From Oopsacas minuta (lineage: Eukaryota; Animalia; Porifera), in the NCBI GenBank assembly GCA_024704765.1, contig JAKMXF010000199.1, positions 662,448-726,447 of the forward strand: DNA of 64,000 nt, read 5' to 3'. Positions 1 through 64,000 of the stretch are shown in pieces; the stretch's first letter is position 1, and each line of letters opens with the position of its first letter. The translations under genes and the position numbers were made by a program. The notes beneath the pieces were generated by a model, which ran no database searches, was not told where the DNA came from, and saw only the letters and a program-made list of their open reading frames with translations.

Positions 1-1299
1 GGCACTCAATAAGTTTTGAGCCTGACTATGTTGCGAGCTCTTATATAAGTAAACCATTACTTGTTTCGAATAAACATGGGATAAATATACTGCGCTGAAA
101 ATCTTGTAACTTTATCTTGTATACCTTTCAGATCGCAGTAGTTTTATTATCAGTGGATTCCTTAGTTACCAAATCCTCAATACAGTTATCAAGGCGTGAT
201 ATTCGTTCGATAATACTTTTTCAGTCAACTTTTGAAACAATAAAAGAATGTCACGAAAATTTCTGTACAGCCTTTGCATATAACAAGGTATATGCGGCAA
301 CAGTGAAAATATGGTACAGAGAATTTAAGTGTGCGAATTTTCATCTTGAAGACCAACCCCGCCCTGGAACACACCCACACGCTGTTACAGAGGGAATTGT
401 TGAGTCAATTAAGGACACAGTGACAGCAGATCTAAATGTTACATATGAGGGGATTCAACACGAAATTGGCATTTCATCCGGGCGGTGCACACCATTTTAC
501 ACCAATTCCTTCAGCTACGTAAACTTTGTTCCCGCTGGATCCCACATCAGCATCATCCTGAAGCAGAAGCAGAATCGAGTGAAATGGTGCCATGAAATGC
601 TTAAAAAATTCAACAATGGCAACAGTATAGATGTTTCCAAGATAATAACTGGTGATGAAACATGGATCTATCACTATGATCCAGAAACAAAGCAGCAGAT
701 CCATCAATAGTGTGAAATTGGAGAAGGTCCCCCAACAAAGGTTCGTAGAACTCAGTACACCAAGAAACGAATGTATCTTATTTTTTTAATAAAACGAGTG
801 TTAAAACTGTTGTACCTCTTGAACATGGTAAGACAATTAATTCAACCTGGTATACAGAAAGTTGTTTACCTTTAGTCATCAAAGCAATAAATGTACAGTG
901 TCCTGGCACAGGATTAAGGGGAACTTTTTTGCACCATGATAATACCAGTTCTCATACATCAAAAATGACAAGACAATCCATTGAAGAATCAGGGCTACAT
1001 ATTTGCCACCCCCCCTTATTCTCTAGATCTAGCCCCCTGCGACTTCTGGCACCTCCTAGAATAACAAACTACCTTAAAGGCAGAAATTTTTCATCGAATT
1101 CTGAACTTGAGGTGGCCCTCAGAGAAGTGGTCAGCGACATCAACGAAAATGAATTTAAAGAACCTATTCAAGCTTGATTTAAACGAATTAACTCATGTAT
1201 TCAAGCTATGGGATGCTATTTCGAACAATTATAGTAAAAAAATAAATATAGATTGATGCTCCTTGATATTTAGGCTCAAAAGTTATTGAGTACCCCTCG
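1..1299 (+). mobile_element. Mariner (DD34D) DNA transposon, near full length, transposase frameshifted; left TIR cut by window edge
   Basis: ORFs 117-710 and 929-1177 contain mariner motifs (IITGDETWIYHYDPETKQQ, HHDN; SPDLAPCDF in an adjacent frame). Bases 1-23 (ggcactcaataagttttgagcct) match the reverse complement of 1270-1299 (ttaggctcaaaagttattgagtacccctcg), followed by TA at 1300-1301. Confidence 0.9.
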
Positions 1300-4200
1300 T
1301 ATATCTATTTTTGATACTATGTTTACTAATATTATTTTTGTATTTTGATCGAAGCTCCTAGTAAATTGCACTATCATATTTCTTGAATAACTCCCCCGGT
1401 GAGTCTTCTAAAAATCGATAGCTAGCTACATAGAACTATTATTCTCTGTATATTTACTTATTCACTGTTAGTTTAGATCAAAACATATGGTATTTAGCAG
1501 TTGGTATGATTATATTTGGATTAACGTTTTACAAATTTCGTAACTTTCCCTGAGAGATTTATATTCGCCCCTGCTACTATTCAAGAAAATACGGAATATA
1601 TTTTGGAATATCTTTCAAAGTTACAACCTGGTTTCAGCTGATAATTGCAGTAAACTGCTTTTCAAACCCTCCAGCCATTGGATCAATATACTCGACTCGA
1701 TTGTTATAATTTTTGATTTCAATTTTGATTTAATTTTTGAATTTAGTCTAGTTTTCGTACCGTACTAAGCAATAGGTATATTTTTTACTTTTTTTCTTAT
1801 TTTTTGAATCATTTTTGTAAGATCAACTATTTTGATTTCTTCTATTATATTTTTCTATTGTCTTTTTGAGGGTAATGATGTGGGAAATATTCCAGCACAT
1901 GATTATTTTGAAATGTCTACTACTTGCTGCATCATTTACCAGTTTTCCATAAATCGTAGAAAAGCTATAGAATAATTAGCCATAATATTCAACAAGTTTG
2001 TCCGCATGGGGTGGGCTAAAACTCTCTACCTTAGTTCCAACATTACGTTAAACAAAATTTGAAAACAACAAACACAATATATCTCTCCCTCTCTCTAATG
2101 GCAAACTTTTCAGAAATTATTCTGGTATTTTGTTGATTGAAAATCTAAATTCATATTAGCTGAATGGACCATATTGCACCGTATGCCTTCAAGAGATTTA
2201 AACTCAAGGAGGATATCCTCACGAAATGGTGTATTGAAATCCAAGCATACATACTCTATTGGCTGTTAAGTAAGCACTAAAGGTTGTTTTTGGGAGGCAT
2301 TTTTAAACTTTCTGGACAAATTTCCGTGGTCTATGTTAGAGACAAGTATAATTGAATCTGACTAGAAAAATTTGCTGAGTTCTGACAGAAGATAAGTTTT
2401 CTTCAATTGACCTACACTCCCCAAACAAATATCACTGAACCTTGACAGCTGACAAGTTTTCTTCATTTTGATTCACACTTTCCATATTTATATCACTCGA
2501 CTCTGACAGGTGACAATATTTCTTCACTTTGAACAACACTCGACAAACCGATATCTTTGTTTTTCTACAGGTGGCAAGTTGGTTGTTTTCGCTTATTCTG
2601 ACGTACTTCAAACATTTGCAATTAGAAATGTTTCCATAATGTGTTGATAAATTTTGGTACAACTATAGAATTGCACCCCTCGAACTTTTCATCCGAAATG
2701 TGAAACGCACTCATTCTAGCCTGATCGTACTCGCTGAATGATGAAGATTCCACTTTAGAACGTTCAATTCGGTGCACAATTGAAAATGTTAGAGCTAAAT
2801 TACACTACTAAGCCAAAGTCTATGGGCGAAATTGTATTAGTCATCAAATCAATTTATACTGATTCTAGTTACTATCTATAGCCATAGCAATGTGCCTACT
2901 AACATCATTACATAGTGACTTACATTATTGAGAATCCTGAACAGGAATGCAAACTACAAAATAACAAGCAATCATAATTATTACCATTGCTTCTATTGCT
3001 TCTAACAATGCTGTCAATTTTCAAAACGTAAGAGTGTAAAATGAAGCTGATTAGTTCATGATTAGTATTTTAATTCTAATAACTTCGTTATATAATGTTG
3101 TTTGCAACACTGGAACAACTCGCAGCCTGTTAACAGACCTACGAGAGGGTGGGGCAGGCGGGGTCAAATATTCGACAGGTGTCACTATGTTCGTACATTG
3201 TGAGAATAGAGTTGTCACAATGTTGCGTTAGAAAATCAAGCATTTGCTCGTAATAATTATGGTGAGAGCATACGTACTTGTAATCATCCTATCTTCTTGT
3301 TGTTATTTAACACTCACTAATGCAAGTTACCATTACAAAAAGGGTATTGTTTGCAAGTATTGTGAGTGTATCATTGATATTTATCAGGAAATTGTTCTAT
3401 TGTTCAAACATAGGTTATAGAAATAACAAGAAAATCTCGGGATAATAAGATTGCATCCCAGGATTGTGATTCGAGAAATAATCCCCGATGTACAATAATC
3501 CCTGCATCCAGGGATTCTAACCCTTAATTGTAATATTAAAACATTGAGTTTGAAAAATCACACATATAGTCCAAACTTACTACTACTTATTGTTATCATT
3601 TAACTATAATTTGAACACTATTTGCTAAACAACAAGATAAGCATTTCTTATTGATTTTTACAATGTTGTTGAATATGATCTCTTTGTTCCTTCTCCGTCA
3701 ACATGATTCAATATGATGTGTTTCCAAAAGATCAGGATTCATTGTTTGCCCCTTTCTCAATCTCTTCTTCACGCTTCCTCAAGAACTTTCTATCCCTTGA
3801 GTATTCACTCCTGTGTGAGGATCCACAAAATTCTGAGAGTGATTGACGGTGTGATGAACATCACACCGTCAATGTTATTTTTTATACTTTTTATGGCAAA
3901 GTATAAAAAATAACATCCAGTAGCGTAACTATGGGGGTGAGTGGGTGGCAGTGCCCCTCCATTTTTTGAACATGAAACATTCTTACTTATAAGTTCTATT
4001 TTTGTCCAATATGTATACAGTATGGTATTTTAACCCACCTAGTTTCATCTGGGAACCAGTCAACTCGTTCCAATTTTTGAGTCAACTCCGAAGTAAATGT
4101 CTCTCATCATTGTGTTATACCAGCGTATTTTAAGGCGTTATCCCAGTTGTTGTCGAGCTTCTTTACATTAGACAAGCGCACTTCGCTTGCTCGCGCCTCG

Positions 4201-5042
4201 CGGAGCGAACAATTTGTGTTCACACTCTGACCTACGGCCCTCGAGTACATAAACTCCTAATCTTACCCGTAGCAAACATTATACTGCCATAATCTTTAAA
4301 CCTGTTTAATAATGTCCCAAAAAGTGAACAAATATTTATGAAATGTTGTTTACAATATCATATTTGGGCTCAGCACCTCGATTACCTCAGTATGACCAGT
4401 GAAAGGAAGTTTCAATCTCAATTTTGAAATTTGTTTACTTTATAATCATAAACTCAACAATATATTTTCATATGAGGATCTAAATTCGGATTCAACGTAC
4501 TTTGTTACCCCTGATTAACCGTTTAGAGCAAGCCCTTAAGCATATTTTGAGATTTAGATAATTTGTTTACTTTATAGTCATAAAAATAACAATAAATTTA
4601 CATTTGATTAATCTCAAAATGTGAAAATTGGATTCAGCGTATTCAACATATTAATTCAAGTTTCACAGTATTCTTTTTACTTTCTTGGTAACCACGATAT
4701 ATCCATAGTTATGCGACATCTCAGAATAGAGAAAAATTGCATTCCATAATCCCTTGCTTGACAACGAACGAACATACAGACAAATAGACAACAATTGCGA
4801 TTTACAAATATGGAAATTTAAAGTAAACAAATTTCTAAATAGTCTTAGAAACTTGGTTACAACGGTTATACAAGGCCGGACCAATATTTCTACTCGTCAG
4901 GTTAGTCAGGTCATGACTAGATATATTTTTTGCCGAAGATCCCAAGTTGTCCGTATCAATAAATATTTCCTTCCGGGAATTGTTATGCCAGAGTAATCAA
5001 GTACGCTAATTCTGTAATTTCAAGTCAATCATATTTTTCTGT

Positions 5043-5160
5043 CACAAGTTGATTCTGATATCTCCAACTCTCTTTACTTATTCACAGTTATTCTAACAAG
5101 TATCAACTTGATTCTGTTATCTCCAACTTTCTACAGTTATTCACGGCTATTCTAACAACA
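5043..5160. repeat. Imperfect tandem duplication, about 60-bp unit, 2 copies
   Basis: The unit aa[gc]ttgattctg[at]tatctccaact...ttattcac[ag]g[tc]tattctaacaa occurs twice in succession. Confidence 0.75.
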
Positions 5161-5797
5161 AGTTGGTCTACTATTTCACGCACTTTCACTACTTTTACAT
5201 GTAAACTGGATGGCAGAGCTCAAAGGCCAGAATAAGATGCAGGCAGAGATGTTGGCAGAGTTCAAATCCAATGTAGAGACCTCCAGAGTAATCTACTAAG
5301 AAGAGAGCTGATAATTCAAGGTACAAGGAGGTATTGAGTGAGAAATTGAACTTCATGCAGCGTTTGTTGAGAATCTAGATGCGACATATGCAAACATATT
5401 GGACACATTGTAACATTTTATATGCTCATATATAGATTATTATAATATATACGTTTGTTGTATAATTATATTGTCATTAAATAATTCACCCTTTCCCTAA
5501 CCTAAGAATTAATTTCAATATCTTAGACGGACTTAGATCTAGTTGGAATTACTTTTTCGGTATGGTTTATTTCTAAACCAAACAGCTACAAATTGTGAAT
5601 GCAAATTTCCTAATTAGCAAACTTGGTTTCCCCAACACGTATTGACAGCAAGTGTCCAACTTGTGTGGGTTAGTCATGTTATTATATCACATAATTGGGC
5701 CTATTTCGTATGATAATTTCAGAATATAGCCCTGTTATTAGATATACTCTTTGTAATTGAATTGTAGTTACTTACTTAGAAACTCGCTACAATGATA

Positions 5798-5979
5798 CAT
5801 TGGAATCTGTATAGTCCGACAGGAACTCGTCGGGACAAGAAAATAGTGTCGAATACAGTAACAAATTGTCAGATAATACGAGTGAAATTGCATTGTCAGA
5901 AGCTCATTCAGACCAAAAACACTGTCTGATTATAATGTCCCGCGATTATACAGGTGTTGGATTATGCAGGTTCCACTTG
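5798..5979. mobile_element. Degenerate pogo/Tigger-type MITE (~180 bp)
   Basis: Left end TA|cattggaatctgtatagtccgac resembles the reverse complement of the right end gttggattatgcaggttccact. TIRs are imperfect. Confidence 0.45.
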
Positions 5980-6174
5980 ATCCCGAAATTAAGATTCAGT
6001 ACATTTATAATACAATAGTTATAACTTATAAGGAGATCCTTGTAGTGTAGCAAAATATGTTCATTTAACAGGGATAAATATACCCAGTCCCGCTAGCTTT
6101 GAACTTTAATATCATACCTTGCAAATATCTCTTTCCATATTATGGAGTTCAATAATAATTTGATTAATATAAAT

Positions 6175-8565
6175 CAGTGGTTCTCAACCTTTTCTGCCCT
6201 TCTCCCCCCCATAATGTTTAATCTTCCTTTTGGCCCCCCCTCTTTTCTAGTAATTTGAAATTTAGTTTTTAATTCAAATTAACTGTAATTAATGCCAACC
6301 TTGTAATTGCTTATTAGATGTTAATATTTCAATATCTGAACTATAAGTTGATGCTGATATCCTTAAATCTTCTCTGAAGTCAAGTCACCTGCGGTGTTAT
6401 GTCCTAAGAAAATTTGCCGAAGAAAACGTTTTCTCCCAAAAATATGTTGTTGGAAATGGTAGCAAAAGCAATCTTTCAGCTGTTTTGAAAAGATTTGGTG
6501 CTACCCCCTTCACTTCAAACCAGAATTTAGTTTTGTTAGCACAAGAATATTTAGTTTTTGCCTCCTCATTTGCCTGGAATATAACAACTCTGTTAGTATG
6601 TTTTCTAAGTCCATCATATCTTCCAGTGACATATCCATCGGGGTTAGCAGGTATTTAGGGATTGATGGAACGTCCGAAAAGCGATTGGAAAAATTAGTAA
6701 CTAGATTCATCAAATGTTCTTCGACAAGGAGAGTAAATTTAACTTCAAGATGTGGTCAAGGAGAAAGAATTGCTTCTACACGTGGGGACATGTTCCATTG
6801 GTTGCTTAGTATGCGTAAACAAAAGAATTTCAACTGATTTTGAAATTTCGTCACATTTTCTATAGCCGCTTGAAGAAAAATCCCATCTCCCTGCTACCTA
6901 AGATTACTCAGGTTATAGTAAGAGAAGATTTCAGTAAGATAAGCTAATTTCAGTTTGAAATAGGACGATGAAAACTCTTCTGTCTTGAAGAAATGTTTCT
7001 GATCTAGATTCACATAACCGATCATAAATAGAATATACTCGTTCAAGAGTTTTTCCTCCACTAAGCCAGCGAACTTCTGTGTGGAAAAGGAGGACGTCGT
7101 GTTCTGCTTCCGAATCTTCACATTGTTTTCTTAGTATACGTTCGTTCAAAGGACTTGATTTGACAAAGTTCACAACTCTGATGACAAGGTTAAGTGTTTC
7201 ATGAAGTTCAGGCTGGAGATTTTAGCAGCTAACGCCTGTTTATGAAGCATACAATGGATAAAACTGCACTGCGGGACTTCCCTTTTAAAACATCCCCAGA
7301 ATCCAGTATCTCTACCAGTCATATTTCGAGCTCTATCTGTACTAACACTAACACCTTGGCTTAAACTAATCTGATGTGAGTGACAATAGGATCTACCATC
7401 TTGAAGATATCTTGTCCAGTGCAACGACATTCAAAATAATCAACGAAAAGCAATTCTTCCTTTATGCAATCGTTATCGATGAAACGGATATAGACAATAA
7501 AAGTAGAGTCTGCTCCAAATGTGGATTCATCTAATTGAATGCTGATAGGAATATCCTTTATGAGCTGAATCAATTTATCTTCTAAATTCTGTGAAATTTC
7601 ACTATCCTCCTTTTTACTGTATCATTAGATAACTGGATTTTGTCTACTTTCTCAGCTGCCGCACTTCCCAGAACATGCTTGGCACAAGCCAACTGTGAAG
7701 GTTTGATTAGATTTTCTGCATTTGTGTGAGGTTTTTGAGCTTTGCGATTAGAAAAGATACTTCATAGGATGCCAAAGTACAACAATTCAAATCGGTAGAC
7801 TGAATGAAGAGGGAAAAAGATTTCTGTTGATCCAAATAAACTTTCTTTTTCTGCGGAAAGTACTCTATTGGTTGCCCCACCTCTGTGGGATGTTTTGAAA
7901 ATTGATGCGTTTTTAAATGATGAGGCCTCATAAAATCACTCGCCAAGCATACATGACAGGTCAAGCAAAGAGGTTTTAATTCTTCTGGACTAGAAATGAA
8001 TCCAAAATGCAGATAAGAGGGAACTTAATGTCGAATTCTGCGTTTTCCATTTGGTTCGGGCATAATCTTCCTATTGTATAATAAAGTCTTGTAATGATAG
8101 GATTGAAAATTAATTAATGTATATACAGTTCTATAATATATTTTATGTAGATTGTAGATGAAAATTGTATCGATCAACAGGATGTCATATTATTCACATT
8201 ATTGGAGTTCACACATCGATTACGTATTCACAATCGAATACATAGTATTTATTTCATACAAAAGCAATTTATATTTGTCAAATGCATGCCATCTTTTCGA
8301 ACCCTCACATTGTAACGCTTACAAAGTATTAAGAATAATTATATCTGATTACTAACTTTATCGATGTATAATGCAAATGGGTTTTTAAGAGCGAGGAATT
8401 GAATACAAAGATATAAAATAAGTAGTGATAGCGAGGAGCCTCCTCTGACTAAATAATTTACGCACACCCCAGGTATAGATGGTTCTCTCCGAATATGTAT
8501 CCCTCCTCTTCGGTATTGTCATCCTCCCCCCAATGGGGGGGATATCCCCTGTTTGAGAAGTACTG
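6175..8565 (-). mobile_element. hAT transposon, Buster/ZBED5-like, decayed
   Basis: Minus-strand fragments: MTCHVCL..HHLKTHQFSKH (zinc finger), SIQLDESTF, IHCMLHKQALAAK, LLFHTEVRWLS. Ends are cagtggttctcaacc (6175) and gtttgagaagtactg (8551-8565), an imperfect TIR pair. Length 2.4 kb. Confidence 0.85.
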
Positions 8566-8996
8566 GGTTAGTCAACTCAAACCTTTCTAACTCATGGCAG
8601 GTTATACAACTTCAAGGAGTATTATAAAAATGTAGGGTCATGGAAATACTTATGGAGACTGATAAAATTATATGTAACTATGAAAGGAAATATTCTGGAT
8701 GGAATACAGACTTTCCGCTACTTTACAAATGGGTAGAGGTAGGGTTGCCAGATTTTCGAAGTCCAAACCCACAAATTCGTTCCGACATTCAGTGTTTTAT
8801 GGGGCAGGGGCTAGGCTGTGGAAACCTATTTCTTTCCGGGCCTGTTTTCACCATGTTTGTTAAGAAAATGTTTGTCACATTTTCCTGAATAAGCGTCAGA
8901 GGCTAAAAACCCTGTGGAATAATTTTATCACCTCCCTCTAGAAGAATATTTTTGTTGTATTTTACGCCCTATTTGACCATGCTACAAATTAAGATA

Positions 8997-9279
8997 CAGT
9001 ACATCCTCGCTAATCCGAACAGCATTGTTCCAATTGCAAAAGAATTAGTTTGGATTGGAGAAATGATAGAAATAATGCTCGAGTCTAGGGGGGGACGTTT
9101 TTCGAAGGTTGTATAAACGATGAAAAAGGCTGCCGACATGTGTGTAAGTATAATGGATTCGTCCACAGTACAATTATATAATATTTTTTAATTTGAATAT
9201 TTTAGAAAATTTTCCAAAAGTTGTATAACCTTGCGGACCTGTGAAGATTAGCGAGGTACGGTTTAGCGGGGGTTTACTG
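8997..9279. mobile_element. pogo/Tigger-type MITE (283 bp)
   Basis: TA|cagtacatcctcgctaatccgaac versus reverse complement of right end cagtaaacccccgctaaaccgtac (19/24 match), with TA on both sides. Confidence 0.6.
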
Positions 9280-9654
9280 TAATTATTTTCCTAAATCTAT
9301 TTGATCTCGAGTGGAGATGAACACAAACCAGATACACGTATTTTCATGCTAAGAGTACTGTTCAATCTAACACCAAGATCAGGTACACAATCACCTGGCT
9401 TAACGGCATGGTAATCTATCAACATACTCAAATTTGGGATTGCTGCCTTTATATATATATTAAAATTTTAGCAAATTGTTTACGGTATAATCATAGAAAC
9501 AACATAATACATAGTGGTATTGTGAACTGATAATCTATGTGCTAATTCAAATACCAAGTTGACGCATTCCAATAACCAGCCCAACATTATCATATATCAT
9601 ACTTTTGGCTTAAGATTGCAAAAAAACTATACTATACTATAGCTCAGCTATATA

Positions 9655-11750
9655 CAGGGTGTCATTCAAGTCCGTCCTCAATGTTTTTGCATGCCATCTT
9701 TCTATATTAAACCAATTTGATTGATATTTTACAAACTGATAAAATATTTAGAAATAAATTGTTTAGTAAAGTGTTTACTCAATATATCCTGCATTTTGAG
9801 AAATTACAGCCTGTAGCCACTTCCTAAAGTTCCCTACTGCATTTTGCAGTTCATCTTGTTGTATTTTCTGGCATTCACGCTGGAGGGATAGCTTTAGTAG
9901 TTCAAACTCTTGTGAGGTTTAGCACAGGCCCTTGACTCCAGATTAGCCCAGAGGCTATAATTGAGCGGATTCAAATCTGGACTAGAGGGGATCATTCGTC
10001 TTTGCTATTACACTCGATTTTTCTTGCCATTAACCATTCTTGAGTGCTTTTGGATGCATGTGCAGGGGCAGAATCCTGTTAAAAGATCCAAGCGTTATTT
10101 CTAAATAGATTTTATCCAGCTACATTGATTTTAAGTTCCAAAATCAATTCTTGGTATATCGCAGAGGTAAGTTTGACCCATTGCGGCACAAAAATCAGTT
10201 TTATCCGTGCATTTGCTGAACACCACCCCAGACCATCACAGACAATGGCTTCTCCACTCTATCGATAAGTCCTTACAGAGCTTGGACGACCGGATCTAGG
10301 TTTGTCACCCAAGCTTTCTGTGTCCTTATATCGTTTTAGGTTACGATATATTAGCTTAGGTGAAACTTTTCCATCTTTAGCTTTTGAAAAATTTCGTTTT
10401 TGAGCTACCTGTCTCGAAAAGTGAGATTATTTTGGATCTAATCTTTTCAGTCATTATTTTCACAAGTGTAAACAATATTATGTAGAAGCCTATTACAGGG
10501 TGTCTAATAAGTTCTGTTATATATCAATTCCCCAATAATTTCAAATTTATTCATTGTAAAGCCATGAAACCTTCTACTTTCTTAGGACTTATGTTCCTAA
10601 TTACACATTACAAATATCATTCAATATAGCCTCCCTTTATATGAATTACGGAAGTTAGACTGCCCCGTAACTCATCCTTATGAAATCGATATTTTGCTCT
10701 TGGAACCAACCCTTGGATACTTTTGAAGCATGGCAGGCTCAGTCTTGTTGGTAAGTACAAGGATGGTTTTGAAAGAGCTTCTCACCTGCAGAAGCAATTT
10801 CAGGCTCCAAGACCAGCTCTATGTAGGTCTGGGAGTTTATTTTCATTCCTTTGGGGACAAAAATCAGGTTTGTCCGTGGGTCTGCCGACACTCCCGCCCA
10901 TACCATCAGAGAAAGAGGCTTCTGGACTCCATCAATGTACTTGATGCTATCTGGGATATCCTGACTCCGAGAAGCAAGTATACGGTCGTTTTGACGATTG
11001 CTTGCCTCCTCAATCGTGAACAGCCTCTCATCTGAGAAGAGAATCTGATCTTCAGTCCCAGGAGCGAATCGGGCTTTTAGTTTTATGCATCTTTCGAGTC
11101 GCTTACGACGTATAGAGTCGTTAAGATGGTGTACGTTTTTCCTCTTATAGGACTTCATTCCTAGGTCCTCTACAACCAATTTCCGCATCGTTTCGTGATT
11201 GACACAGAATTCACGAGACATTTTTCGCATTGAACGCCGGTGATTTCTCAGGATTCGACATCTAACACTATTCTTCAGGGCTGGTGTGCGAGCGGATCTT
11301 GGACGACCAACTCGTTTCCTGTCAGACACGCTCCCAGTCTTTATATATCGTTTTATTGTGCGATAGATCAACATGGGATTGACTTTATCATTTTTTAGCC
11401 TTTTAGAATCTCACTGTTGCTAAACCCAGATTCGTGAAAAGTGACAATTTTTGAATGAATTTCTTCTAACATGATATTCTGGGAAATCATCAACTTGAAT
11501 GATATATACTTGGTATAATTCGAAAGAGCGCCAAAAATGCTACAAGAAATTCAAGAAGATTACTTCATAAGTATATTAATAGCTACTGTCTAAGACGCGA
11601 AAATCTATAACAGACTTATTAGACACCCTGTATAGCGTTAGAAAGAGCAGAAAAAATGTTACAAGTTATACAGCTAAAACTTCTTGTGTGTTCATAAGTA
11701 ACTATGCAGTGAGATGTGATATATGAGGACAGAACTTATTAGACACCCTG
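9655..11750 (-). mobile_element. Older maT (DD37D-type) Tc1/mariner element, internally deleted, host of a nested maT
   Basis: Minus-strand translation gives MTEKIRSKIISLFETG..RSGRP, VEKPLSVMVWGG, QDSAPAHASK and SPSSPDLNPLNYSLW. Left TIR cagggtgtcattcaagtccgtcctca (9655) pairs with tgaggacagaacttattagacaccctg (ends 11750). TA flanks both ends. Confidence 0.8.
10496..11630 (-). mobile_element. Younger maT-like element with internal deletion of the WPPSSPDLNP region
   Basis: ORF 10739-11374 contains RVGRPRS, ILFSDE, LMVWAGVS and YQQD. TIRs are cagggtgtctaataagttctgttata and tataacaga-cttattagacaccctg, with TA TSDs at 10494-10495 and 11631-11632. Confidence 0.9.
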
Positions 11751-11871
11751 TATAAGGAATCTCAAAATATAATATTATAATATAATTGGAGTTGACTATT
11801 TTATTTTCCAACAAAGTATTCTCGCGTGTAAGACCATTTCTAAGGTTCATGAAATTAATGAACTACGATTA

Positions 11872-13152
11872 CACTGATATACAACATTTTTGATGATTTT
11901 CTTTCTCTATTATTTTTGCATAGTGTAGATATATGTTGGGAATTATTATCCATGTTTTCATTCTCAAGGGTACTAAAAGTCAGAAATTTCTATTTTAGTT
12001 ATGTCGATCTTTTAATTGACTACATGGTCAAAAATATTTCTAAATTCAATTCTACACATCACCCTTATCCAATTTATTTGGTTTTATTGCTTGCATGATC
12101 TAATTGCCTCTAATAGTAGTTATAATCTGTTTTATTCCACTCGACATTTAGTTTATTTTGTTCATTTTATTGTTTATGGCTTCTCTGGTTTGTAAAAATT
12201 CTCCTGAAAAGTTTTGTTATATTTGTGGGAGGTATACTACAACTGACCAACGGCAAAATATCACAAAGGCTGTAGAACGCTGTTATTTCGCTTATTTTGG
12301 ATGCCATCTTTGGGATCAAGATAAGCCGTGGGCTCCACACAATGCCTGAAAGACGCTTGTGGTATGCTGGGGAGAGAAATATAATCCCGTTTGCAGTTCC
12401 AATGATATGGAGAGAACCAATGTGTCTTCTTTCGGATTGTTATTTCTGTATGACAGAAATTGATGATATCACAAAAAAGAATAAATCCACTATTGCGTAT
12501 CCAGACGTACCGTCCGCCATTAGGCCAGTTCTACATTCCGAGGACCTACCTGTACCAGTTCCATTGGAAATATTGGACATTTGCAGTGACAATGATAGTA
12601 GTGGAGATACTATCATTGTCGCTGCTATCTGTTTGTCTGTCTGTTTGTCTGTCCGTCCGTTTGTCCGTTGCTAAGGAAGCTGAGATGGAATGTGGAATTC
12701 GTATTTGCAAAAATGTTTGTATCTTTATATCTATGGTATTAATCAGGAAATAAACAAATTTCAAAATTATCTTAGAAACGTGGTTTCAACGGTTATTGTG
12801 GGGTAATCGGGTACGCTGATTCCGAATATCACACAAACGAATAGTCCTAAGTTAAGCGAGGGCCGAAGGCCGAGTACGGACACGAAGTGCTAGAATCCGC
12901 GTAGCGCAAGGACGCATAGTGCACTAGTGATAGTTAATACTAGTATGATTTAGTGAGTAATAAACAAAAATGTATGTTTAATTTCATATATTAAATCGCA
13001 TATTGGTGCAATCTTCTAACCAGAAAATTACAAATTCTAGACCTGTTGTAAATACATACTTAACCCATTCATAAACAATCCCTTCAAATTCTTCAATTTC
13101 AGCTATTTTTATTTTAATCATCAAAAACCTTTTACAATTTTGTATATCAGTG
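11872..13152 (+). mobile_element. Chapaev3 (CMC superfamily) non-autonomous deletion derivative
   Basis: Chapa zinc-finger motifs CKNSPEKFCYICG, YFGCHLWDQDKPWAPH, PFAVPMIWREP..DCYFC and YPDVPSAIRPV. A 13-bp TIR cactgatatacaa/ttgtatatcagtg is flanked by the 3-bp TSD TTA (11869-11871, 13153-13155). Confidence 0.88.
12615..12927 (+). mobile_element. Non-autonomous Helitron/HINE-like insert nested in Chapaev3
   Basis: Chapaev homology stops abruptly before a (CTGT/CCGT)n microsatellite at 12627-12665. A GC-rich subterminal segment cgagggccgaaggccgag follows, with a CTAG|T end at 12924-12928. Confidence 0.55.
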
Positions 13153-13659
13153 TTATTTAACTGGAAAAATTACCAAAATTATTGGACATCTGAACATTAA
13201 AACTATTCAAATTGCGTAATTTCTGAGTGATTTTCGAATCATTTATAAATACAACCATAATAAACAACTGCATTCTCCACAATGGTATTAAGTAATATTG
13301 TATTAACCAAATTAAGTAGCTAGTAGTATGTTTTGTATTTTAAGGAATTTCTTGCAAAATTAAGGCTAAAAAATATTTATCCCGTAAATGTCCTTTTGAG
13401 AGCATTTCATTGAAGTTCCATCTGATTTCTAATGTAAATATAATCATTCGAAAATAGAATTAAATCATCGAATTGAAAGAATTACGCACAAAGTTCGAAC
13501 CCGACCCGAACCCGATTCCAACTCTGGGCTACGTATCGGTTTCCAATTATTCCAAATATTAGGGTTTCTAAAGAGTAATACGTTACTCTAATCTCAAAGG
13601 GACTTCGTAATTGTACAAATGGAATGTTAACATCTTATACATCAGGATATTGACTTCTA

Positions 13660-13940
13660 ATCTCAGCAATTAGGTTTGCGAAGGCATTATCTCAATTGCT
13701 TTCCTCCAACAAATCTCTGCAATGTGTGTATCTAATAGTCCGGGTTTTGTGGTCATTGACGGCTTCCAAAATTTCTTGGTCCACCCCAGGTACTTTCGAT
13801 ACTTTGTGTATGTCCAGCAGTTACATGGTCAACAATGTTTATACTGTGGTTTAGATTAAGATGATGGAATGTTGCAGGACGAATGCTATGGTAAGATGCC
13901 CACTTATCTGTACTTTTTATACTGTTCCAAAGCAATTTAC
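13660..13940 (-). pseudogene. Merlin / IS1595 (ISXO2-like) transposase C-terminal fragment
   Basis: HHLNLNHSINIVDHVTAGHTQSIESTW matches the HxxVNHS...GxHTQxIEsxW motif, followed by LLDTHIAEICWR. Confidence 0.8.
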
Positions 13941-14263
13941 CTAATTGTGGACAATATCTGTGTAGCTATGAAGATATGCTCTGCCAGGGAAAGGTCAGGA
14001 CTTGTATCAAGCCTTACTTAAGGAGTCTTCAAAAGAAAGGTGTATTACGATATGGGGCCAATTTGAAGGTTTTCTTAATTGTTAATGTTTATCTATCTAA
14101 TATACGGTGGAATAGCCCAACTAAGAGCGAATTTCAATGGATTTGTCTTAATCTAATGAATTTGTATAAGTTCATATATTTAACCAGCCTACGGCTTCAC
14201 ATAGACATAACATAGTGAAATCTTATATTGACCTGTGTTAATTGTATATAATTATAGTATATA

Positions 14264-14406
14264 CTAGAGCGTAACTACCGTTGAGGCAGGGGAGGCAGTT
14301 GCCTCCTAGCTTTTTCGGGCGTTGCATCATCTCCCTATTGTAACCGCATATTGAGGCAAATATCCATCCTGTCCTCCACGTTCCGGGATCTCTAGTTACG
14401 CCCCAG
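14264..14406. mobile_element. Short hAT-like MITE (GCGTAACTA terminal family; related ends at 3918 and 31942-31955)
   Basis: Ends ctagagcgtaacta ... tagttacgccccag are inverted. No clean TSD. Confidence 0.5.
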
Positions 14407-14907
14407 ATATATAGAGCTTATACTTCCTCTGTATAATGAACTAAGCTGGTAATATATCTTGAACCAAGATCATGACTTTTATATTCGCAGAAAACAAGTT
14501 CTAACAATATCCCAGGGCCAACCTGAAAAAAACATCAAAACCCGTAGTTCAAACTGATATTTCAATTGCAGAGAACAAAGTACTTGTATATTCCACTCAA
14601 TATTTGTTCAAAATTAGTTCACCCTCTAGTACTCATACTCTGAAAGCAAAGCCCCAGCTGGAGTATTTTATCAAAGTTAACTTCATGATTGTCCAAAAAC
14701 ATGGTTTTGAGATAACCAATGAAATATATATATATATGTCTTAAATTTCAATGAGAAAAATTCGCTATTACAGGTTGTTTCTTTCTTGATATACTGATTA
14801 TTGAAAAGGGAAATTACAGTATACATGGCCTATTTATTGGAACCCATAATGTGGTGATAACAGCCATTCGTGCATATTATTAGGTGTGTTGCGAGAGATT
14901 ATAACTC

Positions 14908-16516
14908 ATCTATATTAAACGACTGTGAATTTGCAGGATATTCGACCAGGATCATTTCAATCACTAATTTCTCCTACCTGTACTCATCAGATATACACGA
15001 AATTAATATCATTCGGTAGAGGAGTGTTGGACTATGTATAAAATATAATTTTCTTAAATATTTGTAACTTTTGCCTATCGATCTTTGTCATGATGAGTAG
15101 GGTCGCTTATCTACTAAAAATGACAAGCTGAATGTGAGAATTCAAATCTGAAATTTTGTGTCTATATTTGTGACCCATGGACGTTTATGTAAATTAAATT
15201 TCATCCAAAAATTCCTAAAACTCGAGGAGATACAAGTATTCAAATTTGAAGTCAAAGTTATATTGGAGAGAGGTGAGCATCATTTTACAAAAAGTAGGGT
15301 CAGTTCAAATTGATATTTGATATCCAAAATCAAACTCAAACTATTATATTTTGATAACAATCGATGGCCGAGACATGGATGTATACCATTAAGTCACTAT
15401 AATCATGAAATTCTGAAAGATACAGTCACAATGGGGTTCTAAAAATGGCATAATTGTCGTTTTTTATGTATTTTGGAATTTTCAATTTAGACTCAAATTT
15501 CAAAAATAATTCTTTCCCAGAATCGCCTAAAACTTCACAAGCTCCTTCTTTTATATTATGTCATTCAATTTCTTTGAGAAAACAGGGATCGCTGGTACTT
15601 TTTTATGAATATTACAAGTATAATATTTTGTGAATTATTTTTTCCACTAACCATATCATTGTTCACATTGTCTAGTACAGGGGTTTTCAACCTAGGGGTC
15701 GCGACCCCCAGGGGGGGCGCGAAGGCTTTCTAGTTGGGTCGCAAAAAGTTCAGATAATTTACATAACATTATTAATATTTACCGATTAACAAGTCAAAAA
15801 TTGTTTAAATTATCAACTTTTAGCTGAATTCAAAATGCATTGTCCTTCTATTGCGTGTGCATTGCTATGTGCAATGTACATGCTATATACGCGCAATGTG
15901 CTTTCACCGCATGTACAATGGTTGTACTTACGTATATATGACATTGGTATTGTATTTCATGACGATACTGGCATCATAGCATTGGAACTTGAGGTGGCTA
16001 GATTTAATTTAAACAATAGAAAACATTAGGAATCATTTCCATACTGACTATACATGGATATTTCACAAGTTAAGTTTATAAATACTCCAATTAGATATAT
16101 TTTCTTTACGTATATCCCTTGACATTTCTCATTTTATCTTCGTACTTCAATTTTACGAAATCCAGCTTTCAAAACAACTGTTAAGATGGCTGGAAAAAGC
16201 AACATTAAAACGCGAACATACTCCGAAGGCTATTTAAAATTGTTGAACATGATTTGAGATGCTGTCTTTCTAAACTGAGCCAAGAAATTCTCAACTTGTT
16301 GAAAAACGAAAACAGTTTCAACCTTGACATTAAGAATATAAATGAAAAATTTCATTCATAATTATGTATGTGTGATTTTATGTTATATTAAGTACAAGCT
16401 CCAATAAAAAATTTCGTTTCGTTATTAGGGGGGGTCGTGAGTATTCCCACATCTATAAGTGGGGGCGTAAGGTGGAAAAGGTTGAAAACCCCTGGTCTAG
16501 TACAATACTAGACTAT
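14908..16516. repeat. Left arm of a ~785-bp inverted repeat (interrupted by hAT MITE 15678-16494)
   Basis: 14908-15629 is the exact reverse complement of the outer part of the right arm (ending 18212), checked line by line. The inner ~60 bp is diverged, and 16503-16516 pairs with 17427-17440. Confidence 0.95.
15678..16494. mobile_element. Non-autonomous hAT element/MITE (817 bp), recent
   Basis: Perfect 16-bp TIR caggggttttcaacct/aggttgaaaacccctg and perfect 8-bp TSD gtctagta (15670-15677, 16495-16502). The empty site is present in the opposite inverted-repeat arm at 17441-17448. Confidence 0.95.
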
Positions 16517-17426
16517 CTCATAAGACTAATGAGCATGACTGTTGTTTACGCATAAAGTAACACATGTTACAACTCTTCTCTTGGTTCCCATTCTAATGTT
16601 GCTACAACAAACGAATAATGAAACCGCAAATTACTCATCTATTTTCGATATGTCTAATATTCTTAAGTCCAATCTCCATACTACATATGTATTATAATAC
16701 AATTTTCACGGGACAATGCGACTGTAAGGTTAGCGTAGTATTCAAAACGTGTAAGTTCGCCCACTCTAAATTTATTTTTAGATAAAATGACTACTTGTTC
16801 TAACTGTTGTAGTCTTTCGCCCCAGTTTAGTCATAACAATTGCCACAATTGTTATGAATAATTCTTCTTTCAATAAATGCCTTATTAAATATTGATCTAA
16901 TTATTTCTACATCTTCCCTGCAAACGTATTAGCAGATAAGATGTAGAATTACCTTGATCTCACTTTGGCAATTTATTTGATGCCCAGGAACACAAAGGGG
17001 AATATTTGGTAACATGTCTTCATTAATCTTAGATTAGAACATCCTATAGAATTCAGATGGCTCTGTGGCGTATTTATAATAGACTACTAAATAGCATTTC
17101 TACTTTATTCTTTGATGGAATAATATAACTTAATTTGTTCTTTTTCCTTTTGGGCCACTCGTCCCTACAAATCTTCCTCATTTTCGCAACACTTTTTTAT
17201 TTTTTTGTTTAAATGCTTCACTTGCTAATGTTATAAAAGCAAATTTTAATACAGTAATCCTGCCATCTATATTAACGTATTTTGACCTGTGGCCTTTAGC
17301 CTAGTTTCGTATTTCAAAATATTATGTTTTACTATCTTAAACTAATTCTACACTAGCGTCACTACCTCTTACAGTAATATCTTTGTCACTATATACTCTA
17401 AACAAATATTTCAGAAATACTAAAGT

Positions 17427-18212
17427 ATAGTCTAGTATTGTACTAGACAATGTGAACAATGATATGGCTAGTGGAAAAAATATTTTACAAAAAATATTAT
17501 ACTTGTAATATTCATAAAAAAGTACCAGCGATCCCTGTTTTCTCAAAGAAATTGAATGACATAATATAAAAGAAGGAGCTTGTGAAGTTTTAGGCGATTC
17601 TGGGAAAGAATTATTTTTGAAATTTGAGTCTAAATTGAAAATTCCAAAATACATAAAAAACGACAATTATGCCATTTTTAGAACCCCATTGTGACTGTAT
17701 CTTTCAGAATTTCATGATTATAGTGACTTAATGGTATACATCCATGTCTCGGCCATCGATTGTTATCAAAATATAATAGTTTGAGTTTGATTTTGGATAT
17801 CAAATATCAATTTGAACTGACCCTACTTTTTGTAAAATGATGCTCACCTCTCTCCAATATAACTTTGACTTCAAATTTGAATACTTGTATCTCCTCGAGT
17901 TTTAGGAATTTTTGGATGAAATTTAATTTACATAAACGTCCATGGGTCACAAATATAGACACAAAATTTCAGATTTGAATTCTCACATTCAGCTTGTCAT
18001 TTTTAGTAGATAAGCGACCCTACTCATCATGACAAAGATCGATAGGCAAAAGTTACAAATATTTAAGAAAATTATATTTTATACATAGTCCAACACTCCT
18101 CTACCGAATGATATTAATTTCGTGTATATCTGATGAGTACAGGTAGGAGAAATTAGTGATTGAAATGATCCTGGTCGAATATCCTGCAAATTCACAGTCG
18201 TTTAATATAGAT
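17427..18212. repeat. Right arm of the ~785-bp inverted repeat
   Basis: Reverse complement of 14908-15677 plus 16503-16516. Confidence 0.95.
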
Positions 18213-18739
18213 TAGTTAAAATCTCAAGGTGAAAGACTGTCCCTGGGCCAATAATACTAATGAGTTAAAATCTCACCCAACAGCACTATATACGTAGCCC
18301 ACATTATATATATTCCATAGCACGAATCTATATATCCCTAGAAAATAGCTATTCATTGGTTCATAATAATACGAGATATGGCCATTTTTGAGGTGACGTC
18401 ATGAACTTTGAAGTTCAAATATCTATGGCGTCATAAATGGGAATTTATCCTCAAAAATTTTTTCAGAAAAGTTATTTTTGTTTAAAGTTATCAAATTTAT
18501 TCGAATCGACACTAACGACAAATATATAAATGTAACAATCACCATTTTGTCAAGGTTTTAGATTAGGACTTACTTGTGGGGCACAGTGCCTCAAATAGTA
18601 AGTAATCGGTTAAATAAAGGAGGGAAGAATAACCTTGAATCAGAACATAGTAATAATAAATTTGAGTAAACATCCAGGCGTACTTTCAGAGATGAATAGT
18701 ATCTCGCGAACACCTAGAAATTGTTCAGCGACCCCCAGT

Positions 18740-19960
18740 TTGGGAAACAATGATCTAGATTCGGAAAACCCTCATACGAGTATACATCCTTAATGGTACC
18801 AATGCTAGCCCTGTCTGGGTACGGAATGGGCATCCTCACATTATTCCCCTTTTCAATAGTCTTGCTATGTTTTATACTAGACCGTATCATGTCAGCACCT
18901 TGCTTCCTGACTGCTCTCCAGCCTCCTTGATGGAGCTTCTCAGTACTTCCCGATTTCCTGCAGTACTCATCTCGCGCACAGGAGTACTGTACTAGAGTCT
19001 TACAGTACGCGTTTTCTTGGTTCAGGCAGTCAGTATGTATTGGATCCAGTTTACAATGGCTGCAACTCACAGTGCAATTGCCATCATCTATTACACAGGC
19101 TGGACAGAGAGGATAGTCAGTGAAGTAGGTGTCAGATGCGTAGGGAATAGGAGATGGTGTTGGACGTGAGTGGGATGGATCAAAGGGTATCGGCTCGGGC
19201 TGGCCTGAAGTAATGTTAATGGTAATGCAGTAGTATTTTCTATCACTACTGTCGAGAATAGTTGAGAATTTTCAAACAAAGTATTAATTTGTAAATAAGT
19301 AAAAAATTATGTCCTCCTAAATTATTTACAAAAGCAATTCAAAATTAACAAGCAATTTTACATATGCTGCGTTATCAATACCTTGTAATTGTTTAAAAAA
19401 CCAATACAAGTGAAATTTTTTGTCTGATTTTCCGAATTAAAAAATTCAAGGTGTAATTCGTGTCCCGATCAGCAGGGGGTACAGTAAGGTTGTAAGAATC
19501 GTCATCAAGATAGTAGGCATACATATCTTGCCTTTTTAGCTTAGAAAATGTAGAGGCGTACAAAGAGGACAATTCCTGCACGAAGTACATAATAGTTGTG
19601 ATTGAGTTCGTGATGTGCGGCCGCTAAAGTATCCCACAGGTCTTCATTAGCCATACGCGTAACTTGCTCCGTGTAGTCCCCGGATTTTACCCCCTTTCAC
19701 GTACAGGACATTTGGACATCAAACTCCTCAAACAGAATAGCGCAACTTGGTCCTGCCCCAATTGGGATCGTAGGTATTGCAAACATCCTCTCTGTAGCTC
19801 TCTATAAATCCCAGCTCTCTCCTCTCTCTCCACCAAATGTAAATTGATTGAGTTACTAAAGCTCTGCTCCGAAAATTTCTTAAGCATTTGACCAAGGGAA
19901 AAGTATAATGATTTTGTCCATTAGAAACATACGCAAACAATAATGACAAATTTATACTAA
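18740..19960 (-). pseudogene. Ginger2/KRBA2-like integrase transposon remnant, copy 1
   Basis: LWDTLAAAHHEL (H2C2 region) and a C-terminal motif KQGADMIRSS..GNNVRMPIPYPDR. 19600-19950 is homologous to 27625-27900. Confidence 0.65.
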
Positions 19961-20161
19961 CTAGTTAGAAATAGCGCAGTAACTGTCGCGTGATAGTACA
20001 AGTGTTATTATAGGTCTATCCCCCAGTAGCATCTAGGTAACTTTGGTATGTGTGTTGATTAGTGATTACACAAATATATTCGCATTTTTGTTAACTCATA
20101 GTAGCAAAAGTAGCAAATTATATAAGAATAATCTTACTCAATTTGGACGGTGACATATATA

Positions 20162-21075
20162 CAGTCAGGGGACAAAAGTATTCGACCACACAAATATATT
20201 GTCATAAATTGTATACTCTTTCCCGCTCCTATATATTGTGTAGTCTATATTCGTAGCTGCTATCTAGTAATTTGTATAGAATAACACATGTTTTCAAGAA
20301 TTTCAAAAAAATATTTTAGATTGACACTTTTTGAAGGTGTTAATTATTAATAATTATTAGATAATTATTGATAATCAAAATATGTGGTAATTCAAAACCT
20401 ATTAAGAATCTATAATTTCTGACTTGATATTTGAATTCTACGTAGGCGAGTTACCCCAGATTGAAATTTCCAATCGGATTGAACAATTTTTACCAGAGTT
20501 ATAGATGAATTTCAATTTTGTGCCATTTGTGCCACCTTTTGCCCAAGGTGGCACAAGTGGCCGCTACCAAGAGGTTATTTTGGAATTCAAGGGTTAGCAT
20601 AGTCATATCATTCGAAAATATTACTTCGACTTATTCCTCCTAACCCTAGTTGATTTCCTTGTAGTGGCGCTTTTTCCTGCCACCTGTGCCACTTTTTGAA
20701 AAAGTGGCACAAGTGGGACAAATTGAAATTCTTTTATAACTCTGGTAAAATTGTTCAATCCGATTGGAAATTTCAATCTGGGGTAACTCGCCTACGTAGA
20801 ATTCAAATATCAAGTCAGAAATTATAGATTCTTAATAGGTTTTGAATTACCACATATTTTGATTATCAATAATTATCTAATAATTATTAATAATTAACAC
20901 CTTCAAAAAGTGTCAATCTAAAATATTTTTTTGAAATTCTTGAAAACATGTGTTATTCTATACAAATTACTAGATAGCAGCTACGAATATAGACTACACA
21001 ATATATAGGAGCGGGAAAGAGTATACAATTTATGACAATATATTTGTGTGGTCGAATACTTTTGTCCCCTGACTG
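20162..21075. mobile_element. Tc1-type foldback MITE (914 bp) with ~400-bp inverted arms
   Basis: TA|cagtcaggggacaaaagtattcgaccac...gtggtcgaatacttttgtcccctgactg|TA. Arms are identical over 20162-20490 (329 bp), then diverge to about 20560. Confidence 0.93.
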
Positions 21076-21800
21076 TACTTATATATGATTAATTGCGTTT
21101 TAATAGTACTAGAGCGCTTCGCTTTCCTGGGTCGCTGCGTGATGAGCGGACGCATCCTTGAGCTTTGTGCCTTGTACAAGCATAATTAATAAACAGTTAA
21201 ATTTTTCAGAGTTCTCGGGTGGCTACGCGACCTGATTACTCAGCACTACCTGGCTCGAATTCACAGAATAGCTAAGATTTTAATGTTTTATATTATTCAT
21301 GAATATTTGATACAAATGCAAATAATGAACGGTCAGCTCAGGTAGAAGAAATCGGGGGTTTCGCCAAATATAGCAAATACAGTAGATTCCGAACCAATAG
21401 GGAACATCGGAGCCAGGCATTTTGACCAGATTAAGCGAAATATAGGTGTTGGGAACCTGAAGAAACTTATTACTTTTTGTATGTTTCTTTTTCTGGCGAG
21501 CTGAAAAGAAATAAAATTTCAGGAAACTAAACCAAATGATAATACAAATCCCATCGAAACAATTTCGTACTAAAGTAGATTTTTGTTAAATTCTAAAATT
21601 GCGAGGTTATGTCTCTAAATTAGGGTGGGGTTCTCCCAAAATTAAGAAAAGACTTCATCCCTTCCATAATTGTCTCGTGCAGCTCCCGTTAGAGATACAA
21701 TTCGAAATATATTAAAGACTGAATGAACATCACAATTCATAACCTGAAAATACAAAGATTACAGTATTCAAATATATAGGGAATAAAAATTATGTACATA

Positions 21801-24746
21801 TCATTTTGATCTAGAAAAATGCTGACAAATGTACTGAGCCAGAGAGTAAAACTTTTTTCCATCTTCACCAGTTATTCCCATATTATCAAGATATTTTTCA
21901 TCTAAATAATAAAGCTGTATCGTGTCCTTAAAACCTGAACGTAATAGTAAAGAGTAGTATTTTCCTAAGCCGTATTTAATTAAAAACATTTCTAATTCAG
22001 TATTTTGTAAAGATTCAATAGTTTCTTCTATGGAAATCGAAGAAACACCTACACTCGATTTTGGTTGAGCAATTGCAACCATTTTGCTACCTTCATTAGA
22101 AGAGTGAGACTTGTTAGCTAACATTTCATCATATAAATAATCTATATCTGAAGAGGTGGTAAATTCTAATCGGGCATAAGTATCATCTATATTTACATCG
22201 GTTGCTTTACTTGATGGATCATATATATGGAAACTTCCATGTATTGACCCAACAGGATAAGATTGATAAGTAAGAACTTTGTGAAAAGGTTGGGGAGATT
22301 TTCCAATAAAATCACTCAATGAAATATGAGTTTCCCCAAAAGTGTCATCATCTCCACCCACACATTTTATTTGAACAAAAACAACTTGCTGAATTAAGAA
22401 ATCGCGTTCTTGATTGACAGGGATAATTCTCTCAGGCAATTCTTTCGGCGTCCACTTAGCTACAACATTGTTTGAACCACTGCTCAATTCTCTTATAGAG
22501 GAGCAGTGCTTACTTTTTCGAAACCCATCGAAGCAATCACTGAATAGTTGAAGATAATATATTTCATTGGCATTCGAACGTGTAATATGCGCCTCAAATG
22601 ACTCAAAACCTATTGAAATTTGCATAATATGCATAGATAAAGCCTTAGCAGGAGCCCTTGAAATATCTGGTGCCTGAATACCTAATACAAATGATGCAAA
22701 AACAGGTGAATGATCGCTGGTAAAAATTTCATCTGAACACCCATAAGAAGTAGGTAGGATTGGACTATTAAGATAGGATTTAAACAGAATCCTATCACAA
22801 TATGATGGCACATTTATTTTGTCTTTTACTGCTTTCTTTTTTAATATATGATAACTACTGCGGCTACCACGAATATACCTATAAGTCGGAGGAAATCTAA
22901 CTGGGGCCTCTTCAAATGCAAAAAAGGAGTTATTTCTTTCTAATTCAATAGTAAGTTGGTCATGTCGTTTGAGGTAGTAAAAATCGGCCTCGGTTATCTT
23001 CTCTAAAATAATATCCGGTTCCAAATCTATTCGGTAATTGAGATCGCCAAAGAAAAATGTGTAATTGAATTGGTTTGTAATATCACAATGTGGGTGTGGC
23101 GATTTGAAAATCAGATTTTTCATTATATCTCGGAAATTAGCTCTGCGCTTTGCCAATCGCTTTTGTTCATGACCAGATGTAAGGTGGCAATTGACGAATA
23201 AGAAAGAAGTATTCTCATACGCAAATGATACTCCAACTGCACCTTTATTTCCAACCTTAGTACCAACATTAATTTTACCAAGTCCAGTTTTGACATTTGC
23301 CTGTTGGATATTGCTAACCTTGTGATACAAATCGGACTTAATAATTCCAACCAATCCGATATGCCAAAAATGTTCAAATGCAATTATTTTATATTCTAAT
23401 TTATTCATATTTGAAATATGATTACGCAATTTGGTTGGCCAATCACTTGAAGGTATCCTCATTAGAGTGTCATTTTCTTGAACACCAATAATATAAAGAT
23501 CATAGCTGCGGTCAAGATATCCTGGGAGGTTTATCCCTGTGCCTTTACTAGACAACCAAGTTTCGAGGGAGTCAGGAGGCGATGCTTCACCCATATTCCA
23601 AGTACCAACAAAAAGGGAAATATTATTTCGGGCTATTTTATAGTTGTGGTGATTAATCATCAGGAGTGAAATTTCACAGAATCTTTCTCTTTGACTTAAG
23701 GTCGTAAACAACACACCAATTGATTCATCTAAGCGTTTGACTATTGAAAGGAACAAAGGATTATTTTGGCTTTTTATTATCTTTTGAAGGTCGAGACAAG
23801 GAATATCTTCTTTATGACCATTATTAAGAATGGTCAAAATACCATCATAAGTATTTACTTCTATAACAGAGTGATTCATTTTATGGCATATTTTAACTTC
23901 GAAACTTTCCCTACCAACATCTATCATTCTTTTGGGTTTACTTTCGATATTGTCCTTATATATTTGGTAGGTGTCTTCAGAACTAGGTTCGTTACTAAGT
24001 TGTAATAATAACTTATTAAACAGCTGCTCCGTTTTGAAAACTAGGTCAGTAGTATCTTTCATAGTTGATATTACGGATGCAAAGTCGTTATTAGGGTTGG
24101 AAGTAGGTGATTGAAGGATATCATTAGTGTTGCCCATAGCCAAAAACATAAGTTGATAAGCATATCTCAAGCGCTTTTGAAATAGGTCAATGGAGGTATA
24201 TAGAGTAGAAATATCATTTTCAAAGAGTTGGTAGAGCATCTTGGGCATAGAATGATTATTCACAAAGCTTAATGAATCTGTCATCAGATGTTTAGAAAAA
24301 TATTCTCGAAATTGTCTCTCGAATTCGGTATCTTGTATTGCATTGGGAATCCTCGCCGACAGGGCATTAAAGAATTTTGTATTGGTTTCTAAGCTGACTA
24401 TATTATCATCATCGTCATCTTCATCTTGCTCAACTGCGTAGGTTAACTCACAAACTAATCCACGTTTTGGCTTCCCATAATATTCAATCAATTCAATTAA
24501 ACTTTTAAAATATTGCAAATTAGTAGTTCCGGGGCACTCGATAAAAAATCCCTTTTCAGAGGGGAGGATACGATAATGATGTACTCGGTTATTAAAGAAT
24601 TCAGATAATACATAAGCACCAGATATACTTTCACTAGTACGCACAATAAAGGAACCATTCTTGTCAGCTTGTACAAGCATTTCTTCTGCTCTATTACGAC
24701 TTAATCCTGTGTGGTACCAGGGAGGTGATTCTTCAGAAGTTGACAT
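21801..24746 (-). CDS. INPPL1: SH2-containing inositol polyphosphate 5-phosphatase, SHIP2-like (SH2, PH-like, 5-phosphatase, C2, SAM), intronless, 981 aa from the first ATG
   Basis: SH2: WYHTGLSRNRAEEML..GSFIVRTSES. Phosphatase: LFVGTWNMG, FVNCHLTSG, FFFGDLNYRI, PSYCDRILF, SDHSPV. C-terminal SAM: FLIKYGLGKYYSLL..GF..L..LDEKYLDNMGI. The track start at 24854 is TTG; the first ATG is at 24744-24746 (MSTSEESPPW). Confidence 0.93.
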   Translation of the reverse strand: MSTSEESPPWYHTGLSRNRAEEMLVQADKNGSFIVRTSESISGAYVLSEFFNNRVHHYRILPSEKGFFIECPGTTNLQYFKSLIELIEYYGKPKRGLVCELTYAVEQDEDDDDDNIVSLETNTKFFNALSARIPNAIQDTEFERQFREYFSKHLMTDSLSFVNNHSMPKMLYQLFENDISTLYTSIDLFQKRLRYAYQLMFLAMGNTNDILQSPTSNPNNDFASVISTMKDTTDLVFKTEQLFNKLLLQLSNEPSSEDTYQIYKDNIESKPKRMIDVGRESFEVKICHKMNHSVIEVNTYDGILTILNNGHKEDIPCLDLQKIIKSQNNPLFLSIVKRLDESIGVLFTTLSQRERFCEISLLMINHHNYKIARNNISLFVGTWNMGEASPPDSLETWLSSKGTGINLPGYLDRSYDLYIIGVQENDTLMRIPSSDWPTKLRNHISNMNKLEYKIIAFEHFWHIGLVGIIKSDLYHKVSNIQQANVKTGLGKINVGTKVGNKGAVGVSFAYENTSFLFVNCHLTSGHEQKRLAKRRANFRDIMKNLIFKSPHPHCDITNQFNYTFFFGDLNYRIDLEPDIILEKITEADFYYLKRHDQLTIELERNNSFFAFEEAPVRFPPTYRYIRGSRSSYHILKKKAVKDKINVPSYCDRILFKSYLNSPILPTSYGCSDEIFTSDHSPVFASFVLGIQAPDISRAPAKALSMHIMQISIGFESFEAHITRSNANEIYYLQLFSDCFDGFRKSKHCSSIRELSSGSNNVVAKWTPKELPERIIPVNQERDFLIQQVVFVQIKCVGGDDDTFGETHISLSDFIGKSPQPFHKVLTYQSYPVGSIHGSFHIYDPSSKATDVNIDDTYARLEFTTSSDIDYLYDEMLANKSHSSNEGSKMVAIAQPKSSVGVSSISIEETIESLQNTELEMFLIKYGLGKYYSLLLRSGFKDTIQLYYLDEKYLDNMGITGEDGKKFYSLAQYICQHFSRSK

Positions 24747-25377
24747 TCTGTAGTAGAATTCAAAGAAGTGTAAAGAATCCTGGAAAACAGAAAGTAAGAA
24801 ATTTAAAGACGATACGCATAGTATAATATAGAAATTTAAATCCAGTTTAACCAATAGACTAGGCGGTCTGTATAGATTGCTAAATTTTTCCTAGCTACAC
24901 TCAGATTAATTGAAGCATTAGTATATTGATAATTGAAAATATCCTAAGGAGAGAAATCATTATTTTTCAATATACTAATGCTATGAATATGGCACATTAC
25001 TTCACAATGTATACTATGAGATCTAAGGAAATTTCAAGAAAATATAAAAGATTTGGTTATATAAAGTTCGCGTGTCCCAAATATATAGTAGTGATCATGG
25101 ATGACATATTTTGGGTACAGACTTAGTTTGTTACCCACGAAGATTGTAAATCTCAAAAATATTGTTATTTGCATCTAATAGATTCGGCAAACGTGTTAAT
25201 TAAAATTGGTCAAGTTATTGTATTTTATCTGTTATAAGCCGACGTCTATGGGAAATATTCACCACCTTTCACTAGGCCATAGCATTCAAATAAACTAAGG
25301 CACTGGTACTGCATGTATCATGGCTGGGTTAATGCCGTTCATTCTAAATTTGCAAAAGATTAGAAACCTATAGTTTA

Positions 25378-26696
25378 CAGGGTGCGTCAAAAGTTCTGCA
25401 ACAATATTGAAAGCTCTATTACAATGCATATATTGGTGCAATCATTTATATAAATGTGGAATAACTATAATATGAGCATAAATAATGAGTAATCTAAGGA
25501 TTTCTAGCTAAGAAGTTTCAAATCTCATCCCTTTGGCTTTCAAACAGCACCTGACCCTATTTTGGAATATATTACAGGCACGAGCAATTTCCTCTGGTCT
25601 AAATCTTTCCAAGCTCGTTTTAGAGCACGCTTAAGTGAAGGAATATCATTGTAAGAACGATTATTAACGATAGCTTCCAATCTTCCCCATAAATAATAAT
25701 CGGATGGGTTGAGATCCGGACTTGATGGGGGCCACTCTTTACGTCCTAAAAACGCTGGTGCATTGCTTGATAGCCATTGTAGTGTAGATTTAGCAGTGTG
25801 TGCCGGCGCACCATCCTGTTGAAATATCCATTTTTCTCCTTTCATAAAAGTTGATCCAATATGCCGAACATATTTATCTAATATAAGGTCTTGATAAACT
25901 TTTGCATTGATCTTCGTTCCTTCTGGGACGAAAACTAAGGGGGTTTTGCCAATTGAAGATACACCTGCCCAAACCATGACAGATTTAGAATATTGACTCT
26001 TCTGAACTGTTCTGAACTGTTCAGGTATATCCTTCCGTGATATTGAATAAATACACGAATTTTTCGAGGTGTTTTTTTATCATTACTGAAAATCTTCTCA
26101 TCTGAAAACACAATTCTCTTAGGGTTGACAGATTTGAGCCAGGTAAGAAGCTTACGACATCTTTGTACCCTCTTGTGAATAACTGTATCAGTTAGAGACT
26201 CAGTCTTAGTTCTCTTGAAGGACTTATATCCCAGGACTTTAGTAACAATTCGCCGAGTCGATGCATTAGAAATCTTGACCCGGGCTGCGATTTTTCGATG
26301 GGAGGGTCGGATGACGAGTCAATAGCTGGCGAACTTTATTGTTCACAGCTGTACAAATAGAGCGCGGACGACCAGATCTTCGCTTATCTGTAATATTGCC
26401 CGTCTCCCTGAAGCGTTTCAAGGTACGCCAGATAAAGGATCTGCCGAATTTCTTTGGATCAAGAGTTTTGAAAATTTGGTTTTGCTCAACACCACTGAGA
26501 AATAATTCAATAACCGCAACTCTCCTTTGTTCAAGCATGATTTTAGTTGACATGACACTAGTATCAATCTAAGTAGCTATTATTACTTAAGTACATATAT
26601 AGATAATTCAAAAGGATGCTTAGTTTAGAAAATTCATTTAAGGGTTAATATGAAACATTGTAATCAATTTTGTTGCAGAACTTTTGACGCACCCTG
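25378..26696 (-). mobile_element. Full-length maT (DD37D) transposon, transposase frameshifted
   Basis: Perfect 27-bp TIR cagggtgcgtcaaaagttctgcaacaa with TA TSDs. In QQD-GAPAH...WPPSSPDLNPS-D, 37 residues lie between the second and third Asp. Confidence 0.93.
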
Positions 26697-26979
26697 TATA
26701 CTATGTTTAGTATCAATTATCGGTTTCTAATATGATCTAATATACAATGATGGTAGGATAGGAGTATGTTCTTCACTACGTTCAATCGGTATTACTCAAT
26801 TTACCCACACATACTAAAATTTGGAAAATATACAAATATCATTGACAATTCTAAAGAAAATTATGATCAAATTAGCATTTCAACAATAAACCACGAGTAT
26901 ATTAAACACCAACAAAAGTAACACACATCTAGTAAATCCTCAATAAGGTTAACCAGTAGATTATATGGTTAGTTGACAA

Positions 26980-27900
26980 GTTAATTGTAAGGATAGTTCA
27001 CCCGTTGATTACGAAGATAGTTGACAAGTTGATTGAGGTGATGTCGAAAAGACGCTGTTTTAACATTACAATCTTTACTTGCATACGGTAGAGTGTCTGT
27101 GACATCTCGAGTTGCATTTAACAAAGATGAGATAGAGAGATAAATGGGCTTAGAAGGAATTACAGAGAAGACAATTGGAATACAAACGATCTCAATTGGG
27201 GCAGGACGAAGCTGCGTAATTCTGCACGGAAGTGAATAAATGCTTACTAACGAACTCTCTCCCATTATCCGGTTCCAAATGTGTAACGGACCAAGCTCAC
27301 AGGAGGCCAGATGTTCAGCCACCTCTAGCGCTCCCTTGGAGTTGAGAGGCTTTAGGATGACAAACTTGCTGAAGCTGTACTGATAGTTGAGGATGTGCTG
27401 ATAATCCTTGTCTGGGCATCTCTGCATCTCCATAAGGTCAGTCTGACCATGCAGCCCAACATTCTCGGTTATGATAGGTCTGTGGATGAGTTTCAGTGTA
27501 GATTTCCTGCCATTGTTGGCTTGGAAAATGGCTCAGAGGCATACGAAGAGGACAATTACTGCACGAAAAACGTGATAGTTGTGGCTCATGAAATACTCCT
27601 ACATCCTGTCACGTCCCCATTACTGAGTTCGTGATGTGCAGCCACTATGCGTAACTTCGTGTAGTCCCCGGAACTCTTTCAAGTACAGGACCTTTGCACC
27701 CTCAAACTCCTCCACAGGATAGCACAACTTGGTCCTGCCCATTTGTAATCGTTTGTATTGCAAGCTCTCTATAATCTATTTCTCTCTCTCTCTCTCTCCT
27801 CATCATATGTACATTGAGCTTCTTATGCTCAGCTTCGAAAATCCTTTAGTAACGGACAGAGTGGGAATATATTGATTTGTCCTAATGAACAAACAATAAT
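26980..27900 (-). pseudogene. Ginger2/KRBA2-like integrase transposon remnant, copy 2
   Basis: VAAHHEL, GLHGQADLMEMQRCPDKDYQHILNYQYSFSKFVILKPLNSKGALEVAEHL (rve-type core). Confidence 0.75.
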
Positions 27901-28081
27901 ACGTACAATAGATATATATAATAAGTAGTTAGAAATATTTAGGGAGCTCAAAACACACCTTGACAAAGAGAATTTGGTGTATCCAATGTAATTAGCATAT
28001 TGCCTCCCCTAGGGAAATCTCACGTGCCGTCTATGCTATGGGTACTGATTATAGCATATTTCGGGAGGTAGTATCCGTCAC

Positions 28082-28347
28082 TGTTGAATTTTCACATAAG
28101 TCCAACAATGCATATATCAATATATATAGCAGAAAATATACAGAGTTATTACCCGAAAGCAAGGATAACTAATAATTGGAAATGGTAGAATTATAGAGTT
28201 TAGAATGAACAACAAGTGAGTGAAACGAACTAGCCTATAGAATCGAATACATAATCTAAGTATCGTGGTCGCTATGTGCGGTCGGTACGTCGACTATTCA
28301 CAAATAATAGATGTGCTATAAATAGCCTGCTACATCAGTTCCCCTCT
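28082..28347 (-). other. Putative polypurine tract (28338-28347) and 3' LTR (28082-28337) of the Gypsy relic
   Basis: The minus strand reads AGAGGGGAAC|TGATGTAGC... downstream of the integrase, with a candidate end ...TTCAACA. No matching 5' LTR was found, so the boundary is unconfirmed. Confidence 0.5.
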
Positions 28348-28444
28348 ATATCACTCCGGATTTCAGCTGGTGTCCGATTGTTCGTTTGACCATTGAGCTC
28401 CAATGAATTTCTTCGAGGCATCCAAATTCTTTAAGACCTACATA

Positions 28445-29791
28445 CAGTACCGGCAAAAACTCTGAAATATTGTTGATAAAATGCGAATATACTAGTATTG
28501 GAACAAAAGGTTACAACATTATTATTACAGAACATTTTTATCAACCTATAGTGGAATGAAAACAATAGTTTCATCATTCTATAGCACGAAAATCAATATT
28601 TAATTGGATAACCCTTATTTTTTAGTATTTCCAAGATTTGTTTTGGAATAGATTTCGCTAAGTTTTTACAATATCTTTCAGTGATTTCAGTTACCCAAAC
28701 TTCCCATATGGCCTTGATGAGAGCATTCATTGATGCAGGATACCTAGCAGCAACCATTCGTTTTAGAACTGTCCAGCAATTTTCAATCACATTTAGATCT
28801 GGGCTGCTACCTGGCCAAACCAGGAGATCGATGTTTTTTCAGAAACCCAGTTTTGAAACTCGGGAAGTGTGCACTGGTGCACCATTTTGTTGAAAGATTT
28901 CGCACTCTAAATTGTTCATCATTGGTTCCAGGTTTTTTTAGGACATCTAAATACATTTTTGATGTTATCGTTGTGTTTTTGGCATGATCTAAAGTACTCC
29001 CTTACCTCTTCCAGACATACAGCCCTATATCATAACAGATGGTGAAAATTTGACTGTTTGTATGGTATATTTGGGATTGTACCTTTTATTAGGGGGCCTT
29101 CTCACAAACTGTTTGGTTCCTGAATATTGCACAATCTTCGCTTCGTCACTGAACAATACTTTCATCCATTGTTTGGCTGTCCACGTTTTGTATTTTTTAC
29201 AGAAGTTGAGGCGGTCTCGCAAATTTTAGCAGAAAGGAAAGGCTTTTTCGCGGGTTTGAATGCTCTTAGATTCCCTTTTATCTGTAAATGGGGTCTAACT
29301 GTTCGGGCACTTATCTTTTCAGTCAAATTTAATTCCGAAACATTATTAACAGAGGACACGGTTGGGTCATCTTGAACTATGCGTTTAATTCGGGCATCAG
29401 TTCTTGGGGTGATTTTTAGTTGCCTCCCAGATCTCTTCTTAGACCTTAGATCTCCTGCAAAATCTTAATTTCTTATTCTTTTGAGTGTCTTAGACACTGC
29501 ACCTTGTGAGCTATTAAGAGAAGTAACAATATCCTTCTGTTTCATAGACATGAGATCCATTAGTTCAACTCTTGCACTTTTCTTAGGTGATAGTTCAACC
29601 ATCTTTCAATTGAAAGAACAAGAATAGCAAGTGCTAGTCAAGGTTTGGTGCAAATTACTATATTAAGGTACGCTAATATTATCATCAATAATAATAGGAA
29701 GCAATTAGTAAATAATATTATCAGGCGATTCCTGCGTATATTCAATAAAATTGAAAAATAGTGAACTATTTCAGACTTTTTGCCGGGACTG
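28445..29791 (-). mobile_element. Full-length Tc1 (DD34E-type) transposon, decayed, nested in Gypsy
   Basis: 25-bp TIR (cagtaccggcaaaaactctgaaata, 2 mismatches) with TA TSDs. Motifs VLFSDEAK, GAPVHT and WPGSSPDLNVIENCW. Confidence 0.92.
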
Positions 29792-31739
29792 TAGATGGAC
29801 TGACGTAAACTCAGGGGAACTCGAATCGGTCAGTTTGTGAATATTTGTCGTATTTATCGCCCTCAGTCGAGTTCTCCTGTGAAGAATCTGTGGTCATTTG
29901 TGGTTTAGAATAGCTCTCCATAACTTATGACAGGGTGGCTTCGGTAACTGGTAGGTGTCGGGGGAGAATCTTTTACACTGGTTCAAATGCACCCATCTCT
30001 CTGACTTTCTACCCCTTGAATCATTTTTGATAAAAACATCGGACCTTTCCTCTGCACGACGAGATAAGGGTCCTTGAATTGTTGATCCAGCCTGCTTCTC
30101 CTGTCGTTCTTCTTTAGATCGACCAAGTCTCCAGTCCTTAAACAGGAATCCTTTATCTCCCTATCGTAGGCTCTTTTTATCCTTTCTCGAGCTGCCTCCA
30201 GTTTCCCCCACTTCGCCATGACACATCCCCCTATCTCTTCTATTCCTTTTACTCATTTACCACTGAATAGCTGTACTAGCTCGACTCGATGTCAAGTGCA
30301 GGATAGTTATCTTGGGCCTATACCAAACATGATTTGGTAAGGAGAGAACCCGCTGCTGGCACTTGGCATGAAATTAAGAATGTACCCAACTTGAGGAAGT
30401 AGATAAGATACAGTTATCCATTCGATTTCTTTTTCTTGAAGGCGGCATCTCATAATCTGTTTAACCCCCTGGATGCCTCTCTCACTCTGTCCTTCCCCCT
30501 CGGGGTGGTATGGTGAGCTTCTCTTCTTCTCGATACCATATTTGGCCAGTACCGCTCATACCTCACTACCATCCACGTTTGGGCCAGGTCGCTCACCATA
30601 TTGTTGGAGGGCTGTGTTTGTGGACCCATCCTTCAAGAATGCCATAAACTATAGTGGGTGCCTCCTGGTTCACCATTGGGTAAAGTTCCATAAATTAGAA
30701 AATGTGTCGATGAGGAGTAAGAAATACCTGTCTTGATTGGAAGCCCATTGCATGGTCGCTACGTCGAAATCCACGAAATCCCGAGGCTTCTTTACTACCG
30801 AAAGGTAACTAGCAGTGGCCTAGCAATAGACGATTCATTGAACCAGGACCCCGATGTCCAGAGGGGGCCCTCAAACTATAATTCAAAATTTGGTATACCC
30901 AGAATTTCTGATAAACTTCAATCACGTTTAATTAATTAAATATAAGTATTCCAAGGTCGGCAGAACCAGTTTCGTCTCATTGATTTATCGCCTTGGCCTG
31001 TATGATTTTATATGTGATGTCACCAGAGTATTTTAATTTGCTTTCGCCCGGCCTGTAACAATCATGTTATTTGAAATAATTTTTCGTATTTCTCATTCAT
31101 ATAACCGTATTTCTCTTCAGAATATAAGAAAGAATGAAGAGAAAATTTGTTTCTTGAAATTCAAAGAGAGCAGAAAATGTAAACAAGTAATGTGGTTCGA
31201 AGGGTGATATTGGATTCAAACACCCCCCTCATAACTGGTTTCCCAAAGAGTCATGTTGTTATTCATAATTCAATTATCCTGAATAAGGGCAGAGCTTTTG
31301 GAATCTTATCAACAGAATGCTACCAAATTTTCACAATTATTTTTTACCGAGTTTTCCAAACGAAATCTCAATAGACTCCAAATGACTAATGTATTAGCAG
31401 ACTAAATCTATATTCATTAATAGTATAAATATAATTATGAATAAAATTATCATGTTATCAAAACATAGACATCTAAACAACTTTGGTACAACTGCACAAT
31501 ATTACACTACTCCTGCTATGTGGAAAGAATAGTTGTGCATCGATGTTTGAGCGCCTAAGATTTCTAAAGATTTTCTGGGGGACTTGACCACCAGAACCCC
31601 ACTTACCATCGCCCGCTTCACTCGCTCCAGAGCACCCACCACGATGATCCTGGATACACTACTGAACAAGAATAGATATCTTAGCAAAAGGTTCATATAC
31701 TATGTTTTGTTTCCATCTAAGTACTAGAATAATATACGT

Positions 31740-31955
31740 ATATGTATGCATACCATTATGTGCTTAATGGCTCTGTGACAAGTGCAGGGATCTATGCGTC
31801 TGAAAACCATTCTTACAAGTGAGGAGGTGGGTTCTGAATTTAGAAAACATGTAAATGCTCCGAAACTCATGAAAATTGTGAATTATAGTTTGACCTGATG
31901 GGACTTCACCCATAATATTGAACCGGGGCCCCTCAAATCCTTAATTACGCCACTG
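31740..31955. mobile_element. Terminal part of a non-autonomous hAT-like insertion occupying ~30940-31955 inside the Gypsy
   Basis: End ggggcccctc...taattacgccactg (reverse complement cagtggcgtaatta). Gypsy homology is lost between 30930 and 31955. The left end was not identified. Confidence 0.45.
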
Positions 31956-33010
31956 GGAACTATCTCTTCTTTTGCTTGATTCCTGGGCTTGTTTTTTTGC
32001 CTGATCAGACACTAAGTAGTTTCAGAATTGACTTCGTACGATCATTCCTGAGTGACCAGCTCTTTAATCGCTGCGGAAACCATAGGGTGCTTGCATAGTT
32101 CGAGTTTCTTCCTTCCTTGGATTCCGGGTTCAGGCCTGCTTAGGTAAATATGCCTCTCGAAATGTTCATGATCGTCATTCACTTCCTATTCAACTGTGCT
32201 TTCCATTCCTGGTAAGTAATCTGCTAATGAATTTTCTGAGCCCTTCACATATTCAATGTTGTAAATGAATATCTCGAGCTCTTGAATCCATCTCACGAGC
32301 TTACACGCGGTCTTTCAGTCGGCGTAACCAGACTAAGGGTTTGTGGTCCGAAATAAAGCGGATGTTAAGGACGGCCTATAGATACTTTCGGAACTTGCCG
32401 CTAGCCACTATCAAGGCCCTGTACTCAAGTTCACCAGTTGAGTATTTCTTTTGGGCAGCGGTCCACCTGAACGAGAAGAATGCTATAGGACGTAGTATTT
32501 TGTCTGCGAGGCGAGGTCATCTCTTTGAGCCAATCCTCTATCCACGGCTACCGACGTTCCGTCGACTAGCAGTACAAACTCAGCACTCCAGTTTGGAAAT
32601 GTAACTACTATCGGGGTATTGGCCCACTTGGCCTCAGCGTTTCGAATGCAGAACCGGCTGTCTGCTTCCAGGACCAATGTGTTGATTCGTGTGTCAACTG
32701 ATATAACGGCTACGTCAACTCGGCGAACCTAGAGACATGTTCACGATAAAAATTGACCAAACCCAGGAATCTGAACAACTTATTCTTTGGGTTGGGCAGT
32801 TTGGCGTTTCTGATCTTCTCAACTTGTCCAGAGACTCCGTGATGTCCCTCCTTCGAACCATATGCTCAACGAATTCCTCCTCGAAGTACCCGAATGAGCA
32901 TTTGTCCCTTCTGACCTCAATACTGCCCCTCTTTTGTGGGCTAAGGGTCGCCTTTAAGTCCAGAAGATGCGCCTCAAATCCGCTAGTAGCCCCACAATTG
33001 TCTTCTACAT

Positions 33011-35510
33011 CAGGGGTGGCCAACTTGCGGCCCCCAATAAACCTTAGTATGACTCGCAGAGCCTCAAGATGAGAATGAGTAATATCTACTATGGAACCTC
33101 AGAATTATGATCATATTGCTAATAACATCCTATTTTGATTTCAAATTTTGGAGAAACATCCTATTAAAACTCGACTAATGTGTATATGAGAAATAATACT
33201 AGAGACAAATAATAACAATCTAGATTCAAAGATCTACATTTATGCCATTGGATCTAGATTCATATTATTTGGCATTTTAGTAATATTATACTATTTGTCA
33301 TTCTTTAAAAATTTGAAATCCAACAAGAATAGGATGCTGATAGTAAGGATTCCTCATTTGCAATATGATCGTAATTCTGGACATACCTAATTTCCGGAAG
33401 GGAACGGAAGGTTCCGTAAATGAGGTATGCCCGTAATTCTGGGAATAAAACAGGGATTCGTTCCAGAACAATGAACGTAATTCTTACTTATTTGTGTTAG
33501 CGTATTTTCTTACTTCTTATTGAATGGCATCAAGGCCCTTAAAGAAAAGGAAAGTTGCTGATGAAGGCAGAATTTTTAAACAAGAGTGGACAATACAGTA
33601 TATTTTCATAGAAGAGAAAGGAAAACCGATCTGTCTTATCTGTAATCAGAGTGTAAATTTAATGAAAGTCAGTAATATATCTAGACACTACGACACAATG
33701 CATAAAGATGAATTTGAAGAACTTCATGATGAGGCCAGGAAACCAAGACTCGATAAACTAATGAAGGCACTGAAACGTCAACTGGATTCACTTTTTAAGC
33801 CTACAATTGACAAAGAAAAAGCTATGCTTTCCAGCTACATAGTATCACAGAAGAACGTCGAAAAGTGCAAACCATTTTCAGATGGCGAATTTGTCAAAGA
33901 ATGTCTGGTAGCATGTGCAATGGAACTTTGCCCGTAGGAAAGCAGAAGTTCGAAGATGTCAGTTTGTCCCCCAAACAGTCACTCGGAGAAATGTAGACAT
34001 GGCAGGTGATAGTAGAGAACAACTGAAAATGGTTAGCAAGAAGTTTGTGTATTTTTCTCTTGCTCTTGATGATAGCACGGATATCTCCGATATATCGCAG
34101 CTTTTGATCATTGTTCGTGAAGTAAATGATGACTTTGCAATTACAGAAGAATTAGTAGAAATGCGCTCGATGATGAGTACCACAACCAGAGCAGATATTG
34201 CTGCAGAAATACTCATCGAGCTTGAAAACATAGGATTAGGTGGTGCATAGGGAAAACTGAGTGAAATAACTACTGATGGTCCCCCTGCCATGATTGGCAC
34301 AAGGGTAGGAGCAGTGACACAACTGACTGAGCATGCTAAAAAACAAGTTGAAGTTGGTATGGGTGGAGTTTCGACTTCTAAATCTCATGAAATAATGAGG
34401 TATCACTGCATTATTCTCCAAGAAGCCCTGTGCCCCTAAGCGATTGGGTTTGAAGATGTCATGTGACTTGTGATAAATACGTGAACTTCATCCGATCACA
34501 TGCTCTTAACCACAGACAATTCAAGATTGTCCTAGATGAGTGTAACGTCGAGTTTTCGAACATATGTTTTGATATAGAAATTCGACGGCTTAGTCGCGGA
34601 AAGGTTTTGGAACGTGTCTTTGAGTTAAGAAGTGTCATCGCGGAGTTCTTGTTGGGCAAAGGCCGTGATAACCTTTTGACCAACTCGGAGTTCGTGTCAG
34701 ATATTGGGTACCTTGCTGACATTACAAGCCAACTCAACTGAAGGGCAGGTCAAAGAACATCTTGGATATGATTGCTAGTGTCGATGCCTGCGCCAATAAA
34801 TTGACACTTCTAAAAACCAACTGGCACAAGAAGACATCACCCATTTCCCTTTACTAAATCTCTGGGAAAAGATTGCCGATCAGCACAGGACTAGATTCCG
34901 TCAATCGATTACCTGAAAGAGCAATTTACAGAACGCTTCGTGGATTTTCGAAGGTATCAGTCTAAGTTTGCCTTGATATCGAATCCAATTTTATTTGATA
35001 TTGATACTGCATCTACAAACTTATAGCTAGAGCTGCTATCTTTCCAAAGCGACCCAATCATCAAAGCGGACTACCAAACCCAAATCAATAAAAGGAATTT
35101 GTTTGCGTTCTAGAAAGCACTTCCACACGAACATTATCCAAACTTAAGGAGACGTGCTCAGAAATATTATCTCTTTGGTAGCACCTACATATGCGAGCAA
35201 ACCTTTTTATTGATGAAGCTTACAAAATTGAAAGTACGATCAAGACTAACAGATGAACATGTGGCAGTATCACTTCGGTAGAGCACGGCAGAGCTAAAGC
35301 TAGACCTTATAAAACTTACCATCAAAAACAACCTCAAAAGTCGCATTAATCTTACTTATATAATTCAAAGTACAATAAACGTTTATTCCCCTTGCCAAAT
35401 TTGACATATTAAACGTTAAACATATTGGGGGCACTTGGATTAGTGAGGCCCGCCGAGTTCTCCAAATAACTAAATGTGGTCCGCAGAGTGCAAAAGGTTG
35501 GCCACCCCTG
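33011..35510 (+). mobile_element. hAT transposon, SPIN/GTF2IRD2-like, full length (2500 bp), decayed
   Basis: TIR caggggtggccaac/gttggccacccctg with TSD ttctacat/gtctacat (7/8). Motifs KRKVADEGRIFKQEW..KPICLIC, YFSLALDDSTDISD, HCII, ALNHRQF and RRLSRGKVL. Confidence 0.92.
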
Positions 35511-36399
35511 GTCTACATAATGGTTTGCTCCATTGATGGATCTAGGGTCTCATCCATCAACCGCTGATAAGGTGATCCATTATTGATCAGACCGAACGGC
35601 ATATGGTTGAACTCAAATAAGCCTCTCGGAGCGAAAATCCGTCTTGAACTTTCTTTGCCGTCGATTTCAATTGCCCACTAGGCTGATGCTCCATCGAAGA
35701 ACGAATGATGCGAGTATAACGTTGGATTTCCACTCCTCGCTTTTGCCTGACACTTCGAATATATAATTGGGCTCGAACTCCTTTGTAACAATAGATCCTG
35801 ACATATACACCCTCATTAGGGTGCTCCACCTACAATCGTGAACTGCAGTCCTTCCATATGTCACCAATGCGCACCTTGTGACTCTGACATTTGTACTCTG
35901 CAACTCTAAACCTAGTAAATAGGTACCTTCCCAAGATACATTTTGCGCTCCGGTATACACTTCGAATGGGTGAGCCAATATTTGTTCATTGACAGGGTCC
36001 AGACTTGGCTCCAGCATACCGACTACATCAACTGATTCCTTTGCCAGAGCCAAAGTATTTCCTTCCTTTATGATCAGTTGGGATTCCAAGCCTAGATCCC
36101 AATCTGTCTCAATGTCGTTGATTTTTGGGGTGTTAAAATAAATCTCGGGCCGCCATAGAGAGACTCTGTAAGAGTAGTTTCAGTTATGAAGAAGATATTG
36201 AATTACCTACTGATTTTGAATTTGTAGATACAATTAAGGATTTTGTACTTTATGTTCCTGTTACAAGTACTCCAGAGTGCATAAACGGACAGTGATTGAC
36301 GGATCTAAAAAGTGTAGCCAAATTTTGCTGGACACCAATTATGAAATGAGGCCCCACTCTTTATACTACCGAAATTCCTACTCAATCTAGTAGTCAAGT

Positions 36400-37100
36400 A
36401 ACTTTAAGGGAGTGTTTTGATGATCTGGAGGCAATCCACTTACTTTTGGTTATCTGGCCTCGATCATGCGTTACATTTATTGGGTTGCAATTTACAATGG
36501 CAAATAGAGGGTTCTACGAGGCTCAAACAAAATTGTCTGAAATTTCAACAGAGAAGGATAGGAAAGCTGAATGTGGCCAGCCTGGAGAGAGAAGCATAAA
36601 TCCCCAGATTCTGATCATTTATAGGTCGTGTATCATATGATGTGGCATATCAAAAAGGTGGGGAGAAATCTGGAGGTGGATTCTCCAGGTACTGCCCTGC
36701 CTCTGCTATGTCTGTTGAAAATGGCAAAGTTCTCAGTTATTAGGTTGCTTGTAATAATTATAAATTATGTTTAGAGAAACAACAAGCATTAAAAGATTGT
36801 TGTCTTACAGTTAGTGAATATAAAGTGTGGAAGGGGGAAAATGATAAACTGTCAAGCCCGCGAATATGGAGTATATAGTTCTGTATTTTTGGAGGCAAAA
36901 ATGGCACCTGTAATATTCGAAAAGTCTTTGAAATAAAATTAATATACTCCACTGTTATCGCAGATGAAAACGACAAAAGCAATATTATAACTGGAAAAAA
37001 TGTCTATGGTGATTTTGGCATAAATGTCAAGTATAAAAGCGTGTGAGAATTCACTTGATTGAGAATGAGAAAGAGTTTATGCTTCTCAAATAACAACAAT
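36400..37100 (+). pseudogene. PF20700 Mutator-like / Kolobok-type transposase fragment, copy 1
   Basis: VSYDVAYQKGG..SRYCPASAMSVENGKVLSY matches the family motif SxDGxWxKRG..S..G..I..ETGKVLD. Confidence 0.6.
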
Positions 37101-37599
37101 GCTGATTTGAGCTTAGCAAATGTTATAGACTTAAAGACCTCCCCAAATCACTAAAATCTACTCGACGAGATAGTGACCCTTCCATTATTACTTCCAAATA
37201 TTGAAAACATAATAAAAATTACCCGAGGTATTTCTGCCATATGACTATTAGTATCAGTATCAACACCAGTATTATCCAATATTTGTATGATATTTTGTTA
37301 ATTATTAACCATTAGTTCAATGTATAAAATTTTCAATAATAGAGTCATTTATCTGATATTCACGCTAAAAATCTGTGTATGAATATTTGTAAAACTGTGC
37401 GGCGCAATTTATACAGTTATCAATAAACTTAACATTGAATTGATCTCTCAAATGCCCAAACCTCAAAATAATTTCAAATTTTATTCATTTAGAGATATAC
37501 TTTTCGATTATTTCATGTAAGTAATACCCACCTAAATCACCGAATTTTTGGATCCCAAATTTTCTATCTGAAAAATATCTTTGCATTAGACCACTAACA

Positions 37600-38147
37600 T
37601 ATAATACAACAATGATGTCTATGTGAAGCCATCAGGTTTGGGTATTAATAGTGGAGTATATATTGATGAATGTCTTCGTGCAAGATTGGTTCCTTTTATC
37701 AATCAATTGCACAAAAGACGACGAAATCTTGTTTTGGCCAGATCTAGCAAGCTCCCATTACTCTATAGCGACCAGAGCTTGCTACAAAGAGATCAGAATT
37801 AATGTTGTCCCCAAAGAAATGAACCCTCCCAACGTCCCCCAACTACGGCCTATTGAAAATTTTTGGGGAATTCTTAAAGCAAAGATCTATAAGGGTGCTT
37901 GGGAGGCTAAAAGCGTCGCTCAATTGGTTAATAGAATAAAAAGATGTCTAACTGAAATGGACTGGACATCTGTCCAGGCAATGATGCGAACTTGTAAAAC
38001 AAACATCAGAAAGGCAGCAGACAACCCACCTCTCGTAATGCTATAATTGACACTATATGAACTTTTGACTATGAATAGAGTATATACAAGAGCCGAATGA
38101 ATAGGCAACAATATAGTCCATTCAAGTCCTGATCAAAACCACCCCGT
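37600..38147 (+). mobile_element. DD37E (ITmD37E/TRT-like) transposon 3' fragment
   Basis: In FWPD-LASSHY...NPPNVPQLRPI-ENFW, 37 residues lie between D and E. A TIR-like end accaccccgt|TA is at about 38147. Confidence 0.8.
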
Positions 38148-39749
38148 TATAATATATGGCATAGCTGTTGCGCATTGACGAACACTCTGCAGGGTTCTAA
38201 TTTCCAAACACCAATACCGAAGTAGGGACTACCTATAGCTACTCTCCATTGGAGGAGGTCGTTGGTTGCTCATTCCTACTTTATGGATAAGACTTTGAGG
38301 ATTATGTACTCGATTTGTTTCGGTGCCAACTTGACCTCATTGTTTGTCTAGATTTGCTGGCTCCTGTGTCAATCTGAACTTTCCTCGAAATTGCTAATAT
38401 TGAATATTTTCGCCAGATATTATCTAAAATAGGTACAAGTACTCGAATCTTATTTTCTGACGGTCAATTTAGATGATTTGTATCTTCTCAGATGACGTCA
38501 AATGAATCAAGTCCGAGTTATGAAAGGCATATCTTCAAAGGGCCGGGTGATTTCTCAGACTCATCCCAATTTTCCGTTTAAGAGGATATCTCCAATATTC
38601 CAACATCTCCTGTACCTCCTGTGGATAATACCTTGCCTTTATGTTCTCTTCAATCTGAATCTACATTTCAGACAACAGTTAGTCTAACTTCACCACGGAT
38701 ATCCAAAGTATTCACCTAACTTGGATTATCTCCTACACATCTCAAGAACAAGATTGTCTTCATTTGATAAATGTGTGGGACGCCCTCGAAAGCCACAGTA
38801 GAAACATGGCTGATTAGGGTAAACATTTTGATACTCAAAACTCCAAGAAAGTCTTATTTCTGAATTCATCATAGTTGAAAACATAGGATTGTGTAATTAG
38901 ATACAGAATTTAGGCTTGTTCATGACTGTACTATGAACAGATAATGAAGTAATTATTCCCATGACATTGAAGAATGTTATTCATTCTAATAATAGTAAGT
39001 ATTAAAGTCATTTTCCACGAGTTAGTTGGAATGGAACATAACATTTTGTGTATAATGTAGTCAATATAGCTTTCTAAAATCATAGAAAAAGGTTTGTGTA
39101 CATACTGTTACAAAATAATTTATAAAGACCAATATTCTCTATGTACAAAATATAGAATATATCAGAATGAACAAATAAGAGTAGGTCAAAAGTTTTTTTG
39201 AGGGCACTCGTGATCGCATGGTTTTATGACTGAAACAGTTAGAGAAGATATTTTCCTTCCAGATTTTACTAAATATAGGGTAGCGAAACGTAGCGACCGT
39301 GACCATAACACCAACGGAAAAAGGCGAGGTTTATCTTTCAGACAAAAGTCCCCTTCTAGAGGAATTAATATTATATTTGCTAATTAGCTAATCCGAAGAT
39401 AGGAATGCATTAATACTATTGATATACCATATATTATTATCCAGAAACAGCTAATTTCCTGAAAATCAGTGCCTTCCAAGGATACATTTTGAAATATTTA
39501 TGGACAAAGATTAAGTTTCAAACAAATATCCTGGCATTCCTTTTTCAATATCTAATGAAATTTTCATCTCCCATCCATTATAAATAAGACAACGAAGTAA
39601 ATAATCAAATTTTTATCATTGTCGTATCCAAAACATAAATCATTATTAAATGAATAAAAGGAAGCATGAAATATTCTGATGTCATTTGATGAAAACATTA
39701 GACAGGCAGCTTGTTCCATATTACAATCGATGAAGCTTCTGAAAATAAT

Positions 39750-41908
39750 GTAGCGGTATTACGCCAAAATTTGCAACCGTGAAGGATTTCGAAAGAGTTT
39801 CGTGAAGAATAAGGACCATGCCACCTGGGAGAATATCTTGTTTTACGACAAGTGGTGAAGGAACAACACCCAAATTAACGTAAATAGGTAGATTACCCTG
39901 AATATTTACGCAATACAAATGTGTTTATTGAAGATACATGTGAAGAGAGGAAACCACTACATCACCTTACACGCCAGGCTGTCAGAAAAAGGTTGTACAA
40001 ATTATTCGATCACCTCCGATTTATTGCTGATGAAGAGGATATGGATGCCTTAACAATTACCGCCTATTTGCTGCAGTTAGTATCTAATTATTGTTGTGAT
40101 CGTGATACTTCAAATGTACCAAAAGAAATAGTCACGAAAGGAACATTTTCAAATCCACGAAGAGAATTTCCATTGACTAAAGCAGCATATATATTAGACC
40201 TCATGGAAATGGGAAATAGGAAACATATAGAATTTCGCCAGTAGTGTCTTTCCGGGCAATTCATACTGCCAGCATGTAAGAACATTGCCAAGTTTCTTTC
40301 TGATATTTCACTAGTCAATGAAATACAGATTGTCCGATAAGCTTGGATTTTCTATAGGATCTAGCACATCACACTATCAACTAGTCCAGTAGAGAACTGA
40401 GCGTATCCTAGAAACAATTTAACCTGTAGATACCAGTTCTTTTCCTCTAACTTTCAATCTTGCAGATGGTTTAGATGGATCTGGCAGCCACAGAATTAAC
40501 AATCAGATACAATGTAATCCTAATCTAAGTACAAAACCTTTCATTCTCTTTATTTTTAAAGCTATATCAATTTCAAACAAATATGGTAATCACCTTTGGT
40601 CAATTGCTTCTGCAAATTCACCTTTCGCAGCAAGGCTAGTAACTCTAATTTTTCAGAAAGAAACTATGACAACGTGCAATAGATTATGGAAGAAATGGTC
40701 AATGCAGAAACTAGCAGCCTAGGAAGTTTAAGAATAGAATTGCGACAAGAAAAAGTTAATGTTAATTTTATAAGGGCAATGTTTGATTCGAAGATGTCAG
40801 GAATAATAAGTGGAGCTGGAGGGGCGTATTGCCAACTCTCCACAGGAACTAGAGATCAGTTGAAAGCTATAGATTTAATTCAATCTGATTTCTTCATAAA
40901 CTGAACTATTGATGATGCCAAACAAAACTTTCTAGATGTAGAACTTATTTGTGTGTCTTTCGCTGGCTTATGCCATTAATATATCATTTGGATAGCTGAA
41001 TAAAGAAATAGCTGCCCTCATATCATCAAGTCAAAACTTCAATGCACCGAATGCGTAATCTCTTGCTTGGGAAGACGGCTTCGAATAGATTATCTATCCA
41101 GTAATGGCTGTACTACTACTACAGGTAATATAACAAGAAAATGTTTTCTCAATGAAAAAGATTCTGCTGCTTGTGCTATACCCACGATGATTGAAGAAGA
41201 CCGACTTGCTCTTAACATTATTCACACAAACCTCTGAGTCATTTTACGGATATAAATCTAATAAAAGGATAGGCACTGATAAACTCTCCACCATTTGCAA
41301 AGATACTTACGAGGAAATACTTCATAAATTCCTTATACATTCTTCAGAATTAATCTGTGATTTCAATGACGGTTCGGATTGAAGACTTTATCTGAAGAAT
41401 TGCTGGAATCCGTAAACAAACATAAAAGAAGATATAGGGAGAAAGTTGCTCGTAAATTTCTTTGGAAGACAATGTAAGTGACATCTTCGTTAGACCCATG
41501 AGTCAGAGTGATCCTATCCTTGTTCAAAACCGTAAAATATCAGAGGTTCGAAATGAAAAATAAACAATCTAAACAAAATATGATGGTAGATAGTTTAATA
41601 CTTTACTCAATTTCTTAATCTAGTGCATCAATTAGTACTGTATCATATATCAACATACTAACGTAATATAGTAATATAATATACTTAATTCAATACTTAT
41701 CACTTAAAAATTAGGAAAAATATAATTGAACATATATAATATGAAGGGTAGAATGGCGTAATTCCAGGAAAATCTGAAGCCATATATACAATCTGATAGG
41801 TTTATCGGATAGTTTGGATCGATAACCCATAAGTGTATAATACATTATGCATAGCTGGCACATATCTAAATACCTAATCCGCCAATGTTGCCAATTTGAG
41901 CCACTGTG
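39750..41908 (+). mobile_element. Transib/RAG1-like transposon relic: transposase pseudogene ~39900-41560 plus right TIR ending CACTGTG
   Basis: NBD-like RKPLHHLTRQAVRKRLYKL. DDE motifs: GLDGSGSH (D at 40474), NSPFAARLV, MFDSKM..GGAYCQL (D at 40785), TTTGNITRKCF, LHKFLIHSSELI and LSEELLESVNKHKRRYRE (E at 41406). The heptamer complement cactgtg is at 41902-41908. Confidence 0.8.
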
Positions 41909-43150
41909 AGAGCGTCGCTTCTATGAAATATGTATACAACATGTACACCATCTCTTACAGATATGTCTGATGCCGCTAACCAGCTTCGCCAAAGATCAGA
42001 CTATGAAGTATCACCTTAATCTAACGCTACCAACCCTTCAGCTTTGATAACTCCTGGAAGACCAGAGGATTTTATTCCAACATAGGATTCGATGCTGTTA
42101 TCTCTAAGGACACCAAAATGGTACTGGACTACGAAATCACTAGCCGTTTCTGTGAGAAGTGCTCTATATGGGCAGAGGAGAAACGGATATACGGTCAGGC
42201 GAGTACGAGAAGTGGTTAGAACGTCATAATCCAAGCTGTAATCGAAACTACACTGGATCTTCTCAAAATATGGAGCCTGAAATAGCGAAGAGGATTTGGG
42301 GACGCTCCTTATAGAAGAATTACCTGGCATACTCAGTTTTTGTCAGATACAGAGATTCAGCAAGTGGAAGAACTAAATCCATCCAATCTTGTGAAGATTC
42401 GAGAAGAGGAATCTAAAACGCAAATAGTCAAATGTCTAAAGAAGAAGAAGAAGTGCCAAAATAATACTTTTGTACAACTCCCACTATCTGAATGGAAGAC
42501 TGATTATATCTCCACAAATTCCTCTACTGTCATCTATCAACACCGTTGTTTATCATCAATCATGCTGTGTTCTGCTTTACAAATACTAGTTGATAATGTG
42601 GCAGGGATCATTCTGGCTGCCTAACTGGAGAGAAATGATGGTGTGGGGGAGAAACCCATCAGGTTTTTCAACACCTAATGCTCTGACAACCTTCAAACCA
42701 ATTGACATAGAAATGGTGAAAGAAGTACTCAATACCTATGCGGCAGAAGAATTCTGGAACCATCTGACATTAGGACTGACTCAAAATGCTAATAAATCCT
42801 TACACAACACTATATGGAGTCTCTCTCTCCCAAAAGAAAGAACTTATCACCTCAATCTATTTAGGATTAGTACTGCTATCGCTGTCCTAACCTCTAGCGA
42901 AGGGGAGCTTACACTATTCGGAATCCTGACTGACCTTGGTCTGCATCCCTCTTGCCGGACTTATAGTGCAATTCTGAAAGGAGAATTCTGTTCAGATCAT
43001 TCTCGATAGGCTCAGAGGAAGTCGAATTAACAAAGACGATGAAGAAGAGCGAGACTATTAAAGCAATAAAGAGAGATAGTGCCCTGTTGAAAGCATAAGG
43101 CGAAAGAGCTATAAAGGGCGGCAGTTTGAGGCTGAGAATGCCCCAAAGAA
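41909..43150 (+). pseudogene. PF20700 Mutator-like / Kolobok-type transposase, copy 2, 5'-truncated at the RAG1-like TIR
   Basis: FDNSWKTRGFYSNIG..VLDYEITSRFCEKC, NYTGSSQNMEPEIAKRIWGRS, LGLTQNANKSLHNTIW. Confidence 0.75.
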
Positions 43151-45249
43151 GAAATGTGTCAGGGCTCGAGGACGGTTCGGTATAACCGGTAGAGGATATG
43201 CTGGAATGAAGAGATGTGCGAGCGTGCATGGCTTTCTCTTGTTTCTACACGTCTTCTAGCTAAACCAGTAGCTCTGAGGAGTCGGATGCCTCGTACAGTA
43301 CATGCCAGAAGAAAGAACCAGAACCTATGACAAAGAGGAAACTTGGAAAGAATCAATCCGATTGGGTATGATGTGACAACTGCTCTGGATGGGTTCATGC
43401 TATTGTGCTTACCTAGCATTCAGGCCGTGTCCAAAGCCTCTTTTACTATGATTCGTGTTCTTGAAAGGTAAAATCATATACTTTGAAATCTACCACTAGT
43501 GATCGACAAACTTATTTTTTCCTGATATCGTTATTCAACAGAAATCAAAAAGATGTTCCGAACGTTGTTTGAGGCTAAATTATTTCCTAAATATTAGCGG
43601 TTTAGCTGTAGCGAATCATTTTTGAATAATTCGGCATGTAAATATCCGGCCATAATATTCAACAGAAAACAATTTCGATCACTGTTTCTACCCACGTTTA
43701 ACGTTATCCCTTGCATAATTTAGTATTACCAGATGATTACTAGAACTCACTACGAGTATACATGCCAAATATGGTGTCTTAATCTCTAAAGGTGTGAACA
43801 GAAGATAAATAAAATTCCAAGTTTTACGAAATGTTCGCTGGTTGCATAAAGCAAGCGCGCGGACCTTACTTGTATCATCCAATGATAATTTTGTAAATGG
43901 GCCAAGACACCTAGAAAAAGCCTTCTGCAGGAGCTAGCAGAAGCTGAAGGCGATTACCAGGAGAGTAATGGGTAGATACATCTCGAATTATTCATTATCT
44001 ATCAGTTCGAGTTAAGAGACCATCCAAACTGTAATTACTCCTAATATGTTTGGAGAAATATAGAAATGACGCCTGCGATGCGAGTAGATTAATCTCGGCT
44101 ATGGTTGGCTCAGTCTTGTTGAAACATGGTTAGACAAAGGTAGCAAGTATAATTTTGCGCGCTAACCATAAGTTGGTTTACGAGAAATGTAAAATGGTCT
44201 GATGAAGGAGAAATTATAATCTGATTCTTTGGAGACCATGTTAGAGTAACTCTAACATAGCTTACGGGTAGACGTATTCTAAACTATCGTCGTTACCCGA
44301 ATCAACTAGATAATGCTATTAAGCGAAGTTGACTATGCATAATTTTGAATCGCTAAGTTTGTCATAAATGTTTTAGAAGTTGTAAGGAATATATCATAAA
44401 TTATACAATAAAACCTTGCTCAATGCCCCTTCTGAGTTACCGATTTCAAAAAGGGAAGAAAATGATTGAGTTTCAACATCTAGTAGAGTTTATTAACGAA
44501 TATACAAATCAAGTCGCAAAGACTGACAAGTACGTGCTGTAAAAATTGCTGTGGGAGTTGAATTGTGAAACATAGTCACATTTAGCGTGGAGCATTATTC
44601 ATAATAAAATACGACCATATTTAGTGAAGATGCATTTTGTATTACCAAAAGATTTGGAATCAAAATCCGATACATGTGGTTAATTAATATGTTGATTTGG
44701 CATTTTGGACCATGGATTATATCCATAAAATATACTGCTGTTGCTGAATGGAAAATGTCTAATAAAGTAATAGTAAAATTGACTCTGTACATAAATAGCC
44801 ACTAAATTGGAAGACAACACCTAGTTGCAAAAAAAAAACACTCATTCCTAAGAGCATGATTTCTGAAAGAATATTTTGTATTTGCTATATTGCTATCCTT
44901 AACGGGGTAGAGTATTTGCGTAAGTTGTAGAGTTGTATATCTATTTAGTTTTTAGTATGTGTTAGGATTTGTGTTTTTGTATTCTTTGAATTTTAGTTCC
45001 AATAGTTACTTATTAAATAATACGATAATATTGCGAATTATTCGTCGAATTGTGTGATGTTTCATCCCGACCGGAATCGTCAGTTAAGCTGTCATTAGAC
45101 ACCGCCTAGCACTATGATTAATTTCATAAATATATCAACCAAAAGGTGTGGTAATCGCCATTACCGACAGGTGACATTATGGAGACTATCAAGTGATCAG
45201 CTATAAGATTTGAGAAAATCTAGATCGGGACACAGTCCGTCATACGGCA

Positions 45250-46560
45250 CAAAGAAACTTGTCGATGTTTAGCTGATCACTGTGCAAAAATTGGGCAGTA
45301 ATTCAAAGTAAACAATGAAAAGCAAATAAATGAACTAACTTCGGCTCCCCTGTCCAGTTTGGTGCATCTCTGATTGTAATATCTGTGGCACTGTGTACAT
45401 TTAGCCATTTTACCTCCGACCACACAGATATTTCTTGGTGTCGTTGAGATTGTCGGCACTTTAACTTTAGCTAACATATTTCACAGTGCTTTTGAATGGT
45501 TGTCTCACTTTCATTGTCAGAAGTGTTTGAGTCGGTCTAGGTAATAGATTGTTCAGAATCATGGGATTCAGTTTGCATTGCTAGTCGTCGTTTCACAATA
45601 TCCCGGTCTTTATTGCAACTCGGATAATTGATGACACTCGCGGTCTTCTTTCTCTGCGCGCTCGATTTTGTTTAGCTGGCTCTCTGAATGTTTCAGCTCC
45701 AAGGGAACTTGACATATAACTACGCCCACCTTCAACATTGAGTAGATCTTTTTCACGGCGCAGCATGGAGAGTTTTTGTCTTCTTGGTCGTCAAGAAACA
45801 TTGGGTTTTTTGTTGTAGTTTTGTGATTTTTCGTGACTCATTCACGTTTAGCAACGGACGTAAAATAAGAAAGTCAAGGCTATAGATTTAGGTCTGACAT
45901 AAATCTATAGATACTAATTTCGCCCTCATTGAATATGGTTGCTGCGATTGCCTTCGAAAATCGCACGCTCTGTGGAGAAATTTACTTTAGTGATTTTTGC
46001 TTCAATCGACACCAAATATCAGTAGGGCAACACCTATGCTCGCCAGCGATGTGGTGGTATAGTGTTGACTCCTTTAGCATGATCGGCTGGTGATATGCCT
46101 GTTTTGAAAGATAACTGTAGAGTAGTTGCACATGGTAAAACAGCTTTTGTCTCGGGTAAGTTTGTGCTGAACATATGTATTGTTCTTGTGTTCTTTTTGA
46201 TCTTACATAGAGCCTTCTTCACTCCCTTAGACACGTGGGCCACGCACTCTTGCTTATGAATGGGAGTTGAGCCATATAGGTCCATCGGGGAGGCCTGGGT
46301 GTAAGATTTGGAATAGCCATCTCCAATAAAGGTGCTATACCGTTATAACATAGTTTTCGTTTCCCAATATATCTAATCCATATAGTTTAGGTACTTCAGG
46401 CTCCATAAATTAGCTGAATCCACTGTAATTCTTCTTACAACGTGGCTTATGTGTTTCGTACCACTTTCCAGATTCATCGGGTGTTCATTTTGTCGCTCTA
46501 TGGACCATTCAGCCAACTTCACACTCATCCTCATCTGACACATTCTATATTTGTTCTCAA
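45250..46560 (-). pseudogene. PF20700 Mutator-like / Kolobok-type transposase, copy 3, with downstream PHD-like Cys/His motif
   Basis: YSTFIGDGYSK, HKQECVAHVSK and AIAATIFNEG. 45277-45477 reads CVVGGKMAKCTQCHRYYNQRC..FIC. Confidence 0.7.
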
Positions 46561-46929
46561 GTATTATTAGATCCGCTATTTTAGTACTGATTTTTGTTTC
46601 ATCATAGTGCTTGTTCTAACATTATGCAACCTACACAGACTACGTTACTATAGACTATTCACTAAGTGATTCCAAAGTTACCATCGATTACGTCAAGTCT
46701 ATTTTGTAAAGCACCCATAGTATAAATTTACTACAATTTGATTAAAGTCAATTTTTTATTCCACAACTCCATCTATAGACTCTATACCTAATTTCCACAC
46801 CCTCACTCCTTTTTAACTTTTACTTTATATTTATCATTTTCTTCCTTCTACATTAGCCATAACATGCCCAATAGGTGTAGTGTTGCTAATTGCACTTCAA
46901 ATTATAATGGTACTTAATACACTCCTGTT

Positions 46930-48400
46930 TTTGAGATGCTGAATCACTGGTCTAAGTAAGTACAAGATGAATGGAGAAAATTTTGTCATTGAGATGATGC
47001 CTGGCAATTGACTATAGTTTCATCTGTGCTAAGCATTTTAATGAGAAGGACCTGTTACTTACTATTGAAATACGTCAGGGGGATGGTTCTATCAAGAAGG
47101 TTCCCAAAAGCCTGGCCTTCGCAAAGATTCCAAGCCTAGTATCCTACCAAATTGGCCATTTTACTTACAAAGTCAAAATGAACCTCCTCAACGTCTTGAC
47201 CGTGATGAATTAGATATCAGACACTTTCATCATGCACTTGAGTTGAGTATTGCTGAACATCAAACAGAGAATGAAAAATACTCAGTAATTAGTATTGATG
47301 AAGTCCTACAGAAGCATCCTATGTTAAACTTGCAAGAAGAATGGTTATGGTTATCTATTCGCTCTAGTCAATTTAGCCTCCACATCTTCAGAAAAATCTT
47401 ATCTAGACACAAACTCATCATGTGCCACCAAATTATATTAAATATAGAATTGTCTGTCGAATGTTTTCTTAATGAATTATCAATTCGAACTCGGATTTCT
47501 CAGATAACTGACATACGTGAGATTTCCCAATTACTGCAAGATCTCGACTCGTTTCAAAAACAGATGAAATTCAAATGGGAATCGCCAAAGCTATCGAGAG
47601 TGTTAAATGCATAGTGGAAAAGTTAACAACTAACGAAGATACCACGGTACATAATTCTCAAACTTTACTTAATCGTTTACAATTTATTCTATGTCAGCTC
47701 GAAAACTTGGATATTTATAAATAAGACGTCGTTATAACGTCTTGTCATTAGTCCTCTCACTCAAAACTCAATTGATATCTTCTGGTTGTTACCGATATTT
47801 ACAATCATTAGATTGTCTTTGTTTACCTCATCCCTCAACTCTCAAGCGGGTATTTTCAAACATTGGTTTAGATACGGATTTTATTGATTGCTTGAAAGTT
47901 GAATGCCAGAATATTAATAAGTTCAAGAGACATGTTCTTTTACAACTTGATGAATTTCATGTACAATCCCAGTATACCTACGAAGGAGGAAGAGTCTTTG
48001 GTCCTCCCTTTATCAGTCCAGATTCCACTGTACATGTTAACCACTCTTCTGACTTAATCCAGCTAACACTGTTTTCGCATTTCAGATTTCAAGCCTCTTC
48101 AATAGCCAGAAATTGTAAGGCTCCTTCCATGTTGTAATCGCAAATCCTCTGAATTACTTCCAATAGTAAAACAAGTGATTATTGACATCGAAAGTTGTGG
48201 CCTAAAAGTGATAGCAATCTGCACTGACGATTACCAGTTAAACGTGAGTTTATTCAAATCGCTAGCTAGTTCATCTAACTTGCAGTTAAGTTTCCCAGAT
48301 CCAGCTGACCCCTCTCGAGCTATATTCTTAATGTTTGATCCTGTTTAATTATTAAATGTATTCGGAATAATTGGATAAATCAGAAAGATCATACCGTAAA
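46930..48400 (+). pseudogene. P-element/THAP9-like transposase remnant
   Basis: THAP-like ICAKHFNEKD..PSILP, then LCLPHPSTLKR and VLLQLDEFHVQSQYTYEGGRVFG. Confidence 0.8.
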
Positions 48401-48457
48401 TCATTTCCTTGACAACGGACAAACAGACAAACATTCATTGAGATTTAATAATATAGA
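48395..48457 (-). mobile_element. Helitron-type non-autonomous 5' end fragment
   Basis: The minus strand reads A|TCTATATTATTAAATC..TGTTTGTCTGTTTGTCCGTTG, similar to the microsatellite segment at 12627-12675. Confidence 0.5.
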
Positions 48458-50024
48458 TTATACATAATAATTAACCAATATTAACCAAATTTTCCATGGG
48501 ACGAGATTTCCGAATGCGTAAGGAAGAGTAATGCAGTGATCAAATATTTTGAGTACTCAAATAACTTAAGCCAGGCGGGCCGTAGATTACCCACCCCTGC
48601 TCTATATTATCAAATCTGATCCATATCACAATAGGATTTTAATCTAATGGTTAGAAATCAGGATAATACCAAACTTCTATTGATTATTTAGAGGTATTTA
48701 TTCGTGTACTATTTACGGAGAAACTAATACTGACAACCGCGGTTAATAGTTACTCGAAAAGACGTACTCAGATCAAACGTGCTCGGTTAATGCGTATTTC
48801 AATTTGTTTGCCAAGCGAATACTTCTTAACCAAGTTCTACTGTAGTAGCAACACGCCATTACCCACTCAAGAAGAGAATTTGCAGAAAATACGTTATTAT
48901 ATCCATTGAATAAATTAGTACAAAGCTCAGCTCTACTAGAGCACAGTTATCGACCCCATTAGTGTTGAGTATAATGCAATATATAATATGGAGGTCTATG
49001 TATCTTGTTTTGGCATCTTGTTGATGGGAATTTGTTTCGATTGAGTGATTATGCCTCTTTATCGTGGTTGTGTTTATTTTGCTATTAAATGTGGACTTGA
49101 GCTTTTATATCGCATTAAGTCGTTATTTATAATTGTATATTATTGGCATAATTGTTAAGATCATTGTTTAATAACTTGCTGCTCTCGATTCGAGTCCACA
49201 CCTCCCTTTACTTTTTCGACTGTAGATTACCTGAAATTGAATAACTTAATTTGATTATATGAATTACCCCATGATTTCAATATTTGTACCACTAATATGG
49301 AGAACTGTGCTGTAGTGGAGCTAAGCTCTCTCTATATTATCTCTTATTCATTAAGATTAGTTACTAATCCAATGAATTAATTCGGATAAGAAGTACCTCA
49401 GTTAGTAAATACTTTCTTATTTACTAAGTTAGTACGTCTTAACAGAGTTCTAATGTAGTCGTCTATAGGGCCTTAGGAACGTATTTTGGGAATTAGGTGC
49501 AACTTTACACAAATATGGAGGGTCAAGCCCCTCTTAGCAATGGCCTTGTTCCTCATTCAGGGGAGTTGCACGGCCCTTAAAATATGGTCATACCAAATGT
49601 GAGGTTCCCCATAGATATATTGCACCATCCATTTAAGTTCTGGCAATTGCATAGAAGGCCAGAGCGAGTGTTACGCCTATATAAGGCTTGCATTACATTT
49701 ACTATGGGAGAAGGTATCCGACTCTCCAGCACAAAATTTCCATTAAGAAGGGGGTGGCAAATTAATTACTTCTAAAAAGATTTCAGAGAGGTAAACATGA
49801 ACATAACTTATCCGCCAATAATTGTTGGAACCAATAGCCTGCATATGACAATAAATACTTTCTAGAAATTCAAAAACTACCCTAAATATATAAATATTAG
49901 AAATGAGGGCCCCTCCAAGTGAGCTTTCAGGAATCCAATAAAACCAAGTTCAGTACATAGAAAATATCTCCCATAATATCGGCCGCCTTGATACGTGTAT
50001 AATATAAATAGACATGTGCATATA

Positions 50025-51257
50025 TTAATCTACACCATTGTATACACTCCTTCGAATATATAAACATGAAACAAAACAGACGGAAATAAGAATTAAGGGA
50101 AACAATTTAATAAAAATAGGATAAAAATATAGTAATCTCATTTGAGAACCAGAAATATCAGCAAAGATAGCTTCTACAGCAAACCAATAAGAATAACCCG
50201 ATATAGAGATGGTCTCTCTTCGCAAGACCATTTTTATGAATTGTTCCAAAATAGTGATATTTAGATCAACTTCTGGTGCAAAACGTTCTTTCATATAAAT
50301 TCCTAGTTCAAAATATAGTAAGTTTGATGTATTCCAAATAACAAATCTAGGAAGTTTTGGACAAGCTCCGATAACTTTCTCAATTATATCACAAGAACTA
50401 GTAGATAATATAAATATATTATCTATGAATTTCCGTTCTCGAGCCAGAGTGAATATAGTTTTATTCCATTTCTGAGTTTCAATTGAATGATCATCAGAGT
50501 ATGCAAATATTCCAAGAAGTAGATTCTTTGAGTTAGAAACTATATGATACATATCAGAATAATGAATTTGAGGGAATATATCATATTGTTCTTGATGAAT
50601 CCAACGATTGAGCCTTAGAACAGAAATTTCACCTTCATAAAAATATGGTTGTGAATTTTTGTAAACAACAAAACTTGGATACGAAAATATTTCTTTATGA
50701 AAAATAATGTTTAATGCATAGAAAAATTTTGCTTTATGTTTCAGACCAATAGCAGCATTCGAATACATCTCATGTATTAAGGTGTTCACTGTTTCATTGT
50801 AGATACATAGAAAAAATACTTTATGTTCTACTAGGATCCTCCTAAATTGTGATTGTTCCGAGATTTCAACTAACAAATTGGCACTAATGGATTCAATATA
50901 ACCAAGAAGGGATATTTTGCTCAAGTCACCAGATAATTCATATTTAATACCATAATTATAGAATAGTACAGTAGGTGTAGACGTTATCCCAATTGATGAA
51001 CTAAATGTTTTATAAGTGTTAACATCTAATTTAGCTACTAGGAGACCAGTGATAGATTTATTGCTTGCTATATCTTCCAAACAGAGAAATAAATCGATTG
51101 AGCGAGAGCACCATGGGGTATAAAATAAGACAAGCCATTTACCGTTGGATGAAATTGCTCTGAATCCATCATCGAGTTCAATTACACCGGTAGATGAAGT
51201 TCTTTGGAACTTTGAACAATAAAGAATGGAGTATAACAGAGCCAAAAAGACAAACAT
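50025..51257 (-). CDS. TMX3: TMX3-like ER membrane thioredoxin/PDI (signal peptide, three Trx-fold domains, TM helix), intronless; likely start is the third ATG (Met44 of the 453-aa ORF, which extends to 51386)
   Basis: Signal-like MFVFLALLYSILYCS, then VIELDDGF..KWLVLFYTPWCSRS, VAKLDV and GITSTPTVLF. b-type domains YPSFVVYK..FYEG..LNRWI..F. C-terminal TM YPIFIKLFPLILISVCFVSCLYI. Confidence 0.82.
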   Translation of the reverse strand: MFVFLALLYSILYCSKFQRTSSTGVIELDDGFRAISSNGKWLVLFYTPWCSRSIDLFLCLEDIASNKSITGLLVAKLDVNTYKTFSSSIGITSTPTVLFYNYGIKYELSGDLSKISLLGYIESISANLLVEISEQSQFRRILVEHKVFFLCIYNETVNTLIHEMYSNAAIGLKHKAKFFYALNIIFHKEIFSYPSFVVYKNSQPYFYEGEISVLRLNRWIHQEQYDIFPQIHYSDMYHIVSNSKNLLLGIFAYSDDHSIETQKWNKTIFTLARERKFIDNIFILSTSSCDIIEKVIGACPKLPRFVIWNTSNLLYFELGIYMKERFAPEVDLNITILEQFIKMVLRRETISISGYSYWFAVEAIFADISGSQMRLLYFYPIFIKLFPLILISVCFVSCLYIRRSVYNGVD

Positions 51258-51417
51258 AATCGTGAAAACTAAAAAGAAGAATGTACAGTAAACTCTCCTT
51301 ATAATGAAGTGCTCGGGACCCGGGTTCATATCGTTTACGGGGGAAATTCGTTGTAAGCAAAGTAAATCAATTATTTTTAAAGGCATTGTCCACGAGTTTA
51401 GGCATGTAAATATAGTA

Positions 51418-53243
51418 CAGTAGGTTTCGGATATAAGAAATTTTTATGTTGAGTCATATGACAATAAGCAATATTTGAATTTCGGATATAAGAAAGTCAT
51501 TCAAAATTGTAGCTCCATTCTATACGAGTCTAATAGTAGATGTATTCTACACATTTCATTTATCATCATTGATTATGAAGTCCCGAATATCTGCCTGAAT
51601 TTTATTTTCTTGTTGTATTTTCAACAACACCTTAATACATTTCTGGGCTTCAAACTCACATCCAGCGTTGTGTTTTTGTAGATATGTCATAGCCAACTTC
51701 ATGCCTTCTAATGCTGAATTTGCATCAACGGGTATTTCTTCCGTGTCACTCTCAATTTCTTATGTATCGTCTTCATTATGATAATTATCGATGATATCCT
51801 CAATATCAATTTTCCCTGCCATCGGAATGCCATCGTCAACTCTGAGGTATTCATCAAACTCTTCAGCGGTCATACCAGGTGGGCGTCTATCATCCTCGCT
51901 TGAGCTATCATCGTTATACTCATCTATTGAGCTATCACGACCCAGATTGAATGCCTTGCTAAAGCAGTTTAGAATTGTCTTGGGTGATATTAAGTCTCAA
52001 CTATGTTTCAGCATTATCAAGGCCCTGTAAAGGGTGATTGTTGGTTTTAATCCGCTGTCATGCATCGTAATTTTATGTTCAGCAGCTCTGTACCTGAACA
52101 TTTTCTTCAAGGCTGCAATTATGCCAGCATCCATTGGTTGGCAGATAGAAGTTGTATTCTCCACAACATCAGGAGACGAACATTACTCATTGGTGGTGGT
52201 GTGCGGTGTGCAGTAAAATTATCCGCAAGTATCAGTATTTTTCTCCTTCTTCGCTTCATCTTGTCATTAACCTGTATCAACCAGTCATTGAATATTTGTG
52301 TATTTATTCATGCTTTCTTTTGCTGGGTATATTCTACTGGTAGCGGCAATTTTGTTCTTTTCATTCTATGAACCCTCCTACCGTCAAGCCTTGGCTCTCT
52401 TGTAAAGAAACAGTTTGGGTTCTTGCTTTTACCGATAACCAGAGGTGAAAGTTTATCAAATCCATCCATATTGGCATCCACTAACACTGATATCCTGGAC
52501 TTACTTTGCTTTGTTCCTTTTCTACCATCAGATTTCCGTACCATCGTCCGATTGGGCCCGCAGGTGTAAAACAACCCAAATTCATCAGTATTGTATATGT
52601 ATTTAGGTCCGTACTCCTCCATTATTCCCGGTAGTTTTTCTTTTTTCCATCTATCAGCCGGTGCTCCACAGCGTCAGCACCCTCTCCCTGCAGGATTTTA
52701 ACTACAATGCTGTGTCTGCTTTGCTAACGGCTCAGCTAACCATTCGACACTTTTGGTTCACCAACCCTTTCAGCTATTTCATCAGCTTTAACTTTGAGCA
52801 TTAGCCTGGTGACTTCTACATTCCGTTCCCTCCAATTGTCCAAAATAGTGAGAAGGCCATCTTCTAGAGTTTCCCCGTGCTCACCTTCCCTTTTCCTTTT
52901 CTACTTCTCTTAACATCAGACATTTCTTCAAGCTGGTACCTGATTTTCTTCCATTTTGGGATCAAGCACTCAGATACTCCAAGGTTATTGTATATGGATC
53001 TTTGGTTTGCACCTGGTAATTCGCATTGAGCTAATATATCCCGCTATTCTTAAGCAGTTCTTGCCACTCTCATTGATTTCTTACCATGAATCAAAATTCA
53101 GAGATACATCCAAAATAGCTAGTATAATATTGGGTTATTAAGTAAAAGGAAACGTCAAAATTGAATTTCGCATATATGAAAGTTTCGGATATAAGAACCA
53201 CGTTAAGTGAAATCGTAAACTTTCTTATATCCGAAGCCTACTG
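51418..53243 (-). mobile_element. pogo/Tigger (CENP-B-like DDE_1) transposon, decayed
   Basis: 23-bp TIR cagtagg[t/c]ttcggatataagaaa with TA flanks. Internal copies of ttcggatataagaa at 51481 and 53184. Motif IYNTDEFGLFY..KQSKSRISVLVDANMDG..PLVIGKSKNP. Confidence 0.92.
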
Positions 53244-53245
53244 TA

Positions 53246-55040
53246 GTTGGTTTTTGCTGCTCGATCTTGGCGTTCATTTCTACGATGTATTGATGGAATA
53301 TGAGGGATAACAATAGGTCACCCATTTTTCCTTGAGATAAGAGTAAACATAATGACCGAATCATAAGCGCGGTGAGTTACTGTGATACGCTTGATACTAC
53401 CACCATATCCATGATGTCTCTATTCCCTACAGCTGATACAGCTGTGAGTATTCTAAACCTGGAAAAAGGATTGCAATTTCTGGAGCAGTAGGAATGTTGT
53501 ATCGGTGGGGATCTGGGCGACCATCAACTGGGATTACCATCCTGATATCAATGCCTCCCTTTTCTTGCAACAAATCTTTAGCATGTTTGAATTGTGAAAC
53601 GTAGGGGTTACCTTCATGTAGCATCTGCTGTAGGGCCATTAGTTCAAAATCTTTGCATTTCATAGATTTCTTTGTTCGATTTCCAACTTCATCCTTTGGA
53701 GTGCCTCGTGGATGTAGTTGTAGATTTGCGCAAAGATGAGATTGTCCTCAGAGTTTGGAAACAAACTCCAAATGTAATGGTGGATAACGCCTTGAATGCG
53801 GAAAATGCAGACTTCATGTCTAGCTTTGGCCAGCTATTTGTCGATATTCGGTACGAGGAACATAACGCATTCCTTGAGTTATTAGCGCGTGTTATTCCTG
53901 AATTCTTTGCCCCTGGTGTCAATAGATGTAGGTAGATGTTCCAATAGCTCAGGGAGCTTATCCAAGGGGGGAAGAATGACCCTGCCCACTTCACAACAGA
54001 AGGAAAATTTTGTAATAAGTTTCGCGCTCGTAGACAACTTTTTGCCCTCGCAAAATTTATCATGCAGAATGAACAACTGTAGGTCATACTACCTTTTGAA
54101 GTTCATTCACCAAGCAATCAGTAACTTCAGAGGAAATATAGAATTTAGCAATTTTAGGATACTTCGTAGATTGAAATCTTTTATTTCTATCGTAAGTCGA
54201 AGTTCTTGATTGCAAACGAATCGTTCGCTCATCTTCATCCTATTTTGCTCTGATCTCAGCCTGGTGTCGTCGCTTGTACTCTAATCGCACAGCAGTTTGA
54301 GTGTCAGTCTCATGTTCTCTTAGAAGAGCTTGATGTCGTCAATGTTAATCTATTTGCACAGCTGTTTCTGTCTCAATTTCAGTATCTCTTAGGGAAGCCT
54401 GGTGTTGTCGCTGGTTTCGTATATTCTTAACTCTCCATGATCAGACTCAGATTGTCTTGGTGATCCCTGTCTCTCTCGTTGCTTCTCCAGAAGAATAGCT
54501 CTTACTTCTGGAGTTTCATTCTCACGTCTCAGTCGCTCTCGCTCTGCTTCAGACATGAGTGTCTTCTTTAGAATAGTATCTTCCGACATATTTCAATTAA
54601 TCGCAATATTACAATGCAAATACTATAGGTTTACTCGTTATCCACAATAAGCAACAAATACATTTACATACGTAAAACAAATTCAAAAATATCAAATTCG
54701 TAATCAGCACACACCATTATCGTAAATTGCCCTTAAGAGCAAGTCTTTACGACAATTATGACATTTTGATATATTGTGTTTACTATATATTCACATAAAT
54801 AATAAATTTATTTGCAATGACAAACTCATAAGTGGAAATTTACGATTGAGCAGTTCGATATTTTAGTAAAATCTATTAAATTTGTTAACTTTCCCCGATA
54901 AAAACCATATATAAGAGATAACAGCATTCTAGAGGATGCGTAGATACGATTTAACATTCCAACTCAGCATAAAATATCAATGGGCAAACAAACAAACAAA
55001 CACACAAAAACGCAAAACCATCGAGTATAAAAATTACAGA
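53246..55040 (-). mobile_element. Helitron (RepHel N-terminal part), 3'-truncated at the Tigger end
   Basis: 5' A|TC start at 55040 followed by a (GTTT)n tract. Fragments RENETPEVR, CCEVGRVILPPL, NTRANNS-type and DPHRYNIPTAPEIAIL..HRAYD are Helitron motifs. Confidence 0.8.
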
Positions 55041-55370
55041 TGTATGTAAATATGTATATGTTTGATGTCCAGAATATATTGAAGAAACTAGAGGACCCCA
55101 AGGCTGATTTTTAGCGTAGAGGGACATTTGGGCTGGCTGGACAGGTACGAGTCTTTGACAATGACAAAATTATCCCATAATTGTCAGCTTTTGGGATTTT
55201 TGAATAATCACACTATTCACCACTACACGGCCAATATAGATGATAGAATTTTGAAATATAAACATCAGGGACCCCTCATTGTAGCAAGTGTGTTACGTCA
55301 TGATTATGATCAAAAGATTATTACGCCATCATAACTCTACCAAAAATACAAATTTCAGAATTGTTTAATA

Positions 55371-56697
55371 CGAGGGTGGTCCAAAAAGTTTTTAGAATCT
55401 ATAGGAAAGAATAGTAGGAAATGGATTATTTTTTTATAGTTTCTCGAAGTATATATCAGATGACTGTATGCATAAATCCATCCTTCTAAACCAACTTTCA
55501 AACAATTTTCCCAGTCATCTTTGGTTAGGTCTTGGAGGGCCTCATTATAAGCCAGTCTTGCCTCTTCTGCACTATTGAAAAGGACCCCTTTGATCTTCTT
55601 TTTTAGTTTAAGGGGAAAGTTAGAAGTCGCATGGCGCCAAATCTGGGGAATAGGCTGGATGGGGTATCAATTTTATACCATTTTCTGCAAAGAAACCATT
55701 GTTAAAGCTGCCTTGTGTGCACTTACATTGTCATGGTACCATTGAAGTGAGATGAGGTAGGCTTTAGGATGTAAAATGCTCCACTTTTCTATCACCTGAG
55801 GCATGCAAATGTTGACATACCAACTCGCAGTTACAGTCTTTTGCTCTGAAGGGGAATAGTAGCAACATGTCCCTTTTTAGAGATGAAACTGGCGACCATT
55901 TGCTTGTTGCCACTTCGTGCACGTCTCAATTTTTGAGGGGGATCATCATCTGGAATAAGCCAAATTGAAGATGGCTGCTTCGTCTCTGGGTCACATTGGT
56001 ATATCCAAGTCTCATCTCGCGTAATTAATGTATTCAATCGCTTTGAACGACCATGATCGAATTTTCTGATCATAAAATTGCACCAATCCACTCGAGTTGT
56101 CATTTGTTCTTCAGAAATTTATGTAGAATCCAATGTGCAGCCACTTTCCTCACCAAGAGATGTTCATGAAGTATGGCATGGAGGCTTCCTCTGCTGATGT
56201 CGAAATGACTCATTATTTCGTCTATTATGATTCGAAGCTCATTTTTTATTATTTTCTTAACTTTCTGGATATTTTCTGGGTTAACCGCATCTGCAGGACG
56301 TCCTGATCGCATCTCATCACTTAGAGCCTTTCGTCCACAGTTAAATTCACCGTACCAGTTGTACACTGTAGCCAAAGATGGTGATTTTTCTCCAAATGTG
56401 TCCTGAAGTCGAATATGTGATTCTTTAGGACTGAGTTTTCTCATAAAGTCATAAAAAATCATTGCGCGAAAGTCCCTCCTTTCCAAACGTAAATCCATGA
56501 GAAATAATTAGGTGCCAATTTAAAATTAGAGCCAAGTGCTGACTATATATGTGGCTGTCAAAAGAGTAATAAAAGATAGAAAGATTAGATATTCTAACTA
56601 GAGTAGTTATAAATAGTGTACTATAGATATAAGATGTATTGGTGTGCAAGAAATGAAGTTACAGCATTCATTCTAAAAACCTTTTGGACGACCTTCG
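55371..56697 (-). mobile_element. Full-length mariner (DD34D) transposon, decayed
   Basis: 28-bp TIR cgagggtggtccaaaaagtttttagaat (3 mismatches), with TA on the left and TG on the right. Motifs MRSGRP, ITRDETWIYQCDPETKQ and HPAYSPDLAPCDF. Confidence 0.9.
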
Positions 56698-56889
56698 TGT
56701 CTAATGTTTGAAGTGCCGAGTTTATTAACCAAAAGGGATAGCATCTCCAGTGTCACGACAAAAGCTATTCATTGTAACTAAGTTGGGTCATAAATTATAA
56801 AATCTTAAAATTTTAACTATTTTGTGAATTCGAGACACAGTGCTGAGCATATTCTCTCGAACAGATACCAATATTACTGTAAAATTTAG

Positions 56890-57410
56890 CAGTTAAATAT
56901 GAGTTTCTTGGCAATATTCAGTCGTGCCAACCTTTGATTCTCACTGAGCTTATTCGGGTACCATTTCGCACAAATTGATCAGTAGGCAACTCATTCATCA
57001 GAATTGTATGAATTGCTCCAGGTGAAATCTCCATCCTTTGTTCTAACTCATTGACAGTAATGCACTTGTCTTCCATGACCGTACTTTTCAATTAATATGA
57101 TATTCTCTGAAGTGGTGGCGGATACCGGTCTTCCAGATCGAGGCAAATCTGTGATTCCAGTATCACCAGATCTATCACGGGTAGCCCATCACTCTACAGT
57201 AGATCTGGAAGGGCAATCCACGCACAATATCTCCTGTTACTCGCTGAAGATCTGTACTGGATGGATCTTGAGTATGGTGCGAAACTCTATGGAAGCGCGT
57301 CATTTGAGGTTGAAATTATCGGTAAACGGCAATTTGGTCCCCAGGATATCCCATAAGTTAGATACACTAAATTCCTGTATCCTTAGTGAAACCAAACTAG
57401 TCTTGCAGAT
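56890..57410 (-). pseudogene. Mariner transposase N-terminal fragment
   Basis: Minus strand LPRSGRPVSATTSEN..ITVNELEQRMEISPGAIHTIL..CAKWYPNKLSENQR. Confidence 0.75.
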
Positions 57411-57592
57411 ACAATAGATGTATATAATTTACACAAGTCATATCGTAGGTGTGAAAGATATACATCCTGACCACTGTCTGGGAAAAATAAACAATCAGTG
57501 AATACTCCACGTAGTATATAAGGATACATATATTAAGAATAAGATCAATCATAGTCCACGAAATATTCACTTGTCACAAACTTAACATTGTA

Positions 57593-59175
57593 ATGGTCGC
57601 TGCTCTTCACAAAATTGAATTGATTAAAACTATAAGGGGGAAAGATAAAGCTACGTTCCAAGGGTTCGTGTATACATTGACAAAGTCGTCATTGGGCGTA
57701 CAACAGTGGGTATGTGAAAATCGGGGGACGTGTAAAGCTTGTATGTACACTAAAGGAGATGAAAATATCAAACCGACACAGATAAACGACATTTATTCTA
57801 GTCATATGCATGGATCTAACCCTGTACGAATCGAAATGCTTCGAGGTTATAATATAGTAAAAGAACGTTCAATAAATTCTGAAGAAAGTGCAAGGGTCTT
57901 TCTCTCACATGGTATCGAGCGAATGGGATCTTCAAGCATTGCACAACTCCCTAAATTGGAATCTGTGAAGAGATTCATCCGTATACACAAAAGCAAATCT
58001 GAAGAAAACTGTGGGAATCCTACCTGTGCTGCTGAAATAATAATTGCAGAAAAATACAAAGTGGCGGTAAAGGGGAGCCATTTTTACTTTCCGACTCTGG
58101 CTTTGGCGACGTCAATCAAATGATTACATTTGCTGGCCCAAAATTTTTCGCTCTTCTTTCAGAATCTGAAACTTGGTATGCTGATGGAACTTTCAAGGCA
58201 GTACCAGAATATTTTTTTCAGTTGTATACCATTCATGCAGAGAGAGATGGATTCTTCTACCCTCGCGTATATGCATTACTACCTGATAAATCTGGTTCTA
58301 CTTACAACAGACTTCTTTCTAAACTCCTCAAAATACAAACACAATTAGCCCCTTCCACGATAATGACCGATTTCGAAAAAGCAGCAATTAATGTATTTGA
58401 GGACAAATTTCTTGCTGTAATTTGGGGGTGCTTCTTTCATCTCTCCCAAAATGTACATAGAAAAATACAATCAGGGGGGTTAACAACAATCTATCAAGAA
58501 GATAGAGAATTCCTCCTGAAATTAAAGAGTTTCCCAGCCTTGTTTTTGTGAAAACAGAACAAGATGTGATGGACTGTTTCGATATTCAGATGGCAGATTT
58601 CCAGACTCTGCTCGAGAAGTTGCTACCTATTTTGAAGATAACTATGTTGGTAAAAGGCTTCCTAACAACAGTAGGAGGATCCCGCCCATTCCTATCAGAA
58701 TCTGGAACATGTACGAAATGGTACGTCAACAACTACCACGAACTAATAACGTAGTTGAGGTGTGGCACAATGCATTTAATTCTAGTGTTGCTTGTTCCCA
58801 CCCTAGTGTGTCAAAGCTGTTCAAATCTTTTCAACGAGAACAGTCACTACAAGAGGCCAAACTGATAAAGTGGCAGTCTGGTGATACAATAGTGCGCAGC
58901 AAAAAGTCCATTGAACAAGATGAGCGTATACAGTTACTTGTTGGAGATTATGAGAACAGGGATATAACAACATATCTTAGGGGATAGCATCAATTTTGAG
59001 TTTTTAACTATTGTATTATTCCTCACATACCTATTTCAATATTTAATTAAACCATATTTATCCTTTAGATGTATGAACATAACCTGAATAACAAGGGACA
59101 CAGAATCACCTGGGGACGAAATTCCCGGGAACGAAATTCCTGGGACGAAATTTCCGGAATTTGAAATTATCATCC
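57593..59175 (+). mobile_element. MULE transposon (FLYWCH + MULE DDE), frameshifted
   Basis: QGFVYT..WVCENRGTCKA..HMH, WYADGTFK..QLYTIH, IMTDFEKAAINVF..GCFFHLSQN and LPRTNNVVEVWHNAF. Confidence 0.9.
59112..59170. repeat. 15-bp-period subterminal array (gggacgaaattccc), 3-4 units
   Basis: ggggacgaaattccc gggaacgaaattcct gggacgaaatttccg. Confidence 0.8.
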
Positions 59176-60085
59176 TGTGAAGCCATAAATTAAACAGTAG
59201 GCATGAATTGACTACACGTAGTTATCTCAAAAATTCATAATTTGTACTGAATATACTTGAAACTTTCAGTATATGGAGTTCAACTATATGGGCTTATAAT
59301 ATATGAAAGTTGACATAAACTTGACTAATTCCAGAGGTATAACATGACCCGCAAGACTTTTTGAACTACCTGATAAAGCCTAAAGTTTCACGTATTCATA
59401 AATTTGATCCACTTATGGAGGGGTGAATATGAGTAGCGTATTAACATTTGTAGTCAGACCAAATTCTCAGACCCAAAATGTCTAATATATTTGTTCCGAT
59501 CAATCATAGATCAAGTAGGAACAAATATTCCGATGTGTTTAGTCCAGCGATGCCCATATATGATAGACTATGCAAAACATGTAATAACAACCGAATAGGA
59601 GAATACCTTCCAAACTATTATAAAATGCATGTATATAATCTGAAACAGGGTAGAAATAGAAACAGAAAGTAGTATACGTCATCTGAAGGAAGGGGGTTGA
59701 CTAGCTGTGAGGAACAGAAACAGAGAGTAATTAATGTACGTTATATGTAGGGATTGAATAGTATAAGCCAATAGAGAAGACTGATTCAGCAGATTATTTT
59801 TGATATATGCCAATTGATAACACACACTAAGGCTGTATATTATTACCAAACAGTAATAAACTGCACAATCATTGAGTATTAGACACGAAAGGAGAGAACC
59901 TAATACACAAACATAAACATGTATACACAAATGTAAAGTATATAATTGAACCATATGTGTAAACATATATGTTGCAAGACTTAAAAATTTCGAATAACAA
60001 TTCTATGCAAGCGGTAAATATATAAATTGAAGATCTGCTCCTGACCAAGGATATTATCCTCATTTACTCATTGCAATCTTGAGTA

Positions 60086-60290
60086 GGGCAAGCTGCATTT
60101 GTCAGAATCTTTAAGTTATCATTTGTCAGTGTAATTGAATTTTGCAGAACTGGCATTTGTCTGGATGCACTTTTACAAAATTGACACTTGTCAGAATGAA
60201 CTTTTAGCAAAATTGGCATTTGTAAGAATGGACTTTTGTAAAATTGGCATTTGTCAGAATTGGCACGATTCAGAAATTAGACATTTCTTT
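60086..60290. repeat. 15/30-bp-period array (aattggcatttgtcag alternating with aatggacttttgtaa)
   Basis: catttgtca recurs at roughly 15- and 30-bp spacing, 3' of the minus-strand MULE. Confidence 0.75.
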
Positions 60291-60559
60291 GTGTCACTTT
60301 GAAGATCGAAATATATGATGATAAATTGATATTCGAGGCTTTAATGTTAGTATAATGTATGAATATAAATTCGAATGAATGAGTATCAATTAGTAAATAT
60401 TTCCAATATGGCATCTACATTGCTACGACATATAGCGCAATTCTGTCCTAAGTTAACAATCCTGTCTTTGAAATCGCCACAAAAGCTAGTATTTCTGTAG
60501 AGGATGAATACCCATGTATTACTTCTTTGAGAAAGGAATACTACGCAAATAGGTTCTGT

Positions 60560-61250
60560 GTTGATGTTTTGATCATCATCTTCATCTTAACCTTCAGAAA
60601 ATTCTGATTCACTTGATGGAGGGATAGTTTTGATGTTCCAACAGTGTGACTCATCGATTGAAGAAACTCCCATGGATGTATTTATCCATCAATAAGTTTT
60701 TGTTTGAAAACAATCCTTTGATCTTCATTCTTGATATCGGATTTACATCTCTGCCTGCTAATTTCTCTTCCTTCATACAGGCGACGAATGTAATTATCAG
60801 AGTCCTGAATTATCTCAGTGAGGTTTGTTATTAAAGTCCATATTCGAGGATGGTTGCATCTGATCCTAGTCATTAATTTGGAGTGATAACTCTCTGCCTC
60901 GTTGTTCATAGAGATAGTAACATCATGTATGGAGAGTTCTTCAGGGTATATTTGATGTAGCAGACGCTTCTTGAAATATTTTATACATTTCTCTATTCTC
61001 GGCACGTCTTCAGTTGGTACTGCAGGAATTTCAATCAAAGCAAATGTAGAGACGATCAGAGCAGCAGGGCAAAAAAGGAATAGCCATTAGTTGTAAAAAC
61101 TTGGCAATATGTGCGTTGTTCTTAAAACTCTGACTCAGTTCCAATTACTGAGTTTCGCCCAAATTCCTTGCGTGCAATGGAACCAGCACTCATATACTTT
61201 CATTTGAGGATCATATCGTCCCTAATTCCTCTACTATTATCTAAACCTCC
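60560..61250 (-). pseudogene. MULE transposase C-terminal fragment
   Basis: CWFHCTQGIW-like motif, then KYFKKRLL..TISMNNEAESYHSKL..NHPRIWTLI. Confidence 0.75.
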
Positions 61251-62352
61251 AGGAATAGTTATATAAGTATATAAGGCCTTTCTACTATTCGAAACCATAG
61301 ATTACTTGAAGTACAGTAAATTTGGTAATCAATAATTCTTTTGCACGATAATACAAAATTATTGCATTTTGGTCTAATAGATGAATTATAGTTAGTTAAT
61401 TAACACAATCTATGTTATCCGACGAGTACCAGGTCAAAATGATGTAATTTGATTGGCTATACCCGGAATATGCTGTGAAATTTCCGCCAAATTTCAAGCT
61501 CTGTCAAATGATCAATATTACGTCGTCTACTCTAAAATTAACATCAATTGGTCCAAGGATGTACATATAGAATATCAAAAAATTGCCTTAATCAAGTTCT
61601 CAGGTTCCAGAGTTATAGTAGTGGCCATTAATGACATATTATACTAATATTCACTGATAACTTCACACTCTTTAAAGTTATGGCTTATCATTTTCCAAAC
61701 ATATGGTATATACCCCACTTTCTATGCCCTGATAATACATTTTGATATGATATCTCTGACAATTATGATGCAACCTTGAAAATGGCCAAATATGGTATCA
61801 TTGATGATTGTGCAATGATCCTTGGCACCTCACGTCAAATGTATTATCAGGGTAGGTGAAGTCGGGTATATGCCATATGGTTGCAAGATGATTGGCCCTA
61901 ACCTTAAAGCTTGCCCAGTTATGGGTGAATATTAGCAGAAATGTGTCATACATGGTCATTACTATAACTCTGGAACTAACATTATTTGATATTTTGTATG
62001 CTAACACCCATGGATCAATTGGTGTTAATTTTAGAGTAGACGACTGAATATTGATCATTTGACTGACCTTGAAACATATCGGATTTGCCACAACATATTC
62101 CCGTTTTAGCCAATCAGATGACCTCTTTTCGACCTGGGACTCGTCCGATGGCATAGCTTGTGTTGATTATTAACTAATAATAATACATTTATTCAGGCCA
62201 AAATGCTTGGATTTAACCTCTCTTTCGGGAAACTTCTTTAATATTCTAAAAATGATTAACCAATATTTGGACAAATTCAGTACTAACTAACAATTCATTT
62301 TAACTCGAGTGCCTACTGACCAAATTCTACTGTACATGTTTAGACATGGCTA

Positions 62353-62472
62353 CTCCTCGCGACCTGGCTCCTTATAACCTGACTCTTCATGACCTGACTA
62401 CTCGTAACCTGACTCCCCTAGAACTGACCCCTCGAGATCTGACTGCTTGCTACCTCACTCCCCGTGGCCAGT
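62353..62472 (+). repeat. 15-bp tandem array, 8 units (ctcctcgcgacctga consensus)
   Basis: Eight consecutive 15-mers share ct....g..acctga. Confidence 0.85.
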
Positions 62473-63330
62473 CTTTATAATACGTTGTCTATGCCATTGG
62501 TTAAAAAAATTGATTTACAAAGCCCAATTGAACTCAAAATCGAGTCGTCTATGTTGGGATATCGAAAATCCTAGTACATACTAGCCTGTGAACTGGCTTA
62601 ATGTTTTGCATTGGGTTCTCTCTAGTTGTCCATCAGTGGGCAATTAGAGAAGACCTACTACACTAACTGAGCATACGTATTTCAACACAACTAAATGTAT
62701 AATTAGATATCCTGGCTATACTACGAATTTTTGAATATCCATACGATAATATACCTAAAAGAACTATATAACTATGTTTGTTGCAGTTTATGGACGTGCT
62801 TGGTGTGCACGTGTGCACACTGGTGTATGGCCATGCCATAATACAATATTCTCTTCTGGTTCTTTACTAAATATGAAATTAAACATAATAAATATGTTGC
62901 AGTGCATTAATTATCATTATTATATCATTATTATATCATTGTTGTCAACATTGTAATTTTTCATCATCCTTTGAAAAAGTATTTGAGTTGTAGCACCTAG
63001 AAATGAAAGGGAATATCAATAATTAATATAAAATAATATGACATAATTTGTGACAACATTACAATGTATGCTGGAGGAAATACTATTAAACACATAAATA
63101 CTCAAGCACAAGAAAAGATATATTTATCTTCTTGGATACTGCTTGTATTATACAATGATTTACATTCCAGAGTTCGTCATTATACTACCAATGATGCACT
63201 TTATGTACATTCTACATGGAAACATTGTGGGTCTCGAGCTCGAAGCACGGACTATATCCTTAATTCCATTGGTGACAAATGAAGATCTTCAATTCCTTAA
63301 AAGTACTCTAGATGTCCATCCGAGCTCTAA

Positions 63331-64000
63331 GTATATCCGGTTAACTTGATAAAATCAGATAACTCGTACACATTTGTTGCATTTTATAATCACCATCAGT
63401 GCCTTACGAAATTGTTTCTTAATATTCGTTCCCGTTCATCTCAAACCAAACGACAACATCTATTTCCTTTCTCACGATGGTTATCATTAAGGAATTATCC
63501 AATTCTATCTATTCTTCTCCACTTACCAGGAGATATTGAATTGAACCTTGGTCCTACCGGAAGAGAAGAGTTCAAGAAAATCCTTGGCGAGAAGAAACTG
63601 GCTGATTCAGCCATTATTAAATTCTCACCTGAAGAAATAGAGCAAAAAATCTGCATCCTGAAATCACAGAAACCTACAGAGAAAAATGCAAGACAAAAGT
63701 GGCAAAGGGTTCAGAATTGGTTTAAAGTTGTTTCATATCAAAGTGTTGAAACCCTATACCTTCGTGAAGCAAACAGACACAATGCAAAAAGAGTATTGGT
63801 GAGGAATGAAATCTACGATGTCCTAGAAGAATTTCACGTAAAAAATCACGAACATTCAGGAAGGACAATATTGTATAAGAGAGTTACTCAATATTACTTT
63901 AGAGTTACTGAAGAACTGTGTGGTATTTATGTCAAAATGTGTCCAACTTGCCATCTAAAAAGGGGAAAGAAATCCATAAAGTCTGTAGTTACCAAGCCAA
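63331..64000 (+). CDS. Open frame (runs off window): 2A-like peptide fused to a Ginger2/KRBA2-like integrase N-terminus with H2C2 zinc finger
   Basis: Frame +1 is open from 63331 to the end: ...RWLSLRNYPILSILLHLPGDIELNLGP-TGREEFKKIL...IYDVLEEFHVKNHEHSGRTILYKRVTQYYFRVTEELCGIYVKMCPTCHLKRG. There is no in-frame ATG before the 2A-like motif. The ORF track omits it because it has no stop codon. Confidence 0.75.

What the first reader, a model, noticed from the sequence alone, without database searches (positions are those of the whole stretch)
63331..64000. 2A-like ribosome-skipping motif placed exactly at the N-terminus of a Ginger2-type DNA transposase
Seen: one open frame encodes SILLHLPGDIELNLGP (GDIELNLGP at 63529-63555). 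This differs from the 2A consensus D[VI]ExNPG|P by one C>T transition (CTT Leu versus CCT Pro) and has the typical Leu-rich upstream helix. Immediately after the G|P site comes TGREEFKKIL..FSPEEIEQKICIL, which by eye aligns with the natural start of KRBA2/Ginger2 transposases, followed by an intact H..H..C..C integrase zinc finger. Established: 2A-like StopGo peptides occur in APE-type non-LTR retrotransposons and in some sponge and sea-urchin genes; I know of none described in Ginger DNA transposons. Inference: this family may translate leader-2A-transposase, with the 2A proline replacing the initiator Met. The upstream frame +2 ORF (63143-63349, hydrophobic, ATG-containing) overlaps the open frame and may be the frameshifted leader.
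Basis: partly seen in the sequence, partly recalled or inferred. Interest (0 to 1): 0.85.

Follow-up and report, generated by a model that had tools for sequence, protein, structure and literature searches.

The report
2A skipping peptide heading a DNA transposase
A dead copy of a cut-and-paste DNA transposon in a glass sponge shows that its family, and diverged relatives in other assemblies, place a virus-type 2A "ribosome-skipping" peptide exactly at the start of the transposase, a use of 2A I found described nowhere for DNA transposons.

Summary
Window 63331-63999 is one open frame that reads ...SILLHLPGDIELNLGP and then the N-terminus of an integrase-type transposase.

The window comes from Oopsacas minuta, a hexactinellid sponge. 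The feature is the 5' part of a ~4 kb Ginger2-type DNA transposon. It has 95-144 bp TIRs, TGTTG...CAACA termini and 4-bp AT-rich TSDs. The copy starts at 62779 and is cut by the contig end at 64000.

- **Motif in other copies:** Five of seven other copies at 88-95% identity read LLLL[SL]GDIELNPGP, so NLGP is a private C>T change.
- **Leader:** A 1-nt deletion near 63337 separates the upstream leader ORF (ATG 63155) from the 2A frame. Copy L018 has both in one frame.
- **Relatives:** Relatives at 26-59% identity, from four ENA assemblies, keep leader-2A-transposase in one frame. The D[IV]ExNPGP codons differ synonymously between them.
- **Start position:** Relatives without 2A start with Met one residue after the position of the 2A proline.
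- **Chance:** The motif occurs 9 times in 61 Mb against 0.03 expected.

Skipping itself, transcription and the leader's role are untested. First readers of this scan noted the same motif on other pieces of this genome. This is a new variant of a known kind; interest 0.65.

The parts
62779..62873 (+). 5' terminal inverted repeat of the element. It starts TGTTGCAG and is shorter than the ~144 bp TIR of copies L018 and L021 because of an internal deletion.
   Evidence: BLAST among copies gives the inverted terminal match. The termini were located. Contigs of public runs break to unrelated flanks exactly at 62779 (table 7).
62874..63154 (+). Element-internal 5' region upstream of the leader ATG, presumably promoter and 5' UTR. 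It is conserved among copies.
   Evidence: Alignment of 8 copies. The function is inferred.
63155..63337 (+). Leader ORF, 5' part (window frame 2). It starts at ATG 63155 with a hydrophobic N-terminus, MIYIPEFVIILPMMHFMYILHG.
   Evidence: Hydropathy of the first 20 residues was compared with background ORFs.
63337..63338 (+). Site of a 1-nt deletion: CC here against CCC in the seven other copies. It throws the leader out of frame with the 2A.
   Evidence: Alignments. Contigs with an extra C appear, table 4.
63338..63504 (+). Leader ORF, 3' part (window frame 1), up to the 2A peptide.
   Evidence: dN/dS of the leader is 0.35-0.61 in this frame.
63505..63555 (+). 2A-like peptide LSILLHLPGDIELNLGP. 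The core GDIELNLGP is at 63529-63555. The CTT Leu codon at 63547-63549 is CCT Pro in five sibling copies.
   Evidence: Substitutions in NPGP abolish activity in published scans.
63553..64000 (+). N-terminal 149 codons of the transposase, beginning with the 2A proline codon. It includes the H2C2 zinc finger (63808-63960) and is cut by the contig end before the DDE core.
   Evidence: The sibling copies continue into rve, Znf_SCAND3 and a Cys-rich C-terminus.

Best explanation
The window holds the 5' quarter of a dead copy of a Ginger2-type cut-and-paste DNA transposon of the glass sponge Oopsacas minuta.

In the family as it spread, one ORF encoded three parts. The first is a ~125-residue leader with a hydrophobic, signal- or anchor-like N-terminus. 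The second is a canonical class A 2A peptide, LLLLSGDIELNPG|P. The third is a ~690-residue transposase with H2C2 zinc finger, DDE/rve core, SCAND3-type zinc finger and a Cys-rich tail.

During translation the 2A would make the ribosome skip the Gly-Pro bond. The leader would then be released, and the transposase would be made separately with proline as its first residue.

Shown here: the anatomy, the in-frame arrangement, the placement at the natural N-terminus, and purifying selection on the motif across diverged lineages. Inferred: that skipping really occurs, and what the leader does.

The window copy cannot work, for three reasons. NPGP is mutated to NLGP, the leader is frameshifted, and the copy is cut by the contig end.
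For: **Element identity.** There are at least 8 copies at 88-95% identity. TIRs reach ~144 bp with termini TGTTG...CAACA. The TSDs are 4 bp (TATA, TCTA, TTTA) in 3 of 5 complete copies. These match the Ginger2 definition of Bao et al. 2010 (PMC2836005). Pfam finds rve, Znf_SCAND3 above its cut-off, and a weak H2C2. Mammalian KRBA2 is among the hits.

**Motif in the family.** Five of the seven other copies read LLLL[SL]GDIELNPGP. A ~77%-identical subfamily reads GDIDQNPGP.

**Leader in frame.** In L018 the ATG, leader and 2A lie in one frame with one stop. An open run of 134 codons has P ~8e-5 at this base composition.

**Diverged relatives.** In four other ENA assemblies, leader, 2A and transposase N-terminus lie in one open frame of 184-299 codons. 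P0015 runs 399 aa from the 2A through the whole DDE core. It sits in two copies that are 99.55% identical and have 298-bp TIRs.

**Selection.** The 9 motif codons carry synonymous differences at 7 positions between lineages, while the peptide stays D[IV]E[LS]NPGP. Leader dN/dS is 0.35-0.61 in frame against 0.5-1.3 off frame.

**Placement.** Relatives without 2A start with Met one residue after the 2A proline position.

**Rarity.** 9 motif hits against 0.03 expected in 61 Mb.

**Published activity.** Most predicted class A 2A peptides that were tested are active (Rao et al. 2025, PMC12338488).
Against: - No assay of skipping exists. Odon et al. 2013 found several retrotransposon 2A-like sequences with low or no activity.
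- No RNA run holds the element, and the reads laid were contigs only. The transcript start and any splicing are therefore unknown.
- Every O. minuta copy is broken, and no intact full-length 2A-plus-transposase ORF was found anywhere.
- The leader has no Pfam or ESM Atlas match and folds at pLDDT 33.
- The dN/dS alignments were made at the protein level in the proposed frame, which favours that frame somewhat.
- The O. minuta copies other than the window's have a Met 8 residues after the proline, which could serve as an alternative start. It is not conserved in sister lineages.
Confidence: 0.75

Rival explanations
1. The motif is conserved but does not drive efficient skipping. The transposase would be made mainly as a leader fusion, and the Leu-rich GD[IV]ExNPGP stretch would be kept for another reason, for example as part of a membrane-targeting or linker segment.
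For: Several 2A-like sequences of invertebrate retrotransposons showed low or no activity (Odon et al. 2013). The leader has hydrophobic stretches at its N-terminus and just before the motif.
Against: The conserved residues are exactly those that published mutational scans find indispensable for StopGo: G, D, E, N, P, G, P and the upstream Leu residues. The free x position and the I/V position vary, as in active 2As. No other role is known for this motif.
Confidence: 0.12
2. The leader-2A ORF and the transposase are expressed separately, through an internal start, an internal promoter or splicing. The leader ORF would act only as an upstream regulatory ORF, and the in-frame junction would be irrelevant.
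For: The O. minuta copies other than the window's carry a Met 8 residues after the proline. No RNA data exist. Two other 2A families in this genome end their 2A exon at donor-like GT sites.
Against: The junction is in frame in every lineage with an intact region. The downstream Met is absent from sister lineages. No stop or donor-like site separates 2A from transposase in this family. Relatives without a leader have their Met at the junction, not further down.
Confidence: 0.08
3. The motif is a chance or relic feature: a fragment picked up once from a 2A-bearing retrotransposon or gene and carried along without function.
For: An origin by capture is plausible, since 2A sits near the N-terminus of many invertebrate non-LTR ORFs.
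Against: The motif is conserved with synonymous codon changes across lineages whose surrounding leader is under 30% identical. 9 hits are observed against 0.03 expected. No donor with a similar leader was found among 1.84 billion representatives.
Confidence: 0.03

Closest known systems
2A-like sequences at the N-terminus of APE-type non-LTR retrotransposon ORFs (Odon et al. 2013, PMC3708506)
   Same: A class A motif (Leu-rich stretch plus D[VI]ExNPGP) placed near the start of a mobile-element ORF in marine invertebrates. The copies show a range of decay.
   Different: Here the element is a cut-and-paste DNA transposon with TIRs and TSDs and no reverse transcriptase. The leader is longer, with the 2A ending ~134 residues from the ATG against 40-80 in non-LTRs. 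The 2A abuts the exact natural N-terminus of the enzyme.
2A-like N-terminal signal sequences of sea urchin NLR-type genes (Roulston et al. 2016, PMC4981915)
   Same: A hydrophobic N-terminal leader plus 2A in front of a cellular-type protein. That system raises the idea of two fates, fused and targeted or released and cytosolic/nuclear.
   Different: There the 2A is itself part of a short signal sequence. Here the hydrophobic segment lies ~100 residues upstream of the 2A, and no targeting has been tested.
Ginger2/TDD DNA transposons and their domesticated derivatives KRBA2 and SCAND3 (Bao et al. 2010, PMC2836005; Llorens et al. 2012, PMC3575427)
   Same: TIR length, 4-bp AT-rich TSD, TGTNR termini, H2C2 plus DDE integrase-like transposase, SCAND3-type zinc finger, and a single ORF without RT.
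   Different: No Ginger element has been described with a leader-2A in front of the transposase. Sister lineages in glass sponges start with their own Met.
Viral 2A peptides (FMDV F2A, T2A, P2A)
   Same: The same consensus and presumably the same StopGo mechanism at Gly|Pro.
   Different: Viral 2As separate large functional polyprotein modules. Here the upstream product is a small leader of unknown function.

Membership tests
Class A 2A / StopGo peptide | C-terminal motif D(V/I)ExNPG|P | tested here: not met
   The window copy reads DIELNLGP. Published scans find NPGP intolerant to substitution. The family does meet the feature: five sibling copies read DIELNPGP, and relatives read DIESNPGP, DVESNPGP or DVELNPGP.
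Class A 2A / StopGo peptide | Leu-rich hydrophobic stretch and Gly just upstream of the motif | tested here: met
   LLLLSG in siblings, ILVLSG, LLKLSG and IILMAG in relatives, and the decayed LLHLPG in the window.
Class A 2A / StopGo peptide | In frame with an upstream and a downstream coding region | tested here: met
   L018 and loci L065-L069 carry leader, 2A and transposase N-terminus in one frame. P0015 continues through the DDE core. In the window the downstream side is in frame and the upstream side is broken by a 1-nt deletion.
Class A 2A / StopGo peptide | Measured separation of products in eukaryotic translation | not testable with these tools
   This needs a reporter assay.
Ginger2/TDD DNA transposons | Terminal inverted repeats of ~50-300 bp | tested here: met
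   144 bp in L018 and L021, 95 bp in the window, and 298 bp in the related L070.
Ginger2/TDD DNA transposons | 4-bp TSD at an AT-rich target (5 bp in TDD-4/5) | tested here: met
   TATA, TCTA and TTTA flank L017, L018 and L021. Two further complete copies show no clean TSD. The window copy has only one end.
Ginger2/TDD DNA transposons | Termini of the TGTNR...YNACA type | tested here: met
   TGTTG...CAACA in all copies with ends, including window 62779.
Ginger2/TDD DNA transposons | Transposase with N-terminal H2C2 zinc finger and DDE (rve) core; no RT or RNase H | tested here: met
   H2C2 is weak (15-22 bits). rve scores 29-33 bits on pieces and on full-length relatives, and Znf_SCAND3 30-38 bits. 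The element is a 4 kb, single-ORF unit with no other long ORF.
Ginger2/TDD DNA transposons | [quoted passage not shown] | not tested
   No alignment with Ginger1 or Gypsy integrases was made.
Ginger2/TDD DNA transposons | Phylogenetic placement with Ginger2 and its derivatives KRBA2/SCAND3 | tested here: inconclusive
   KRBA2 proteins are significant hits (P0079, E 5e-5), and the SCAND3-type finger is present. No tree with reference Ginger1, Ginger2 and Gypsy integrases was built.

The most novel reading that the evidence does not exclude
In glass sponges a leader-plus-2A cassette could be a modular N-terminal device used by several unrelated DNA-transposon families. The hydrophobic leader would act as a signal or anchor. 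A fused product with no skip would be held at membranes, and only the skipped, Pro-started transposase would reach the nucleus. That would be a built-in translational throttle on transposition. Two further 2A families in this genome place the 2A in a short first exon, and other first-reader notes report a 2A leader on a MULE-type element. I could not verify those notes.
Probability: 0.15. Interest if true: 0.85.

Novelty: new variant of a known kind. Interest (0 to 1): 0.65.

Why it matters
2A/StopGo recoding is known from RNA viruses, non-LTR retrotransposons and a few invertebrate genes. Recent surveys call it rare in cellular genomes and mention only retroelements.

A conserved 2A at the exact N-terminus of a DDE transposase extends this recoding to cut-and-paste DNA transposons, and to one of the earliest-branching animal groups.

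It also provides natural allelic series: NPGP against NLGP, NPGH, DIDQNPGP and SKTGP. It provides sister lineages that use a plain Met instead. Together these make the question "what does an N-terminal 2A do for a mobile element?" directly testable.

Tried and rejected
- **RNA evidence:** No RNA run holds the stretch. The four runs laid were contigs of one sample. They show copy variants and the element boundary, and nothing about transcripts.
- **More genomic DNA:** Distant Ginger-like loci of this genome with long open frames, such as C301:1410-2939, could not be inspected. None of them carries the canonical motif, because the pattern search found only 9 sites.
- **Origin of the 2A:** A tree of the N-terminal domain is unresolved. 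One origin is neither shown nor excluded.
- **Leader function:** No Pfam family and no ESM Atlas neighbour. The AlphaFold model has mean pLDDT 33, so no fold search was made.
- **Splice acceptor in front of the 2A:** Dropped. Siblings and relatives read straight through in frame.
- **Short in-frame ATG of copy L022 (annotated KAI6647750.1):** It comes from a private 1-nt deletion and is not ancestral.
- **MULE link for the other 2A families:** No MULE domain lies near the DVEVNPGP loci. The one near DIEINPGP is on the other strand.
- **Host of the ENA contigs:** Not identified. It is not O. minuta, because there is no near-identical DNA. It shares TIR-like repeats at 75-87% identity, and Vazella pourtalesii transcripts cluster with the lineages without 2A.

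Full report
**1. The observation**

Window 63331-63999 is open in frame 1 for 223 codons. It reads ...NYPILSILLHLPGDIELNLGP, then TGREEFKKILGEKK...FSPEEIEQKICIL, and further on an H..H..C..C stretch. GDIELNLGP lies at 63529-63555 as stated, with Leu codon CTT at 63547-63549. Pfam gives only a weak Integrase_H2C2 match, 15.4 bits against a 25.5 cut-off. The frame +2 ORF 63143-63349 with ATG at 63155 is present. The window ends where contig C199 ends, so the copy is truncated by the assembly.

**2. Organism and element**

A 100%-identical annotated protein names the source as Oopsacas minuta, a hexactinellid (glass) sponge. The assembly is 61.46 Mb in 365 contigs.

The 670 bases recur at least eight times at 88-95% identity, plus a ~77-79% subfamily. 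All-against-all BLAST of 10-kb loci defines a ~4.05 kb unit with inverted termini of up to 144 bp. The ends read TGTTGCAG...CTGCAACA. Three of five complete copies are flanked by 4-bp duplications, TATA, TCTA and TTTA.

In the window the element starts at 62779. Contigs of public runs break off into unrelated flanks exactly there.

The single long reading frame of the family runs from the 2A through the following parts:
- an H2C2 finger;
- a DDE/rve core (GQIDLIDF, HSDNGGEF, QGTVERVN);
- a SCAND3-type zinc finger (30.2 bits, above its cut-off);
- a Cys-rich tail.

Mammalian KRBA2 is among the significant hits of the window ORF. These are the features by which Bao et al. 2010 define Ginger2: 50-300 bp TIRs, 4-bp TSDs at AT-rich targets, TGTNR termini, and H2C2 plus DDE. 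Llorens et al. 2012 derive KRBA2 and SCAND3 from Ginger2. I did not build a tree with reference integrases, so the placement rests on anatomy and hits.

**3. The 2A in the family**

Five of the seven other copies read LLLL[SL]GDIELNPGP, with CCT where the window has CTT. One reads DPDP and one is decayed. The diverged subfamily reads GDIDQNPGP. The window's NLGP is therefore a private transition. Published deep mutational scans find the NPGP residues intolerant to substitution, so this copy's motif should be inactive.

**4. The leader**

The window has CC at 63337-63338 where all seven other copies have CCC. Public contigs show the extra C too (table 4). With that base present, the +2 ORF joins the 2A frame.

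Copy L018 shows this directly. From the ATG, 134 codons run to NPGP in one frame, with a single private stop. At this base composition an open run of that length has probability about 8e-5.

One copy (L022) has a private 1-nt deletion that brings a short ATG into frame. It is annotated as KAI6647750.1. This is not the ancestral state.

**5. Relatives elsewhere**

A search of 1.84 billion representative proteins with the window ORF found eight proteins that carry a 2A in front of the same N-terminal domain, at 26-59% identity in the multiple alignment. They lie on contigs of four ENA assemblies. There, leader, 2A and N-terminus form one open frame of 184-299 codons, followed by rve and Znf_SCAND3 pieces.

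A further search found P0015. It runs 399 aa from a 2A (LLKLSGDVESNPGP) through the complete DDE core. It is present in two 3.57-kb copies that are 99.55% identical and have 298-bp TIRs.

These hosts are not O. minuta. Their motifs are absent from the pattern hits, and flanking DNA has no near-identical match. They are probably other glass sponges, for two reasons: TIR-like repeats match at 75-87% identity, and Vazella pourtalesii transcripts cluster with sister lineages. This is not shown.

**6. Selection**

Across the lineages, seven of the nine motif codons differ synonymously: GGA/GGT, ATT/ATA/ATC, AAC/AAT, CCT/CCC/CCA, GGT/GGG/GGA and so on. The peptide meanwhile stays G-D-[IV]-E-[LS]-N-P-G-P. 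The rest of the leader is poorly conserved.

Leader dN/dS by Nei-Gojobori is 0.35-0.61 in the proposed frame and 0.5-1.3 in the other two. Synonymous divergence is highest in the proposed frame in all six pairs. The alignment was made in that frame, which helps it somewhat.

All leaders begin with a hydrophobic segment. Mean Kyte-Doolittle hydropathy of residues 2-21 is 1.0-2.25, against -0.17 +/- 0.79 for ATG-started ORFs of the window. One example is MLLSIVLLTFCLTSFS in L070.

**7. Placement**

Relatives without 2A (P0011, P0034, P0002, P0192) begin MSR.EF, aligned to (P)TGREEF. Their Met therefore falls one residue after the position of the 2A proline.

A tree of the N-terminal domain puts lineages with and without 2A in one clade but does not resolve them. 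One gain followed by losses, or several gains, both remain possible.

**8. Mechanism**

The best reading is a leader-2A-transposase polyprotein in which StopGo releases the leader and yields a Pro-started transposase. This is inferred from three things: a perfect class A consensus, its selection, and its position. Most predicted class A peptides that have been tested are active, but some retrotransposon 2A-likes are not.

The leader's role is unknown. A signal or anchor giving two fates, as in the sea urchin 2A-like signal sequences, is speculation. No RNA data exist. The leader has no Pfam or Atlas match and no confident fold.

**9. Novelty**

The key papers and recent surveys held in the library mention 2A only in viruses, retroelements and a few genes. 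None mentions a transposase, an integrase or a DNA transposon. Large screens of UniProt may list the annotated O. minuta protein without comment. First readers of this scan noted the same motif on other pieces of this genome.

I rate this a new variant of a known kind, with interest 0.65.

Noticed in passing
L059, L062, L063 (G000:C308:317978, C332:1186739, C332:1254635): A second repeat family (copies 86-90% identical) carries ...LFLIICGDVEVNPGP. Its open frame ends four codons after the proline, at a donor-like G|GTTAGT. The 2A therefore seems to sit in a short first exon. ORFs in the 1.5 kb downstream have no Pfam match.
   Followed up: partly
L061 (G000:C323:194122-194144, minus strand): An ATG-started 88-codon ORF contains ...VLLNFGDIEINPGP and runs 24 codons past the proline, crossing a donor-like GTAATT site 16 codons after it. 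A MULE domain lies ~2 kb away, but on the other strand.
   Followed up: partly
L070:3162-6630 and L071 (ENA ERZ25072740): A 3.57-kb Ginger2-type element with 298-bp TIRs is present in two copies that are 99.55% identical. It carries a 2A (DVESNPGP) in frame with the DDE core. It is the youngest 2A-bearing family seen, although the C-terminal part is frameshifted.
   Followed up: partly
L067 (ENA ERZ26869290): An internally deleted derivative is present three times within 9.4 kb, in both orientations. It joins leader-2A (NPGH) and a few N-terminal residues directly to the middle of the rve core.
   Followed up: no
window 61364-62206: An ~840-bp stretch matches its own reverse complement at 73% identity (a long palindrome), just upstream of the element.
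   Followed up: no
window 58174-58452: A MULE transposase domain hit (44 bits) on the plus strand, belonging to another DNA transposon.
   Followed up: no
L017:822-3114 and L018:6801-9089: Two copies of the family are each interrupted by a ~2.3 kb insertion. The one in L018 is a repeat also found next to copy L023, at 95% identity.
   Followed up: no
G000:C299:1217911-1218646, C317:155589-156328 and others: Pairs of ~140-bp inverted segments about 600 bp apart match the region just beyond the last transposase piece of the foreign element L066 at 75-87% identity. They look like MITE-type derivatives of a related Ginger2 lineage in O. minuta.
   Followed up: no
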